DNA of 64,000 nucleotides from Podarcis erhardii (lineage: Eukaryota). Below the pieces are notes generated by a model that had not been told where the DNA came from, did not search any database, and worked only from the letters and a program-made list of their open reading frames with translations. How positions within the stretch are numbered: the stretch's first letter is position 1; every line of letters starts with the position of its first letter. The stretch lies in the NCBI GenBank assembly GCA_964252035.1, contig OZ176207.1; one strand, 5' to 3'. Below are positions 1-64,000 of this stretch, piece after piece. The translations under genes and the position numbers were made by a program.

Positions 1-1509
1 TGTTGCTTTGTGGCGTTGTCTTGGTTTAGAATGCCAGCCAGCCAGCCATGCTCACTCCCAATCTACTCCATTACAATTCCTGTTATTTGTTTTCACCTCT
101 CTGGCTGGGGACTCATTGGCCTGTTTAATTCTAACCCCCTTCCCAAAGGTGGTGTTTTAGTCAGTTAGTCAGTTTTTGGTATGCAAAACCCTGAGTCCAC
201 CCCCCAAAAACCCTCCCTCTTCTGTATGGGTGGTGCCATTTTGGCTCCATGAATGGTCCACACTCAGTGTAAGTGTGCTATTCATGTGTGGCAAGGCTAA
301 GCAGCAAAGGGTGCTCCAGCAAGCTGTTGAACCATAGGCTCCTCATTCCTGAGAGAAAGGATTGAACCTTACCGCTTGCTTAAGAGGGCAACTGGCATGT
401 TAAGAGTTTGCAGGTTGCTTACCTTTTTTATGGTAGCAGAGCCAGGATCACTCTTTCCTCTTCCGAGTTCTCACACCCTGCATCCCCAACTGGATTGTGC
501 TCGCCCTTCCCCATGACTGGTTCCCAGCAAGGCTTAGGACTACCCTGTGTTCCTGCTTGCTGTCCTTTTCTGTCTGATGGGTTGCAAAGACAGCGGGCCC
601 AGGGGCTTGCCTCAGGCTTTCCTTCTTAGGGGAAACAGCTCCTACCACTTTAATGATAGCTTTCTACCTTACAGCTCTTCTCTCTCCCACCCCACACCCC
701 ACTTTGAAATTGCACATCATGCACAGCCATTTAAATTAGCTGAAGGCAGAGCTGAAATGATTCAATATTTTAGGGCCTTGCAGACAATTCATGGGTCTGT
801 TGGGCTTGTGGGCATTAGCACTGGTGCCCACTTCTGAACACCTATTAAGTATTATGTCTGCTATGAAGAGGGACCTTTAGCCACTGCCCACAAAGACAGA
901 ATTAGTACAGGGACATGGAACCTCCCACCCTCTGGATGTCACGGGATTAAACCTGCCATTGGCCATGCTGGCTGCCTCTGATTGGATATGGAGTTCAACA
1001 CCATCTGGAGGACCACAGCTTCCCCACCCCTCTCATAATACGTAAGTGCGGGTGGTGGTTGGATTCAGCCCTGGCCTTCACAGACTCTAGCTAAAAGTGC
1101 TCCCAAGAAAGAGCCCTTGGCATCATCTTGATGATGTGTCACTTGGCTTCTCTCTTTTCTTTCCTTCATCTCTCATTTTTACACACTTTCCTTTAATGGT
1201 GGCACTTCTCAGGCCAAAAATCAAGGGAGAGTATGTCTAATCGACTTATTAAAAGTAAACCTAAAGCAGCACTCAATGTGGCATAGTTTCCCTAAAATGT
1301 TGGCAGCTGGCTTTCATGGGGGGGGGAGGGATTTGAACTGAACCATACAAAAATATTAGACATGAACTTTGGAATGTTGGATGACAACATTGTTAATGTA
1401 TATGTTAAAGGGAACGCAAGCTGAGCAGTTGATGTACATGACAACCAGCCATTGTGCACATTCACCCAACCTCATGGACATGCACATTTGCGATCTGCAA
1501 TCATCATCT

Positions 1510-1797
1510 GAGGCCCTTTTTTGTGTGCCTCCTCCACAAGAGTTCCAGAATGTGGCAACACAAGAACAGGCCTTTACTGCAGTGGCCCCCCATTTGTGGA
1601 ATGCTCATCCCAGGCACCAGGCAAAAACATTTTTCTTCAACCAGGCCTTTGGCTGATTCTACAGCCTTTTAAATGTGTTTGGAGGAGTGGGCATTTTTGT
1701 TTTATTTTTATACTATCTCTGCTTATATTCTGAATTTTTATCTTGTGATCTTCCCTGAGATCTTCAGATGAAGGGCGGTATATGAATTTAATTAATA
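1510..1797 (+). mobile_element. Old LINE (L2-like) 3' end
   Basis: gtggccccccatttgtggaatgctc...gaagggcggtatatgaatttaattaat is a typical squamate L2 3' tail. Confidence 0.5.
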
Positions 1798-3482
1798 TAT
1801 GATTTGCTAGTCATTGCACACAATCCCTAACAGGTTGTTGGGAATGTGCATATATCGAGTGCATTTTGTATATTCCCCCAGGCAATCTGCACATTCTCCA
1901 GTCAGTATGCAGTCTCCAAGAAACATGCATACTGTTCTTGTTCAGAAATGTGCATTTGCACTCCCCAGACTGCTTCTGGCCCACAAAATATCCTTCCATT
2001 GATCAGCGAAGCAGCAGGAACATTCTAGTTTCTATACCACTCTACCCTAGACTTCAGTAAGAGCGATCGTGAACACTGCATGTTTATAGAGGGGACCATA
2101 ACAAGAACAGCCAGGTACACAAATACAGTAAGACAGTATCTCTGCAGTTAAAACGGCTGGGAAAGCCATCAGTCCCGATTCCCAGCTGCTCAGCTACAGC
2201 CACAGTTCACACCTCGTTTCCCAACCTGAGTGCATATGCAGCAATGGCAGCCATTAATCTCTTGGCAACATTTTCCACACAGAAAGTGACAGCTCTTGCT
2301 GGCACAAAGCCAAGGGAAGGCCTACATACAAATATGCTTTATTTACAACCCTTAAGCATAAATAGAGATCAGTCTCCTATCACCTCTTGCAAAAGCAACC
2401 TTGCACCTACTTCCAGACTGCATAAGACTCAAAGCATGCTACCACCTTCGAACTCTATGTAAAGTCATCAACTGGAAACATGCATCAGGACATAGGAACA
2501 TGCTAAATGATTTGGGTGGAGATTGTTAGCAAGGAAATGTTGGCAAACATCCTGCTGCAACTGTACATCTGCACTTCTGCTTCTGTACATCTTTCCATAT
2601 GTATCACTAACTAAGGACATGGGAGAAATTAGATTCAGTTCACATTTGAAGACGAGTTTTTCCAATTGGCACTTCCCAAAACAATATGCGGACAGCAACA
2701 CACCTATCCCTTGAAACTCACACTTCTCTGAATTTTGCAGTTCAGTTCTCCAGCTGAATCATGTTTAAAAATGCATATATTAGGGGGAAAGTGTGCACAA
2801 AGATAACTATATTCACAAAAATAACATATTAAAATGCATTATATTGGAGAAAATGGCTTGCAAAATTGTGTCGTCAAAACTACATGGAAAGATTGAGCAG
2901 AAAATTGCACTAAAATCCATCAGGTTTTTTTAATTAAAAAAAATAAACAAATTGCTAATTCCTGCAGGAATGTGGAAAACTGGGTATAAGATGGGAAAAA
3001 TAAGAAATAGAGAGAACCAAAATTGGACAGATCCTTCCATCTCTGTTCACTACTTTTCTGGATGCTTTCTATTCTCAGTGTGTTGCACAGTGTTTCCCCA
3101 ACACAGCAGGAGGCAGAGTGAAACAGAGGCAAGCGAGAAAAAGGTCCCCATCCTCTTCCAACTGAGGTTGGTAACACCTAGGAAGGATACCACCCCACAT
3201 CCCTCTATGCTGCTTTTTAAGAGCTTGCGGCCCACAGATGCCTTGCTAGCCACTATCACATCCATGATAGCAAACATTCACATTGTATACCAACATTCCT
3301 CTAGCATACAAGGACACCTATAAATATGAGTCTAATCAAGATTGCAGAAGTATGTTTATGTCACTAGGGTAGGAGGGAATCTAGTTTTTTCTCATTGCTT
3401 ATCTAGGTAGCTGGCTACATACAGAGCTACTTGGAAAAAACTTACATCATGTGATGGCCCATCTAATGCCCAATTATATGTA

Positions 3483-3664
3483 CTGTGGTACTTCCGGTTG
3501 TGCATGGGATCCATTCTGGAGCTCCAGTTGGATCCTGAGGAGTTCGCAACTGGAGGTGCCGCTTCTGCGCATTTAGCGAAACCTGGAAAAATACTTCTAG
3601 GTTTGCCGCATTCACATCCTGAAGGATACGCAACCAGAGATGTACGTATCCAGAGGTACCACTG
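3483..3664. mobile_element. Tc1/mariner (Tigger-like) MITE
   Basis: TA|CTGTGGTACTTC...GAGGTACCACTG|TA: terminal inverted repeats with TA duplication. Confidence 0.8.
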
Positions 3665-5070
3665 TAGTATCCTTTCTTCACAAATTCCTTACAGCTATGG
3701 AGAATCTTTGTTGCTGAACTCCAATTCCCATCATCCCCAGCAAGCTTGGCCAATGGCCCAGGGATGATAGGACTTGTAGTCAACAATAAATGGCCCCCCA
3801 ACCCTTGCCATAATAGGTCATTATCAGCCCCATTTTACAGACTAGAAGAGCGAGTGGGACCGCGATTTGCCAGTGACCATGGCAGAGTCATGTGCACGTT
3901 AACTACAATAGCTGCGCTGTGTTCTCACAGCTGAATTTGCTTGGCGAGGCTCAGCCCCTCAAAGCTCTAGCAGAGCAGTGCTCTCGCACAACCCAGAGTG
4001 TGCAAATTAAAATGTGCTCCCACAGAAGAATCATTAACTTTGTGTCGTTAGGGACCTGAGGGAGATAGGAAAAGATTTTTGCTGGTGGCAAAGTTTCCAG
4101 CGTTAGCTAATGAATGTTTATAAAGTACTTTGCATATATAGTACCTTTTATCAGAGGATCTCCAAGTATTAGATTTATCTAGGAGGCCTCAGGCCTAGGC
4201 ACACTCTCACACAAGCTGCACACAGCCAAGGTGGTTCACACCGGGTTTTAAATTTTGATCACATCTTTGTATTATATGCAAAGGACATTTCGTTGTAGTT
4301 GAGAGGCAAGCCGTACTAACAGGACCAAAAAAAATGGAACAAAAGCATTTTGCCAAGGAAGTGAAAGGAAGAGGAAGCGAGTGATAAGTGGCTGTATCAG
4401 GTGTGCTGATAGCTGGAGCAGAGGGTCAGATAGCATAGGAATGCTGAAGCTCCTCTTTCCCCTAAAGCTCTTCTTTGCCAAAGGGGAGGAGAGCAACACA
4501 CCTGATTTGTCCTTCAAATAGTCACACGTTGCAGACTCGGCTGCTGCCTTGCAGACTAGCAAGTCAGGCATTTCTTTCCCAATGACCCTTTGTAATGGCA
4601 GAGATGCAGTGCTCTCTGTTCTAGAGTCAATATGCTGCTACATTAAAGAACCATCAGCAGGGAATGCAGAAACAAGAAGATGGAAGGCAGAAACACCCTG
4701 CAGGATTAATGCTGGAAGGTTCCAGCAAAACAGAATCACCGGCAGCTACAGAATTCAGTTTTAAAGGGCCATGCCTTACTGCCTCCAACTGTGAATGCAG
4801 AACACAGCCATCTTGGCTAGTAGCCATTGGTTTGGGGAATATGCTTCTGTGCTTCTTTAACTTTGATATTACTGTGGCCTCAATTTAGGGCTAAGACATT
4901 TGGTTAAAACAAATTGGTTATATAAATTTTAATATGCCAATAGTGTGTATTACTAGCTTTATTCTACGTGTGACTTTTGAGGGCCAAACATGATTTTTGT
5001 TTTATTGTTTAAACACCTTCATCCTTAAAAAGAAAGAAAAACAGAAATCCTAAGGCAGCTTTCAGCCTGT

Positions 5071-5114
5071 TAAACTAAACTAAACTAAACTAAACTAAAC
5101 TAAACTAAACTAAA
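5071..5114 (+). repeat. (TAAAC)8 microsatellite
   Basis: Direct read. Confidence 0.95.
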
Positions 5115-5762
5115 ATGCATCCCTTATCTCGGATGTCATTAGTGAGGAAGCCACCATGTTCCTTTATGAAAATCCCCCATAAAACAGTAGTTTGACCACA
5201 AGTTGTGCAGAAATGTAATAAGACTTGAAACACTTAGCATTTCCTCATGACATATCATACACAAAATGGTAAAAATATAAATAAATGCAACTGCATGTGG
5301 GACAGCAGCGAGGATGATCAGTTTGGATGTGGGAAACCCAGGTTCCGTTCAGACCACATAGAACCTAAGCTAAGCTACTTTACAAGACAGAGAGTGGCTG
5401 AAAAACTAAGAGGCAGCTCAGAGCTCCTGGAGGACAGGCAGAATTACAAGCTAAGAAAAATAAAGCTCCCAGAACGAGGACTAGCTTGGCATGCTTACAT
5501 TCTGCAAGCTGCCTCTGGGTGTTCTTTGCCTTTGTGCTTCTCATTCGGGTAATAAGCAGTCTTTATACAAATGCTTGTCCCCTTCCAGGCCAAGATATCA
5601 GCACCTCAGCTGTACCTTACCTGTGACAGAGGAAAAGTGGCACACGAGTGACACTTCTGCTGGTCCCCTTCCTTTACAGCATCCAGAATCTTGGAGGAAG
5701 CAGATGCTGAAGTCTTGTGTCATAGGCTGCTACAAGAAACCTGGCTGGGAATGAGCTACTAC

Positions 5763-6169
5763 CAGGGCCGTCTTAAGCATATCCGGCGCCGTGATGCAAA
5801 GATCTCTCCGGTGCCCAGAGTTGATCTTTTTTTTTTAGGGCTGGAGGAGGCAGGCAGTGGCTGGAGGGCAGCTTCTCTGGCAGGGAAGAGGCAGAGGCTG
5901 GATGCAGCGCCTCCTGGCATCACACCAAGCGAGTGGCCTGCGCTGAGCGAGTGAGCAAGGGCACGTGCGCTGCTCTCGCCAAGCGTCAGCTCAATTTTTT
6001 CCCTTTTAGCCTTCTGGCGCCCTGCAGAATTCGGCACCTGCAGGCTAAAAGGGAAAAAACCGAGCCGACACTCGCTCATTCGGTGTTCCCCGGACTCTCG
6101 CCTGGCGTCCTCCAGAACTTGGTGTCCTGGCACCCCGCACCACTAGCCTCAATGGGTAAGACGGGCTTG
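5763..6169. mobile_element. Non-autonomous hAT-type DNA transposon
   Basis: TIRs CAGGGCCGTCTTA / TAAGACGGGCTTG, 8-bp TSD gctactac/gctattac, CpG-rich interior. Confidence 0.8.
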
Positions 6170-9100
6170 GCTATTACACTATTAACCTTGCCACTGTCAA
6201 AGCCCAGCTGCTGGTGATTTCCAAGGCAAAGGCAAGTAAGGAATGCTTTGCATAATGACTAGGGCCTAGTAATGCTTGTGCATTGGAAGAAACTCCATTT
6301 TGGAGAGGCATGGTGCACCCCACATTGCGATCTGTATTTTTGAGCTTATTCTGCACTCCTCAATCCCAAGATTCCTCTTCAAAGGTCACCTCAATGTCTA
6401 CAACAGATCTCAGTAGCTTTAGCTGTTTTCCCACATGAGTTCCCCAGATGAACCCCCTTTGTACATTTTTCCAGCTAAGATACTACCTCGGCTGTCTTCA
6501 TCTCCTACTAGTGGGTAGGATTGCCTTGCTTGTAAGGGGATTTTCAAACCTCTTTCTTGAGTTAACCAGGGTTGGGGACCAGTCCTCAACTAGGAACACC
6601 AGGTTTTTACTATAGTTTCAGTAGCATCAGAAGTATTTAAATGTTCCACTCAGCTCCACTCAAAGAGCTTTCCACAAGTCTGAGGAGGAGAGAAAAAAAT
6701 AATATTTGACTTGGAATTTGAAGCAGCCACTTCCAAGTTTGGTAGCAATATGCCACTTCTTCCTAAGGGACAGGTTTATAGAGTCCCCAAGGGCTTCACA
6801 TAAAAAATTTTAAAAAATCTGCAGCAATAGTTGTTTTCGGATATCCATCATTGGGTATCCTCAGGCAATGAAAACACCAAGATGTTTTGCAGAAGAAGAA
6901 AGGTCACAGGAATCAGAAAACAAGTCCCTTTAAATAGGATTTTATGCATTCAGAGCTATTCCTGCACAAACCTAGTACCATATTTAGGACAAAGGTTGCA
7001 AGCCTACACATATAATTTGCTCATTCATTCATACTTTGCCTTTCCCACCTGTAAAGAAGGGCTCAAAGTGGTTCACAGAAAGCATAGATTTAATGAGCAA
7101 CCTATTTTTAAAAAAATACAAAAGCAGGTGAGAGAAATAGAAACATACTAGGGAGCACATCCTATTGAGCACTGGGATTTTCTGAGTAAACAGGCATAGG
7201 ATTCTGCTGCAACTATTAAACTTGGGCATGAACAAATTAAGCTGACACCACAAAATGGTTGATTCAAAGGGCCAAGTGTAGGATCTTCCAAGTTCATCCA
7301 GCTGCTCTCCCATTAAAGAAACAAATCTCAGCTGCTGGACTATCAAATCCTAGATGCAAGCTCATTTTCTCATCTAACAGTTCCCTTTTCAAAACTTGTT
7401 TTATACCTACACCTAATGGATTTGTAGGAGCTCCTAACATTAAGAAATGCTAGCTGACCGCAGGACCAATCCTCTGGCTATAGCAAGGAACCCGTAATAA
7501 CAATGTCAGCTAATAAAGAGATTTTGGGAATCTTTGTAGTCATCCCATTCAGACCTGAGCAAATCAAGTCCCAGGACCTCCAAATGAAAGTTACTGTTGT
7601 TATTGGAGGTAAGTTTATCTGCTTAAATTGCAGCATCAAGGAGTAAAGTAGTTATCCCTATCTGAACAACCTGTCAGTCCACAATTTAAAAGGTTTGATA
7701 ATTAACAAAGTTACCACCAGGAAAGGACTTGGACCAAGCCCAAGCATAAGCAGTGGAAACAACTGGTGTTTTGAGATACACCTCTGACCCAACATGATTG
7801 GTTTCCTTCAATATCTGGTAGTTAAGCTACATTAAAATCAGAGGCACAGAGGCTTTTTGCACTGGTGGTACCAGTGTTGTGGAATGTCCTCCTTGCAGAA
7901 ATACAGGCGGCCTTATTGGCAGGGCATTTTTCTGAATCTTGAAGACATACCTGTTTCGATAAACATTCCCCTGAACTTGAACATTCTGATCTTGTTTTAA
8001 CCCCTATACTTTTAGCAGGTTTGTTTCACTGTATATTTTAAATTGTGGGTGCCTTTAATGCTTTGATGGAACTGTATCCATATGTAATTTAAATACGGTC
8101 CCATCAAAACATTAAGAACACTCACAAGAAGAATTTAAACAACTAGATCAGAATCTTCATATTCAGGGGAATGACATCCCTAGGAGAACAGAGTTGTGAG
8201 TCAAGAAAAATTTGGAGGATCGCTGATTCCCCGTCCCTGGCATAAGGGATTACCTACTCACAAAGAACAACTGGAAGGTTAGAAGAGCCAATTGTGCAGA
8301 GCTGCAGCAAGTAGTCTTTGTCAGTGAGTACCTTCAGGGCTCACAGGGCACAATTTCACACAGCACACTTGCCAACCTCTATTGCAATGTTTGGGGATTA
8401 CTGGCTTGGCTTACGATGTGATAAGGTGACGGAAGACGTGCGTAATTCCTCCTTTCTCCTGGGCTTCCATGGGAGGAAGGCTATGATATACACTGGTTCT
8501 CATTAATAACAACAAATCAAACTAGATGTGTGGGGCAGTCATATAAGTTCACAAATGGCAACACTCATCTACCCTTATCTTATGGTGTTCTGCTGCTTTC
8601 AAGCCATTTTTCTGCAGCTCAGTTCCAATACCAAAGGTGAGCTAGGTAATGAGATAATTGCATAAAGCCCTTACAGGTCTAGTTTGAGGGCACATGGTGC
8701 AGTTACCTTGCAGAAGCTAAGCAGGTCTGAGTCTGGTCAGGGCCTGGATGAGAGACTGCCTGGGGGAGAGGGAGTTCCTTGATGAGAGGCAGGATATAAA
8801 TGTAATTAAATGGGATGGGGGAGAGGGAAGAAAGGCCGGTTTCACTTCTCACACATGCACTTTTGAGGAAAAAGACCCCAACTCCTACCTTACATGTGAA
8901 CAGTGCAGACAAAAATGCTTTAACACAAGCTATATGCAAATATTGAGCTATATTCTTGAAGTATTCTCTGCTATTGCGGACATTCTGCTTTGATGTGCTG
9001 ACAGCTAGCTCTTCATGACAACAGTGCTGGATGCAATAATGCCATCTCTGATGTTTGATGGAGTAAATACTCGTTAACATTTTTAATAAAATAGTTATTT

Positions 9101-9177
9101 TAATGCAGTATTTAAAATAATTTTAAACATCTGTCAGCAAGACTGAATACACAACCAGGGAAATGCTGTACTTTACA

Positions 9178-10597
9178 TAAATAGTAAAGCTATGCATTTT
9201 ATTATACAATTATCTTTCTTCTTCTGTCTGCCTTATCCCACCAGTATCTTGCTGACATTTTACACACACAAATAATTCACTATGTAGGTTTAACTAACTT
9301 AGTTCAGTTTTTCTAACAGAGAAACTAACTAGATTAGAGCCTCTCAACATTCTGCAGTAGTCCTGGTGTCTTAAGTTAGACGGTTTCCCCAATTTGTAAG
9401 GTGGCATACCCAAAAGCTTTGAAAGCCTTTGAAAATAAAGACTTTAATGGTAAAGACATTCAGCTGCTATCTCTTACCCATCCCAGTATACACCCAATGT
9501 TATACATTATGTGCACAGGGTAGTGCAGAATTTGTAGAAAAGTGCAAAAGGTGTCTTCATATGGCTCTCCACAACCAACTTCTTCTGGAGTGATTCACAG
9601 CAGGCAAACCGGCAGGCTCTCTTTAAAGTCCACCAGAACTATCACTTCAGCTCCTTGCAGAGTTTTGTGCTCTCCCACGAAATGCCACAGCAGAATTTTT
9701 CTCCCTATTAATCGGATTTCGGAATCGCATCCAAACTTCCAGTTTAAGATCAAATCCCTGATAACTGTACATCTGCTCTTTGATTCCCATAATGTAGGAA
9801 GCAGGAGATCAAATAATTATATTCTATACTTTACATAAAGCAGTGTTCCACACTGCAAGAGCTTCCAAGATAGTTCCCTGCTTTAAAGTCTGCACAGATG
9901 CAAAACCAAACGCATCCAAAGTCATTGTTATGCTGGAAATGGAATGGAAAGGGCAATCGGCCTGTGTTAAGTGTTCCACTAGATTTGCCTTTTAGATTTC
10001 GGCAACTACATTTCCAAAAGCTGCTCGCCCGAACTCTTACAGTTCCAGCTTGCTTCATCTGTCCAGTAGTACTGGCAGCACAAGCCATGCCACTGGGAAG
10101 TCCCCCTTTCTTTGGAGGCAATAGATTGCAGATCTCACTTTGGCACTTCTTTGGCTTGCTCCCAAGTGGTTTCTCTTCCAGCTAGCTATAGCAAACTCTA
10201 AAAACTAGGACAGCTAGCGAGGTTGAATCCTGTAGGCAACACGCTAGCAAGCTGCTTGTCTGCTGGTTTGTGATTAAATACATTCGTCATACCACCCTTC
10301 CCCAACTGCAGCATTACAAGGCACAATATTCATGGGATAATATTGCAGATTGAAATACTGACACAAGTGTCGCTTATACTGAACTTTGCAGGCTCCTGAA
10401 GCCTTCTGTCTCCAGTGCATTCAGGCAGCATACATGTTTCTAGTAACCACCCAGTAGACTGTTCTAGGTGGTTCCCTTCGTTTAAGAAAAAAGGAAAAGG
10501 AAACAGGTGATCACTGTAAACCAAGGTTTCAAGATAGTGCAAACAGGTGTTCTTTGGCAACAAATGCCGGCAAGCCCAAACACAAACTGCCTAGCCG
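9178..10597 (-). other. TAF4B: Probable TAF4B 3' UTR (~1.4 kb)
   Basis: Follows the stop codon and has no obvious TE sequence. AATAAA on the minus strand at 9203-9198 is followed by a GT-rich tract. The endpoint is inferred. Confidence 0.5.
9198..9203 (-). terminator. Candidate polyadenylation signal AATAAA for TAF4B
   Basis: Plus-strand tttatt at 9198-9203, with a downstream minus-strand ggttgtgtatt element. Confidence 0.45.
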
Positions 10598-10741
10598 TTA
10601 CTTCAGAAGAGCTCGGTACAAGGCTAGAGAGTGCTTCAGCTCTTTTTCTTGTTCCATACAGAATATCAAGTCCCTGAGGCAGATGCGTGTTATTCGTGGA
10701 TGAAGATTTGGTTTTGCAAGGCTGGGTGATCTGTTTAAGCC
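10598..10741 (-). CDS. TAF4B: TAF4B exon 15 coding part (GLNRSPSLAKPNLHPRITRICLRDLIFCMEQEKELKHSLALYRALLK*)
   Basis: Conserved C-terminal domain RITRICLRDLIFCMEQE (TAF4B type; TAF4 has RITRVNLRDLIFCLE). Acceptor cctgttctag|GGC, stop TAA at 10600-10598. Confidence 0.96.
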   Translation of the reverse strand, partial: GLNRSPSLAKPNLHPRITRICLRDLIFCMEQEKELKHSLALYRALLK

Positions 10742-11270
10742 CTAGAACAGGAGAAAGGAGAGAAAAGGTGAGTAGTCATTAAAAATAAATAAAACTCACT
10801 GTACAACGTAAGTGCAACTCCAATAGGATCTTATACTGCATGAGCTTCACCCCTTATTATTTGCCCTAACTTTAGAGGTCTCCCATGCAAGTGATTGCTC
10901 GACGGGGCACAGCTGTCTTTGCAGGAAACACATGCAATTCAGTATGCTGAGACCCGTTTCTCAAAGAACTGTGTTCAGAGTCTTCAGGAAAAAATAGGAT
11001 AAAGCTCTTAAATGGCCTCGTCCTGAATATCTGAAAGGAGACCTCAAAAAACTCCACCCCAGCCTTAAGATCTATTGGAGAGGTCCCATTATCAATACCC
11101 AGATGTTTAAAGTGTGACAGCCCATGTGCTGCTCCTCCATGGTAGCATGTGGAACTTTCCTAGGGGTCATGGGGTAGCCAGAAACTCTTTCACTTTTAGG
11201 AGAACAGCAAACACCTTCTTAGGCTTCATGTCAAGCTATCTCACACTGCTTTTAAAACTGACCATATAAC

Positions 11271-12228
11271 TGTGGGGTGCCACAGGGTTCTGTCTTGGGC
11301 CCGGTCTTATTCAACATCTTTATCAACGACTTGGATGATGGACTCAAGGGCATCCTGATCAAATTTGCAGATGACACCAAACTGGGAGGGGTGGCTAACA
11401 CCCCAGAGGACAGGATCACACTTCAAAATGACCTTGACAGATTAGAGAACTGGGCCAAAACAAACAAGATGAATTTTAACAGGGAGAAATGTAAAGTATT
11501 GCACTTGGGCAAAAAAAATGAGAGGCACAAATACAAGATGGGTGACACCTGGCTTGAGAGCAGTACATGTGAAAAGGATCTAGGAGTCTTGGTTGACCAC
11601 AAACTTGACATGAGCCAACAGTGTGACGCGGCAGCTAAAAAAGCCAATGCAATTCTGGGCTGCATCAATAGGAGTATAGCATCTAGATCAAGGGAAGTAA
11701 TAGTGCCACTGTATTCTGCTCTGGTCAGACCTCACCAGTTCTGGGCACCACAGTTCAAGAAGGACACTGACAAACTGGAACGTGTCCAGAGGAGGGCAAG
11801 CTAAATGGTCAAAGGCCTGGAAACGATGCCTTATGAGGAACGGCTAAGGGAGCTGGGCATGTTTAGCCTGGAGAAGAGGAGGTTAAGGGGTGATATGATA
11901 GCCATGTTCAAATATATAAAAGGATGTCACATAGAGGAGGGAGAAAGGTTGTTTTCTGCTGCTCCAGAGAAGCGGACACGGAGCAATGGATCCAAACTAC
12001 AAGAAAGAAGATTCCACCTAAACATTAGGAAGAACTTCCTGACAGTAAGAGCTGTTCGACAGTGGAATTTGCTGCCAAGGAGTGTGGTGGAGTCTCCTTC
12101 TTTGGAGGTCTTTAAGCAGAGGCTTGACAACCATATGTCAGGAGTGCTCTGATGGTGTTTCCTGCTTGGCAGGGGGTTGGACTCGATGGCCCTTGTGGTC
12201 TCTTCCAACTCTATGATTCTATGATTCT
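11271..12228 (+). mobile_element. 5'-truncated CR1 LINE (RT end of ORF2 plus 3' UTR)
   Basis: [18 protein letters not shown]...[10 protein letters not shown] reverse-transcriptase motifs. In-frame TAA at 11802-11804 and a missing LEYCV segment. Ends in the CR1 tail ctatgattctatgattct. Confidence 0.95.
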
Positions 12229-15200
12229 GACCTTAGTATATGGTTTCATTATTGCTGGAAGCCACCCAGAGTGGCTGGGGCAACCCTGTCAGATGGGCAG
12301 CATACAAAATATTGTTATTATTAACATTAGCTGCTTTAAGTGGGACAGAAATGGTTTTTTTATTTAATCCAAACCACCTTAAGGATATAGAACAAAAGAA
12401 TTTTAGACTCGTTTAGAAAGTAGGGAAACAATACAAGCCAACACATTTAAACGCTTGGCGATTGGCATGAAGTATATCCGTAGGAAGTGCTACTGCTACT
12501 ACTTTGACATCAGCAAACAGACTTAAGTTGATACCTGCTTTCTCTCCCACTAACATGATACAAGACAACACCAGCTGAAAACTGAAATAAGAATGCCATC
12601 GTTTTGAAGCTTTCCATTTGTTCAATGGCTTGGAACAAAATAGGCATGGGAGAAATATCGTGGCCATGTACAGGAAGAGAGAGGTCCCTCTTGTCTTGGT
12701 AAGACACAAAAGGGTCACAGTTCAAAGTAAGACAACCCCTTATGGGGAGGGGAAGCAAGGGGGGTGGCTAGCTTTGTAGCACAGCTGCCACTACAGGGTT
12801 GAAGAGGAGGTCACTCCAACAGGATGCAGCAGAAAGCTCAAGGCATTATTACAAATGAAACAAGCCTCAGGGGATTCCTCAGCAATCCGATAGCCATGTC
12901 CTTCAGAAGTCAAATAACTTTAGGGAGGGGAAAGTATTTACTTTCTAAACAGAGACCAGCTTAGAGGGCTTAAAACTGAGCATTCACACACAAACCTGTT
13001 CATTCTCATGTAGCCCTTTGAAAGGACAAAAACCTCAAAATTCCCCATGAGCAATCTCCGTATCTGGATCCATCTCTCCACCCTTGAGAACAGTCATAGC
13101 TTGAGCTCATGTAAGGTTTACTCAGAGGTTTGAGTTCAGTGGGGCTTCCTTGTGGGATAGTGTGTACTGCAAGGATGGGGAATCTTTTCAACCTGAGGGT
13201 AAGCATGAGGAGGTTGTTTTTGATTTTCTTAAACCAGTACAACGCATGTGGATTATGGGTTTTGCCATATTCACAAAAGAGCACACATATTTGTGTATGC
13301 TTCTAATCATATGCAAATTTACATCCTCCCTTGCGTGGGGTGAAGGTGACAAACATAAATTAGGAGCCAAGTGCAAGCAAGCAAGCAATGTTTCTGACAA
13401 AACAATAATTGTATTTCTATACTAGAAAGGACTTCACCTGTTCAATTTCTGCCTGCCACACAGCTGTTCAAAGCATAAGAGCCCTGCTCTCCCCCCCGGT
13501 GCCAACCCTAAACCATGCAAATAACACTCTTTTGATTTTCTCTGTAGATTAAAATAATGGAGAAAGGCTGCCTGCCCTAGTTCTTCGCAGTTACTCAATA
13601 CACGGCATAATTTCTGAAGCATATGTTACACCCTTTGCTCCGAAACCTCTTCCACTGCTTCCATGTTTGAAGGTGCTGGCTGCAATTACTTAGGGATTAA
13701 AATAAGTCACTCTGTTGTAAATCTGAGGAGAGTGTCTGAACATGTACATACATGCCGTAAACCAGTCCCAGCATAATTTAACTTGACTCTCTCCCTGTCA
13801 TCTCAAGTTTTTACTGACCATATAACCTTGGTTATTATATTTGTCCTGCTTCTTGTGTTGCCTTCATTTTAGCCTCTTTCACAGGCCCAATAAGTAGACT
13901 ACTCATACCACTGGAGACAAGGTTGCCCAGTAATTTACATATCTTCCCCATGTATTCTCTTCTGTTCAAAGTACTGAATTTGCATCATTCACGTGTTGTC
14001 TCACAAAGCACAAATATAAGCAGTGCCTTTTTTGTGATGGAACAGAGTACCATCGCCTCTTTTTTTACTGGCCATGAGTGTTGGTTAAGGTTAAGTGAAG
14101 TTTTCCTCCAACATCTATTTAACCAAGCAACACTTGAGTCTCTCTCAGGGAACTTTCCCAAGGCAACAGATTTGAGCTTCTCCCACACTGGGTGTGGAGT
14201 TGTTTAAACTTTGTCAGGGTGAGCACGTCATTTTTATGATTATTTTGTATTGTCTTTCTTTTATATTATGTTTTATTGTACTTCTAAATGTTGTTGCATA
14301 CACCCCCAATATTTTATATGAGGGGCAGTCTAGAAATATTTTTATGAAGTAGATAAATATGATAACTTAATCAAATGCACACAATAGCCCATATAGCTTT
14401 TAGCTTACATGTAGAATTTGGAAACAGATGTGCAAACTGAACTCTAAATGGAAGATTGGCATAAAATCTGTGAGACTTATCCAAGCCTTTCATTATGTGC
14501 CAAAATAAAAGAACTGTCATGCAAAATCCTATCTAGGGCTCCCCCACAAAAAAATAATATACAAAACCAGATTGGTCTCTGGTTTAAGCTGGTATGCATG
14601 TTATGTTTTTTAGATGCTTTAATTGCTTTAAAATGTTTTTAGATTGTTTAAAGTATGTTTTCATTTCACTTTAAATTGTATTGTTTAACATTCTGATGTT
14701 TGTTGCTCTGGCCTCCTTTGGGCAGGATACAAATTTAATAAATAAAAGTGTGCTTTTCCACATTGTGAGAATGTGAAGCTGTAGCAAGGTTTTCGTTTTT
14801 CCTGCTGCTGTATATGAAAGCTGATGAGTCGTATCACAGACACCATCCTTCCTCGAATCCAGCCAACAATTTGCTGCATTCTTTTAATAGTTAGCATGAC
14901 AAATACAAAGTTAACAGACATTAGCAATAATGTTACATGGTTGATGGACTAAGCTAATCATCACTGGTCCAAGAAATACTCAAGGGGCAAAAATACAATT
15001 ATATAGTATCCATTCTCAAGAGACGATCAGAAGAATGAGCATTAAATTTAAAGGTTCTGCAATTTGTTCCAAAAGCATTTATATAATGTTTTCTTATGCA
15101 TGTACAATACATACATGTAATGAAGTCATGCCAGGTAAGAGATCCACCCTTGTTTCTCATTTACCGTTGGGCAGATAAGCTTGAGTTAGCCAAACAGTGG

Positions 15201-18200
15201 AATTTCTTTCACTCTCCCCATCAAGTCAATTGCAGAATATTCTCATGAGAAATCTACGCAGCAAACTTTGGCCAAATGAAACAATACAAAAAAAGCTCAA
15301 CAGCTTTTGTGTCCGGATTTTTAACTTTTTGAAATATGGCAACCTTATGCTGTGCTGCATTTTGTTTTTTGAAAAAGTTTTAAACCTACACTGGCTTTTT
15401 TAAAAATATAAAATAAAACCAGTAGAAATCTCATTTAAGACAACTTCCTTTAAGGTTTTTATTAGCCAATGCAAGATTAGGGTTTCACAATGAAACCAGA
15501 ATTCTGAAAACGAAACAAACTTCAGTTGCCAAGAGATTGTAAAGTGGAAAACATGCTTCAAACCAGAGAATTCTGCTTTTTTTTCTTCTTCTTCTACAGG
15601 TCAAGTGCCCACAGCACCACTGTGAGGTGCTCCATCAATGTGCCATGTTGAAAAGCAACACTTAGAAAGAACTGCAGTTGACCTTCTATTTCTTACTGGG
15701 ATGAAAAAGTCTCCAAGACAGCCCTCTGACAGTAAAATAAGTAAATGAAAATACTATACAGCACTTTTGATTTTTAAAAAGGAGAATGAGAACTCTTAGG
15801 ACACCTCATGGCATGACAGACATGTTTTCACTTGAACAATTTAGGAATAAATGTGTATGTTTATGATCCAATTATCTTCACTCATGCTAGAACTTCACTA
15901 AACTGTCAAAGATCTGCAAGAGACTAGGTATTAATATTCTGTTGTGTAGCTTTCCTCCCCCAACTTACATTGTGACATTTCTACAAGTCCTTTCAAATGT
16001 AACCAACAGAGTGTTTTACATATTGAGACAAATTACTGCAAATGTAGTGTCAGTTTACTCATGATTATACCCAAGATTCATGCTTACATGTCACTATCTG
16101 TGGCTGCATCAGATCCTTAATCTGTACCTGGAGGTAACAAATACTGTACAAAATGTGTCATGTTAACTTAATAGACGATTATTAAACTGAAATATTCTGG
16201 CTCTTTGCCACATCATTTTAGGCAATATATCATCAACTAAATTATAAAACTCTTGACCCTTCACATGTCATCAACGTTTGTGTTATCAATATGTTTAGCC
16301 CAGAGCTACAATACAATTAGTCATTTAAATTGCAGATATCTTTCACACAAGAAAATAATTAAGTTCATCTCTGTACAGGAATGGCATTCTATGGGCCTGT
16401 GAGCTGCACTGCTTAAACCTATAAATGGCAGTCTAGAATATTTTAGCCAATTTACAGGCAAACATCTGACGTCGTGAGTGTGGCCCAAACTGACAACCTT
16501 CTACGAAATTCAGAGATGAAACTGAAACTCCACCATCCACTGACAGATGTGACATACAACACATTTGTTGCTTCCTAGTCTCTTCCAATGAGACTGTGTC
16601 TCAGTTACAGAGAGTCCCAAGATGCACCAAGCACTTACAATTGAGGGGACTCAGTCAGCATGCAAGTCAAGGAAGCTGACAAGCTTCTGAACCCAGGAGT
16701 AAGGAATCTGCAATCCTCCAGAGGCTGTTGGACTATAATTCCTATCAGCCCAGCCAGCATGCCCTACGGTCAAGGATGATGGGGCAGCAGTAAGTTCCAC
16801 AGCCCTGCTCTAGAATATACATTTGTCTGCACAATTAGCTGAAAGTCAGTCAATTTGTGCATTATTCCACAACCACGAGAGTCAGCGCTTAAGGGGACTT
16901 GAACTGTTACTGCCAATGCACCAATAGTGTCAAGTATGGTGCACGCACTGATACTGAAGAGATAGCTATCAACTCTATTTCACATAGATATGAACATATA
17001 GGCACAGTGCTGCAAATGTGATTTTTGAAGAATCAAATCAAAAGGTAAATCTTGCTTCAAACCTCTAATCTTCAGGAGAAGAGTGTCCAGGCTTATGCAG
17101 TCAAAATGGCAGCATCAACACAGAAGAGGGTACTCATAGGAACCCTGGGATTGGAACGTCACCAACTAATGTTCTATATGTGGCAATGAATGGGAAGACT
17201 TCCTTGGGCAGAGTTTAACTGCTTTCACAGGAAAGTGCCAAGGAGAAGTCTGGAAAAAGTGACCTGGCCCTCAGGTAATAACGGCAACCTTCCCAGGAGA
17301 TGTCTACCCAAAACACTTGGCACGCTGGGAGGGGCATGAGCAACATAAACTAGTTCACTCCCCCCCCCAAAAAAAGATGCTTTAGCTATCCATATAACTG
17401 TATATATATGAAAAATGCATGCGTCTGGTGCATTGCCACTAGTTTTATTTAACACTTATAGAAAGATAAATAACTGGAAACGGTCAGATGTGTGTCAAAC
17501 TGCTTAAGCTCTTTGACATTTAACAGCTTTAGAAAATAAGTATCTTTGCACTCGATGGATATAGTTCTACATATTTAAATTAGACATGTTTTCTCAAAAT
17601 ATGCTTTTGGTGATTCCTAGTGTGTACAGGCCCCCAAGCCATATTCTTCCATTTCAAGGCCATCCTTTCATCTCTGAACACAACACTGTTTACTCATCAG
17701 GATGTTTTGCTTTCCTTGTTATGCGTATACTGCAAGCATTCTGCTTCTATAAAAAAAAAAGATTTCTCAGAGATTATTTGATTTAAAAACTACTTTACAG
17801 TCATAACTCTTCAGATCCATTTACAATACACCTCACCATTTCTAAACCCCAGCAAAGAACCAGGGCACTTCAACACTGGTTGGAACAAACTGCTTAGTGG
17901 CTGGACCCTTCAGCACTCTAATAGCCGACAAACTAAAATGGAATTTGCACAGGAAGTCCTAGCATCTATGTAAAAGATTAAAGCTCCCAGAGATTTGTGT
18001 ACTGTAAAATAATGTTACAACACATGCCACTCTTCCTCTCATGGTTAGAAATCTAAGCCTCTGCAGCATGGGCTGGCAAATATTGGTGGCCACATTCTCC
18101 CACTCCCATACCTAGTGATATTAAAGTTATGGCCTGTCTCAAATTACTTGGCAAAATTATATTCAAGAAAGCAGGCCCTATCACACTCAAATATTCAACC

Positions 18201-19576
18201 TGGGTCATGTTGCTTTTTTTGTAGTTGAATACCAAAATATATTCTTCATACACCTAAAACTGTTAAGTCTTAACACAACATTGTGTTCCCACTTCACAGC
18301 TACACTTGCAGGTGAGCTGCAGTTGGTTGTCTCTCCCTGTTGAAAGTCCACTCTGACCAACCTGGATTAATTTCTGTAGTGCAGGGATGGGGTCCTTCAT
18401 GCCTCCAGATGTTGTTGGACTCCAGCTCCCATAGGTCCTTCCCAATGTGACCAAAGGCCAGGATGGTGGGAGTTGGAATCCATCAACATCTACAGGTCCC
18501 CCACCTCTGCTATGTTTGGAGCATCACTCGTAGGTGCTTAGAAACCAAATGAATTAACTGACTTGCTACATATTTTATAGACACCCTTATAAAGATGCAA
18601 AGTGTAGGCATAGCATGCCTTAATGAGTGCTTCCCTTTATGTTGCACAAAATGTTGGATGCTATTGTTCTGATGTATAACTCTATTGCCACTGGCATTTT
18701 CATCTAGTGTTATGTAGGGTTACAGCACAAGTGTTTAATAAGGTAGGAACAGCATCAGTGACAGCAAGAATATGTCTAAGGGGCAGCCATTATATTATCC
18801 TCTAGAATTATAGAAAAGTAAAAGCTAAGAATAATTACTACCTTGCTCTGCTGTAGCCTTCACCTACTTAATAGTAAACACCATGATTTACCTAATGAAA
18901 GCCGAATGGTTAAGGGAGGGACCTGGGAAAGTTGTTATACCAAGCTCATGATTTTAAATCTTTTAGCAGTAATTAAGGTAGATAAAAGCTCATTCTACAG
19001 GCTGCAAGAAGATAGCCACTAATTTATTAAAATTTCAAGGCACACACCCAAGCTCAAAGGCAAGATAATATCCCTGTTGGTGGACTGATTCACTTTTGTT
19101 GGCTAGTCAAAAATTTATTCCACCATTCTTACCCTGAGAAGCAAAATATCATACCAGAGCTCACTTGTCCCCTGAACATCCTTAAAATTCTGGGCAACAT
19201 TGTTAGAGAACAGCCATTGGTTTTAAACATCCCGTGTGGGTGTCCTCCATTCGCAGGCGATGGGTGCTCCAGTCCAACCTCATCGGGAGTACGCCATGTT
19301 AGCAAAGGCAAATAGGTATTTCAAGTGAACTTTTAAATTTCTTTGAAATAGCTGGCTAGTTTTATAATGTGTGGGGGGGGGGATTGAAATGTATTCAGAT
19401 GATCATTCTAGCTTTTTTAAAATATTCGTTTTATATCTAGACTTAACAGCAACCAAAATAGTTAGGCAGAAGAAGAGTTCTCGACTGACGGAAACCCAGG
19501 AACTTTCCATTCACCATCATGCAGAAGCAGGTGGGATAACAAGAGCAAATGGATTTTCTTTCATTATTCGGGAACT

Positions 19577-19577
<1 letters not shown>

Positions 19578-19624
<47 letters not shown>
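19578..19624 (+). repeat. (AG)n microsatellite
   Basis: Direct read. Confidence 0.95.
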
Positions 19625-19627
<3 letters not shown>

Positions 19628-19984
19628 GATGAGATTCAGGATGAGAATTCTGAAATGCTGTGAGACATCCAAGATAGGTGGGAAAAGACTTGAGACTTGC
19701 CTTAGATATCATACAAATGATGCCCATGACATGCACAACCACAGCCAATGGAAAAGACACTAGCCACCCTTGTCCTCTTGCTACGTTTTACTACAGGAGT
19801 AGTAAAACACCATTCCTTTTCAGAACACAACTCATAATCATGCAGAACTTTTCCGGATGCCAAGAGGCTGCTTCATTGCCGCTAAAACTGATAAATATCA
19901 AGTCACGTGAAATTCCAACAATATACAAAACAGAAACACAGTTCAGCTGGAGGATACTAAACCAAGAAGGGTTACTGCACATAC

Positions 19985-20092
19985 CTCCAGTCCGGATGAA
20001 TCCAGTGGCCTCTTTTTTCTTGGTCCAATGGCTGCCAGAGCTGCATGGTTAGCCTCCATTTGCTGCATTTGTGCAAGTTCTAATTGCTGCAA
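19985..20092 (-). CDS. TAF4B: TAF4B exon 14 (LQQLELAQMQQMEANHAALAAIGPRKKRPLDSSGLE)
   Basis: Acceptor cctaaattag|TTG, donor GAG|GTATGT. 108 nt. Contains the ALAAIGPRKKR motif. Confidence 0.96.
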
Positions 20093-22344
20093 CTAATTTA
20101 GGAAGAAAAGAGGAAGTTATGAGTAGGTTGGTCTGCAGTACCCTGAAAGTCACGGCTCAACTTGAGTCAGTTAGTCTTAGCCTTGGCCAGTCTTCTACAG
20201 TTAGAAATTCATGAACCGAGTGTGTTCTTGTTTGCTTGTTATCCCATTTGTATAGCAATAAAAAGGTTCAACAAGAAGCATATTTAGGGACATCATTCTA
20301 TAGGTCACTATACATTTGTTTTGGAAAAAAATACGTACTTCAGTGGAACATTTACCATTTAAGAAAGTATGTAATAAACTCTTTAATATTAAGCATCCCA
20401 TTCTCCATTTCCTTTATTAAAAATATTTATTCTGAAAGAATCTATTAATACTGTTTTAGCTTATGTTTCCTCCGTCTTGCAGGAAGCAGTTTTGATTTAT
20501 GAATATTTACCTAAACCTCATTCTGACTGCTATTTGTAATAGGCTGAGATGGCTAGAGCAATGCAGGTAGCCACCGCATACATCTCTTAGCACCAGATCA
20601 CAAATACATACATGCAAGATACTTGAGAACTCTGCACTGTGACAAGATGCAAATATATGAATCACTTCTACTGAGAAGTATTGCACAGGAGGTATCAAGT
20701 TCCAACCTGTTAAATCTGCCATGGCCAATTCACAAAAATAAGTTTACTGCATGTTGCAGACAGACAGTTGTGCTATGTGAACCAGCTCCCATGTGTCTTT
20801 ACACCCTAAATTCATCCCTCGAGGGATGAATTCAGCTACAGCAGCTTATAGCAGGGATAGCTACATGCACTCCCAATGTTGTTGCAACTGCCATCAGCCC
20901 TGGCCAACATGGCCAATTGCCAGGGAGTATGGGAGCTGGGAATCCAAAACATCTGGAGAACCACAGGATAGATATGTTACTTATCCCTAAACCAGATGAA
21001 GCAATGTCCCACCAAGTCTCAAGACTAGTACTCTATAGACTTCTCAGCACTACTATATATTTGCTCAGAAGGCACAAGTCTTGAGATCAGAAGCCAGCCA
21101 GAAAGCATTTCAAGCCCATTTTCCCTTCTTCGATTTTTCCATCTGCTACAAGTACAAAGATTTTTAAAAAAACCTGTGTAAAGATCAAATTGCTATGAAA
21201 ACGTTGCAGAAATTGTAAAATGGTCTTTGTTGCTGCTGGCCTTTTTAATAATAATATATAGGTTTTTTAAAAGTCTGGTCTTGAAGCAGTCAGGAGTTTC
21301 TAGGTGACACAATAACCATTTTAGTTAATCTGACCTGAAGCACAAATAAAGTGGAGGCACATTTTTTTAAGCCCTTCCCAATGGTGAAATGGCATTTGCA
21401 GCATAGCTGTAATCACATGAAGCAATTTTTAAGAAGGGGAAACTGCTCTGTTCTCCTGTTCAGTTTTAAGAAAAGATTTCCTTACCATCTCACAGAAATT
21501 GGATTTTTCCACTTTCATAAAACTTGCAGACACACACACACCATATTTCAGTACAAGTAGGAAGGGCAAGTATTTTAGTTTAGGAAGAAGTACATTGACT
21601 TGTTGCTTTTGACGCACTTAAACTCTTCAGATGCTAGACAGTTGATGGTCACTTGAACTATTGTTTTATTTTGCCCATGCACCAGGGCATTCTGAATACT
21701 TAATGTGCTTTAATAAACAGCAAGCATTATCTACTTCACTGTGGTACAGAGCAAGCATTATCCACCTGATAGGTACAGAAATAATACATTCCAGAGGGCA
21801 GTGAAGGCCCCAAACAGCCTTCAAGTGCCATTTTACATTCAAGGGAAGCTGGTTTGAAACCTTTAGCCCTCATAGGTTCATAATTTAGCCAGCAGAATTC
21901 CTCTCCATGTTGCCCTTCCAACAGGAGATGCAAATGCAACTAAACTATCCAATGACTGTTGCACCTATTACCACCTGTCATGCCATCTGATATGTAAAAC
22001 GAGTGACATTAGTTCAGGTCAGATGCAATGGGAAACTAATCTCTCATGGCATGAATGAGACATGGAAAGTTTCAGGCTTGTATGCACTGTCCTCTTGTCT
22101 CATCTACTTGAACTTTCAATCCCGATTTTGAACTGTGCAGTTTTACATGGTGTGCAAATCTGACTTGGTGCATTCTCATGTGGGACAGCAAACAGCCCAC
22201 AAAAAGAACAACTGCAGCTGAAAGTTTATAGGAACAAAGGCTACTATGTGGCTTTCATGGACTGATGGAAGGTTTTATTGGAAAATGTATACCTACTCCA
22301 AACAGAGAACTGTGTTAAGTCTGGGTGTCACAGTTTAAGGAGGC

Positions 22345-23350
22345 CTTTGGAAAAAAACCTGTAGTGTGTCCAATAGGCAACCAGGACAAAAGGCTTGGAA
22401 ACCACATCCATAAAGAACTGTTCAAAGAACTGAGTATATTTAGCTTGAAGAGAGTATAATGGAGAAACAGGATAGTGGCCTTCAAATATATCAGGCACGT
22501 CCAACCTAAAGTTGGTTGCGATCTATCAACAAGTATCAAAAACTGGCAGTGATCTACCACCCTCCAAAGTCATTTAAGTTAAATAAATAAATAAATGGAT
22601 CTTTATTTCACAGATATAGTAGCTATATTTGGATATCATTATGACAGATCCAAATAGTTACTAGATGGACAAGTAACTAAACAAGTAAGGAAAGTCAAAC
22701 TATATTTTTATATTAGTTTGCACAGATCTAAGGAGCCAGCTTCTCTCTGTGTGTGCTAACTCTTTCCTTTCTGAGTTGCTTCCTTCCTTGCTCCGTGATT
22801 CTCCTTCACTGCTTCTGTCCCCGCCCCCATCAAAGGGAGCCTTCCCAAGCAGCTCCTCCCTCTGTCTCTGGCAGCCGCCTCCTTCCCCATTGAGAAAGCC
22901 AGGCTAAACCCACCTCCCCTCTTCCAGCAGCATCACACAGACCTCCCCCCACCTCCCTCGTGCCTCCCTCCATCTCCCCGCATGCGCTGCTCAGAGAAAG
23001 GCCCTGTGATTGACCAGAAACAACCTCGCAATTGACGTGTTGTACATGGCTGAACTATATGAAGACCTGTCACACAGAAGATTGAGCAGACTTGTTCTCT
23101 GGTGCTCCAGAAGAGCAGTGCTAGAAATAATAGGTGGAAATTGCAGGGAAGGTGATTTTGGATAAGCATTAGGAGAAACTTCCAAATAGCAACAGCTTCC
23201 CCACTAACAGTGGAACAAACTGTCTTGGGAGTTGGTGGGCTCTCCTTTGCTGGAGGTGCTTAAGCAAAAGTGGGCAGGCTTCCATCAGGGATGCAGTATG
23301 TCCTGCTTTTAGGCAGGGGGTTGGACTAGATCTCCAAAGTCCCTTCTAGC
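22345..23350 (+). mobile_element. Old CR1 3' fragments (~22345-22505 and ~23050-23350) interrupted by other sequence
   Basis: Degenerate similarity to the CR1 at 11271 (ggcttggaaacc...tttagcttgaagagag; ggttggactagat...gtcccttc). Confidence 0.55.
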
Positions 23351-23365
23351 TTAACCACTCTAAAA

Positions 23366-23397
<32 letters not shown>

Positions 23398-23544
23398 ACA
23401 AAAAACCCAAACAAATACACAAGATGAAAAATGCAATAAAACCAAACACCATTTTACAGCCTATAATATTCACATATGGACTCTGCAATCTTCCTGCTCT
23501 CTTTTAGACCTTTGTTGTCAAAAAGTTCAACTTACTGTCTAGCA

Positions 23545-23680
23545 CAGTGTTTCCCAAACTTGGGTCTCCAGCTGTTTTTGGACTACAGTTCCCATCATCC
23601 CTGACCACTGGTCCTGCTAGGTAGGGGTGATGGGAGTTGTAATCCAAAAACAGCTGGAGACCCAAGTTTGGGAAACACTG
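23545..23680. mobile_element. 136-bp palindromic hAT MITE (same family as 27295)
   Basis: TIRs CAGTGTTTCCCAAACTTGGGTCTCCAGCTGTTTTTGGA. Flanks gtctagca/gcttagca (degenerate 8-bp TSD). Confidence 0.9.
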
Positions 23681-24129
23681 GCTTAGCAGCTTTTCCTGTT
23701 CCTGGTTTATTTTTTAAAAAGAATGTATTCAGCCATCAGCTTCTCAAATTACTTTGCTTGCTTCAGTTTATGCTCATTTATGAGAACTTCCCCCCTCATT
23801 TGGATAAGACTTCTATTTTTTAAGGAACCCTTCTTCCCATTTATAGCTTCCTTGACCTTGGCATTTATGCCTGCTTGAATCCTCTTGGCACTTGTTCATC
23901 ACCATTCTAGTCTGTAGTACTACTGCAGTGATTTAAAAGAAACTTCAAAGCTGCCTGAAGAGGTCTGACCCACCTGACCCACCCCTTCAACTTCCTTTTA
24001 ACTAATCTCCTCATTTGAGAAGTTTCATCTTTTGAAGGCAGGTGCAAGTGCTGAAATTTCCAAGCAACTTTCCCCTTACATATTGTGGCCACTTTTCCCA
24101 AGTGGTCCAGCAACACTTAAACACCATAT

Positions 24130-24245
24130 CATGGGTAGGCAAACTAAGGCCCGGGGGCTGGATCCGGCCTAATCACCTTCTAAATCCAGCCTGCGGACAG
24201 TCCGGCCCCCCACAAAGTCTGTGGGGGAAAATTTGCTGACCCCTG
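24130..24245. mobile_element. Internally deleted hAT-type MITE
   Basis: Ends CATGGGTAGGCAAA / TTTGCTGACCCCTG. Flanks caccatat/cactacat. Confidence 0.55.
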
Positions 24246-25544
24246 CACTACATCCTGGGTACTGCATGATATTAGGTTAACACCTTGCCTCTTGCTCCGT
24301 GGCCTCCATGAGGAATGATTATGACTTAGAATAACTTGCAGCATCTTGAAATTTTGTCCAGCATTATCTTAAACCACATTTTACCTACTCAGTGTGAGGA
24401 TTGTTGAAACCACCACCACCACATCTTATGCTCTGGCTACAGGTAAGAGTTGAGAATGAAAGCAATATCTAAAGCTTACCATAAAGCCAGAGGAAGGGTG
24501 GTATTGGAAAGGAGAACAAATACCAGAAGGTCAAAGATGAGCTGTTTTGACCAACAGGTCAAACTTGTAATCATCAGGAATGGTTTCAACTTGGAAAGCA
24601 ATCCCTTTTAGTTATTCCCATCCCAAAATCAACTTTGAAAGTTACCTCTCAAGTTCCATTTCTACTGGGGAAATGATGGCAAGGCAGCATGACAGTACCA
24701 AAGCACTGTTATCCATGGAGTTGTGCATATGCAATATTGATAGATACAACCCTGAAAAGAACCAGAGTGACTCCTCCGGTTGAATGTGCTTCTGGTGTGG
24801 GCATGAGTATACGTAACTAAAACGGCATATTACTTTAATTATTATTCCAATTCCCTCCCCCGGTACTGAATTTTGCATTGTAAGCTCTTTGGGGCAGGCA
24901 GCTCACCTTTTGCATTCTAAAGCACTACTGAACACTAATGGCGTTATGTATAAGGAAGTCAAAATGTTTCCATAACTGGGCACTGCACCATTCTCAAGTC
25001 ACTCCTCCCAAGGTTTAGGGTAGTAAAATGCACAACTAGAGGTAAATATCCATTAAGAGTATCTTATAGGGAACTGCTTTCTTGATAGCAAAACTTAGAG
25101 GGGCAGAGACGAAGTAGCATTAGGCAAGTAACAATGGTAAGTTGTAAGTAATATGCATATTTTGATGTATAACGTCAATCCCACTCAACGCGCCTAAGGA
25201 AACCTTCTGATGCAGAGGGTCCAAATTCCCTCACTTATGCTCTCCTTGCATTCTGTGGGCATTCCTTTACTTTGGTTGAAGTCTGGTGCATAGATGCCGA
25301 GACCATTTCACGGGATTGCCATTTGTACTGCCTCTCCTCCTACATTAATCCAAACAACGAGGGCCCTTTAAAGCATTCATAAATAACCTGCTGCTGCTGC
25401 TGCTGCTGCTATTGGCACTTAGAAGCCAACCGTAGCAATGTTAAGCAACAACAAATTTGATAGTTCAAGAGGCACAGTTAAGAAAAAGATTGCTCAGAAA
25501 AACAACAACCACTCATTTACCACAGAGATCCTTAAAAATGGCAT

Positions 25545-26108
25545 NNNNNNNNNNNNNNNNNNNNNNNNNNNNNNNNNNNNNNNNNNNNNNNNNNNNNNNN
25601 NNNNNNNNNNNNNNNNNNNNNNNNNNNNNNNNNNNNNNNNNNNNNNNNNNNNNNNNNNNNNNNNNNNNNNNNNNNNNNNNNNNNNNNNNNNNNNNNNNNN
25701 NNNNNNNNNNNNNNCTCACTCACACAGTCTTCAACCTTAGGTATTTTCATTTAATTCNNNNNNNNNNNNNNNNNNNNNNNNNNNNNNNNNNNNNNNNNNN
25801 NNNNNNNNNNNNNNNNNNNNNNNNNNNNNNNNNNNNNNNNNNNNNNNNNNNNNNNNNNNNNNNNNNNNNNNNNNNNNNNNNNNNNNNNNNNNNNNNNNNN
25901 NNNNNNNNNNNNNNNNNNNNNNNNNNNNNNNNNNNNNNNNNNNNNNNNNNNNNNNNNNNNNNNNNNNNNNNNNNNNNNNNNNNNNNNNNNNNNNNNNNNN
26001 NNNNNNNNNNNNNNNNNNNNNNNNNNNNNNNNNNNNNNNNNNNNNNNNNNNNNNNNNNNNNNNNNNNNNNNNNNNNNNNNNNNNNNNNNNNNNNNNNNNN
26101 NNNNNNNN
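25545..26108. other. Two assembly gaps (25545-25714 and 25758-26108)
   Basis: Runs of N. Confidence 0.99.
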
Positions 26109-26524
26109 AACTAAATCCCAGTACCGCCTCCCAGCCAAAGAATTATAAGCAGTATCAGATTTACAAAACGAACAATTACCCTGGAAAAATGTAGCCTATT
26201 GTACAGTCCCAGATGCTAAATCTCAAAGTGTCTTCCCCCCCCCCCAATCCCACATTATATTCCTACCAAACACACTGCTGTATAGTTTAGGCCTGTCTAG
26301 AAATAGTTCTTTGTAAACTATGAAAATAAAATGTTAAGAGCTCATAATTCATTGACCTCATTTGAAGTGCTGCCCTTGCCTGTAGCAGTTCCTGTCCTTC
26401 CCCAAGGCCTCTGCAAATGGTATGCAACAGCAAAATAAACCCTGACCTAATTGCCAGGAGAGGAGGGCTGCCAACCTTCCCTCAGAATACAAAGGCAAAG
26501 CGTGGGGATTTGAAAAAGTCATAC

Positions 26525-26581
26525 CTCTTTTGCTTTCTGCTTTAATCGCAGCTGCTCCGGATCTTCTTTATTGGTACGGCT
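26525..26581 (-). CDS. TAF4B: TAF4B exon 13 (SRTNKEDPEQLRLKQKAKE)
   Basis: Acceptor tttttgatag|AGC, donor GAG|GTATGA. 57 nt. NKEDPEQ is the TAF4B form (TAF4 has RQEDPEQ). Confidence 0.96.
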
Positions 26582-26758
26582 CTATCAAAAAGGAAAGGAA
26601 AGGAAAAGAAGGGGGGAGGGAGAGGAAGAAAAAGAAAGACGTTTAATAGAAATTACTAGCACCCAAACACAACATTATCTTTAAATATTTAATAAGTTAC
26701 AATTTTCTCTTCTGATTGGAAATCTTAGCTGCAGGGAACGAATGCCTCAAGCCAGATT

Positions 26759-26760
<2 letters not shown>

Positions 26761-26820
<60 letters not shown>
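26761..26820 (+). repeat. Compound (CT)n(CA)n microsatellite
   Basis: Direct read. Confidence 0.95.
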
Positions 26821-27294
26821 AAAAAACCCTCTCTTCATCAGGGACTGCTGCCTCCATTCTAGCCCAGAGGAAGCTTGAACTAAAAATGATGCTAACATTG
26901 TCAGTCAGGTCCAGCCTAGGCGTGATGATGTTCATGTCAGCAACAGACACTTGGGAAAATGAGAAAAGCAGCAAGGAGGGAGATAAAAAGATCCGGCACC
27001 ATATTTGATGGGTGTGCAGAAGACCTCCTTAAGGAGCCTATTTTTTCAGTTCCTATATTGGGCCATTTTAAAATAGGTCATTTGCAAGAGTTATAACAGG
27101 TTACGTTTAATAGGTCCCAGGCAGCTACCAGTGGATCATCCGGTAGGGGAAGGAAAGACTTCTAGGTCCATTAGCAAATTGGTGTAACCTTGAAGCTCCT
27201 AGCTCAGTGCATAAGCAACTTGCTGAAGGCCACACAAAGCTCAGTCATCCCCTGCGATCTGTAATGTGGGATAATAGGAATGTACCCTTTAAGT

Positions 27295-27430
27295 CAGTGT
27301 TTCCCAACCTTGGGCCTCCAGCTGTTTTTGAACTACAATTCCCATCATCCCTGACCACTGGTCTTGCTAGCTAGGGATGATGGGAGTTGTAGGCCAAAAA
27401 CAGCTGGAGGCCCAAGGTTGGGAAACACTG
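27295..27430. mobile_element. 136-bp palindromic hAT MITE
   Basis: Long TIRs CAGTGTTTCCCAACCTTGGG.../...CCCAAGGTTGGGAAACACTG with a perfect 8-bp TSD ctttaagt. Confidence 0.93.
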
Positions 27431-28430
27431 CTTTAAGTTAATTCTAAGGCATGTATGGGGAACCTCAGGCCTGGGGAGTCCAAAGGTGGCCTCTCCAGTC
27501 CTCTATCTGACCCTCAAAACTCTGTCCAGGAAACACCCATTTCCCCAGGCCATGCTGATCACCAAGCCCTACTTCATACCTTCTTCTTGAGAGTTTTTGC
27601 CTGGCTGGAATCTGTCCTTGAACTCTGCTTGCTTGGTCGGAGGACAGGGAAAGGTGTGTGGGTGTGAACTGCCCTACTGTACAAAGGTAAAATTCATATT
27701 TGTTGCACCATTGACCTGTGGTTCCAGGAAGGTTGCCAGCAACCTTTGCAAAGGTTAATGCTGGGTCCTTGCAAATCATAGCCAGAATCCACCTGTCCCA
27801 AGATATAGTCCCCTGCCCAGTAGTTTGCAGGGGGCTAGAGTTACATCTTCATCAGACCAAAGTTAGACAAACTGAAAGCTATATAAAGAGATAACTTCCT
27901 GCACTTCTATGCTTGGCTACTGAATTCTGCACAGACCCATGGACATGCAATATGGAAATCTCTGGCAAGAGGTACCAGCTGCCAAAAACTGAGAAGTCTG
28001 GTGGGAGATGACTGAAGTGGTTTAAGAATTGGAAGCAGAAGTGTCCTCTAGCTGCTGCTCATCCATTTTTGTCTTCAACATGAAGCAACCAAAAATAATA
28101 ATAGAAGGATAGGCTACAAACTCCCCACCATCTAGTTCTAATTTTTGAGTGTTTGGCTCTGTCTTACTTCTGTTTTTAGCAAGAGCAGCATTCAGTAAAT
28201 GGTCTAGAGTCATACAGCCCAGACATAGGCTTATTACCAACAACTTTGAAATAGTGATAAATAGTAATATAACCAAAGTGTATGACGTTTTCCTATTTGC
28301 TTTTAACATCAATCTTTTTTTTCCCCTATGGGATATCTTTCCTACGCATTTCAAGTGTCAAGGGGGCCCACTGGCACTACACAAAAAACACACAAATGCA
28401 AGAAGTGTTTACAACATGTTTGGACTCAGG

Positions 28431-28567
28431 AGCCCTGTTTAGGGAAGTTTTTAATGTTTGAAGTTTGATCGTGTTTTTAATATTCTGTTGGGAGCCACCC
28501 AGAGTGGCTGGGGAAACCCAGCCAGATAGGTGGGGCATAAATACAATACAATAAAAATTATTATTAT
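28431..28567 (+). mobile_element. LINE 3'-tail repeat (gccacccagagtggctgggg...aaattattattat); second copy at 12257-12322
   Basis: Two similar copies in the window, each ending in an (ATT)n tail. Confidence 0.6.
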
Positions 28568-28842
28568 AGAAAATATTGGAAAGATGGAGAGTAGTAGTCC
28601 ACTGTTGCGGAAAAACTTTGCCAGAGTTTGAACCTTTTTGGTAAACCTTGGGATCCACAGAGTCCCTGAGTCCCTGAATCCCTTCTCTGAGGTCCAACTT
28701 CTCAAGGTACCCAATTATTGTAAAATACCCATCCCCTACATGGATGTGCTTGTATAGTTCTTTCAGCTGCAGCAAACTGGCAGCAGCTAGGTCTAGGAAT
28801 ATTTAGCTGCCGTAAGTCTTCTGCAAATAACAATTCTCTCAC

Positions 28843-28968
28843 CTTGGCTGCCCGGAGCAACATTTCTCTCTCTTCTTCATCCTTCCTCTGTTTCTCGATC
28901 TGGTCCAACTGCTCAAGAAACCGAAGCTGGGCCCTTGTATCACTAGTTATTGTGTACTTGTCATTCCC
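28843..28968 (-). CDS. TAF4B: TAF4B exon 12 (GNDKYTITSDTRAQLRFLEQLDQIEKQRKDEEEREMLLRAAK)
   Basis: Acceptor gctttttag|GGG, donor AAG|GTGAGA. 126 nt. Confidence 0.96.
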
Positions 28969-29564
28969 CTAAAAAGCGGGGGGGGGGCAGGGAGAGAGAA
29001 TTTATGGTTGTTTTAAAATACAACATGGACCACTGGCCCCCAACCTAGATGTTAAAAGCAAGTCAGCTTGCATTAACGTAATAGACAAGTTTAAAATAAA
29101 TTCAATGCACATTTGCTTACCAAGATTGCATCTGCTTATTTTATTATTTATTAAATTTAAATTCCATTAAGAGCTACTTTCCTCCAAAGCATTTCCAGAT
29201 TTTCAGTTAGCTTATCTATACTAGCTATTAAAACCAGCCATTCGCTCCAACCCTCCCCGCCACAAAAAACAACCACCATTTTTGCCTATGTCCAGTTTCA
29301 AGCTTCCAAGCTCAGAAAACAGGCCCAGCACTGAACTAAACTGATGCCTGAAGACACTTAAAGGCAGGGAAGAAGGGGGGCATATAATTGGAAGCATGCT
29401 GTACCTCCAGTGACAGGCGTGCATGCTTGGGATTGTAGACAGTCCTAGGAGGAATCTCTGGAAACTCTAGTTAAGAGAGAAGCCTGGAACTGCTGCCAGT
29501 TAAAGCAGACATATACTGGTCTAAATGAACCAGTAGGTGGAATTGGTATGTGTTAGCTTTTTAG

Positions 29565-29919
29565 GGGACGCAGGTGGCGCTGTGGGTTAAACCATAGAGC
29601 CTAGGACTTGCCAATCAGAAGGTCGGTGGTTCGAATCCCTGCAATGGGGTGAGCTCCCGTTGCTCGGTCCCTGCTCCTGCCAAACTAGCAGTTTGAAAGC
29701 ACATCAAAGTGCAAGTAGATAAATAGGTACCGCTCCGGCGGGAAGGTAAACGGTGCTTCTGTGCGCTGCTCTGGTTCGCCAGAAGCGGCTTAGTCCTGCT
29801 GGCCACATGACCCGGAAGCTGTACGTCGGCTCCCTCGGCCAATAAAGCGAGATGAGCGCCGCAACCCCAGAGTCGGTCACGACTGGACCTAATGGTCAGG
29901 GGTCCCTTTACCTTTACCT
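29565..29919 (+). mobile_element. Sauria-type tRNA-derived SINE, full length
   Basis: gggacgcaggtggcgctgtgg head, ggttcgaatcc B box, (acctt)n tail. Highly similar to the copies at 36559 and 60736. Confidence 0.92.
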
Positions 29920-30132
29920 AGCTTCCTTTTGGTTATTGCCATTTCCATGACTGCATTTTATTCTTACAACCTAATAGCCAAGAACCTCCTGTGTCCATGA
30001 TGAAGCATACTTTAAGGCAGATTTTAGATATAGGATGCCAATACAATTACTTTTTTTAATTTTTTTTTAAAAAACCACTGACTGGAACAAGACTGTTAGG
30101 AGACCAAGAAGCTTAATGATTATTTCCTTTAC

Positions 30133-30258
30133 CTTACAGGTCATCGTACGATGCTGAGCAATTACAGTTAGTTTCTCCAGAAGCCCTCTTAATCTCTCTT
30201 GTGTAGCATGGGAGATCAAGTTCAGAACATCTGAATTAACTTCCGTAATGTCATGGCT
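30133..30258 (-). CDS. TAF4B: TAF4B exon 11, visible part (SHDITEVNSDVLNLISHATQERLRGLLEKLTVIAQHRTMTCK), histone fold
   Basis: Histone-fold motif ISHATQERLRGLLEKL. Donor AAG|GTAAAG at 30132. The acceptor and about 5 nt are hidden in the N run 30259-30390. Confidence 0.93.
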
Positions 30259-30390
30259 NNNNNNNNNNNNNNNNNNNNNNNNNNNNNNNNNNNNNNNNNN
30301 NNNNNNNNNNNNNNNNNNNNNNNNNNNNNNNNNNNNNNNNNNNNNNNNNNNNNNNNNNNNNNNNNNNNNNNNNNNNNNNNNNNNNNNNNN
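30259..30390. other. Assembly gap covering the TAF4B exon 11 acceptor
   Basis: Run of 132 N directly abutting coding sequence. Confidence 0.99.
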
Positions 30391-32479
30391 TTTTCCTGGT
30401 AAAGCCACAACTTCAAAGATCTTAGACATTACATTAATAAAACCTAGCCTACAGCTTCAGAAAATAGACATTGTTTCACTTAGCCCCTAGAATCACTTTC
30501 CTTGCAAGGTCATTTATAGGACAAAGTTAATAAGAATACAGAAATCAAGGCTTGTGGTTGGGAGAAGGGAAGTAGTAGTAGCTGTAGAAATTAGTGCCAT
30601 ATTCGGTTAATTTCAGTAATTAAAAAAAAACACAAAACCACACGCACAGTTACGTTTTGCCCTGTTTTGACACAGTGCTTGTTAAATCTTGACATGTTAA
30701 TGAACTGAGTAGCTTTTCGCAACATACTGGGCCTTTTTCATACTCCAGTCCAGCCAACAGCATATGGCAGCTTGACCCAGTGTCTCAAGGCAACAGCTTG
30801 GAAAACAGCGAAGTCCAATAGGGCCTTAAAGCGGCCCCCTTTCCTCTTCACCCATAACTGCAGCTTGCCTGGGTGAGCTCTGCTTTTCTCTCGTTCTGCA
30901 TCCCTTCACTCCCCCTAATATTTTCAGAGCAATGGCACAGAGGCAGACTGCTTTAAGGAAAGCTGCTTGAACCCTACACTAAGGCTAAGCATCTTCTCTG
31001 CAGTGCTCTGCAGTAGCGCATGTAACTAATGAAGGCTTCCTCTGGTTGACAACAGACCCTGCTTTCAGCACAGGCTTCGTAAGGTGTAGCAGCTGCCCAG
31101 GCAATTCAGTGCCATGGAAGCAAAATTACTATTAAATGCAGACCCAAAGGCATTTTCCTGAACCTGCACTCTCTCCCCTTCAGAGATTTGAGAACTTAAA
31201 ACAACAAGTATACTAATGCAGAAAAGGCATATTTCATGCCAAGAATAAAATGTACCCTCAAAAAAGGTGTGCAAGGGGTTGCTGGCTACTATCACGAACC
31301 TCGGCAGAGAGTAAGACAAGCTACTGTTTTAATATTAAAATGATCACCTTTTACATTAAGTTGTTTATGGGCAGAAAGCATATTCCAACATTTGGTTTAG
31401 GCTGCACTTTACACTTCTGCAAAGCAGCTTCACTGTTGGTAGCTTGCAAACATTTGCGGAAATTAAGATGTTGAGATTTGGGAAAACAAAGAAAACTAGG
31501 ATTTGTTTAGAGCAGAGATGGCAGATTTGCAACCCTTGGGCCAAATGCAGCCTCCAAAGCAATTCTGTTTGGCCCCTGGTGGCCATGCTAAATTTTAAAC
31601 CAAGGTGTGTGCCCAAGTTTCATCCATGAAGGACAATGAAAAATGCTACTTGTACAGTATTAAATTCACACTTCTAATGTTTAACTCTTTGGGTTTTGCA
31701 TGCAGAGTCCCCGTTACTAAACAGCGTCTGTGCTCTATATCTGAAACACTTGCAGCTAGATGATTTAGGCTTTGTAGGACCTAGCCACCTAACTTCAGTT
31801 TGTGGCCATATGCTTCTGCCATTCGCCTTCCTCTGGCTGAGGCCATTTTGGGGCAGGGGAGAAAAGCTGGGGATCCAAGTCAAGGTGGTTTTGGAACAGA
31901 CTTTCACATGACATACCGGTAACCCTTTTCCAGGAGCAACCTGTGGCCAAGACATACCTGCACCTTCTACCCCCACCCCAACCATAGGGGAAAGGTATGC
32001 ACACCCAAAAAGATCTTTAAGGGGAAGACAACCCTAGAACATCCCCTCCTATTTAATTGTACCAATAGTGGGATTTGCCTTAAGCACTGCTGTTGGATCT
32101 CTTTGCTGTCTGGCTGATGAGTTGGGCACTATCCTTCTCATAGCTGCTTGGTCAAATGGCCCCAGAAGCCTATGCACCAGCACAATGGCTCATGGAACAT
32201 CTCTCTGATCTACTGCTTCAAAGATGTATTGCTGGCCTGCTCAGAAATAGAACAAAACCCTCATAACATCAGTAAAAAAAATCTCCTCAGTAAAGGGATT
32301 TCACAAATTGGAAACCACCACCTAGAAAGCCCCGTCAGCAATAAATATCAACTGGGTGCCACCAACAAATTAGGTCTCCCCTGTTGATTATAGGTCCAAG
32401 GTGGCTAGTGGCCTGAGCCACATAGCGCTGTGTATGCTGGTATTAACACGCTAAACAGAGTTTAGCACTTTCAGGACTC

Positions 32480-32820
32480 ATGACAGTCACATTGTGCTGC
32501 CTCACTAAACTAGCAGCTGCATTCTGCACCAGTGGCAACTTCCAGGCAGTCTTCAAGGGCAGTCCCACACAAAGCATATTGCTGTAGTCAAGATGGGAGG
32601 TCAACAGAGCATGGACAGTTGTAGCCAGGCTATCCCAGTCCATAAACAGCCATAGCTGGTGAACAAACCAAAGACAAGCATAAACACTCCTAGCCACACA
32701 GACTGCACTTGAGGATGCAGTGACAGGCTGGAATCTATAGGTACTCCCAGGCTGCAAACCTGTTCCTGCAGGGTGAATGAAGCCCTTGCAAGAACAGGTC
32801 ATCCACCCAATTCCCATGTT
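32480..32820 (-). mobile_element. L2-type LINE post-RT fragment
   Basis: LATTVHALLTSHLDYSNMLCVGLPLKTAWKLPLVQNAAASLV is the typical L2 ORF2 segment. Confidence 0.75.
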
Positions 32821-33169
32821 TCTTGCTTCAAGATTTCTTGGGCAGGGGTTGAAGTCTTTGACTGCATGTGTTAACCAAACAGACGTGTGTTAACTATACA
32901 TTAGCACTGAGTAGTAAAGACTGCAAAGCACTGGCCAAAATCTATAGTTTCCCATATTTAAGATTAATATTGCTTCATAATCTCACTTTCAGTGCTGCTG
33001 CGATCCAAGCTAATTTGCTATTTAAAAATTTGGCTGCTTAAATACAAGTTCCGTAACTCAGTACAGAGCAACAACAGTACATTCAGGAAAGAGGTGGTGT
33101 CAAAGTTAAGATTTATGCAGCCTGTTTTGCATTCTGAAGTATCCCACCCCCGCCCCCCAATTTTCTTAC

Positions 33170-33339
33170 CCATTTCTAGGATCTTCTTCTGCAGTGCATC
33201 TGAAGAAAGGAAGAGCTCCTCTGGACAAGACCGGATAATTGCGCCGATTAATTGAGATTTCGAACCGAATATGCATGCACTCTCTTCACTCAGGTTGACC
33301 CCAGCCATAGAAGTCACATCGTTGATGTCATCTTCATCT
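33170..33339 (-). CDS. TAF4B: TAF4B exon 10 (DEDDINDVTSMAGVNLSEESACI...LQKKILEM-G), start of the histone-fold region
   Basis: DDINDV.SMAGVNL.EE TAF4 motif. Acceptor gcttgtag|A, donor G|GTAAGA. 170 nt, phase 2 to 1. Confidence 0.96.
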
Positions 33340-33749
33340 CTACAAGCAAAATTTCTATTATATTTTGTATTGGGTTATAAAGGCAAACTGTTCTATTAAA
33401 CACTGTGCTTACCAACATGACCGTAGGTCCTGTCACTAACTAGGCTGCTTTATTTCTTTGATCTGCACTAGCTAGAATTTAGCATTGCAAGTTCAATGTT
33501 TAGGTAAACTTGGCGACTTTGGCATAGTTCTCTACAAATGACATAAGCGGGAAAGTGAAGGCTCCTGAGAAAGTCGTCACTGACCATGATTAGAAGTCTG
33601 AAGGCTGAGTGAGACATTAAAAACAACAACAACTGAAGAGACTTTGTGGGTAGGGAGATTAGGATCAGAGAAGAAAGTGGGAACGTCCTTGTAAAGAATT
33701 CAAAATTCTGCAGAGGGAAAACTGTTGGGAAAGTGGCAATTTGAAGCAC

Positions 33750-34330
33750 TGAAGTTCAACCTCATTTAGAACAGGTAACTGACTTATTGCCTGGACACGA
33801 GAACCACTTGCCCACAGAACCACTCTCTCTTGTTAGGGCTTAATCTCAGTTTGTTGGGGGCCCACCATACAGCCCACAAGTACAGCCACACACAGCCGCT
33901 CTTGATCCGATACTGTGGAGAAACAGAGCTGTGTGCCACCAGCATACTGATAACACATGGCTCCATATCCCCCAATGACTGCTTCCAATAGGTTCATATA
34001 GATGTTAAATAGCACTGGGGAACAAGCAAGTTCCTTGCAGCACCTCATAACAAATGTCACAGGCCTGATGAACACCCCCCATACCACTCTTTGGAACTGA
34101 TGTTGCAGGTAGCATGAACTGGCATAAAACAATGTTCCTGACACCTATGTCACACAGCCAGTCCAGGTCCATGGTTGATGGTATTAAAAGCCACAGAGAA
34201 ATCAAGCAAAAGCACAAAGGTTGCACTCTGCTTGTTGCTCTCCCTTCAGGGAGACCAAGGCTGATTTCATCCCAACATCAGGTCTGAAACCAGACTAAAA
34301 TGGGTCCAGACTATCGGTTGTACCCAATAA
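33750..34330 (-). mobile_element. L2-type LINE RT fragment
   Basis: SPVLFNIYM...CYQYAGGTQL (decayed YADDTQL)...NKLRLSPNK.E motifs, frameshifted. Confidence 0.7.
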
Positions 34331-34403
34331 TGCCTGCAGCTGCTCTGCCACAACCAGCCAATGACAACCACAGACTAGGGGATCCAGGGTGAGCTTATAT
34401 ATA

Positions 34404-34654
34404 TCGTATTTTACGCCCTATAGGGCACACCAGCCCATAGGGCGCACTTATTTGGGGGGGGGAGGGAATAAAGAAAAAAAATTCCCCGACCCCAGCCCCC
34501 AGAACGGATCCGGGAACAATGGCGAGGTTGAGCTTCGGGGTGCAGGCTGCTATCCGCAAGCCTAGGGAGCCCGGCGGGAACTCCCGCGGGATGCACACAC
34601 ATTTCCCCTTCATTTTTGGAGGGGGGAAAGTGCGTCCTATAGGGCGAAAAATAC

Positions 34655-34656
<2 letters not shown>
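34404..34656. mobile_element. Young Tc1/mariner-type MITE, flanked by (TA)n and (TG)n
   Basis: TIRs CGTATTTTACGCCCTATAGG / CCTATAGGGCGAAAAATACGG; CpG-rich interior. Confidence 0.8.

Positions 34657-34691
<35 letters not shown>
34657..34691 (+). repeat. (TG)n microsatellite abutting a MITE
   Basis: Direct read. Confidence 0.95.
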
Positions 34692-34693
<2 letters not shown>

Positions 34694-36558
34694 CAGTGGA
34701 CACAGCACCAGCTCATTCAAGGTAGGCCCAATACTTTAAGCTTGCCAAGAGCAAGATCGCATAGAAAAATAAGCACAGTCAAGTCAGAAAAGTATTCGAT
34801 CTTTTAGTTTTAAAAATAAGGTTATCAGAGAAATGAAGGAGAAACAAGGACTTGAACTTGTCTGTGTAATGGTCAAAGGAACTTTACTACTACAACAAAA
34901 TGAGTAACAAGGGTGTATTGCAACATGGGTTCAATTGTTCAATTAACCTAATATTTAAGAGAATTTGATATGCAAGCTGGGGCCGTTCTAGTTCATTCCA
35001 GTAGAGCATTTGATATGGTACCACAAGGAAAAATATTCCTTTCAACAAGCAAAAAAAGAGTTACAAGTATTACAAGTATTGAAAGGAAAGAAGTGGGATT
35101 TTGTTGGGATTGGTCTTGAACCCATTTGTTCATATTTTAGTGAACATGGTAATAAAAATGCACTTAAGGGTCACTGAGTAACATGCTCAAGATTAGGGGG
35201 TGGCATGAATTGATCTTTTCACTAGGACCTAGCAAGCAGGTATGCTTGGGACTGAGTCCCCAGGATCAGACTGTTTGCCAACATCAATAATATTTCCTCC
35301 TGTGGTAGTTATGGATTATTCACAGAAACCATTAATCTGGGACATTTATTTTGTCAATTACAGAAGTTGCTTCTCTACTTAAGGACATAGTTATGAACCA
35401 AACTAATAAAATGTTTAAGTGTGGAGTACACTGATCTAATCAAACTTTCCAATTGAAGCAAGTCCCTCCTGGTTTTCTCATTTAGTATATCTCATTTAGT
35501 AAACTTTTCAATGAAGAAACACACACAAAAACTTGACAAACAAGTCTTTAGCACCCTCTGCTGTTCAAATATTGGCCCTGCACTTTTCACTATTTTAATT
35601 ACACAATTGTTCTAAAAATAAGGACAGGTTTGAGCTAAAACCCGTAAGATGCCAGCCAGAGGCTGCTAATCAAAATCTGCATGGAACAATTTAAAATTTA
35701 ATCTAGGATTAGGTTGGTAGCAGCTACATACTCATCTGTGTTCATTGTCTTTCTTTCTATTTAAGAAAGCTCTCACACAGGTAAAAAGCAAAATTAAGAC
35801 ATCTGGACAAAAGTAAGATTGTTCTAGCTTTAGGATGAAGGATTTCAGATTACCATTCTTTTTACCGAAGTGTGATGCTGCAAAAACAATGGCTCCCAAA
35901 CGCTTTTCACCATGGACTACTTGAAAATTGCAACAGGTCTTGGTGGACCAACTTAATGTTTTTTTTCTGCATGTTGTAGCGATTTTAATGTGCTGTGCTA
36001 GGTGATGCATGATTTTGATCATATTTTTATTTCCCATATATTGTATGTCATTGCATTACAATTTGAATTCCATAGAATTCAAATTGTAACGCAATGTAAG
36101 AAATGAAACCAAGAAATAGCAATTAAAATGAATATGAATATTTAACATGATGGATGCACCACCTTCCACATTCAAGCACAGACAGCCCATGGACCATGTG
36201 AATGAAGCTCTATGTGGTCCACAGACCAGAGTTTGGGGAAAGCATTAAGTCCCTCAACCCCCAAGTACATAGTCTCTTGTAGGTAGTGTAACTTCCAGCT
36301 AGAATCTGCAGACAGAGATAGTGAAATAATCTTCCTTAACAGCCATGAATTATCACAGTTATCTTTCAGTTTTAATTATATGGTAGAAGTTCAATAGAGC
36401 ATTTGATGCTGCTAACTGCTGTGATGTCAGACCTTATGCTACAACTTAGAAGTAGTAGTGAGAACAGAAACTTCCTGAACTACAGCTAAAGTAGCTACCC
36501 TAACCTTCCATATTTGGAGGGGGAAAGCTCCCTTGCTACAGTCTTTTGCCATAGTATA

Positions 36559-36905
36559 AAAGGTAAAGGGACCCCTGACCATTAGGTCCAGTCGTGACCG
36601 ACTCTGAGGTTGCGGCGCTCATCTCCCTTTATTGGCCGAGGGACCCGGCATACAGCTTCCGGGTCATGTGGCCAGCATGACTAAGCCACTTCTGGTGAAC
36701 CAGAGCAGCACACGGAAACACAGTTTACCTTCCCGCCAGAGTGGTACTTATCTACTTGCACTTTGACGTGCTTTTGAAATGCTAGGTTGGCAGAAGCAGG
36801 GACCGAGCAACGGTAGCTCACCCCATAGCGGGGATTCAAACCGCCGACCTTCTGATCGGCAAGTCCTAGGCTCTGTGGTTTAACCCACAGCGCCACCCGC
36901 GTCCC
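36559..36905 (-). mobile_element. Sauria-type SINE with perfect 12-bp TSD
   Basis: TGCCATAGTATA at 36547-36558 and 36906-36917. Confidence 0.95.
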
Positions 36906-37793
36906 TGCCATAGTATACTAGCACTAAATTAGTAGAGTTGCTTTCTCATCTTATACCTACAGCCCTCCACCAGATATTGCCAGAGTCTTAGGGTTACTGG
37001 GCCTACCTTATGTGCATTGAAGTGTCTAAAACTTAGATGAATGCCATACTTATGCCCTACGGCCCCAGCCAGCATGGCTAATGGTCAGGGATGGCAGGAG
37101 TTGTAGTCCCAACATCATCTGAACAGCCAAAGGTTCCCCTTCTGCACAAGATGCCACTGACATCCTTGCCTCCCTCCCCAAACCCAAAACATTTTATGCA
37201 TGGCACAGACTTGTACTAAATCCTCGTGCTATTACACCAAAAGGTAGCACAGCACTAGTTTAAGGGGAAAGGCTAGAGCCCAATAAAGGAAGGGGCCAAG
37301 ATCTTCTGGAGTGATTTTTTGCCCCAAGAGTGGACTACACTAATGTGTCAACTTCTGAGCCTTCTATGCAACAGAAATCTGAAAGGGATTTTCCTTCCAG
37401 TTATTGGCCACATTAAAATGATTTTTTCAGGGTGATGAAAACAAATACAGCTTCTTTTCCAACAATCACAGACAACTAGACACATTTGATTTCAGTTGAA
37501 ATCTGTTAATAAATCTCAAGTCTGTATTAAACCCTAAGATTCAGCTAACAGGTATGATACCCTTCTGAACCCTACAAAAATGCTGCTGGGCTATTTAAAA
37601 GGAATAGAGTTTGCCAACTTAGAATTAGCTTGAATCTATCAGCAATGGGCAAATATAGTATATTTGACTACCTCAAACCCCAACAGAATAACTAAGAAAA
37701 ATATGGTATGTAGAGTTATTAATGAAGCTGACTTATTTTCATCAAGGATCAGTGAAATACAATCTTTGTTCATAATAATGTTGCATTACATTA

Positions 37794-37848
37794 TTTTTCT
37801 TTAAGTGTTCCAACAAGAACACTTTTTCTTTAAGTGTTCCAACAAGAA
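37794..37848 (+). repeat. Tandem duplication, 29-bp period (tttttctttaagtgttccaacaagaa x2)
   Basis: Direct read. Confidence 0.9.
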
Positions 37849-38428
37849 TTGACTGAATTATCTAATTTCATTAATATTTTTTTGAATGTTAAGTGTGCAA
37901 TTAAAATCCGCTCACATATACTTTACAATGTATCATTTGTTCAAGCATTTTATTCATATTGCTTAGGATAAAGCAATCTCAAATCCAAAGATTTAAAATG
38001 TGTGAAGTTTTAGTTCCCATAGACTTAAATTGTATTTTCCTTCAGTGAGGTAGCAATACTGATATTTTGCAATGTGCGAATTCATTTAATGAGTTGGACA
38101 GTTAGAAGACACGATAAGGAGTTCAAAATAAAAGAACTAGGATTAGCAACTAGATAAATGAAAGCCTGGACTTCAGGAGCATATAACCCAATCAAGCTCT
38201 GGAATGTAAATATCTGAAACAGCTGGCAGGGCAATTTTTAGGCTTTTCCTTTCATTAGCACTAAAACATCAGAACCAAGGAAGCAAAAACTCCCATCAGA
38301 AATCTTAAATATTTATTTAGGCATCACTCAATTCTCTGTGACTGTTTGCTTCCCACCCACCCCCACACCCCACCTCCCAGCCAGGCTTTTGCATAGTACA
38401 CAAACTTCCGGCTTTGTTTATTTTTTAC

Positions 38429-38534
38429 CTGAAGGATTTTGTTCTGTTCTCCCTTATTTTATTTCTCTGAACAGGAGATGCTTGAAGCGACAGAATTTTG
38501 TTTCCTGGCAGGGTAATTTGTTTCACAATGGAAC
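38429..38534 (-). CDS. TAF4B: TAF4B exon 9 (GSIVKQITLPGNKILSLQASPVQRNKIRENRTKSF-R)
   Basis: Poly-T acceptor tttttag|GT, donor AG|GTAAAA. 106 nt, phase 1 to 2. KQITLPGNKILSLQASP is a TAF4B hallmark. Confidence 0.95.
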
Positions 38535-39022
38535 CTAAAAAAAAAAAGATGAACAATCCGTAGCAGAAAGCAAAATCCTTAATGACATTCAGCGCACAGT
38601 GCACCCAAGAACAGATATCTGGAGAGACTGTGTCCAGGATTTTTCTTTTCTGTTTTTTTTTTTTAACGAAAGCTGTGTATTTGCTTCAAGGTCAAAATGC
38701 AGTTCCCATACACATTATCTGCTCAAGTTATTTTATCAGGACATGGACACCTGGACAACTGTGCTATAGCCAAGAATATTCCAACATCAAAGTTATCTGT
38801 AACTGTTGCCTTTAACAAAGGCTGCTCCCTCTTGTAATTAAGAGAACTCTCCAAGTGATTTTCTAGACAACTGCTTTTAGCACAGTTAATACATTTGCTG
38901 TGCAAGGTCCAGCCATCTTTCTTAAAGGTTGTGGATGGGTCAATGGATAGTACTGTGCCAATATTCAAGAGGTAGCATCTATCACTGGGAAAATGCATTT
39001 CTGGTATTCAGGATATCATAAG

Positions 39023-39376
39023 AAGGTAAAGGTACCCCTGCCCATACGGGCCAGTCGTGTCCGACTCTAGGGTTGTGCGCTCATCTCACTTAAGAGGCCA
39101 GGAGCCAGCGCTGTCCGCAGACACTTCCAGGTCACGTGGCCAGCGTGACGAAGCTGCTCTGGCAAGCCAGCACCAGCGCAGCACACGGAAACGCCGTTTA
39201 CCTTCCCGCTATGAAGCGGTACCTATTTATCTACTTGCACTTAGGGGTGCTTTCGAACTGCTAGGTGGACAGGAGCTGGGACCGAAAGACGGGAGCTCAC
39301 CCCGCCGCAGGGATTCGAACCGCTGACCATACGATTGGCAAGTCCTAGGCGCTGAGGTTTTACCCACAGCGCCACC
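39023..39376 (-). mobile_element. Sauria-type SINE, second subfamily, first few bases missing
   Basis: Same body plan, with the variant tail ggtacccctgcccatacgggccagtc. Confidence 0.9.
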
Positions 39377-40189
39377 TTCTTTCATGAGAAAGCTTAGGGT
39401 AAATGGTACAAGCCTGGGCAAGCTGCTCCTCCTCAAAACTCCTGGCCACCTTCCAGTGTGGCCAAGAAGACAGAACAGAAGCTTTTGCTTATTCACAGTG
39501 TAGTGTTACATCTTAACCCTAAAATGGTTAATCTTATAGATGGTTTGTAACAGAAAGTAGAGCTTTGTTGAGAGGAGGGGAACTTCAGCAGCCCGAGGCT
39601 CATCTGGGTTCATTCCTATCATCATAAAACCATCATGATAGCCAAAGCTCAGCTATCATAAACAAATACTGGAATTTGTTTTTCCATGTATCATGGTACC
39701 TATTATTGACATATTCATAGTTCAGACTTTCATAAAAACATCAAATTGGTATACAACATTTAGGAATACAATCCACACATTCATAAAAAAATTAAAAAGC
39801 ACCAACAAATACTGAAAGGTTAAAAAGAGATAATTCATATTAAAAAGGCCTGTCTGAACAACATAGTTTTCAAAAGACATTGGAAAAAAGCGAGAAATGG
39901 TTCCTGCTGAATTTCTTCTGGATGTGAGTTCTACAGGTCTGGAACTGCCACAACCAAGTTCTGGCTCATAGTAAAGGCCAAACAAACATCAGAGGTAAGT
40001 GGAACCACTAGAAGTTCGTCATCAGAGGATCTCAGTGATGGAACATAGAATCAGACAAACTCTTAATGTATTTTTGGCCCAAGTTGTTTACAACTTTGAG
40101 CCTGGAAAATTGGCAACAAGTGCCAGTATCTTAGCAGCTGAGTAACATGTTGTAATTAACTACAGTGTGCAACACTAACAGAGATGCCC

Positions 40190-40560
40190 AAGCCTACCTT
40201 ATCCCAGTTTTAAACATTTTTGTGAACCTGGTGACTTCAGAGTTGAATTACTGCAACCAAGCAACTCTATGTGGGGCTTCCTTTGTGCTTAACCCAGAAA
40301 CTGCTGTTAGTGCATACAGCAGCAGTTCACTTGGTGACAGGCATGAGAATCTGTGAGCATGCAACACCCCTGCTCAGAGATCTGCAGTGGTTGTCCTTTT
40401 CTTACCTGGCCAAGTATATAAAGCCCTTAATGGCTAGGGAGCAGTTCAGTTGCGTGATCACCTTAACCCAAATGTGCCCACTCAACCACTTTGATATGTG
40501 GAACTGGTGCCATTACAGGTGCCACATAATACTAGTTCCACAGCTGTAAGAAACTTTGGA
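40190..40560 (+). mobile_element. L2-type LINE fragment
   Basis: LVTSELNYCN.....GLP and TPLLRDLQWL motifs. Confidence 0.6.
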
Positions 40561-40834
40561 CACTTTGGAATTCCCTGCTTATTGACATCAGACAAAACAT
40601 TGAGCTGTACCCACTGACATGCAGGACACCCCACCAAGCACAGTGATACATTTGTAAAGTGGAAACAGCATGGTGTGCAATCAATGGTTCAAATCAATTT
40701 TTATTTTATTTTATTTATTTTTTGAATTTATATACTGCCCTATACCCGGAGGTCTCAAGGCAGTTCACAGAAAACTAGGCAAGCTATGGTTTGGGTATGA
40801 GGTCTGAAATCAGCCAGATAACTTTTAACTGTAC

Positions 40835-40964
40835 CTGCTGGAAGCTGGCTAGACTGGATCAAAGTGTTTAATGGCATTTTTTCACCTGATTTGTTCACAG
40901 CATGGAGTGAAGCCTGTTCGAGTGTGACCTTTTTCAAGATACTTCCTGAAGGCTGCTGGACTAT
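40835..40964 (-). CDS. TAF4B: TAF4B exon 8 (IVQQPSGSILKKV...LNTLIQSSQLPA-G)
   Basis: Acceptor acttttccag|ATA, donor G|GTACAG. 130 nt, phase 0 to 1. Similar to human VVQQPSGG...PVNTIIPTSQFPP. Confidence 0.88.
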
Positions 40965-42211
40965 CTGGAAAAGTTACACATAAAAGTACTCAGCACACAT
41001 TGCAAACCTAAACAGTCACAATATTAGATCAAGTTAGTCATGCACATGAAAGTGCAACACTTGGATCAGGGCTGACCAAGTCATCCAAGATCAAGCTTGT
41101 AAATGACATTAGGATGTCAAATGGCTTTAAGAAGTCTGACTACACTCCCCCTCTTCCAGCAATAATGGGTACAATCATATTGGCAGGACACATGCTTTGT
41201 GAGCATTCCAATATAAACTTATTTGCACACTTAAAGGACACCGATAGAACCACTGCTCAGTGTTCTCCCTTCTATCAGAGGCGCCAAAGTTTGCAATATG
41301 GAACAGGCCCTTCCCAGTGGCACCAATGAGATTATGAAACTTTCTCCCCCTGGTCTTTCCTGTTTAGGACAGCTGGAATTTGCTTCAGAAGGGATTTGTG
41401 GATCTGGTGAATTTATGAACTTGTGTCAAACCGCTGGTGCTCCTCTTCAATTTTTTTACTGTTTTATTGGCTGTTTGATGTTGGTTTAAACACATGAAAC
41501 TGCTTTGGGGATAATGTCAAAAAGCAGGATGAAATTATCTTAAATAAATCTGTTTGATCATAAAATGAGATCAAAGCTACCTACTGCTACGACTCAAAAG
41601 GGCAAATATCAGAAGCCATTTTGCCATGGCTCACAGTTAAAGACATTATGTACCCCCAATGTTTTACAAGACTAAAAGTGCCTTCTAACCTCTCCTGCTC
41701 CCACATATTCAACAGCTTTCCAGAATACTAACAAGTTTGATGTGGGGGTTCTGTGGTGAATTTTGAATGGTGTGAACTTTATGCCAAAAGCAGGAGATGC
41801 TTAACCCCACCCCAAACATGAAAAATCAGGGTAAAACTGTTCCATTTCCATGGGATGTAATTAGAATCTTCCCAGTGACATGAACCTCTAGAAATAAGAA
41901 CTAGATGGGCATTTTAAAACTGCCAAGCGAAACATTGATGTTTTCTTCAACTTTGGCTCTCCAGCTGGACTACAGATCCCATCATCTGCTGTCACTTAGC
42001 CCTAACTCTCAGGAATTATTAAAGTTGCTGTTCTACAGCGTCTAAGGATCCCAAGGATGAAGAGCACCAATTCTAGAGACAGAACAGTCCAGAAAACGTT
42101 ATAGATCAGACAGAAAAAAACACCCCTGTCCTTAAGAGGCCGTATCTGATACCTAATAATGGAGCTCTTCCCACACTGTGTATGTACAATTTGCAGCACT
42201 GCAAATTTAAT

Positions 42212-42535
42212 AACCTAAGAAAAGTCTGCTGGATCAGGCCAATGGCCCATCTTGTGTAATATCCTGTTCTTGCAGTAGCCAAGAAGCAGATGCCTGTGGG
42301 AAATGCACAAGGAGGACCTGAGCACTCTCCTCTCCTGCAGTTTCTAGCACACTGCTTCCAACCGTGGAGGCACAACACAGCCATCACAGTTAGTAGCCAC
42401 TGGTAGCCACTGAATTTGCCTGAACCTCCTTTAAAGACATCCAAGATGGCAGCCATCACTGCCTCCCACGGGAGCAAGTACCATAGCTTAACTATGTGCT
42501 GCATGAAGTAGTGCTTTCTTTTATTTGTCTGTGAA
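42212..42535 (-). mobile_element. Degenerate CR1-type LINE 3' fragment
   Basis: Translation RKHYFMQHIVKLWYLLP..V.AAILDVFKGG resembles the CR1 ORF2 C-terminus, followed by 3' UTR-like sequence. Confidence 0.6.
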
Positions 42536-43288
42536 AGGTTTCCTGCTCTCCTTATCAAACAGAAAATAACTGCACGGTAACTTTAACATCTCTTTCAGTT
42601 GGTAGATCAGGGAGAAAAGGGATGTCCAACAACAGTACCTATGGTGACTTCAAATGAGACAGACTTAGCAGTGGGGAGCTGAGTCAACCATCACCATTTA
42701 ACATTTGTACAGCCCTTGAACATTCAAAGTATGTAACATAGTCTTTAATCCGTACAATAACCCAGTAAAGTAGACCACATCCCCCCCCCCCAATCTGTAT
42801 TATGGGAATGAGGCCAAGATATAATGGTCTGTCTACGGTGAAGTACACAGAATGGGTGAACTGTGCAAACACACACGCAGTTCAAGTATTCATGCTCAGT
42901 AAAGTTCTGGTATTGGAATGCTTAGTTTACATTGTCAAATACCTAGAAAGCTGCTCTGTTTAGTATCTGCCAGAGTTTTATTCATGGAGATGGGTGCTAA
43001 ACATTCCTGATTCTTTGAGTGGACTACTATCAGACAGATATATTCCTCAATGTTGCTTAGTACTCACATATCTCCATACTGCCCCTTTCCTCGTATATTA
43101 TTAACCTTTTACAATGGACATCTCAGGTGTCAAGTTATGCAAGGTACATAAGGGGCAAATGAACAAGTGCCATTTTAATTATATGCTGATAAACTGCCTT
43201 TGAATTGCTGGCTCGGCTGAACTGCTAAGGTTAGAAAACTTCAGAGCTTTACAGATCAAGAGCAAGATAAACTTATCAGCTACTTTAC

Positions 43289-43942
43289 CTTTACAGCCTG
43301 TGTCTGAGCTGAATGGGAAAGGACAGAACTGGGATGGACAACTTTGATCGTGATTGGTTTCCCAGCAACTGGCATTATGGATTGGAGAGACGCGGTCACT
43401 GCTGTTGTAGCAGCTGGTGCAGCAGTAGTCAAGGTTGGCTTCAGAGCTTGTAGAGATGTTGGTGCAGCAGAAGATGGTGGCTTTACAGAACTAGGAGCAG
43501 TAAATGCAGGTGATGACGACATTACAGGGGTATGGACTGGCTTCACAACCTGGAGAGAAGTGGTACCAGTTGCCACCATTGCAGTGGAGAAGACTGGATG
43601 TACAGCTCTCACAGTAGTTGGTTTAGTGGAGGGAACGGGACTGGCACCTTGAAGGGAGAGTGTCCCTGACAAAACAGGCGTGGTCTGAACAAGCTGAAGA
43701 GAACCAGATCCTCTTGTCACTCCTGATGTACAGAGGACTGGGCCTGAAGTCTGTTGGGAGGGTATCCCCGTCGGAATTTTAAGAGAGGTCACAGTCACAG
43801 GAGTGCTGGCAGCAGGTACCGAAGAAGCGGATGATGCTGTGCTACAAATAGGAGGAGCTGTTTGTGGTCCTGATTGTTGAAGACACTGCCGTATAAAGGC
43901 CTGCGCGTCAGGCATTAATTGCCGTAAGGCAAGCATACTTTT
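43289..43942 (-). CDS. TAF4B: TAF4B exon 7 (KSMLALRQLMPDAQAFIRQCLQQ...QTQAVK), long S/T/P/A-rich exon
   Basis: ORF track 43280..43936. Acceptor ccttgcgtag|AAA, donor AAG|GTAAAG. 654 nt. The N-terminus completes TAFH. Confidence 0.93.
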
Positions 43943-44583
43943 CTACGCAAGGAAGAAAGCAATAGAAAAAAATTAAGATCCTGCATTTTCCTTCCACCAG
44001 TGACACCGCACTGTGTCTCATTGAATAGTATCAATGTCTCTGCTAAAACATTAAAAAGACAACTAGCAGACCAGCTAAACAATACAAATTATCACATCTG
44101 ATCTTCAAGGAAGATTCCTAAAGTTCAGGCTGTTTGCCTTTGCAATCATTAACAAATCTGCACTTTGAGAGGAGACTTAAGCACACTGGACAACATCCCA
44201 GACACATTTATGAAGCTGGTCCTGAAGTCCTGCTCTTGTTGCATGTGTGAGAGCCACAAGAACCTGAATGGGCAGGAAGTTTCCCCTGAATGGATAGAAT
44301 TTACCGAAATTGTACATGCAGGTTTGTGCCAGCTAGCCTCACACTACATGGTCTGATATCACAGATTTGGGGAGTCCCAATTCTCATCACAACACCATGG
44401 AGGCATGGACAGAATTTCACTGGAGAGGCTCATTTTCCCACACCAACCACTTCATGCTGAGTCCCAGTGTGTTTTGCTTTACAAATTAATTCTCCTGACA
44501 TTTCAAAACAACCTTTCACCCAGCCATCAAGGACCATCACCACTTTGATACTTAAAATGGGGACCAAATTCATTTAAACATAC

Positions 44584-44673
44584 CTTGAGAAAAGGGAGAA
44601 GATAGGGCTGAGGGGAAGACTTTAGCTCAATGTATAGTTTTCTAGTAAATTCTTCAGGTTCCATTTTGGCTTC
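44584..44673 (-). CDS. TAF4B: TAF4B exon 6, TAFH (EAKMEPEEFTRKLYIELKSSPQPYLLPFLK)
   Basis: TAFH motif ELKSSPQP.L.PFLK. Acceptor cctatctag|GAA, donor AAG|GTATGT. 90 nt. Confidence 0.96.
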
Positions 44674-45627
44674 CTAGATAGGAAAGGAAATGGTTGCACA
44701 AATGTAATGTGTCGTTTCTCCAGATGTGCCTAAACTGAACCCACCAATTCACTCACTTTCTTGTATTAACAATTTCATACGCTGAATATTCTAGTCAACA
44801 ATTAAATTGAAGAAAGTGTACAGTATCAGCAGGCTCCCAAAAGGAATCTAAGATTAATTCTTCACTGGTTAAGAACCAGCAACTGCGAACAATAAGTTAG
44901 ATTTCTAAGTTGTTACTAGAAACTTGGAAATGTACCAAGGCGGTAAAAAAAATTGTGCAATATTTCTGCCACATGACTAGAGAGACAGACTGCAGAGAGT
45001 CAAATTTCTCCTAGTTTGTATCCAGAAGCAGGTAAAATAAAACAAAACCCTTCCTATTTGTTTAGCTTCTCTTTCCTGTTTCCCACCTGTATTTGCAGCA
45101 TGTGTTACTATAACAGGCAGTATTTAACTTGCCTATTCTGAACATGCTCAGGAAAAGCAAAAACAGCTACAGAAGTATTGCCATATCATACACTCTACAC
45201 CAGTCACTCTGTGAAAAAGAATGGGATCAGCTTCTGGCAATTATGACACTCCAACATTAAGGCACATGCATATCTAAACATGGTATAGAAAAACTTATTG
45301 GGGGGAAAGGAGTCTTTCATTGTTTGAGAGGTCTGCAAGAGTGCCTCACATGATGTGCCTGAGAATCCTGCCTCTCTCTGAATGTTGTCCCAGTACTCAG
45401 GCTAGAACTGAAACATTGGCCTGCAGCCAGGCTGCCTGATGACTGGGATCCTTGCCTTATGCCATGCCCCACTGTGCACCGTAGCCAATGATGTTGTGGC
45501 CTCTAGTATGCCCCCATGTAATTAATCCATCCCGTACTTCACACCCTTATTTCCTGTGTGCACACAAATCACTTCTGAGTAAATACATTTAGGATCAGGG
45601 CACAAATACTTGCAGATGAACTTTTAC

Positions 45628-45750
45628 CAACAGACTTTGTACCAGGTTCTTCACATTCTGCCCCATTTCAGGTGCTTGAGGCCCACTGGATGCCAGTTTT
45701 ATTAGTGTTGCTAGGAAATTTTTGCACTTTTCCACATTTTCCAGCATTTC
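45628..45750 (-). CDS. TAF4B: TAF4B exon 5, TAFH domain start (EMLENVEKCKNFLATLIKLASSGPQAPEMGQNVKNLVQSLL)
   Basis: Classic TAFH/NHR1 sequence. Acceptor ttcctatcag|GAA, donor TTG|GTAAAA. 123 nt. Confidence 0.95.
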
Positions 45751-45838
45751 CTGATAGGAAGCCAAAAGAGTAAATTAACTTCTGTTCAGTTCTGAAATAC
45801 TGGGAAAGGTAAGCAATCTTAGACTACTTTGCACTAAC

Positions 45839-46006
45839 TTTAGAGGTGCTGACCTGTGCTACTGTCCTACTTTCCGTGTCAGAGACCGGCTTCGTAGCAA
45901 GAGAGAGCACAGAAGAATCAGAAATAGGAGGCTTTGCCACTGGTCCGGTAACCAAAGACTTTGCAGCCACAACTGTGGTGCTGCTATTATTTGTTGATGC
46001 TATTGA
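45839..46006 (-). CDS. TAF4B: TAF4B exon 4 (SIASTNNSSTTVV...QVSTSK)
   Basis: Acceptor tttcttccag|TCA, donor AAA|GTTAGT. 168 nt, Ser/Thr-rich, followed by an 88-nt intron. Confidence 0.8.
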
Positions 46007-46676
46007 CTGGAAGAAATTAAACATTTAAGAAATTAAACATTTAAATTAAACATTCAATTCTGACAGGAAAAAGCAAAACTAAAGCTGCTACATTAATATT
46101 AGTATCAGGAAGGCACCTTTGTTCTACTGGTGTTGGTGCCTACTACCCTCCAACACAACTTTCCATTAATGTCTCCCATTCACACTTTTAGGAGAAAGCA
46201 AACAGCTACACATAACATAATGCATGCAGATTAGCTCATGTGAACCTACATTTAGATTTAGCAATAACGATTTTGTCTGACAGATAGTAATCCTAACAAC
46301 CATGCACATTTCCATCAACCACCAGGAGCTGAGAATGACCATCACTGAAGACAGCTCATAAAGCATTATGTTTAGAGGTAGACTCCTTTATTGCAGTCAG
46401 ATTCAGGCATTAGACACTACCATAGGCTGGAGAATATGGATGACTAACCCAACCCATATGGCAACTTGAATGAGGCAGATGACCAGGGAGGGGGTTAGTT
46501 TTCCTGTTCCTCAGTATGTTTTGAGTTCCATTGGCAAGTGCACCATTGGGTACATGTAAAATAATAATAATAATAATACACACAACATGATTTATAAAGC
46601 CACCTGGCCATTTATTAGATTTGTGACTCAGTGGGCTAAAAGGTTTAAGTGCCAGAAAATAACAAGGAAGTCATAC

Positions 46677-46781
46677 CTGGATTACAGCAGGCTTCTTAAC
46701 ATTAGAATTAACAGAAGGAGTTGTCCAAGTCACTGTTGTATGAGGAGCAGCTGATACTTTCAGTACTTGAGTTCCAGAATT
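46677..46781 (-). CDS. TAF4B: TAF4B exon 3 (NSGTQVLKVSAAPH...KKPAVIQ)
   Basis: Acceptor tctttctgaaag|AAT, donor CAG|GTATGA. 105 nt, open, phase 0-0. Positionally equivalent to the human NSSSQLIKKV...SVQ exon. Confidence 0.8.
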
Positions 46782-47371
46782 CTTTCAGAAAGATAATAGA
46801 ATATATATTGTTAGGTAAAAGCCTCAAAAGGAAATATCGGGTAAGCAGCCAAGCACCATTTCCTTCTAACTGGACACATCAGTGTTATTTGTCCCAACTG
46901 CAAATATGCTGGGCAAAAGTCTTTTCTGAACAGGAAGATGCAAATGATGCAGAAGAGGATCCAGTAGCACGCCAAGTAGATAAGGCTTCTTTCTATGGAT
47001 AGGCAGAAATGCTATGACTTAAGAAGCATTTCAGGCTATGACTGTTCAAGTGTTTTTATTTCTAAGTATTGAAATTTTTCCATCCATGTAGTAACAGTGA
47101 TAGCTGGTATGAGCAAGTTGAATGCAGAGGAAAGAACAGAAAATCACTGTACTATATAGGCAATTAAGGCTTAACATTTTAAAGTTGTTTAAGCTCCTAC
47201 GTACGGGCAAGTGGTGCCAGCAGAAAATGGAAATGATTCCTGCATCTAGACTAGATTCACTTCACTGCTGCACCCACATCCCTGAGAGTGACATACATTG
47301 GCCCAAGTCCTGTGAAAAGCTATAGTAGCAGAAGAAATACACAACAAAACTGCTATTACAGAGGTATTTAC

Positions 47372-47520
47372 CTGTACAGTCTGTATTTTGACTGTAGGTG
47401 CATTTGCAGGCAATGATTGTCGTACAATTGAGTTCTTTTGGGATTGGCTTTGAACTTGAGCAAGTGCTTGTTGGGACAGCAGCATCAGCTGTCCAGTGTT
47501 GCTTCTGACAAGAACCGTTC
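47372..47520 (-). CDS. TAF4B: TAF4B exon 2 (GTVLVRSNTGQLMLLSQQ...VKIQTVQ)
   Basis: Acceptor ttcctgcag|GA, donor CAG|GTAAAT. 149 nt, phase 1 to 0. Resembles TAF4/TAF4B GTVLIKSNSG.LMLVS. Confidence 0.92.
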
Positions 47521-47656
47521 CTGCAGGAAAGAAGATACTATCAGATCCTTCCACTGCACAGTCTTAAGAGCAAGTACATAAATCTGAGTTTGTATAATCC
47601 AAACTTTTAAGCAAGAAATCGACAGCATAAACAGTACATGAATTATGCAATATTAC

Positions 47657-47698
47657 ACTGCACATTTCCCTTCTATAGTACTGCACATTTCCCTTCTA
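47657..47698 (+). repeat. Tandem duplication, 23-bp period (actgcacatttcccttcta x2)
   Basis: Direct read. Confidence 0.9.
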
Positions 47699-48494
47699 GG
47701 TTCCTCTGTTTAAACAGCAGACTACTACATTCCTGCTGTGCTCCAGTTAGTGTTATGACAGACGTAGCTTTTTGTTTGGCCTTTTAAAAATCCATCAAAC
47801 ATATTTAAGAATAAATTCTGAATTGGTCTAGTTTAGTCATGCATCTCTGCTCTCACAGCTTGCAATATAGAGATGTTAAGAAAATGCCACACCGCAATGT
47901 TAGTCCTGCAATGGCTTCTGTATTAAATATTTTTAAATTACACATATTTATAACCCTCCCCCTTTCACTCAGGGGTCTGAGGGCAGGGTACAAACACTTA
48001 AAAATCACGAATATATAAAATCAACACAAAACAATCATGAACAAAATCAAACGGCAACAACAACAAAATGAAAATGCAGCCAGGAGAAACAAGCCAAATT
48101 GCACCTCAGACCCAGCCCCAAAGGCCTGGACAAAGGTGTGTTTTCACCTGCCTTTGAAAAGACCATGATGCACCCAAGGGGAGGTCCTGCCTTACTTAAA
48201 AAGTAATTATCATAGTCCTGATAGACAATGCTGTGTGACTGCACACTTCTGAGACCACCTATGTGTTTCTTTTTAGGCAAGAAATCTCATGCTTGATATT
48301 CTTCACCAGACAAGGTTCATTCTAAAAAAAAAAAAAAAAAAGGTGAGGCCTTCTTTTGCTCAAATCAGGAATTTTTAATTAGATATACAACTCTAGAATC
48401 TAACATTTTAATACCAATTTTAAGGCACTTATCCACGTTTATGATATTAAAGTAGTAAGGGGAAGTCTGCCTCATAGGCACACACCCCTCCCAA

Positions 48495-48738
48495 GAGAGC
48501 CAGCATGGTGTAGTGGTTAAGAGCGGTAGACCCGTAATCTGGTGAACCGGGTTTGCGTCTCTGCTCCTCCACATGCAGCTGCTGGGTGACCTTGGGCTAG
48601 TCACACTTCTCTGATGTCTCTCAGTCCCACTCACCTCACAGAGTGTTGTGGGGGAGGAAAGGAAAGGAGAATGTTAGCCGCTTTGAGACTCCTTCAGGTA
48701 GTGATAAAGCGGGATATCAAATCCAAACTCTTCTTCTT
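48495..48738 (+). mobile_element. tRNA-derived squamate SINE of a different family (Squam3-like)
   Basis: gagagccagcatggtgtagtggttaagagc A box, gaaccgggttt B-box region, (tct)n tail. The family name is from memory. Confidence 0.8.
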
Positions 48739-49650
48739 AATCCTACTTCCACAAACTATTCACCGCTGGAACAGGGGCATGTTGCCAACACAGGATTTAA
48801 CCCAGCCCTAGTGCCCATTAGCTGATATCACAAATCCCACATTTGGGGGAAATGGCCTTGCAGGCCAAGATTGTCCTATGGGCCAAAAGTTCCCCATCCC
48901 TGCTAAATATACTTTTTAATAAGGCTTCCAACTTATCCTTAAAAGGGCCAAGAAACCATGCAGAAATGTATGTTCCTCTTTTCCACATAGGGGCGGTGGA
49001 CGTTTAAAGTTACAATAATTTCAGGCGTAATCACTGGGTACTTGTTAAATCCTCTAAATGGTAGGTGCCGTTAGAGAACAAGAACTTAGAGAGCTGAAAG
49101 TGCTGCTCTATTGTCCCCTCTAACCAAGGCTGCTTCAAAACCAACATAAAACCTTGTGAAGCTTGTTTGTTTCTAAAGAGAGTGGTATGGCTGTCTATTA
49201 CAACACTATCAAGTGATTCTTCTTTCAAAACCCCCATTTTCGTTTCTCCCTAGGGAGAAACAACCATCTCAAAGCTCTTGACACCCCCACCAACACTTCC
49301 CTCAGCTACTCTGCAAGTAGCAAGTCAAGAGCCTAACAAAGGCCAGCGTTTGATATCTTCTCTCAGCTACAGACCACTGCTAGAGAAAAGGTTTAATTGG
49401 TATGTGTAGTTCCAAGTTGGGGGAGGAAGAAGGATCCGGGACAGCTTGGAAGGATAAACTAGGGCACAAGTAACAGAAGAGAAGGCAGAAGAAAGAAAAG
49501 AGGAGGGGGACTGGTAAACATACGGGAAAACTGTGGCTTCAGAGGAGGAAATGCTTGAAACTTAATTTATTGTTGACTTTATAGTTCACCCTTCACAGAA
49601 ACTGTATGATAAATAGCAAACATATAAAATTCATTAATAAAAAAAGAGTA

Positions 49651-50206
49651 AAAGGTAAAGGTAAAGGTACCTGTCAGGGAACTGCAGGCAGCGAGGGAGG
49701 AAAGAATTAGAGGATACAGGGAACGATCTCCACTGCTCAGTACTGAGTCCTCCTCAGAAGACAGAGAAGAGGATAGTGAGTCTGGGGAGGAAGGGGTGCT
49801 TCAGAGAGAGGGGGATCCCCGTCACAGGGAAAAATGGAAGGGGCTGAGCCATTGGTTGTGTTGGTCTCGAGGGAGAGGGAAAAGAGAAACTAGTCAGAGC
49901 AACGCCTCATCTCACTTAAGAGGCCGGGAGCCAGCGCTGTCCGCAGACACTTCCAGGTCACGTGGCCAGCGTGACAAGCTGCATCTGGCGAGCCAGCGCA
50001 GCACACGGAATGCTGTTTACCTTCCCGCTGGTAAGCGGTCCCTATTTATCTACTTGCACCCGGGGGTGCTTTCGAACTGCTAGGTTGGCAGGCGCTGGGA
50101 CCGAACGACAGGAGCGCACCCCGCCGCGGGGATTTGAACCATTTGACCATGCAATCGGCAAGTCCTAGGCGCTGAGGTTTTACCCACAGCGCCACCCACG
50201 TCCCAC
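49651..50206 (-). mobile_element. Sauria-type SINE (second subfamily) containing a truncated LTR-like insert at 49672-49902
   Basis: TSD aaaaagagta at 49641-49650 and 50207-50216. About 40 bp of the SINE (compared with the 39023 copy) is replaced by ~230 bp beginning TGTCAGGGAACTG. Confidence 0.85.
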
Positions 50207-51098
50207 AAAAAGAGTAGCAGTGTGTAAAGAGGGGTAGTAAGAAACATCCAAGTGCTTCCAACTATCAGCAACTCCCAAAGGTGTGGGTAAAGAAGTGCTG
50301 GGTACAGGAGTATAAATGAAGACAAAATTGCAAATTAGGGGTCTCATGCTCATCTGCAATTTGCAAACCTGAAACTGCAATCCTAAGCACACATGTCTAA
50401 ATAAGCTTACCATGCAGGCTGACACTTATTCATAAGTATGCATGCACAGGACCTAGCTGTAAAAAAAACCACATACGCACACACACCAAAAAATGCTTTG
50501 ACATCTCAGTACAAAATACACAATCTACATAGGGTAGCCCGGGTGCCACAAAGCTTTAGTGCCTTTGTTCTACTTTCTACCCTACATTTATTTTTCACTT
50601 GTATACATGGGCTGCATAAAAGGCCAAGAGGCACTTTTTGCATCATGTGTCCAAATGTCCTTAAGAATGAAGCACATGGCTCTGCAATAGTTATAATCCT
50701 GTCCGCTAACTGCAACATAGTTGTACAACACTGCCATCTAATGGTGCAAACACTCATCCACATTTGAACACCTGCCTGGAAAAACAGTTCCAGGGTTGAA
50801 CCGAAACAAGCGCTGTGTGTGGTGGCCTGATGTCTGTTGCCTTAGAACAGCTGCCTAGGAGGCTGGGTGCCCCTGAGCATAGAAAGGAAGGGGACAGTGC
50901 ACATCTGGAAGAATCCCAAGAACAGGTAAGCAACACATTACCAGAAGAAAACCTATTTGCTACTTCGCTCCACAGGAGGCAGTGTTTGGTAACAGCAACA
51001 AAAGTGTCACTGCGCAGGTACCCTAGCTATTGCTATCTTGCTCATCAGCTTTGAAAATCTTTCTAATAACTGCTAAGTCAACCCAGGAATTATCTGAA

Positions 51099-51129
51099 CA
51101 GAACTATATATGCAGAACTATATATGCAG
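51099..51129 (+). repeat. Tandem duplication, 14-bp unit (cagaactatatatg x2)
   Basis: Direct read. Confidence 0.9.
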
Positions 51130-54100
51130 TAGTGCAATATACTTCTGCTTTGGTTTTCAAAGCAAGAAGCTATTATTGTGCCAGAGAACTTAAGATCGAT
51201 TTTAATATTTCCCTCTGTTGCCTCCACTTACCTGTTCCTGCATTTTAGACAGGCATAGGGAAGAATAACTATGAAAGTAAGTTGTGGAGCACACTCAGGT
51301 CCTCAAAACACAACCCAGTAAAATGCTACTGAGTGGCTTAATCAGCTGAGACCTCTACAAAGGCACTTATGACAAGTTCCCTTTGAATGCTAAAGGCTGA
51401 AAGTTCAATGGTTCCCATCGTAAAATTTGGGATATTAGGAGGGGTTGTTTTTTTAGAAATTGGGAAATTCTGAATTGTATAAATTTCCTATGCATCAGAA
51501 AACTTTCTGAAACCCTTGAGAAAGCCCCTAATGTTTTAGCCTTTCCTCATAGCAGAAAGTTCAGACCCCACATTCTTAAAATGTGAAATTAAGGTTTTTC
51601 TGCGACAACTTACATCACTTTACACTTGCTTACACAGAATTGCATTTGCCTCTTCACAACCCATTTGTTTTACCCACCCTGAACAATTTAGTGCCATCAG
51701 CAAACTTGGCTACCCTACCCCTGCTCAAGGGCAACCTTTGCCCAATCTGGTGCCCTCCAGGTGTAGACTATGATGCCCATCACCCGCCACAGCTTCACTG
51801 GCTGCAGCTGATGTGAGGTGAGTTCCAGTTCAAGTATCTGGAGGGCATCAGGTTGGGGAAGGTTGGGCCTGGCTCATAAGCTTCCACAATTTTGCTGTTT
51901 CAGAGCACCAGCTTTTGCTGACTACAAAGCAGAAAATGTTACTTCCCAATTCTTTAGCCAAGTTCAAGAATAGTTACCTTAGTGAGTAATGGCAATAATA
52001 GTGTGCAAGAACAACCATTCCCAGTGCAGAATGCAAATAAGTTCTTTCAGTACATTATTAATCCTGTATAATAAATACAACTTTCTCAATAGCAGGGACC
52101 CTCACAACTCTCTCTGGAATACCCTGGCCTTTGAGGTGCAATCAGTACCAATGACAACAGACTTTTGACAGCATGTAAAAAGTGGATTTTCACCCAAGGA
52201 TTTGGCTAAAGTGGTGCCGGTGTATTCGATGATATAGTAAGTTGTATTTTAAAGAAATACTGCTTTATTGTGTTTGTGTGTGCAACTGTATGAACAATGA
52301 ATAATGGGCTACAAGTGATGACACAACACTCTTGACACTCCCTGCAAGGTAGTTAAGAGAATTGCAGCTCTAGCCTGTACTAACAGTTGCCACCAGCATT
52401 TTAGACATCCCCAGTCTAGACTCAAGGAAATCCTGATCTGCAGTATTTTTTAAGGGGAAGAGGCAAACTGCTTCCAACTCCCCAGAGCCGTCAAGCACAT
52501 GTGCTGTTCAGCCAACTGTTTACAAAAGGAGTCAAAAGAAGCAAGTTGCAGAAACAGTAGCAAACAGAAAGCAAGAAAAAGTAGCGACCAAACAGAAAAC
52601 AGTAGCAAACAGAAAGAAAAAACAAAATCAGTAACTTCTAGATAATCTTGCTGGTACAATTTCTAAGTTGGTTTCAGCAACTTGCATACAGCCAGCCTTG
52701 TAGTTAAGCACTAGCCTGCTGGTGGACCATATGCTGCTCATTACGGACTTCACTGTGGGTCACATGGATTTTACAGTGCAGTGGAGTGTCTACCCAATAT
52801 TATATTTTACCCTCTATTTTGGCACTATTGCAGAATCCCATTTTTATTAATTGACAAGTTTAGCTGATTTTAAAAGACTAAAAGCATACCCCCAATTAAT
52901 CAGAATGATTTGTCTTAAATGTGCTAATACTATCAGCATTATAGAAGAGGCATTATTCCCTAGTAGAAGGGGATGATTCTTCCACGATAATGACTACTGT
53001 AGCTCATGCTTGCATCTAAAAATAATCGCTTCAAAAAATAGAGAGTGCATGTGTTAATTAGGTAATTGTCCTAGTCCTCACATAAGTCACTTCTAATGCC
53101 AAAGCGCAGAAAGTAGATTTCATCCTATGCTATCCCTAGAGATGCATGTACAGGTTCTTACTTGTCTGCCACTCTTTGGAATTTTTTTTTAAGACACAGA
53201 GGGAGACTGCAGATGCATAAATTCATGCTGCCAATTTAAACTGTTGTAGAAAGCATGTCAAAATCTGGAAACCATCAGCACAGTTGGGTTACGTAATTGC
53301 ATTTTGACTAGAATAAAGGAAATCACTGTGGCGGACAGGCAAAGGTAGAGACAAGGACAAACAAGCTTTGCCTATGTATGCCAATCCATTGAGGCTGAGC
53401 ATTCAAGGATGTCTCGCTCATGTGGGTTGCAATATCAGCTACTGTTTTTCAAAGCTGTGCAATCTTAGTAAGAAAAACAAAAAATATTATGGCTATGTCC
53501 AACAGCGATGTGGGACTTTTTGGAAAATTTTGAATCAGAAGATGTTTCATCGCCCTAAATTTATGGTTTGATGTATCACGCTTAACTACACTATTAAAAA
53601 AGTAAAAAAAATGAGCTCCGTGTTAATTTAACATGCTGTATAAAAACCTCAACTCCTTCTAGCAGCTCAAAATAGATGAATAGAAATATTTGATTAAGAA
53701 CGTGTTATGTTTCAATAAAAATAATGATAGAGAGCTTTGACTGTATTTAAATGCTTGTAAACACTATTCTATAGCAGCATCTAATCCCTGGAACTCCCTT
53801 CCATAGGAAAGCCATATGGTACATTGCTTGATTTTTTAGGAGGGCAGTTAATTTTTTTCTGTTTGGACCAGCTCTTGCAGCCCTCATTATTTGGGGTGCT
53901 GTGAATTTCTGTACACATGGGATTTTGTTTCTTCTCCTTCCCTAATGCACCCCCGCAAAAAAAAAAATCTGCTCTGGAGGGTCACCCAAACCCTTTAGAG
54001 CTGAATTTGAGGGTGTCAATTGCATGTACATTGAGAAGTTCAATTGCATGTACAGAAGTCTGAGTGAGCAGAAATGCAGCTTTTGATAAAGCTCCAAAAT

Positions 54101-56212
54101 ATTTTAAGATGTTACAATTCACAGACTTTAGACTTGAGGGGGGAAATTAAGGTGTCAAAAACTGTTAAATACTCATTTTAGCATGCTAGAATACCTGTAT
54201 GCATAAGTAATTGTGTTTTCTTGGGAACAGTCATAAGAAATTATGACTTTGGTTGCACATTTTACTAGCATTATTATTCATTCTAGCTGCCTAGCTCAGC
54301 ATGTATTTTTTTCATGCAGCCAATCCCATGAAACAATGAATTTCTAAAACTGAAAACATTATGTAGAAAAATATGGTAGCAATATTTTTCCCAGCAAATT
54401 CTCCCTATCACTGATGCCTTCGGTAATGCTCAGATGTTGTCAGTGAAGACACACTGCAGGTTGCCTTGATGTAACAAGTCATCCTTAACACAGCTAGCAG
54501 CATGGACAAACAGCAACAATTAATACTTGGATAATATGGTAAGGTACATTTTTCAACTTGTTACTTGCTCTGGGCCTGCAGCCACTCTGTCAGTCAATGG
54601 CACTCATGGCAAGTAATGTTTGTTGTGGCAAAGTTTGTGTGTGACCAACAATAGCTCTGCCACCACTATGCAGGAGTTTTTTCTGCCACTAGTGTTAAAA
54701 TGTATATGAAACAAATGAGGAGGAAATAAGCTGCAGCTGCTCTGGAGTCTACCAACCTGTGACCTTCCTTCAACAGATACATTGGCACAGATTCAAAATT
54801 AGGGCAGGAAAATCAGTGCATTGCCACGTTTCCTCAAAAAGACAAGCAGCACCATGAGGTATAGATAACTACCAACTCCAAGGTCACCCACACTCAGTTT
54901 GAACTGCAGGATCTCCTAGGATGATCACTCCCTTTCATGCATACCAAGGGAGCAATGAATAAGACTGAAACTTGTCAAGTTGCTCCTGATTTCATGACAT
55001 ATGTTGTTGGTGACAAGAAGAGCAATGTCTGAACAGGCCCCTGCAGTGGCACTCCTGCCAGGGGTGCTAATTAGATAACTATTTTCGTATTGTCACATTT
55101 GCTACACAGAAATTCTGCCATACCAAAGTCTAACAGCTAATATTTAAGTTTGTTCCAACTCCTAATATTCTCTCATTTTAACACCTGCCACCTGCACCTG
55201 TCAAGTAATGAAGAAGTCTGGGTAAATGAGAGTAATATCAATTTCTCAAAAAGGTAGAACTTTAATTAGAAAAATATGATACCAATTCAAAGCTGATGCT
55301 AGCGTCAAATCACATTTTAATAGCACAAGATATCAAAACTTCGACATTAAAAGTTTGGGTGTCAAAACATTTTGAAAAACTTTTGCAAGTATATTACATC
55401 TTTGCAAGCAGGCAGGGAGAAGAGAAGGAAACTAAGCCTACCTCAGGCAGGCAAAAAAGTTCATGTCAGTTTATTATATGTGGCACAAGCATAACTTAGA
55501 TGAGCAATTTAGCAACAGTTCAGTGGAATCATTTCACGCAAATATGCAGTTGTGTGAGTGCACTGGGAACTTTTAAGTCACTGATCTGCGATTAGCAAGT
55601 GAAACTTTAAAGGGCTTACAATACTAACTTTCTCCCTTTACTTCTATGATAGTCTATGTCACACTTCTAGAACATAAAAAAGTTCACTTAATATTGAGTC
55701 AGTGTTTCCATATAAAGACTTAATGCTGTGAACCATACAGTACAGATACTGTAGATGGGTTGCTGGAAACATTTTTTTTAAAGTCCTATCTGATTTTCCC
55801 AAGGAATCTGCATTGAATGCGGGGGGAGGGGGAGGGAGGCAGAGATACAGGCTGGCATTTTGGTGCCAACAACATTCAGTGGGCAGGTGCTGCGAAAGAT
55901 CGGAAGGGGTGATGAAGGCTACTCCATCCCCACAATAAACACCATTTAACTTGCTTAGGAGTTGTCCTCCGCCCCCGCCCCCCCCCCATAGCAGAAATTG
56001 AACCTGGGACCGTCTGCATGAGAATCAGTTCTTTGCCACGAAGCAATCGGCCCAGCTCTCATGTTTAGAAGGCACATCCCACCACGATGCCCACAACTCG
56101 CCACTAGGTCCCTGATGACTTGACCCGTTAGCTGAAAACAAAACAAAACTTGGCGGCGGCGCCTGGCCTCATCCTACAGGAGCGCTGCCAGGAAAGGGAG
56201 AAGGCAACTCAC

Positions 56213-56582
56213 CCGGCGGGATCTGGAAGTTGGCAGGTAGCTGTATCGTCACCGTCTGCGGGGCTTTGGGGGCTCCGGGCTGAGGGGCCGGCAGCCTGGT
56301 CCCCGCGCCGGGCGTCTGGGGGAGCTGCAGAGCCGGAGGCGCCCCTTTGGGAGCGGGCGCCGCTCGGGGCTGCTGGGCGACGGGAGGAGGGACTCTGCTG
56401 AGGGAAACTTCGGCGTTCAAGGCGGGCGGCGCCGCGCTGTGGGCGCGCAGCGCAGCCGGGGCCTCGCGGAGCCCCCCGGTCCCATTCAAGGCGGCGGCGG
56501 CGGGGCCGGCCGCCAAGGCAGCGAGCTCCGGAGACCCGGAGGGCAGGACCCTCCCCGGCGCGGCTGCTCCCGGCGTCGTCAT
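56213..56582 (-). CDS. TAF4B: TAF4B coding exon 1 (MTTPGAAAPG...TRLPAPQPGAPKAPQTVTIQLPANFQIPP-G)
   Basis: ATG at 56582-56580 inside the CpG island. The end matches the TAF4-family motif RLPAPQ...TIQLPANFQ.PPG. Donor G|GTGAGT at 56212, phase 1, 370 nt. The start-codon choice is inferred (weak Kozak, tccATGa). Confidence 0.85.
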
Positions 56583-56647
56583 GGAGGAGAGGGCGCGCGG
56601 CGGAAAGTGCGGGAGCCTGGCGGAGACTCCGAGCGAGTCCACAGCAT
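56579..56647 (-). other. TAF4B leader uORF2 (22 aa) whose TGA overlaps the main ATG (ATGA)
   Basis: ATG CTG TGG ACT ... CCT CCA TGA. The stop occupies 56581-56579, overlapping the main ATG at 56582-56580. Confidence 0.45.
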
Positions 56648-56780
56648 AGCAGCCTCCGAGGGGGCCCAGGAGCCGGCGAAGCTGCCGCCGCTGCGGCAAA
56701 AGCAGCGGCAGCGGCGGCGGCAGAGTCCCCAGCGAAACAAGCTGCCTCAGAGGCTGCACCGCTCGCGGACCAAGCAAGAG

Positions 56781-56807
56781 TTAGGGGCACGGCTGCAGAA
56801 AACACAT
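56781..56807 (-). other. TAF4B leader uORF1 (MCFLQPCP*)
   Basis: accATG TGT TTT CTG CAG CCG TGC CCC TAA, in frame with the main ORF. Lies in the leader only if the TSS is upstream of 56807. Confidence 0.45.
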
Positions 56808-57002
56808 GGTCCCGCAGCCGCTGCCGGCTTCTCCTCCTCAGAGGCGCGCACGTGTAGCGCCAGGCACTTCTCGCCTGGAGCAGAAGGCTCCAGCCAGGAC
56901 AGGGGCGCACGCGAGCCGGCAACGCCCTACGGAGCCCCGCGCCGCCTCCCAGACCCGCCCCGAGGAACAGCCCCCAAGCGGCTCCGCTCTCCGTTAGCCA
57001 TG

Positions 57003-57105
57003 TTTATATAGCCACGCGGGGCTCCCCGGCGCACGCGCCCTGGCTCTCCTGGCGGCTCATTGGCTACACCGGGCAACCTCGGCTGGGCGGCGTCGCGCGG
57101 CGTCA
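57003..57105 (-). promoter_or_regulatory. TATA box (TATATAAA, 57010-57003), CCAAT box (57063-57059) and CGTCA half-CRE (57101-57105)
   Basis: Motifs read directly. CCAAT then TATA are correctly ordered for a minus-strand TSS near 56975 (inferred). Confidence 0.55.
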
Positions 57106-58857
57106 CGCAGAGAGCACGGCCCCCCGCGCCGCTGAAGAACGCCGCAGGCGGAAAGTTATTGGGGAAATCGAATGCACTTGGTGGTTTTCGCTCTCTCTTA
57201 CACCCAAACACCCTCACTCACCGAAGGCGCACGTTGCATCGAAGAAGTAAGTGGAGTTGGTAATGCCAACAGAATGCCTATAATTTAGGGATTTCTACTT
57301 TTAAAATGTTTGCTTTGGGGTGGTGTTTTCTTTAAATTGATATTACTTGGGGAGTCAGCGCAGTGCACATCCGCAGGCACCCCTGCAGCCTTGTAAATAA
57401 GTTACTAGCATGCAAAGAGGAAGAAGCTTTTTACTAGTAATGGAGGAGTGAATAACACAGCAGCGTGCTGTTTTTCCGTAAAGAGTGCAGAGGAAGGAAA
57501 TGGAGCTCTAACCTTCCACCACCCACCTGCTCACTTTTCTGCATAAAATTTCCTGCACTGAGCTGCATGCACTTCCTTGTTAGTTACGGCTTCCAGGCTA
57601 GTGGTTCAATACAAGTCTACTGTGTTAGGGCTACTCTTAACAAAGTAGTTAGTGGTTTTCAATTTTTGTCATGAGGCTTACAAAATAAGCAGGGTGCATC
57701 CTTTTGAGGACAGGCAGGCTGTTCTGCTTTCTTACAGACATTTATAGATTAATGAAACGATCCTTAATTGTGCTCATTTTGCTTTTTAAAAAAACATAAG
57801 CATGGATGTGGTTTTGAGAGAGCGAAATGACTCTCAGGCAGTGCAATTTTATGCCACCTACTACTGAACTCTCTTGTGATGCCTGTGTTAATAATCACAC
57901 TGACATGTGATTTTTACAGGATTTTTACTTATTTATTTTGGTCAATAGCCATTCTTGTTGCTCCTCAACAAACTGCTGCTGGACCACTGAATATATTTTC
58001 AACTGCAGCTTTTTACACTTACCTAGGAGGGAGTCTTAGTTATCTCAGTGGGACTTACTTCCCCACAAATTATGCCCAAAGTATCTTACAGCATTTCACA
58101 TTTCAAAATAAAGCTTAGAAACATTTAGAAATAATGTTAATTTAGCAAATAAATACAAAAAATAAATCCATACAATGCTGCTTCTTCTTTGGCAATCACT
58201 CGTCGCCGAGTAAACTATATAAATATGGTAAGCTAGTTTAACAGTTTCAAATTAAACAGAAGAGAGAATAATGCCTAATTCAGAATAATCCCTAATAAGA
58301 AAGTAGATCACATGTTGCAGACAATGCACTTGTATCCAATAGTGTGGATCTGAGACTTCATCTTTAAACATCCAGAATCTCCACCCCATCTCTCACCTGG
58401 CTTTCACCCAGAGGGGCCTTATGCTCACCATTATTGTGGGCTCTTGCCCACAGTAAAGGAACCAATAACTTTCCTTCCACACTCCCCCATCAATAAAGGT
58501 ATGTTCTTCCAGTCTGGAAATCATAAACAAAGTTTCAGTGTTGTGATGAGCCCCAAAGTAGCGGACCTTTTAGCCTTCCTCAAGTTAAAAGATAAGGGTA
58601 ACAATGGAGAAACATGATTTAAAGGACAGGTTTTACAAAGAAAAATAAGCAGTTTCAACATTACTAGTTGAAACTCCCATTAAGCATTTTAGAACATTGC
58701 CAATTCTGTGTCTGTGGTTCATGCTGTTCATCATCTTATGCAGACCCAGTGTGTTAGTAATTTAATCCTTAAATATTTCCTACTACTATAATTGGTTAAC
58801 ACAATCTAGCATTTTTCTGCTTATCTGCAGCTGCCAGTTCCTAATCAACAAGTAGAA

Positions 58858-58875
58858 ATGGTGGCGTGGGCTTGA
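58858..58875 (+). other. Short strong-Kozak uORF (MVAWA*) upstream of the MCTS1 retrocopy
   Basis: gaaATGG TG GCG TGG GCT TGA, with G at -3 and G at +4. Ends 132 nt before the main ATG. Confidence 0.45.
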
Positions 58876-58901
58876 GAGTGGGAACAGGGCCTGCGTGGGA
58901 G

Positions 58902-58949
58902 TTGCTGCTGCTGCTGCTGCTGCTGCTGTTGCTGCTGCTGTTGCTGCTG
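58902..58949 (+). repeat. Interrupted CTG repeat: TTG(CTG)8 TTG(CTG)3 TTG(CTG)2
   Basis: Direct read; lies in the leader of the MCTS1 retrocopy. Confidence 0.95.
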
Positions 58950-59007
58950 TTAGTCGCTGGCCTTCCAGCCCCTCGGTTCTTAGGGCTCTCGCGGAAACCC
59001 CGGCAAG

Positions 59008-59553
59008 ATGTTCAAAAAATTTGATGGAAAGGAGAATGTGTCCAACTGCATCCAACTAAAAACGTCAGTTATTAAAGGCATTAAGAACCAGCTGATAGAC
59101 CAGTTTCCTGGGATCGAACCATGGCTAAACCAAATTATGCCAAAGAAAGACCCTGTGAAGATAGTACGTTGTCATGAACATATAGAAATCCTCACAGTAA
59201 ATGGAGAATTGTTGTTCTTCAGGCAAAGGGAAGGACCATTTTATCCCACGCTCAGGTTACTTCATAAATATCCATTCATTCTACCACATCAACAAGTTGA
59301 TAAAGGAGCCATTAAATTTGTACTTAGTGGAGCAAATATCATGTGCCCTGGTCTGACGTCTCCAGGAGCTAAACTTTATCCTGCTGCTGCTGATACAATC
59401 ATGGCAATAATGGCCGAAGGAAAGCAACATGCCCTGTGTGTTGGAGTCATGAAGATGTCGACAGGGGATATTGAGAAGGTCAACAAAGGAATTGGCATTG
59501 AGAATATCCACTATTTAAATGATGGTCTCTGGCATATGAAGACATATAAGTGA
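59008..59553 (+). CDS. MCTS1: Intronless MCTS1 retrocopy with intact ORF (malignant T-cell-amplified sequence 1, PUA-domain translation reinitiation/40S recycling factor), 181 aa
   Basis: [29 protein letters not shown]...[24 protein letters not shown]...[18 protein letters not shown] is full-length MCTS1, with no introns, stops or frameshifts. Good Kozak (aagATG). Vertebrate MCTS1 is multi-exon, so this is a retroposed copy. Confidence 0.95.
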
Positions 59554-59990
59554 AGAAGCAGGAAGAATCCATTGGATTTCAGCTGGGCCTGTTTTTAATT
59601 CTTCTTTTAAAATGTGTGGCTAAATGTAAACTTTGTGGTGATGCTAAATAAATCAAATGAATGCTGAGGGAAAAACAAGTAGAAATGGCATGTAAATAAA
59701 AGTTTGCTTCATCAAACAACTTTAGTAATTCTTCAAAAGAATTGCTGTTATTGTGTTCAGATGATATGCTGTTTAATTTATATTCTCCTGCTGAATTGAA
59801 ATTCAGTATATTGTTTTCCATCTGTCTGAAGTGCTCAAGACTGGTGAATTCCCTTTCAACAATATGAGTCCCTTGGTCTGAGCTACTCAGGAAAAGCAAT
59901 TACAATATAATTGTAGGTGTTTCCCCCCCCCCCGCCCTCTTCGCTTGTGCAGTGCACCTAAATTCTTTTTAATGAGAAAAAAACAAAACA
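59554..59990 (+). other. Probable 3' UTR of the MCTS1 retrocopy with AATAAA at 59647 and 59695 and an A-rich remnant at ~59976-59990
   Basis: The two hexamers are read directly. The A-rich tract gaaaaaaacaaaaca could be a decayed poly(A) tail (inference). Confidence 0.45.
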
Positions 59991-60518
59991 TACAAGTTTT
60001 ATGCAGCTTTGGGACATCATGAACATGTCACAGTTACTATTCAATTATTGAAAATGGAATTGGAATCAAGCACCAAATATTGAGAAGTGTAAGTAAACCG
60101 TACCATGATCATTTTTTTAGGTTTGTGTAAGAAGCTTGGGTTTTACATGTTGCTTTGTCCAACAGAAATATAAAGGTTATAAGAAATAGGGACTCTTTTA
60201 AAATGCAAGCAATAAGCCAACCTGTAAGTAAATTGACAAATCCAGTTTAGTTGCTTTTGCTGTATGAATTTTTTATAAGCCTATCCATGCTCCTTAGAGA
60301 GTTTGAAAAATTATGACATCTATTTAATGGTGATTCCTAGGGAATATTCATGCAACTATTTTTTTGAAGATACACAGGCTTCATCTGGTCTTCGAGCCAC
60401 CCCCCCCCCCAAATCTACATCTCCTCCACCCCACACTTCATGGGGCTGCCTTTAAAGACAGTTCAGAAGCTTTTGCTGGTACAGAATGCAACAGCCCAGG
60501 GATTGGCAAGAGCCAAAT

Positions 60519-60656
60519 TGGGCATGGGGAACCTGTGGCTCTCCAGATCTTTCTGGGCTGCAGCTCTTGTCATCCGAGTCCATTGGTAATGAGGTCTGGG
60601 GCCAATGAGAGTTGGAGTCCAACAACATCTGATATGCCACAGGTTCCGCATTCTTG
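60519..60656. mobile_element. Older ~130-bp palindromic MITE family; degenerate copies also at ~908-1031, 16690-16810, 18382-18509, 20840-20965, 37030-37140, 51740-51866, 61371-61509
   Basis: Shared pattern ggggaacc...ctccagatg...ctcccatc...gatgggagttg...catctggagg...ggttcccc. Boundaries approximate. Confidence 0.6.
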
Positions 60657-60664
60657 GGCTAAAT

Positions 60665-61150
60665 GGTGCCTGCACTGATAACCTCAGAGCTTGATTACCA
60701 TAATGTTCTTTGTGTGGGGCTACCCATGTATTTCAGAGGGACGCGGGTGGCGCTGTGGGTTAAACCACAGAGCCTAGGGCTTGCTGATCAGAAGGTTGGT
60801 GGTTCGAATCCCCATGATGGGGTGAGCTCCCTTTGCTCAGTCACAGCTCCTGCCAACCTAGCAGTTCGAAAGCACGTCAAAGTGTAAGTAGATAAATAGG
60901 TACCACTCCGGTGGGAAGGTAAACGGCATTTCCGTGCACTGCTCTGGTTTGCCAGAAGCAGCGTAGTCATGCTGGCCACATGACCCAGAAGCTGTACGCT
61001 GGCTCCCTTGGCCAATAAAGCGAGATGAGCACCACAACCCCAGAGTCGGTCACGACTGGACCTAACAGTCCGGGTCCCTTTACCTACCCGTGTATTTCAA
61101 CCAGAAGCTTTAACTAGAGTGGAATGCAGCAGCCAGTCTGCTTACGGGAG
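60665..61150 (+). mobile_element. L2-type LINE fragment split by a Sauria SINE
   Basis: ALITSELDYHNVLCVGLP before the SINE; the ...gaatgcagcagccagtctgct (NAAA.LL) continuation follows it. Confidence 0.6.
60736..61084 (+). mobile_element. Sauria-type SINE inserted in an L2 fragment
   Basis: TSD tacccatgtatttca (60721-60735) / tacccgtgtatttca (61085-61099), one mismatch. Confidence 0.93.
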
Positions 61151-62639
61151 CAGATTTCTGGCAACAAGTTACCCCATTATATTATTGCTCTGTATTAAGG
61201 TTCTCCAAGACAACTGCCTTGCAACAGTCCCGTCCCCCCCACTTCTCCAGTACTGGACACAGCATGGATTGCTGTGGTAAATTTCTGTTTGATTCCTCTA
61301 AATCACCAGGCCCATACAAAATGAATGTGATCATGTCCAAAGTTTATAAGACTAAGGACGCCGGTGTGCAACAGCCTTTGCCAACCTCATGCCCTCCAGC
61401 AGTTTTTGAATTTTTTTTATCAGTCTCATCCTTTATAGCCTTGTTGGCTGAGGCTGATGGCAGCTGTAAGCTGTAAGCATCATGAGGGCAGCAGATTGAG
61501 GAAGGCTGTTGTGCACCAAGCAAAAATTATTAAATGAAACTTCTCATCATCTTTCCTCACCTTACTGCCATTAAGTTAGTATGCTTGTTCAGAGGATAGT
61601 AATACATTCTGAGGAAATATATATAATAAAATGGCCAATTGTATCTTTTATTAGGATATTTTGATCCTAAGAGCTCTCGGGGTGCAATCCTATATACACT
61701 TATCTTGGATTAAGGCCTGTTGAACTCAGCAGGGCTTCCTTCTGAGTAGATCCATGTAGGATTGTAGTGCACTTTACCTTGAGCTCAGTGGGAGTTACTT
61801 CCAAGTAAACGTGATTAGGATCAGACTGCACATTACGTACATCTATGGCCAGACTTGTCTCAGTTCAGAAGAACCAAAATTATTGACTGCATGAAGAAAA
61901 ACAAGCGAATTGACACAGAAGCTGTTGCTACTCACAGCTTGTATTAACAAAATAGTTTACATGCTTCAAGTGAGGAAACTGCTCCCCTCCCCTAAAAATT
62001 CTGTGCATGTGCCATATTTTTCCATTTAATTTTCTTATGCCTTGAGTATATCTTTCCCACTGTGGCAGATGCACAGAAGCAATCATGAGAGCTGCAGTAT
62101 GTTTTCCCTGAAATATTAATTGTAAAAACTATTCTTCAGAATTGTATGTTAACAAAACTGATTGTCACACTGTGGAAATTAGGATGGTAATTTCCCCCTA
62201 AATAATACACAAAATTATGTTTTCATATGCTTTCCCAGAACCCTTTCATACCCATAATGTTCTCAATATGGGGCTTCTTACAGTATATTATAAATTAGCA
62301 TCAATTACTATAGCTCACAGCATTGTCAGTCTAGAGACAGAGACAACAGAAGTCACATAACGTTGTACCACCAGATGCTAGGGGACACCTTGTGCACTTC
62401 ATGAATTTTCAATTGAAAGGCACAGTTGCCAGTTAGAATAATTTATATCAATTCTATACAGGTGTAGTTTGTTTAGCTCCTATTTAGCCAATCACTCATA
62501 ACCATAATAGCTGGTTTTGTTGCACCAAAGCAAATGCTTGGGTTTCCTGTTGTTGTTTTGCCACACTGTGAAACCTAATATACAACTGATACATGATTTG
62601 AGGTGGAGAAAGCAAGTAAATTTTATAGGGGTTATTGGC

Positions 62640-63274
62640 TGATTCCTAACTGGTCCCAAGACAGGAGCAAGCTAGCAGTAAATCACACCAAGAAAGTTGG
62701 AGTTAACTCTTTATTAGCAAAAACAGGATCTACACAGGAGTGTCAGACCTAATGAGCATAGCAACTCATTTCTGGCAGGACTTGCCCCCATGAAGCAGTT
62801 GCAGAGACTGCAAGTTCCCGCCTCCCCGCAGCTGCCTAAGTCCCCTCCTCTCCAGGGTTTTCCCCAAGCAATCTGACACAGCAACTGTGTGTAGCTAACA
62901 TCTCCTCCACCCTTTTCATGACTCTCCTGGTTCTGAGAGACATGGGGGGGGGCAGAAGAGGAACTTGTTGCAGCAGGAGGGGGAGACACTCATGCCTCTT
63001 CAACAGTTGGACTCTGCCTCTTGACCTCCCTCCTCTCCTGCTTCAGCTTCTGCCTCTGCTTCTGGCCTCCTCTCTGCCACAGGCTCCCCCAGCTCACTAA
63101 GCCCTGTTACCCCTTCAGCTTCTGACACCTCCTCCTCCCAGGCTTCTTCCTCTTCTCTCTCTGACCACCGATTGTCATCCCAGCACCAATCCCCGGACTC
63201 TGAACCTTCTTCCTTTTGGGGGTTCCCCAGCTGGTTCCTCCCACCATTCCTCTTTTTCCAACCAGTCCATGATA
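62640..63274 (-). mobile_element. Probable solo LTR (Gypsy-like)
   Basis: The minus strand starts TATCATGGACTGG (TG-like start mutated), has a purine-rich U3, then ctAATAAAgagttaact, and ends near ...atCA. No clear TSD; boundaries approximate. Confidence 0.6.
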
Positions 63275-64000
63275 TCTCATGATTCTTTGTGCCAGACCAT
63301 TCCAAAACACACTGAGTTGGATCCAGATTTGGGGTTGTATTCAACACTGTTGTTCCACTTGCATAATAGGCTTTTGCTTGCACGATGGAACTTCCCTGTC
63401 CTCTCTTCTGCAGCCCCCACCCGTTCACTCTCGAAATGTTTTTCCACGTGGTTGAGAAACCCTATAGAACAGTTTTGTGGGTCCTTGAGGAAAGGTGAGG
63501 AATAAGTCCCACTGCACAAGCAGAAGTCTTGAATAAGTAGAACAGCAGCATTGACTACAACTAGTGCTATTTTTCTAGAAAAAGAAGTGCTGGAACTCAC
63601 CATGAACATCTCCCTCATTCTCTTAGAATGGCAATGGCACCCACCTGAGAGTTGTCAGAACTGAGTTCTGGCTGAGAAGAAGCCCTTAGTTTATTGCGCT
63701 TGGTCACCATTGAAATCAGCTGGGCACATTAATAACTTAAGTCCCGGAGATTTCTGTCTCCTAGATTTGAACAGACATATCCATATGACTCCATGCTCTA
63801 GAAGAATGGCTGGAAAGGGAGGAGAGATGTAGAGAAATGCCAAAATAAAAGGCTATAGAAAGAATAATCACATTATCTGGACAAGTCGCTTCTTGTACAT
63901 AGTAAGACGCTATTTTAAAATGTCCCCAGGGTTGCAAGTGAGGATTGCTCATAGAAATAAACTCAGAAATCCAAGATTGGGAGCCAATGTGTACTCACAC

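What the first reader, a model, noticed from the sequence alone, without database searches (positions are those of the whole stretch)
57172..59007. Predicted spliced leader connecting the TAF4B CpG island to the MCTS1 retrocopy
Seen on the plus strand: a consensus donor GAA|GTAAGT at 57246/57247, right at the island edge. Also an acceptor tttttctgcttatctgCAG| at 58830, with a TTAAC branch-point-like motif at 58796-58800, just before the GC-rich retrocopy leader. This defines a 1584-nt intron. An ATG at 57172 stays in frame across the junction and ends at the uORF stop at 58875 (39 codons). Inference: divergent transcription from the TAF4B promoter is spliced onto the retrocopy, a known way for retrogenes to recruit a promoter. 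Caveat: an extra AG lies at 58808-58809, and such motifs occur by chance.
Basis: partly seen in the sequence, partly recalled or inferred. Interest (0 to 1): 0.7.

Follow-up and report, generated by a model that had tools for sequence, protein, structure and literature searches.

The report
Predicted intron upstream of MCTS1 retrocopy
A wall-lizard genome holds a cleanly reverse-transcribed copy of the MCTS1 gene 1.9 kb from the TAF4B-like promoter, and the splice signals that could join the two are real and of normal strength, but no RNA evidence could be obtained, so the spliced leader stays an untested hypothesis of an ordinary, known kind.

Summary

New here: a perfect 15-nt target-site duplication (58847-61 and 59674-88) bounds the retrocopy at 58862-59673. 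The acceptor therefore lies in host DNA, 31 nt before the insertion. Snake MCTS1 has six coding exons, so the intronless 181-aa ORF is a true retrocopy.

On a simple weight matrix, both proposed sites score within the range of real squamate splice sites. Each is the best candidate in its zone. Sites this good also occur 0.6-0.75 times per kb per strand by chance.

A stronger acceptor (57737) and five poly(A) signals lie in between. The copy looks young and carries four replacements at otherwise invariant residues, so its open frame proves nothing.

No run is on record as RNA.

Verdict: observation confirmed, interpretation untestable here (about 20% likely). The mechanism is already known from mammals. 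The scan noted this retrocopy on this window only, not on other DNA.

The parts
56000..57250 (.). CpG island of the TAF4-family (TAF4B-like) gene
   Evidence: GC 0.55-0.79 and CpG observed/expected 0.6-1.17 in 200-nt bins. Over 56200-57200, GC is 0.72 and observed/expected is 0.92.
56213..56582 (-). Coding part of exon 1 of the TAF4-family gene: ATG at 56582, followed by donor CGG|GTGAGT
   Evidence: ORF and donor located. A downstream exon at 30070-30258 (minus) hits Pfam TAF4 PF05236 at E 2.8e-14. Exon 1 itself has no Pfam hit and no word-search hit.
57003..57010 (-). TATA-like box (TATATAAA read on the minus strand). Together with a CCAAT at 57059-57063 (minus), it places the TAF4B-like TSS near 56975-56985.
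   Evidence: Read directly. The TSS position is an inference from the usual spacing of these elements and is not mapped.
57172..57246 (+). 3' part of the proposed non-coding exon 1, with an upstream ATG at 57172
   Evidence: The 5' end (TSS) is unknown.
57247..57252 (+). Proposed donor, GTAAGT after GAA
   Evidence: It scores 3.99 bits on the matrix, against real snake MCTS1 donors at -2.3 to 5.95. It is the only plus-strand GT scoring above 0 in 56950-57500.
57247..58830 (+). Proposed 1584-nt intron
   Evidence: Arithmetic checked. No repeats are shared with the rest of the window, and there are five plus-strand poly(A) hexamers at 58107, 58148, 58161, 58251 and 58492. Rfam gave no credible hit.
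57716..57737 (+). Rival acceptor, nearer to the donor and stronger: a pyrimidine tract followed by CAG|
   Evidence: It scores 6.97 bits, against 5.92 for the proposed acceptor.
58107..58166 (+). Cluster of three AATAAA hexamers, able to end an unspliced or 57737-spliced divergent transcript before the retrocopy
58796..58830 (+). Proposed 3' splice region: TTAAC branch-point-like motif, an AG at 58808-9, a pyrimidine tract, and CAG| ending at 58830
   Evidence: It scores 5.92-5.93 bits, against real snake acceptors at -0.25 to 10.2. One of the five real snake introns also has an AG within 25 nt upstream.
58847..58861 (+). 5' copy of the target-site duplication (15 nt)
   Evidence: It is a perfect 15/15 match with 59674-59688 (family D5).
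58858..58875 (+). Five-codon upstream ORF straddling the insertion junction: the ATG is in host DNA and the stop is in the retrocopy
   Evidence: Read.
58862..59673 (+). Body of the processed MCTS1 retrocopy: leader 58862-59007, ORF, and 3' UTR, ending in only 3-5 A
   Evidence: It is bounded by the duplication. The leader has GC 0.64 and CpG observed/expected 0.48, against 0.09 in the host DNA just upstream. Its similarity to the snake 5' UTR is weak.
59008..59553 (+). Intact 181-codon MCTS1-type ORF without introns
   Evidence: Pre-PUA PF17832 at E 7.9e-28 and PUA PF01472 at E 4e-15. The C-terminal piece is 96% identical to MCTS1. The snake parent-type gene has 6 coding exons spread over 8-12 kb.
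59647..59652 (+). The retrocopy's own AATAAA, 18 nt before its 3' end. A second AATAAA, in host DNA, lies at 59695-59700.
59674..59688 (+). 3' copy of the target-site duplication
   Evidence: family D5.

Best explanation
Shown: a LINE-type, target-primed processed retrocopy of MCTS1 (58862-59673, bounded by a perfect 15-nt target-site duplication) landed in AT-rich intergenic DNA. It lies 1.9 kb upstream of, and head-to-head with, the TATA/CCAAT CpG-island promoter of a TAF4-family (TAF4B-like) gene in a Podarcis genome. The donor at 57247 and the acceptor at 58830 are genuine motif matches of ordinary strength, both in host DNA. Inferred, and my best reading: they are not a selected, dominant intron feeding the retrocopy. 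The copy is young and probably silent or only weakly transcribed. Any divergent RNA from the island that uses the lone donor most likely splices to the nearer, stronger acceptor at 57737, or ends at the AATAAA cluster at 58107-58166. The 57246-58831 junction would then be absent or a minor isoform.
For: Retrocopy anatomy is well supported: the duplication, Pre-PUA and PUA domains, and a six-exon parent-type gene in snakes. Sites as good as the proposed ones occur 0.6-0.75 times per kb per strand by chance. The rival acceptor at 57737 scores 6.97 against 5.92. Five poly(A) hexamers lie in the proposed intron. An AG lies 21 nt upstream of the acceptor. Four replacements (E7G, V132M, A152T, E153G) fall at positions that are the same in the lizard, snake and turtle MCTS1 proteins compared, which suggests relaxed constraint. 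With substitutions alone, the ORF stays open in 77% of trials at 1% divergence and 60% at 2%, so intactness is no evidence of use. No run is on record as RNA, and the 'RNA?' runs hold only 12-19% of the sampled words, which the parent mRNA alone could explain.
Against: The donor is the only plausible 5' splice site in the 500 nt after the island. The acceptor is the best one in the 300 nt before the ATG. Both score like real squamate sites. Head-to-head placement next to a CpG island is a documented route to retrocopy expression: 11% of expressed retrocopies in mouse and human, per Carelli 2016 as summarised in PMC5470649. The leader keeps 7 CpGs (observed/expected 0.48), which could mean youth or germline hypomethylation. 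No read data were seen, so absence of the junction is not shown.
Confidence: 0.5

Rival explanations
1. Divergent transcription from the TAF4B-like CpG island starts at about 57050-57200 on the plus strand and is spliced from 57246 to 58831. This skips the poly(A) signals and delivers a roughly 100-200-nt non-coding exon onto the retrocopy, whose own AATAAA at 59647 ends the mRNA.
For: All motifs are present at the stated places. The donor and acceptor scores lie within the range of real sites, and each is the best in its natural zone. The acceptor lies 31 nt before the insertion, in host DNA. Head-to-head promoter sharing and recruited 5' exons are documented for mammalian retrogenes (PMC5470649). 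Because the intervening DNA carries five poly(A) hexamers, splicing is the only way the island could drive the copy.
Against: There is no transcript evidence of any kind. The competing acceptor at 57737 is stronger and nearer. An AG lies at -21/-22, and the first exon base is C, which is not the consensus. The copy shows replacements at invariant residues. Motif pairs of this quality are common by chance.
Confidence: 0.2
2. The retrocopy is transcribed from a proximal, newly arisen or carried-over promoter at about 58.7-58.9 kb (in the GC-rich parental leader or just upstream), giving an unspliced mRNA independent of the TAF4B-like island.
For: Most expressed mammalian retrocopies (86%) use newly evolved promoters close to the insertion, and about 3% carry parental ones (PMC5470649). 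The leader at 58862-59007 is GC 0.64 with CpG observed/expected 0.48, in contrast to 0.09 just upstream. A TATAAT-like string lies at 58787-58792.
Against: The leader is only 146 nt long and is not a CpG island by the usual length criteria. The host DNA upstream is AT-rich and CpG-poor. No TSS data were obtained.
Confidence: 0.2
3. The retrocopy landed in a pre-existing short terminal exon of a spliced divergent non-coding RNA of the TAF4B-like promoter. In that case the acceptor predates the insertion, and the copy is expressed as a passenger.
For: With the retrocopy removed, the host sequence reads acceptor (58830), then 31 nt, then 12 nt further on an AATAAA (59695-59700). That is a possible terminal exon of about 70-90 nt.
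Against: Such a short terminal exon is unusual, and the arrangement can be chance. No empty-site orthologue or RNA data could be fetched.
Confidence: 0.1

Closest known systems
Mammalian retrogenes that use the bidirectional CpG promoter of an upstream head-to-head gene and recruit new 5' untranslated exons (Carelli et al. 2016, as summarised in Casola and Betran 2017, PMC5470649)
   Same: Head-to-head orientation within about 2 kb of a CpG island. A candidate 5' UTR intron bridges the island to the retrocopy. The splice sites lie in host DNA.
   Different: Those cases rest on transcript data, and this one has none. The host is a lizard rather than a mammal. The copy looks young and shows no sign of constraint.
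MCTS2, the mammalian retrogene of X-linked MCTS1, nested in an H13 intron and imprinted (PMC1796624, PMC3107425, PMC11790910)
   Same: The same parent family (Pre-PUA + PUA, 181 aa). It is an intronless copy with an intact ORF. The parent probably lies on a sex chromosome: the lacertid Z is homologous to parts of chicken 4p and human X (PMC6534595), and the snake parent lies next to a cullin gene, which fits the human Xq24 arrangement as I recall it.
   Different: This is an independent insertion at another locus (upstream of a TAF4-family gene, not inside H13). MCTS2 has its own intragenic CpG-island promoter and is expressed and active in re-initiation. None of this is shown for the lizard copy.
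Upstream antisense (divergent) promoter transcripts governed by the balance of U1 sites and poly(A) signals (established knowledge, not tested here)
   Same: A CpG-island promoter, with one U1-type site about 270 nt from the inferred sense TSS and poly(A) hexamers 0.9-1.2 kb further on.
   Different: Whether this island is transcribed divergently at all is unknown. The sense promoter has a TATA box, a class that tends to be more directional.

Membership tests
Processed (LINE-mediated) retrocopy | Lacks the introns of a multi-exon parent gene | tested here: met
   Snake MCTS1 (P0122) has 6 coding exons over 8-12 kb in four genomes. The window ORF at 59008-59553 is continuous.
Processed (LINE-mediated) retrocopy | Flanking target-site duplication | tested here: met
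   A perfect 15-nt direct repeat at 58847-61 and 59674-88. By my own estimate (about 1.3 million position pairs against 4^15 possible 15-mers), about 0.001 such exact repeats are expected by chance anywhere in the 1.6 kb searched.
Processed (LINE-mediated) retrocopy | Poly(A) tail at the 3' end, after the parental poly(A) signal | tested here: inconclusive
   An AATAAA lies 18 nt before the end, but only 3-5 A remain before the duplication.
MCTS1/MCTS2 protein family | Pre-PUA plus PUA domains in a protein of about 181 aa | tested here: met
   PF17832 at E 7.9e-28 and PF01472 at E 4e-15. The C-terminal piece is 93-96% identical to vertebrate MCTS1.
Retrogene driven by a shared bidirectional promoter through a 5' UTR intron | Head-to-head with a CpG-island gene within a few kb | tested here: met
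   The island is at 56000-57250, exon 1 is on the minus strand, and the retrocopy is on the plus strand at 58862.
Retrogene driven by a shared bidirectional promoter through a 5' UTR intron | Usable donor and acceptor in the right order | tested here: met
   This holds at motif level only: 3.99 and 5.93 bits, within the range of real snake sites.
Retrogene driven by a shared bidirectional promoter through a 5' UTR intron | Transcripts that start in the island on the retrocopy's strand and carry the junction | not testable with these tools
No run is on record as RNA. The gene ranges in the look-up of encoding contigs cover the CDS only.
Retrogene driven by a shared bidirectional promoter through a 5' UTR intron | Purifying selection on the retrocopy ORF | not tested
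   The Podarcis parent's coding DNA could not be fetched. Four replacements at otherwise invariant residues hint at relaxed constraint.
TAF4B (as opposed to TAF4) | TAF4-family domain, and closer to TAF4B than to TAF4 | tested here: inconclusive
   The TAF4 domain is present. The same piece is only about 56% identical to human TAF4, which fits the paralogue. The name TAF4B rests on my memory of the human sequence, and no tool named it (one search found nothing).

The most novel reading that the evidence does not exclude
The copy is a working lizard retrogene that left the lacertid Z chromosome and captured the promoter of the germline TFIID subunit TAF4B through a new 5' UTR intron. It would then supply MCTS1 activity in germ cells, an independent replay of mammalian MCTS2. 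Its leader would carry a five-codon upstream ORF created by the insertion itself, in the mRNA of a factor that promotes re-initiation after such ORFs.
Probability: 0.08. Interest if true: 0.55.

Novelty: new member of a known kind. Interest (0 to 1): 0.22.

Why it matters
If the junction were real, this would be a non-mammalian example of a retrocopy gaining expression from a neighbour's bidirectional promoter through a new 5' UTR intron. It would also be a possible parallel to mammalian MCTS2 arising from a sex-linked parent. How promoters are recruited outside mammals is listed as an open question in the retrocopy review PMC5470649. As it stands, this is a well-formed but ordinary prediction. 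The solid result is the precise anatomy of a young MCTS1 retrocopy.

Tried and rejected
I did not call it again.

The protein was searched as the piece 59212-59550. Rfam was run only up to 59172. Local scripts masked or skipped those places. For the same reason I did not look up the full retrocopy protein in the look-up of encoding contigs or the listing of cluster members. That was the only route to RNA contigs of the copy.

3. The word search returns representatives of 90% clusters, so the retrocopy's own protein and its orthologues stay hidden inside MCTS1 clusters. Listing ten clusters showed no Podarcis entry except the partial P0014.

4. The TAF4B exon-1 ORF gave no hit in the word search, so no lacertid contigs could be fetched for conservation or an empty site.

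5. The TAF4B route to an annotated locus was dropped.

6. Rfam gave only a sub-threshold chance match on the CTG repeat. A self-BLAST of the proposed intron found no repeats.

8. Cluster members identical to human proteins (P0001, P0121) were not looked up, and no human contig was fetched.

9. MaxEntScan tables are not available offline.

Full report
**Observation**

- ATG at 57172.
- GAA|GTAAGT with the exon ending at 57246.
- A pyrimidine tract ending in CAG at 58830.
- TTAAC at 58796-58800.
- An extra AG at 58808-58809.
- A 1584-nt interval.
- A joined frame of 39 codons closing at TGA 58873-58875.

The donor sits exactly where the CpG island fades. CpG observed/expected drops from 1.07 to 0.59 between the 57100 and 57200 bins.

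**What is there**

The plus-strand ORF at 59008-59553 encodes a 181-aa protein with Pre-PUA and PUA domains. Its C-terminal 113 residues are 93-96% identical to vertebrate MCTS1.

A perfect 15-nt direct repeat lies at 58847-58861 and 59674-59688. It brackets an 812-nt body at 58862-59673, made of:
- a GC-rich leader of 146 nt;
- the ORF;
- a 3' UTR with AATAAA 18 nt before the end.

Only 3-5 A remain of a tail.

Colubroid snake MCTS1 (P0122) has six coding exons spread over 8-12 kb in four genomes and lies next to a cullin gene. The window copy lacks all five introns and is a true processed retrocopy.

The proposed acceptor therefore lies in host DNA. The exon it would open begins 31 nt before the insertion.

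Earlier notes of the scan say the genome is a wall lizard (Podarcis). A Sauria-type tRNA SINE at about 60740-61090 fits a squamate (recognised from memory).

**The neighbour**

On the minus strand an exon-1 ORF starts at ATG 56582 and ends at a CGG|GTGAGT donor. A downstream exon carries the Pfam TAF4 domain. It is only about 56% identical to human TAF4. That fits the paralogue TAF4B, but that name rests on my memory of the human protein, not on a tool result. The word search on exon 1 found nothing.

A TATATAAA at 57003-57010 and a CCAAT at 57059-57063, both read on the minus strand, suggest a sense TSS near 56975-56985. This is an inference. The donor would then lie about 270 nt away on the other strand, a natural distance for a divergent transcript.

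**Strength of the signals and chance**

| Site | Score (bits) | Sites in 128 kb scoring at least as high | Rate per kb per strand |
|---|---|---|---|
| Donor 57247 | 3.99 | 96 GT | 0.75 |
| Acceptor 58830 | 5.92 | 77 AG | 0.60 |

Exact GTAAGT occurs 23 times in the same 128 kb.

I calibrated the matrix on real squamate sites, the five introns of snake MCTS1 in four species:
- Real donors score 4.18, 5.95, 4.28, -2.29 and 2.79.
- Real acceptors score from -0.25 to 10.2.

Both proposed sites are therefore of normal working strength.

57247 is the only plus-strand GT above 0 bits in 56950-57500. 58830 is the best acceptor in 58700-59010, ahead of 58743 (4.02) and 58983 (4.08). One of the five real snake introns also has AGs within 25 nt of its acceptor, so the extra AG at 58808 weakens the site but does not disqualify it.

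Roughly 0.2 donors and 0.1 acceptors of this quality are expected by chance in the two natural zones.

**Features against the specific junction**

- A nearer and stronger acceptor lies at 57737 (6.97 bits).
- Five poly(A) hexamers lie on the plus strand inside the proposed intron, three of them clustered at 58107-58166.
- A divergent RNA using the lone donor could therefore just as well form a two-exon non-coding RNA ending near 58.2 kb.
- An unspliced RNA would be expected to end there too. The island can reach the retrocopy only by the long splice.

**Is the copy likely to be in use?**

For a protein this conserved, that suggests relaxed constraint or a new role.

The perfect duplication points to a young insertion. 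In simulation, substitutions alone leave the frame open with the following probabilities:

| Divergence | Probability the frame stays open |
|---|---|
| 1% | 0.77 |
| 2% | 0.60 |
| 5% | 0.30 |

The intact ORF is therefore not evidence of function.

The leader keeps 7 CpGs (observed/expected 0.48), against 0.09 in the host DNA upstream. That may reflect youth or an unmethylated state.

**The decisive test could not be run**

The look-up of sequencing runs listed no run on record as RNA. Eighteen runs guessed to be RNA hold 12-19% of the sampled words of 57100-59700. That amount could come from the parent mRNA if copy and parent differ by 1.5-3%. DNA runs hold 50-83%.

I worked beside them with pieces 59008-59172 and 59212-59550, ran Rfam only up to 59172, and masked them in scripts. 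I also did not look up the full retrocopy protein. That closed the only route to RNA contigs of the copy.

Other limits:
The junction was translated locally only, to check the arithmetic.
- No human contig was fetched.
- The gene ranges in the look-up of encoding contigs from start codon to stop codon (3001 is the ATG in L001-L004), so an annotated locus would not have shown a UTR exon either.

**Comparison with what is known**

The proposed mechanism is well documented in mammals. About 11% of expressed retrocopies use the bidirectional promoter of a head-to-head neighbour, 86% use newly evolved promoters, and about 3% use inherited ones. Between 28% and 52% of retrogenes recruit extra exons (Carelli et al. 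2016, as summarised in PMC5470649).

The nearest relative by gene family is mammalian MCTS2, a retrogene of X-linked MCTS1 with its own CpG-island promoter inside H13 (PMC1796624, PMC3107425, PMC11790910).

The lacertid Z chromosome is homologous to parts of chicken 4p and human X (PMC6534595). Snake MCTS1 sits beside a cullin gene, which fits the human Xq24 arrangement as I recall it. A Z-linked parent is therefore plausible but was not tested here.

**Verdict**

The spliced leader is a reasonable but unverified prediction. My estimates:

| Reading | Probability |
|---|---|
| The 57246/58831 junction is a real, substantial isoform | about 0.2 |
| A proximal promoter drives the copy | about 0.2 |
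| The copy is a passenger in an older non-coding exon | about 0.1 |
| The copy is silent, or the island's divergent RNA stops short | about 0.5 |

If true, it would be a new member of a known kind. Interest is low to moderate.

Noticed in passing
window 58858-58875: The insertion itself created a five-codon upstream ORF: the ATG lies in the host-derived duplication and the stop in the retrocopy's first bases. It sits in the leader of a copy of MCTS1, a factor known to promote re-initiation after short upstream ORFs (PMC11790910). It is relevant only if transcription starts upstream of 58858.
   Followed up: no
window 59669-59700: The retrocopy ends with only 3-5 A before the duplication, although the duplication is perfect. 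Either the tail was very short at insertion or it shrank. A host AATAAA follows at 59695-59700, so with the copy removed the host reads acceptor, then about 45 nt, then AATAAA.
   Followed up: partly
window 58901-58950: An imperfect (CTG)n tract of about 50 nt lies in the retrocopy leader (family D1). It gave the only Rfam 'match', a chance sub-threshold hit. Whether the parent 5' UTR carries the same repeat is unknown. The alignment to snake 5' UTRs is weak.
   Followed up: partly
window 60740-61090: A tRNA-derived SINE of the Sauria type lies downstream of the retrocopy (recognised from memory).
   Followed up: no
window 11277-12152: Two adjacent plus-strand ORFs (175 and 115 aa) look like the reverse-transcriptase and C-terminal part of a CR1/L2-type LINE inside a TAF4B-like intron (recognised by eye, not scanned).
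   Followed up: no
window 25545-26108 and 30259-30390: Runs of N lie inside the TAF4B-like gene, one of them cutting the exon that carries the TAF4 domain.
   Followed up: no
window 62800-63250: A strongly pyrimidine-rich plus strand (GC skew down to -0.39, AT skew down to -0.32) with CT-rich low-complexity sequence. Its nature is unknown.
   Followed up: no
L001-L004 (snake MCTS1 loci): In four colubroid genomes MCTS1 lies between a cullin gene (921 aa) and a single-exon 316-aa gene on the opposite strand. This fits my memory of the human Xq24 neighbourhood (CUL4B, MCTS1, C1GALT1C1). The first coding exon holds only 11 nt and ends GAA|GTGAGT.
   Followed up: partly
window 59135 region versus P0014: The partial Podarcis muralis MCTS1 entry P0014 has V at residue 135, where the retrocopy and all other vertebrates compared have M. 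Either the parent changed after the copy was made, or the database model is imperfect.
   Followed up: no

Follow-up and report, generated by a model that had tools for sequence, protein, structure and literature searches.

An intact, intronless MCTS1 retrocopy upstream of TAF4B in Podarcis lizards

The TAF4B upstream region and the intact reading frame

The window (the whole stretch of 64 000 nt of Podarcis erhardii DNA that was analysed) carries TAF4B on its minus strand and, divergent from it, an intact open reading frame for MCTS1 on the plus strand (59008–59553). The features that define this neighbourhood are the following.

56000–57250 (approximate limits), strand not applicable: CpG island at the 5' end of TAF4B; GC content 0.56–0.79 and CpG observed/expected ratio 0.66–1.17 in 200-nt windows
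56202–56582, minus strand: coding part of TAF4B exon 1, start codon at 56582–56580; 75–84% identity to residues 1–135 of Podarcis and Lacerta TAF4B
43280–43936, minus strand: large internal TAF4B exon; 93–95% identity to residues ~348–563 of Podarcis TAF4B, with TAF4B as best cluster-representative match
30070–30258, minus strand: TAF4B exon with part of the TAF4 domain (Pfam PF05236 TAF4, E = 2.8e-14)
62000–62500, strand not applicable: sharply bounded conserved non-coding block; 3 variable columns per 500 across six lacertids

Pfam returned nothing in TAF4B exon 1 or in the large low-complexity exon, both of which were identified by comparison with lacertid TAF4B. Runs of N lie within the gene at 25545–25714, 25758–26108 and 30259–30390, one of them abutting the TAF4-domain exon, and one TAF4B intron contains two adjacent plus-strand ORFs of 175 and 115 amino acids (11277–12152) which by eye resemble LINE reverse transcriptase.

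The start codons of the two genes are 2.4 kb apart. The MCTS1 ATG is located ~1.76 kb from the edge of the CpG island, in agreement with an earlier note on this DNA which had described the pair as head-to-head and put this distance at ~1.8 kb. The inserted sequence itself (described below) starts ~1.6 kb past the island, i.e. at more than the spacing of a classical bidirectional pair, and its insertion site is ~2.3 kb upstream of the TAF4B start codon.

The retrocopy sits between the TAF4B promoter and the 62000–62500 block. This block contains no long ORF and has no Rfam match, and the windows on either side of it display 6–18 variable columns per 100 in the same six lacertids; it probably represents a conserved element with a regulatory role, upstream of TAF4B. 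Two shorter segments just downstream of the retrocopy (59800–59900 and 60000–60100) have 0–2 variable columns per 100 in the six species and are older than the insertion. An Rfam scan of positions 56000–64000 of the window found nothing. Conservation in the 1.5 kb upstream flank of the retrocopy is no higher than in the other flank, and therefore no constrained promoter is visible there. Since the retrocopy brought no promoter with it, local sequence, the TAF4B CpG-island region or the nearby conserved elements must serve, and it is plausible that the copy draws on the local regulatory landscape. The gonad-enriched function of TAF4B is established in mouse, not in lizards.

The reading frame comprises 181 codons plus stop, with neither a stop codon nor a frameshift inside. 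Its product matches the Pre-PUA (PF17832, E = 7.9e-28) and PUA (PF01472, E = 4e-15) domains of Pfam. The alignment with human MCTS1 (PDB 5ons_A; E = 3.6e-120) covers the entire protein and shows five differences (97% identity), so that the full-length, uninterrupted MCTS1 ORF that had been proposed is indeed there. The start codon has an A at −3, which bears out the Kozak context ascribed to it. CpG dinucleotides have been retained, as was also claimed (7 in the CDS, 14 in the whole insert). Counts of CpG retention are too low to be read as a proxy for germline hypomethylation. No record of the exact protein was found in a collection of gene calls. The P. erhardii copy carries four replacements (E7G, V132M, A152T and E153G). 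Residues L82, H86, K139–H141, L170 and W175 have been reported as contacts with DENR and F104 as a contact with tRNA (PMC6013234), and all of them are unaltered in the ORF. Because every known DENR- and tRNA-contact residue is kept, the predicted product is most likely a second MCTS1 protein pairing with DENR in 40S recycling and in reinitiation after upstream ORFs.

Anatomy, age and source of the insertion

The locus is a processed retrocopy of an MCTS1 mRNA. The segment 58862–59673 is collinear, from the 5'UTR to the cleavage site, with the spliced mRNA of the six-exon MCTS1 gene of P. raffonei. It is organized as follows.

58847–58861, strand not applicable: 5' target-site duplication (TSD), AACAAGTAGAAATGG; perfect (15/15) direct repeat with 59674–59688; Lacerta agilis and Zootoca vivipara have it once, at their empty site
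58862–59007, plus strand: 5'UTR-derived part (leader of parental exon 1); aligns upstream of the parental ATG of P. raffonei up to the TSD boundary
~58901–58956, plus strand: (GCT)n/GTT microsatellite of MCTS1 5'UTR origin, inside the 5'UTR-derived part
59008–59553, plus strand: intact MCTS1 CDS, 181 codons and stop; identified by its ORF, its domains and its 97% identity to human MCTS1
59018/59019, 59171/59172, 59269/59270, 59403/59404 and 59471/59472, plus strand: fused exon junctions in the CDS, placed from the GT-AG-bounded exons of P. raffonei and four snakes
59554–59667, plus strand: part derived from the 3'UTR, including the AATAAA poly(A) signal of the parent (59647–59652); homologous to parental exon 6 and 3'UTR
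59668–59673, plus strand: GGGAAA, the presumed sole remnant of the poly(A) tail; absent downstream of the parental cleavage site, common to the four Podarcis copies
59674–59688, strand not applicable: 3' TSD, AACAAGTAGAAATGG; direct repeat of 58847–58861
59695–59700, plus strand: second AATAAA, part of the older flank outside the retrocopy; found in the empty sites of L. agilis and Z. vivipara

Exon boundaries were defined in P. raffonei and in four colubroid snakes by requiring GT-AG introns and an open product of 181 codons. The insert lacks all five GT-AG introns that interrupt MCTS1 in P. raffonei and the snakes, and every junction is fused, as expected from the claim that the copy is intronless and as the comparison proposed in the earlier note was meant to reveal. 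Alignment with the P. raffonei parent begins at 58864 (two bases inside the TSD) and stops at 59667, which is ~15 nt past the AATAAA and is the point where the parental genomic sequence diverges; this 3' end of homology holds whether the comparison is made with P. raffonei, with Python or with the colubroid genes. The poly(A) tail seems to be almost gone, because GGGAAA is all that lies between the cleavage site and the 3' TSD, and in all four species the A/G run following the parental cleavage site amounts to at most ~9 bases, counting the start of the TSD. Two AATAAA signals had been attributed to the retrocopy: both exist, but the second one predates the insertion, being present in the L. 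agilis empty site. The microsatellite of the P. erhardii copy exceeds those of the other three Podarcis copies and of the P. raffonei parent by 33–36 nt.

The orthologous regions upstream of TAF4B were obtained from other lacertids by means of their TAF4B proteins. The same insertion with the same junctions was found in P. raffonei, P. muralis and P. lilfordi, whereas L. agilis and Z. vivipara have an uninterrupted empty site with one copy of the TSD sequence. The copy is thus specific to a lineage, as had been suggested, and the comparison across lacertids gives four filled sites in Podarcis and two empty ones outside. None of the four orthologous copies contains a stop, a frameshift or an indel in its CDS. 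In a maximum-likelihood tree of 3.9 kb of flanking sequence, the window groups with P. lilfordi (branches of 0.013 and 0.009) and P. raffonei with P. muralis; Lacerta and Zootoca fall outside. On these alignments the insertion is a single event, later than the Lacerta/Zootoca split and earlier than the Podarcis crown. Divergence between copy and parent in P. raffonei, which is ~6–10% in the UTRs and ~4.6% at silent sites, fits an insertion just before that crown.

A tRNA-derived SINE with a Sauria-like head (~350 bp) lies nearby at 60737–61085, bordered by a nearly perfect duplication of 13 nt (CCCATGTATTTCA / CCCGTGTATTTCA). All four Podarcis species have this element, which is missing from the site in Lacerta and Zootoca, and further copies of the same type occur in the TAF4B introns of L. 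agilis. P. raffonei and P. muralis alone have an additional SINE copy in their upstream flank.

The lists of MCTS1 protein-cluster members contained no lacertid parent, and the P. raffonei gene was located via its neighbour C1GALT1C1. It consists of six exons spread over 7 kb, adjoins C1GALT1C1 and lies on another chromosome than the copy; the multi-exon parent that had been anticipated does therefore exist, in a congener of P. erhardii. The snake MCTS1 genes are found between CUL4B and C1GALT1C1, and the order CUL4B-MCTS1-C1GALT1C1 is also the human Xq24 arrangement. The P. raffonei parent is carried by CM049769.1 (51,487,686 bp), and the copy by the chromosome of 89.6–92.5 Mb which bears TAF4B in P. 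raffonei, P. muralis and P. lilfordi. The Podarcis Z, including that of P. raffonei, measures ~51.4 Mb and has AR among its genes (PMC12860763); the counterparts of the lacertid Z are chicken 4p/human X and chicken 17, and KLHL13 is one of its validated Z-specific genes (PMC6534595). From the size of the chromosome and this known synteny, and not from a named chromosome record, the parent is probably Z-linked. Five of the seven CDS differences between the P. raffonei copy and its parent fall within positions 321–378 (58 nt, in exon 4). On the parental side, this cluster comprises a two-base codon change leading to A126S in an otherwise near-invariant protein; the cluster may reflect one event that changed several nucleotides, or else conversion from some other sequence.

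Selective constraint and alternative explanations

Four snake genes and the parental gene of P. raffonei were used to polarise the substitutions in the four copies. The codon analysis excluded Python bivittatus, in which exon 1 was not found, and one further locus, L007, whose match for exon 3 was ambiguous. The changes were distributed over the branches as listed here.

Stem of the window and P. lilfordi: 1 replacement (V132M), 2 silent
Window, terminal branch: 3 replacements (E7G, A152T, E153G), 1 silent
P. lilfordi: 0 replacements, 2 silent
P. raffonei: 0 replacements, 1 silent
P. muralis: 1 replacement (M135V), 4 silent
Ambiguous: 0 replacements, 1 silent
Total: 5 replacements, 11 silent

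Given the codon content of the gene, ~73% of the changes are expected to be replacements under neutrality. The observed deficit is significant for all branches together (5N:11S; binomial P = 5e-4), without the window terminal branch (2N:10S; P = 7e-5) and without both this branch and P. muralis (1N:6S; P = 0.002). Branch models were fitted with our own GY94-type implementation, not with PAML, and on low counts; they gave omega = 0.16 for the clade of copies against 0.008 for the parental genes. Both omega = 1 for the copies (LRT = 12.6, P = 0.0004) and equality with the parental value (P = 0.0002) were rejected, and the dN/dS check which had been proposed thus yields a value well below 1 across the orthologous copies. 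The flanks provide another yardstick: the Podarcis flank tree has a length of 0.099 substitutions per site, which corresponds to ~54 neutral substitutions in the 546 nt of the CDS, where only 16 were observed. The flank indel density predicts 5.5 indels in the CDS, where there is none (P = 0.004); the two UTRs of the copies have accumulated 4. Stop-creating changes (~2 expected neutrally) are likewise absent. The silent rate being near the flank rate, the deficit concerns replacement sites, as under selection on the protein. An omega of 0.16 instead of 1, the 16 substitutions in place of ~54 and the lack of indels all indicate that the copy is a selectively maintained retrogene, not a pseudogene left intact by chance.

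The account that we favour, with a probability of roughly 0.7, runs as follows. A full-length MCTS1 mRNA, originating from the multi-exon gene next to CUL4B and C1GALT1C1, most probably on the lacertid Z, was reverse-transcribed and inserted by a LINE-type (target-primed) mechanism at a probably autosomal site, ~2.3 kb upstream of the TAF4B start codon and divergent from this gene. At the time of the insertion Podarcis had already diverged from both Lacerta and Zootoca, and its living lineages were to split soon afterwards. The copy became fixed and has been retained as a protein-coding gene, whose product would act with DENR like mammalian MCTS2.

Several other explanations have to be weighed against this account. 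A young processed pseudogene whose reading frame happens to be intact in all species would agree with the perfect TSD of P. erhardii and with an insertion that carried no promotor along, and MCTS1 does yield other retrocopies, such as the degraded one in a DPH6 intron of the snake Ahaetulla prasina. However, the insertion is older than the split of the four Podarcis lineages (neutral tree length ~0.10), over which the CDS should have acquired ~54 substitutions, ~2 stops and ~5.5 indels instead of the 16, 0 and 0 that were counted, and the 5N:11S ratio rejects omega = 1 at P = 0.0004–0.0005; such a pseudogene is very improbable. That the retrocopy could be the sole MCTS1 gene of the lineage, relocated after loss of the intron-containing one, owes what little credit it has to the parent having been examined in the congener P. 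raffonei. P. raffonei possesses both the six-exon gene beside C1GALT1C1 and the retrocopy, and we regard this reading as having virtually no chance of being correct.

Constraint on the copy might also be mimicked by repeated gene conversion from the constrained parent. Two observations go in this direction: the clustering of parent-copy differences in P. raffonei (5/7 within CDS positions 321–378), and the P. muralis protein A0A670I9B7 (UniProt, P0056), which fits the parental exon structure yet carries the retrocopy-private V135. The latter is 164 amino acids long, its deletion being the one that splicing from the parental exon 2 donor to an alternative acceptor inside exon 3 would produce, and it is either a model projected onto the retrocopy or the result of gene conversion in P. 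muralis. It had been considered as proof of a spliced parent in P. muralis and was dropped for this use since it shares V135 with the retrocopy of that species. In P. raffonei, on the other hand, parent-copy divergence is near neutral at silent sites (~4.6%) as well as in the UTRs (~6–10%), which argues against homogenisation in this species, and none of the five parental changes in CDS 321–378 was passed to any copy. Furthermore, conversion erases silent and replacement differences alike and would not generate a silent-biased ratio unless tracts were frequent, and the ratio remains significant when P. muralis is set aside (1N:6S, P = 0.002). Conversion as the source of the apparent constraint is accordingly a very unlikely explanation, and selective maintenance of the copies remains the preferred one.

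The P. erhardii copy behaves differently from the others. On the window terminal branch omega is ~1.05, not significantly different from 1 (P = 0.97), and the two-ratio model is outperformed by one with three ratios (LRT = 4.49, P = 0.034). The genus-wide omega of 0.07 predicts 0.38 replacements on this branch, and the probability of at least three is 0.007. The residues concerned (E7, A152 and E/D153) show little or no variation among vertebrate MCTS1 proteins. These figures suggest a recent relaxation of constraint, and the copy may be decaying in this species. It is thus conceivable, though doubtful on balance, that a gene functional in ancestral Podarcis has lately become unconstrained in P. 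erhardii and is drifting towards a pseudogene, its ORF being still open for lack of time: the 3 replacements to 1 silent change of the terminal branch with the better fit of the three-ratio model, the excess over what omega = 0.07 allows, the position of the three replacements on (near-)invariant residues and the expansion by ~33 nt of the 5'UTR microsatellite, which is found solely in this species, are all in its favour. Yet this relaxation rests on four changes, Fisher's exact test, comparing the window terminal branch with the remainder of the tree, yields P = 0.063, the reported DENR and tRNA contacts are intact and neither a stop nor an indel has appeared; adaptive change, variants segregating in one individual or assembly error would account for the pattern equally well. 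We lean towards the P. erhardii copy being still functional.

Relation to other MCTS1 copies and significance

The closest parallel is mammalian MCTS2, which like the Podarcis copy is an intronless MCTS1 retrogene of 181 amino acids that has been kept coding. MCTS2 binds DENR and supports or rescues reinitiation in vitro (PMC11790910). Its origin involved a shift from a sex-linked to an autosomal location, and the same would be true of the Podarcis copy if its parent is Z-linked, which is probable; the lacertid Z and the therian X share an ancestral region, corresponding to chicken 4p (PMC6534595). The two insertions are independent, MCTS2 being inside H13/HM13 and the Podarcis copy upstream of TAF4B, and they differ in age and in sex-chromosome system (XY in one case, ZW in the other): the Podarcis copy is absent from Lacerta and Zootoca, and is much younger. 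Orthology with MCTS2 was rejected on the grounds of the different locus and of this absence, from which it follows that the insertion arose within lacertids. The rodent MCTS2 protein cluster also holds predictions fused with H13. With parental MCTS1 (TMA20 family) the Podarcis copy shares its length, the Pre-PUA and PUA domains and the residues contacting DENR and tRNA; it differs from it by the lack of introns, by another chromosome and regulatory setting, and by a constraint ~10–20 times weaker (omega 0.07–0.16 against 0.008).

Another retroposed MCTS1 mRNA is the 'MCTS1-A-like' gene of A. prasina, situated in a DPH6 intron (L001:9997-12233). Its product has 178 amino acids with many replacements, and the sequence is broken by a 1.5-kb insertion, in contrast to the Podarcis copy, which is uninterrupted in four species and has silent-biased changes. 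This separate, degraded retrocopy was discarded as an orthologue of the Podarcis one. The existing annotation treats its 1.5-kb insertion as an intron.

The copy had been thought to be undescribed. A full-text literature search returned papers dealing with mammalian MCTS2 or with the sex chromosomes of lacertids and none on a squamate MCTS1 retrogene, so that this statement holds for the publications searched; it does not hold for annotations, as the public gene sets of P. raffonei, P. muralis and P. lilfordi already have a 181-residue Pre-PUA/PUA gene called at the insertion. Mammals and flies have provided many functional retrogenes, whereas those of squamates are poorly documented. Two surveys of ZW taxa report that there is no general 'out of the Z' export (PMC3242482; bioRxiv 10.64898/2026.06.26.734816). 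The finding concerns a single gene which already exists as an unnamed gene model in public annotations.

A broader hypothesis would make MCTS1 a repeat 'escapee', an autosomal retrogene having been kept in the therian X lineage and, independently, in the lacertid Z lineage. The driver would be silencing of the parent or its halved dose in the heterogametic germline, and the Podarcis copy would owe germline expression to the TAF4B landscape, between the CpG-island promoter and the 500-bp element. We consider this extension unlikely as it stands.

Retention of a DENR-partnering retrogene, as in the favoured account, would make the Podarcis pair a natural replicate of MCTS1/MCTS2, with a parent that is probably on a Z homologous to the mammalian X. 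The strong constraint in three species, set against the neutral-looking copy of P. erhardii, offers a comparison of retention and loss within one genus. The pair could also serve to test the purpose of a second MCTS1 paralogue, be it dosage, germline silencing or a distinct role with DENR.
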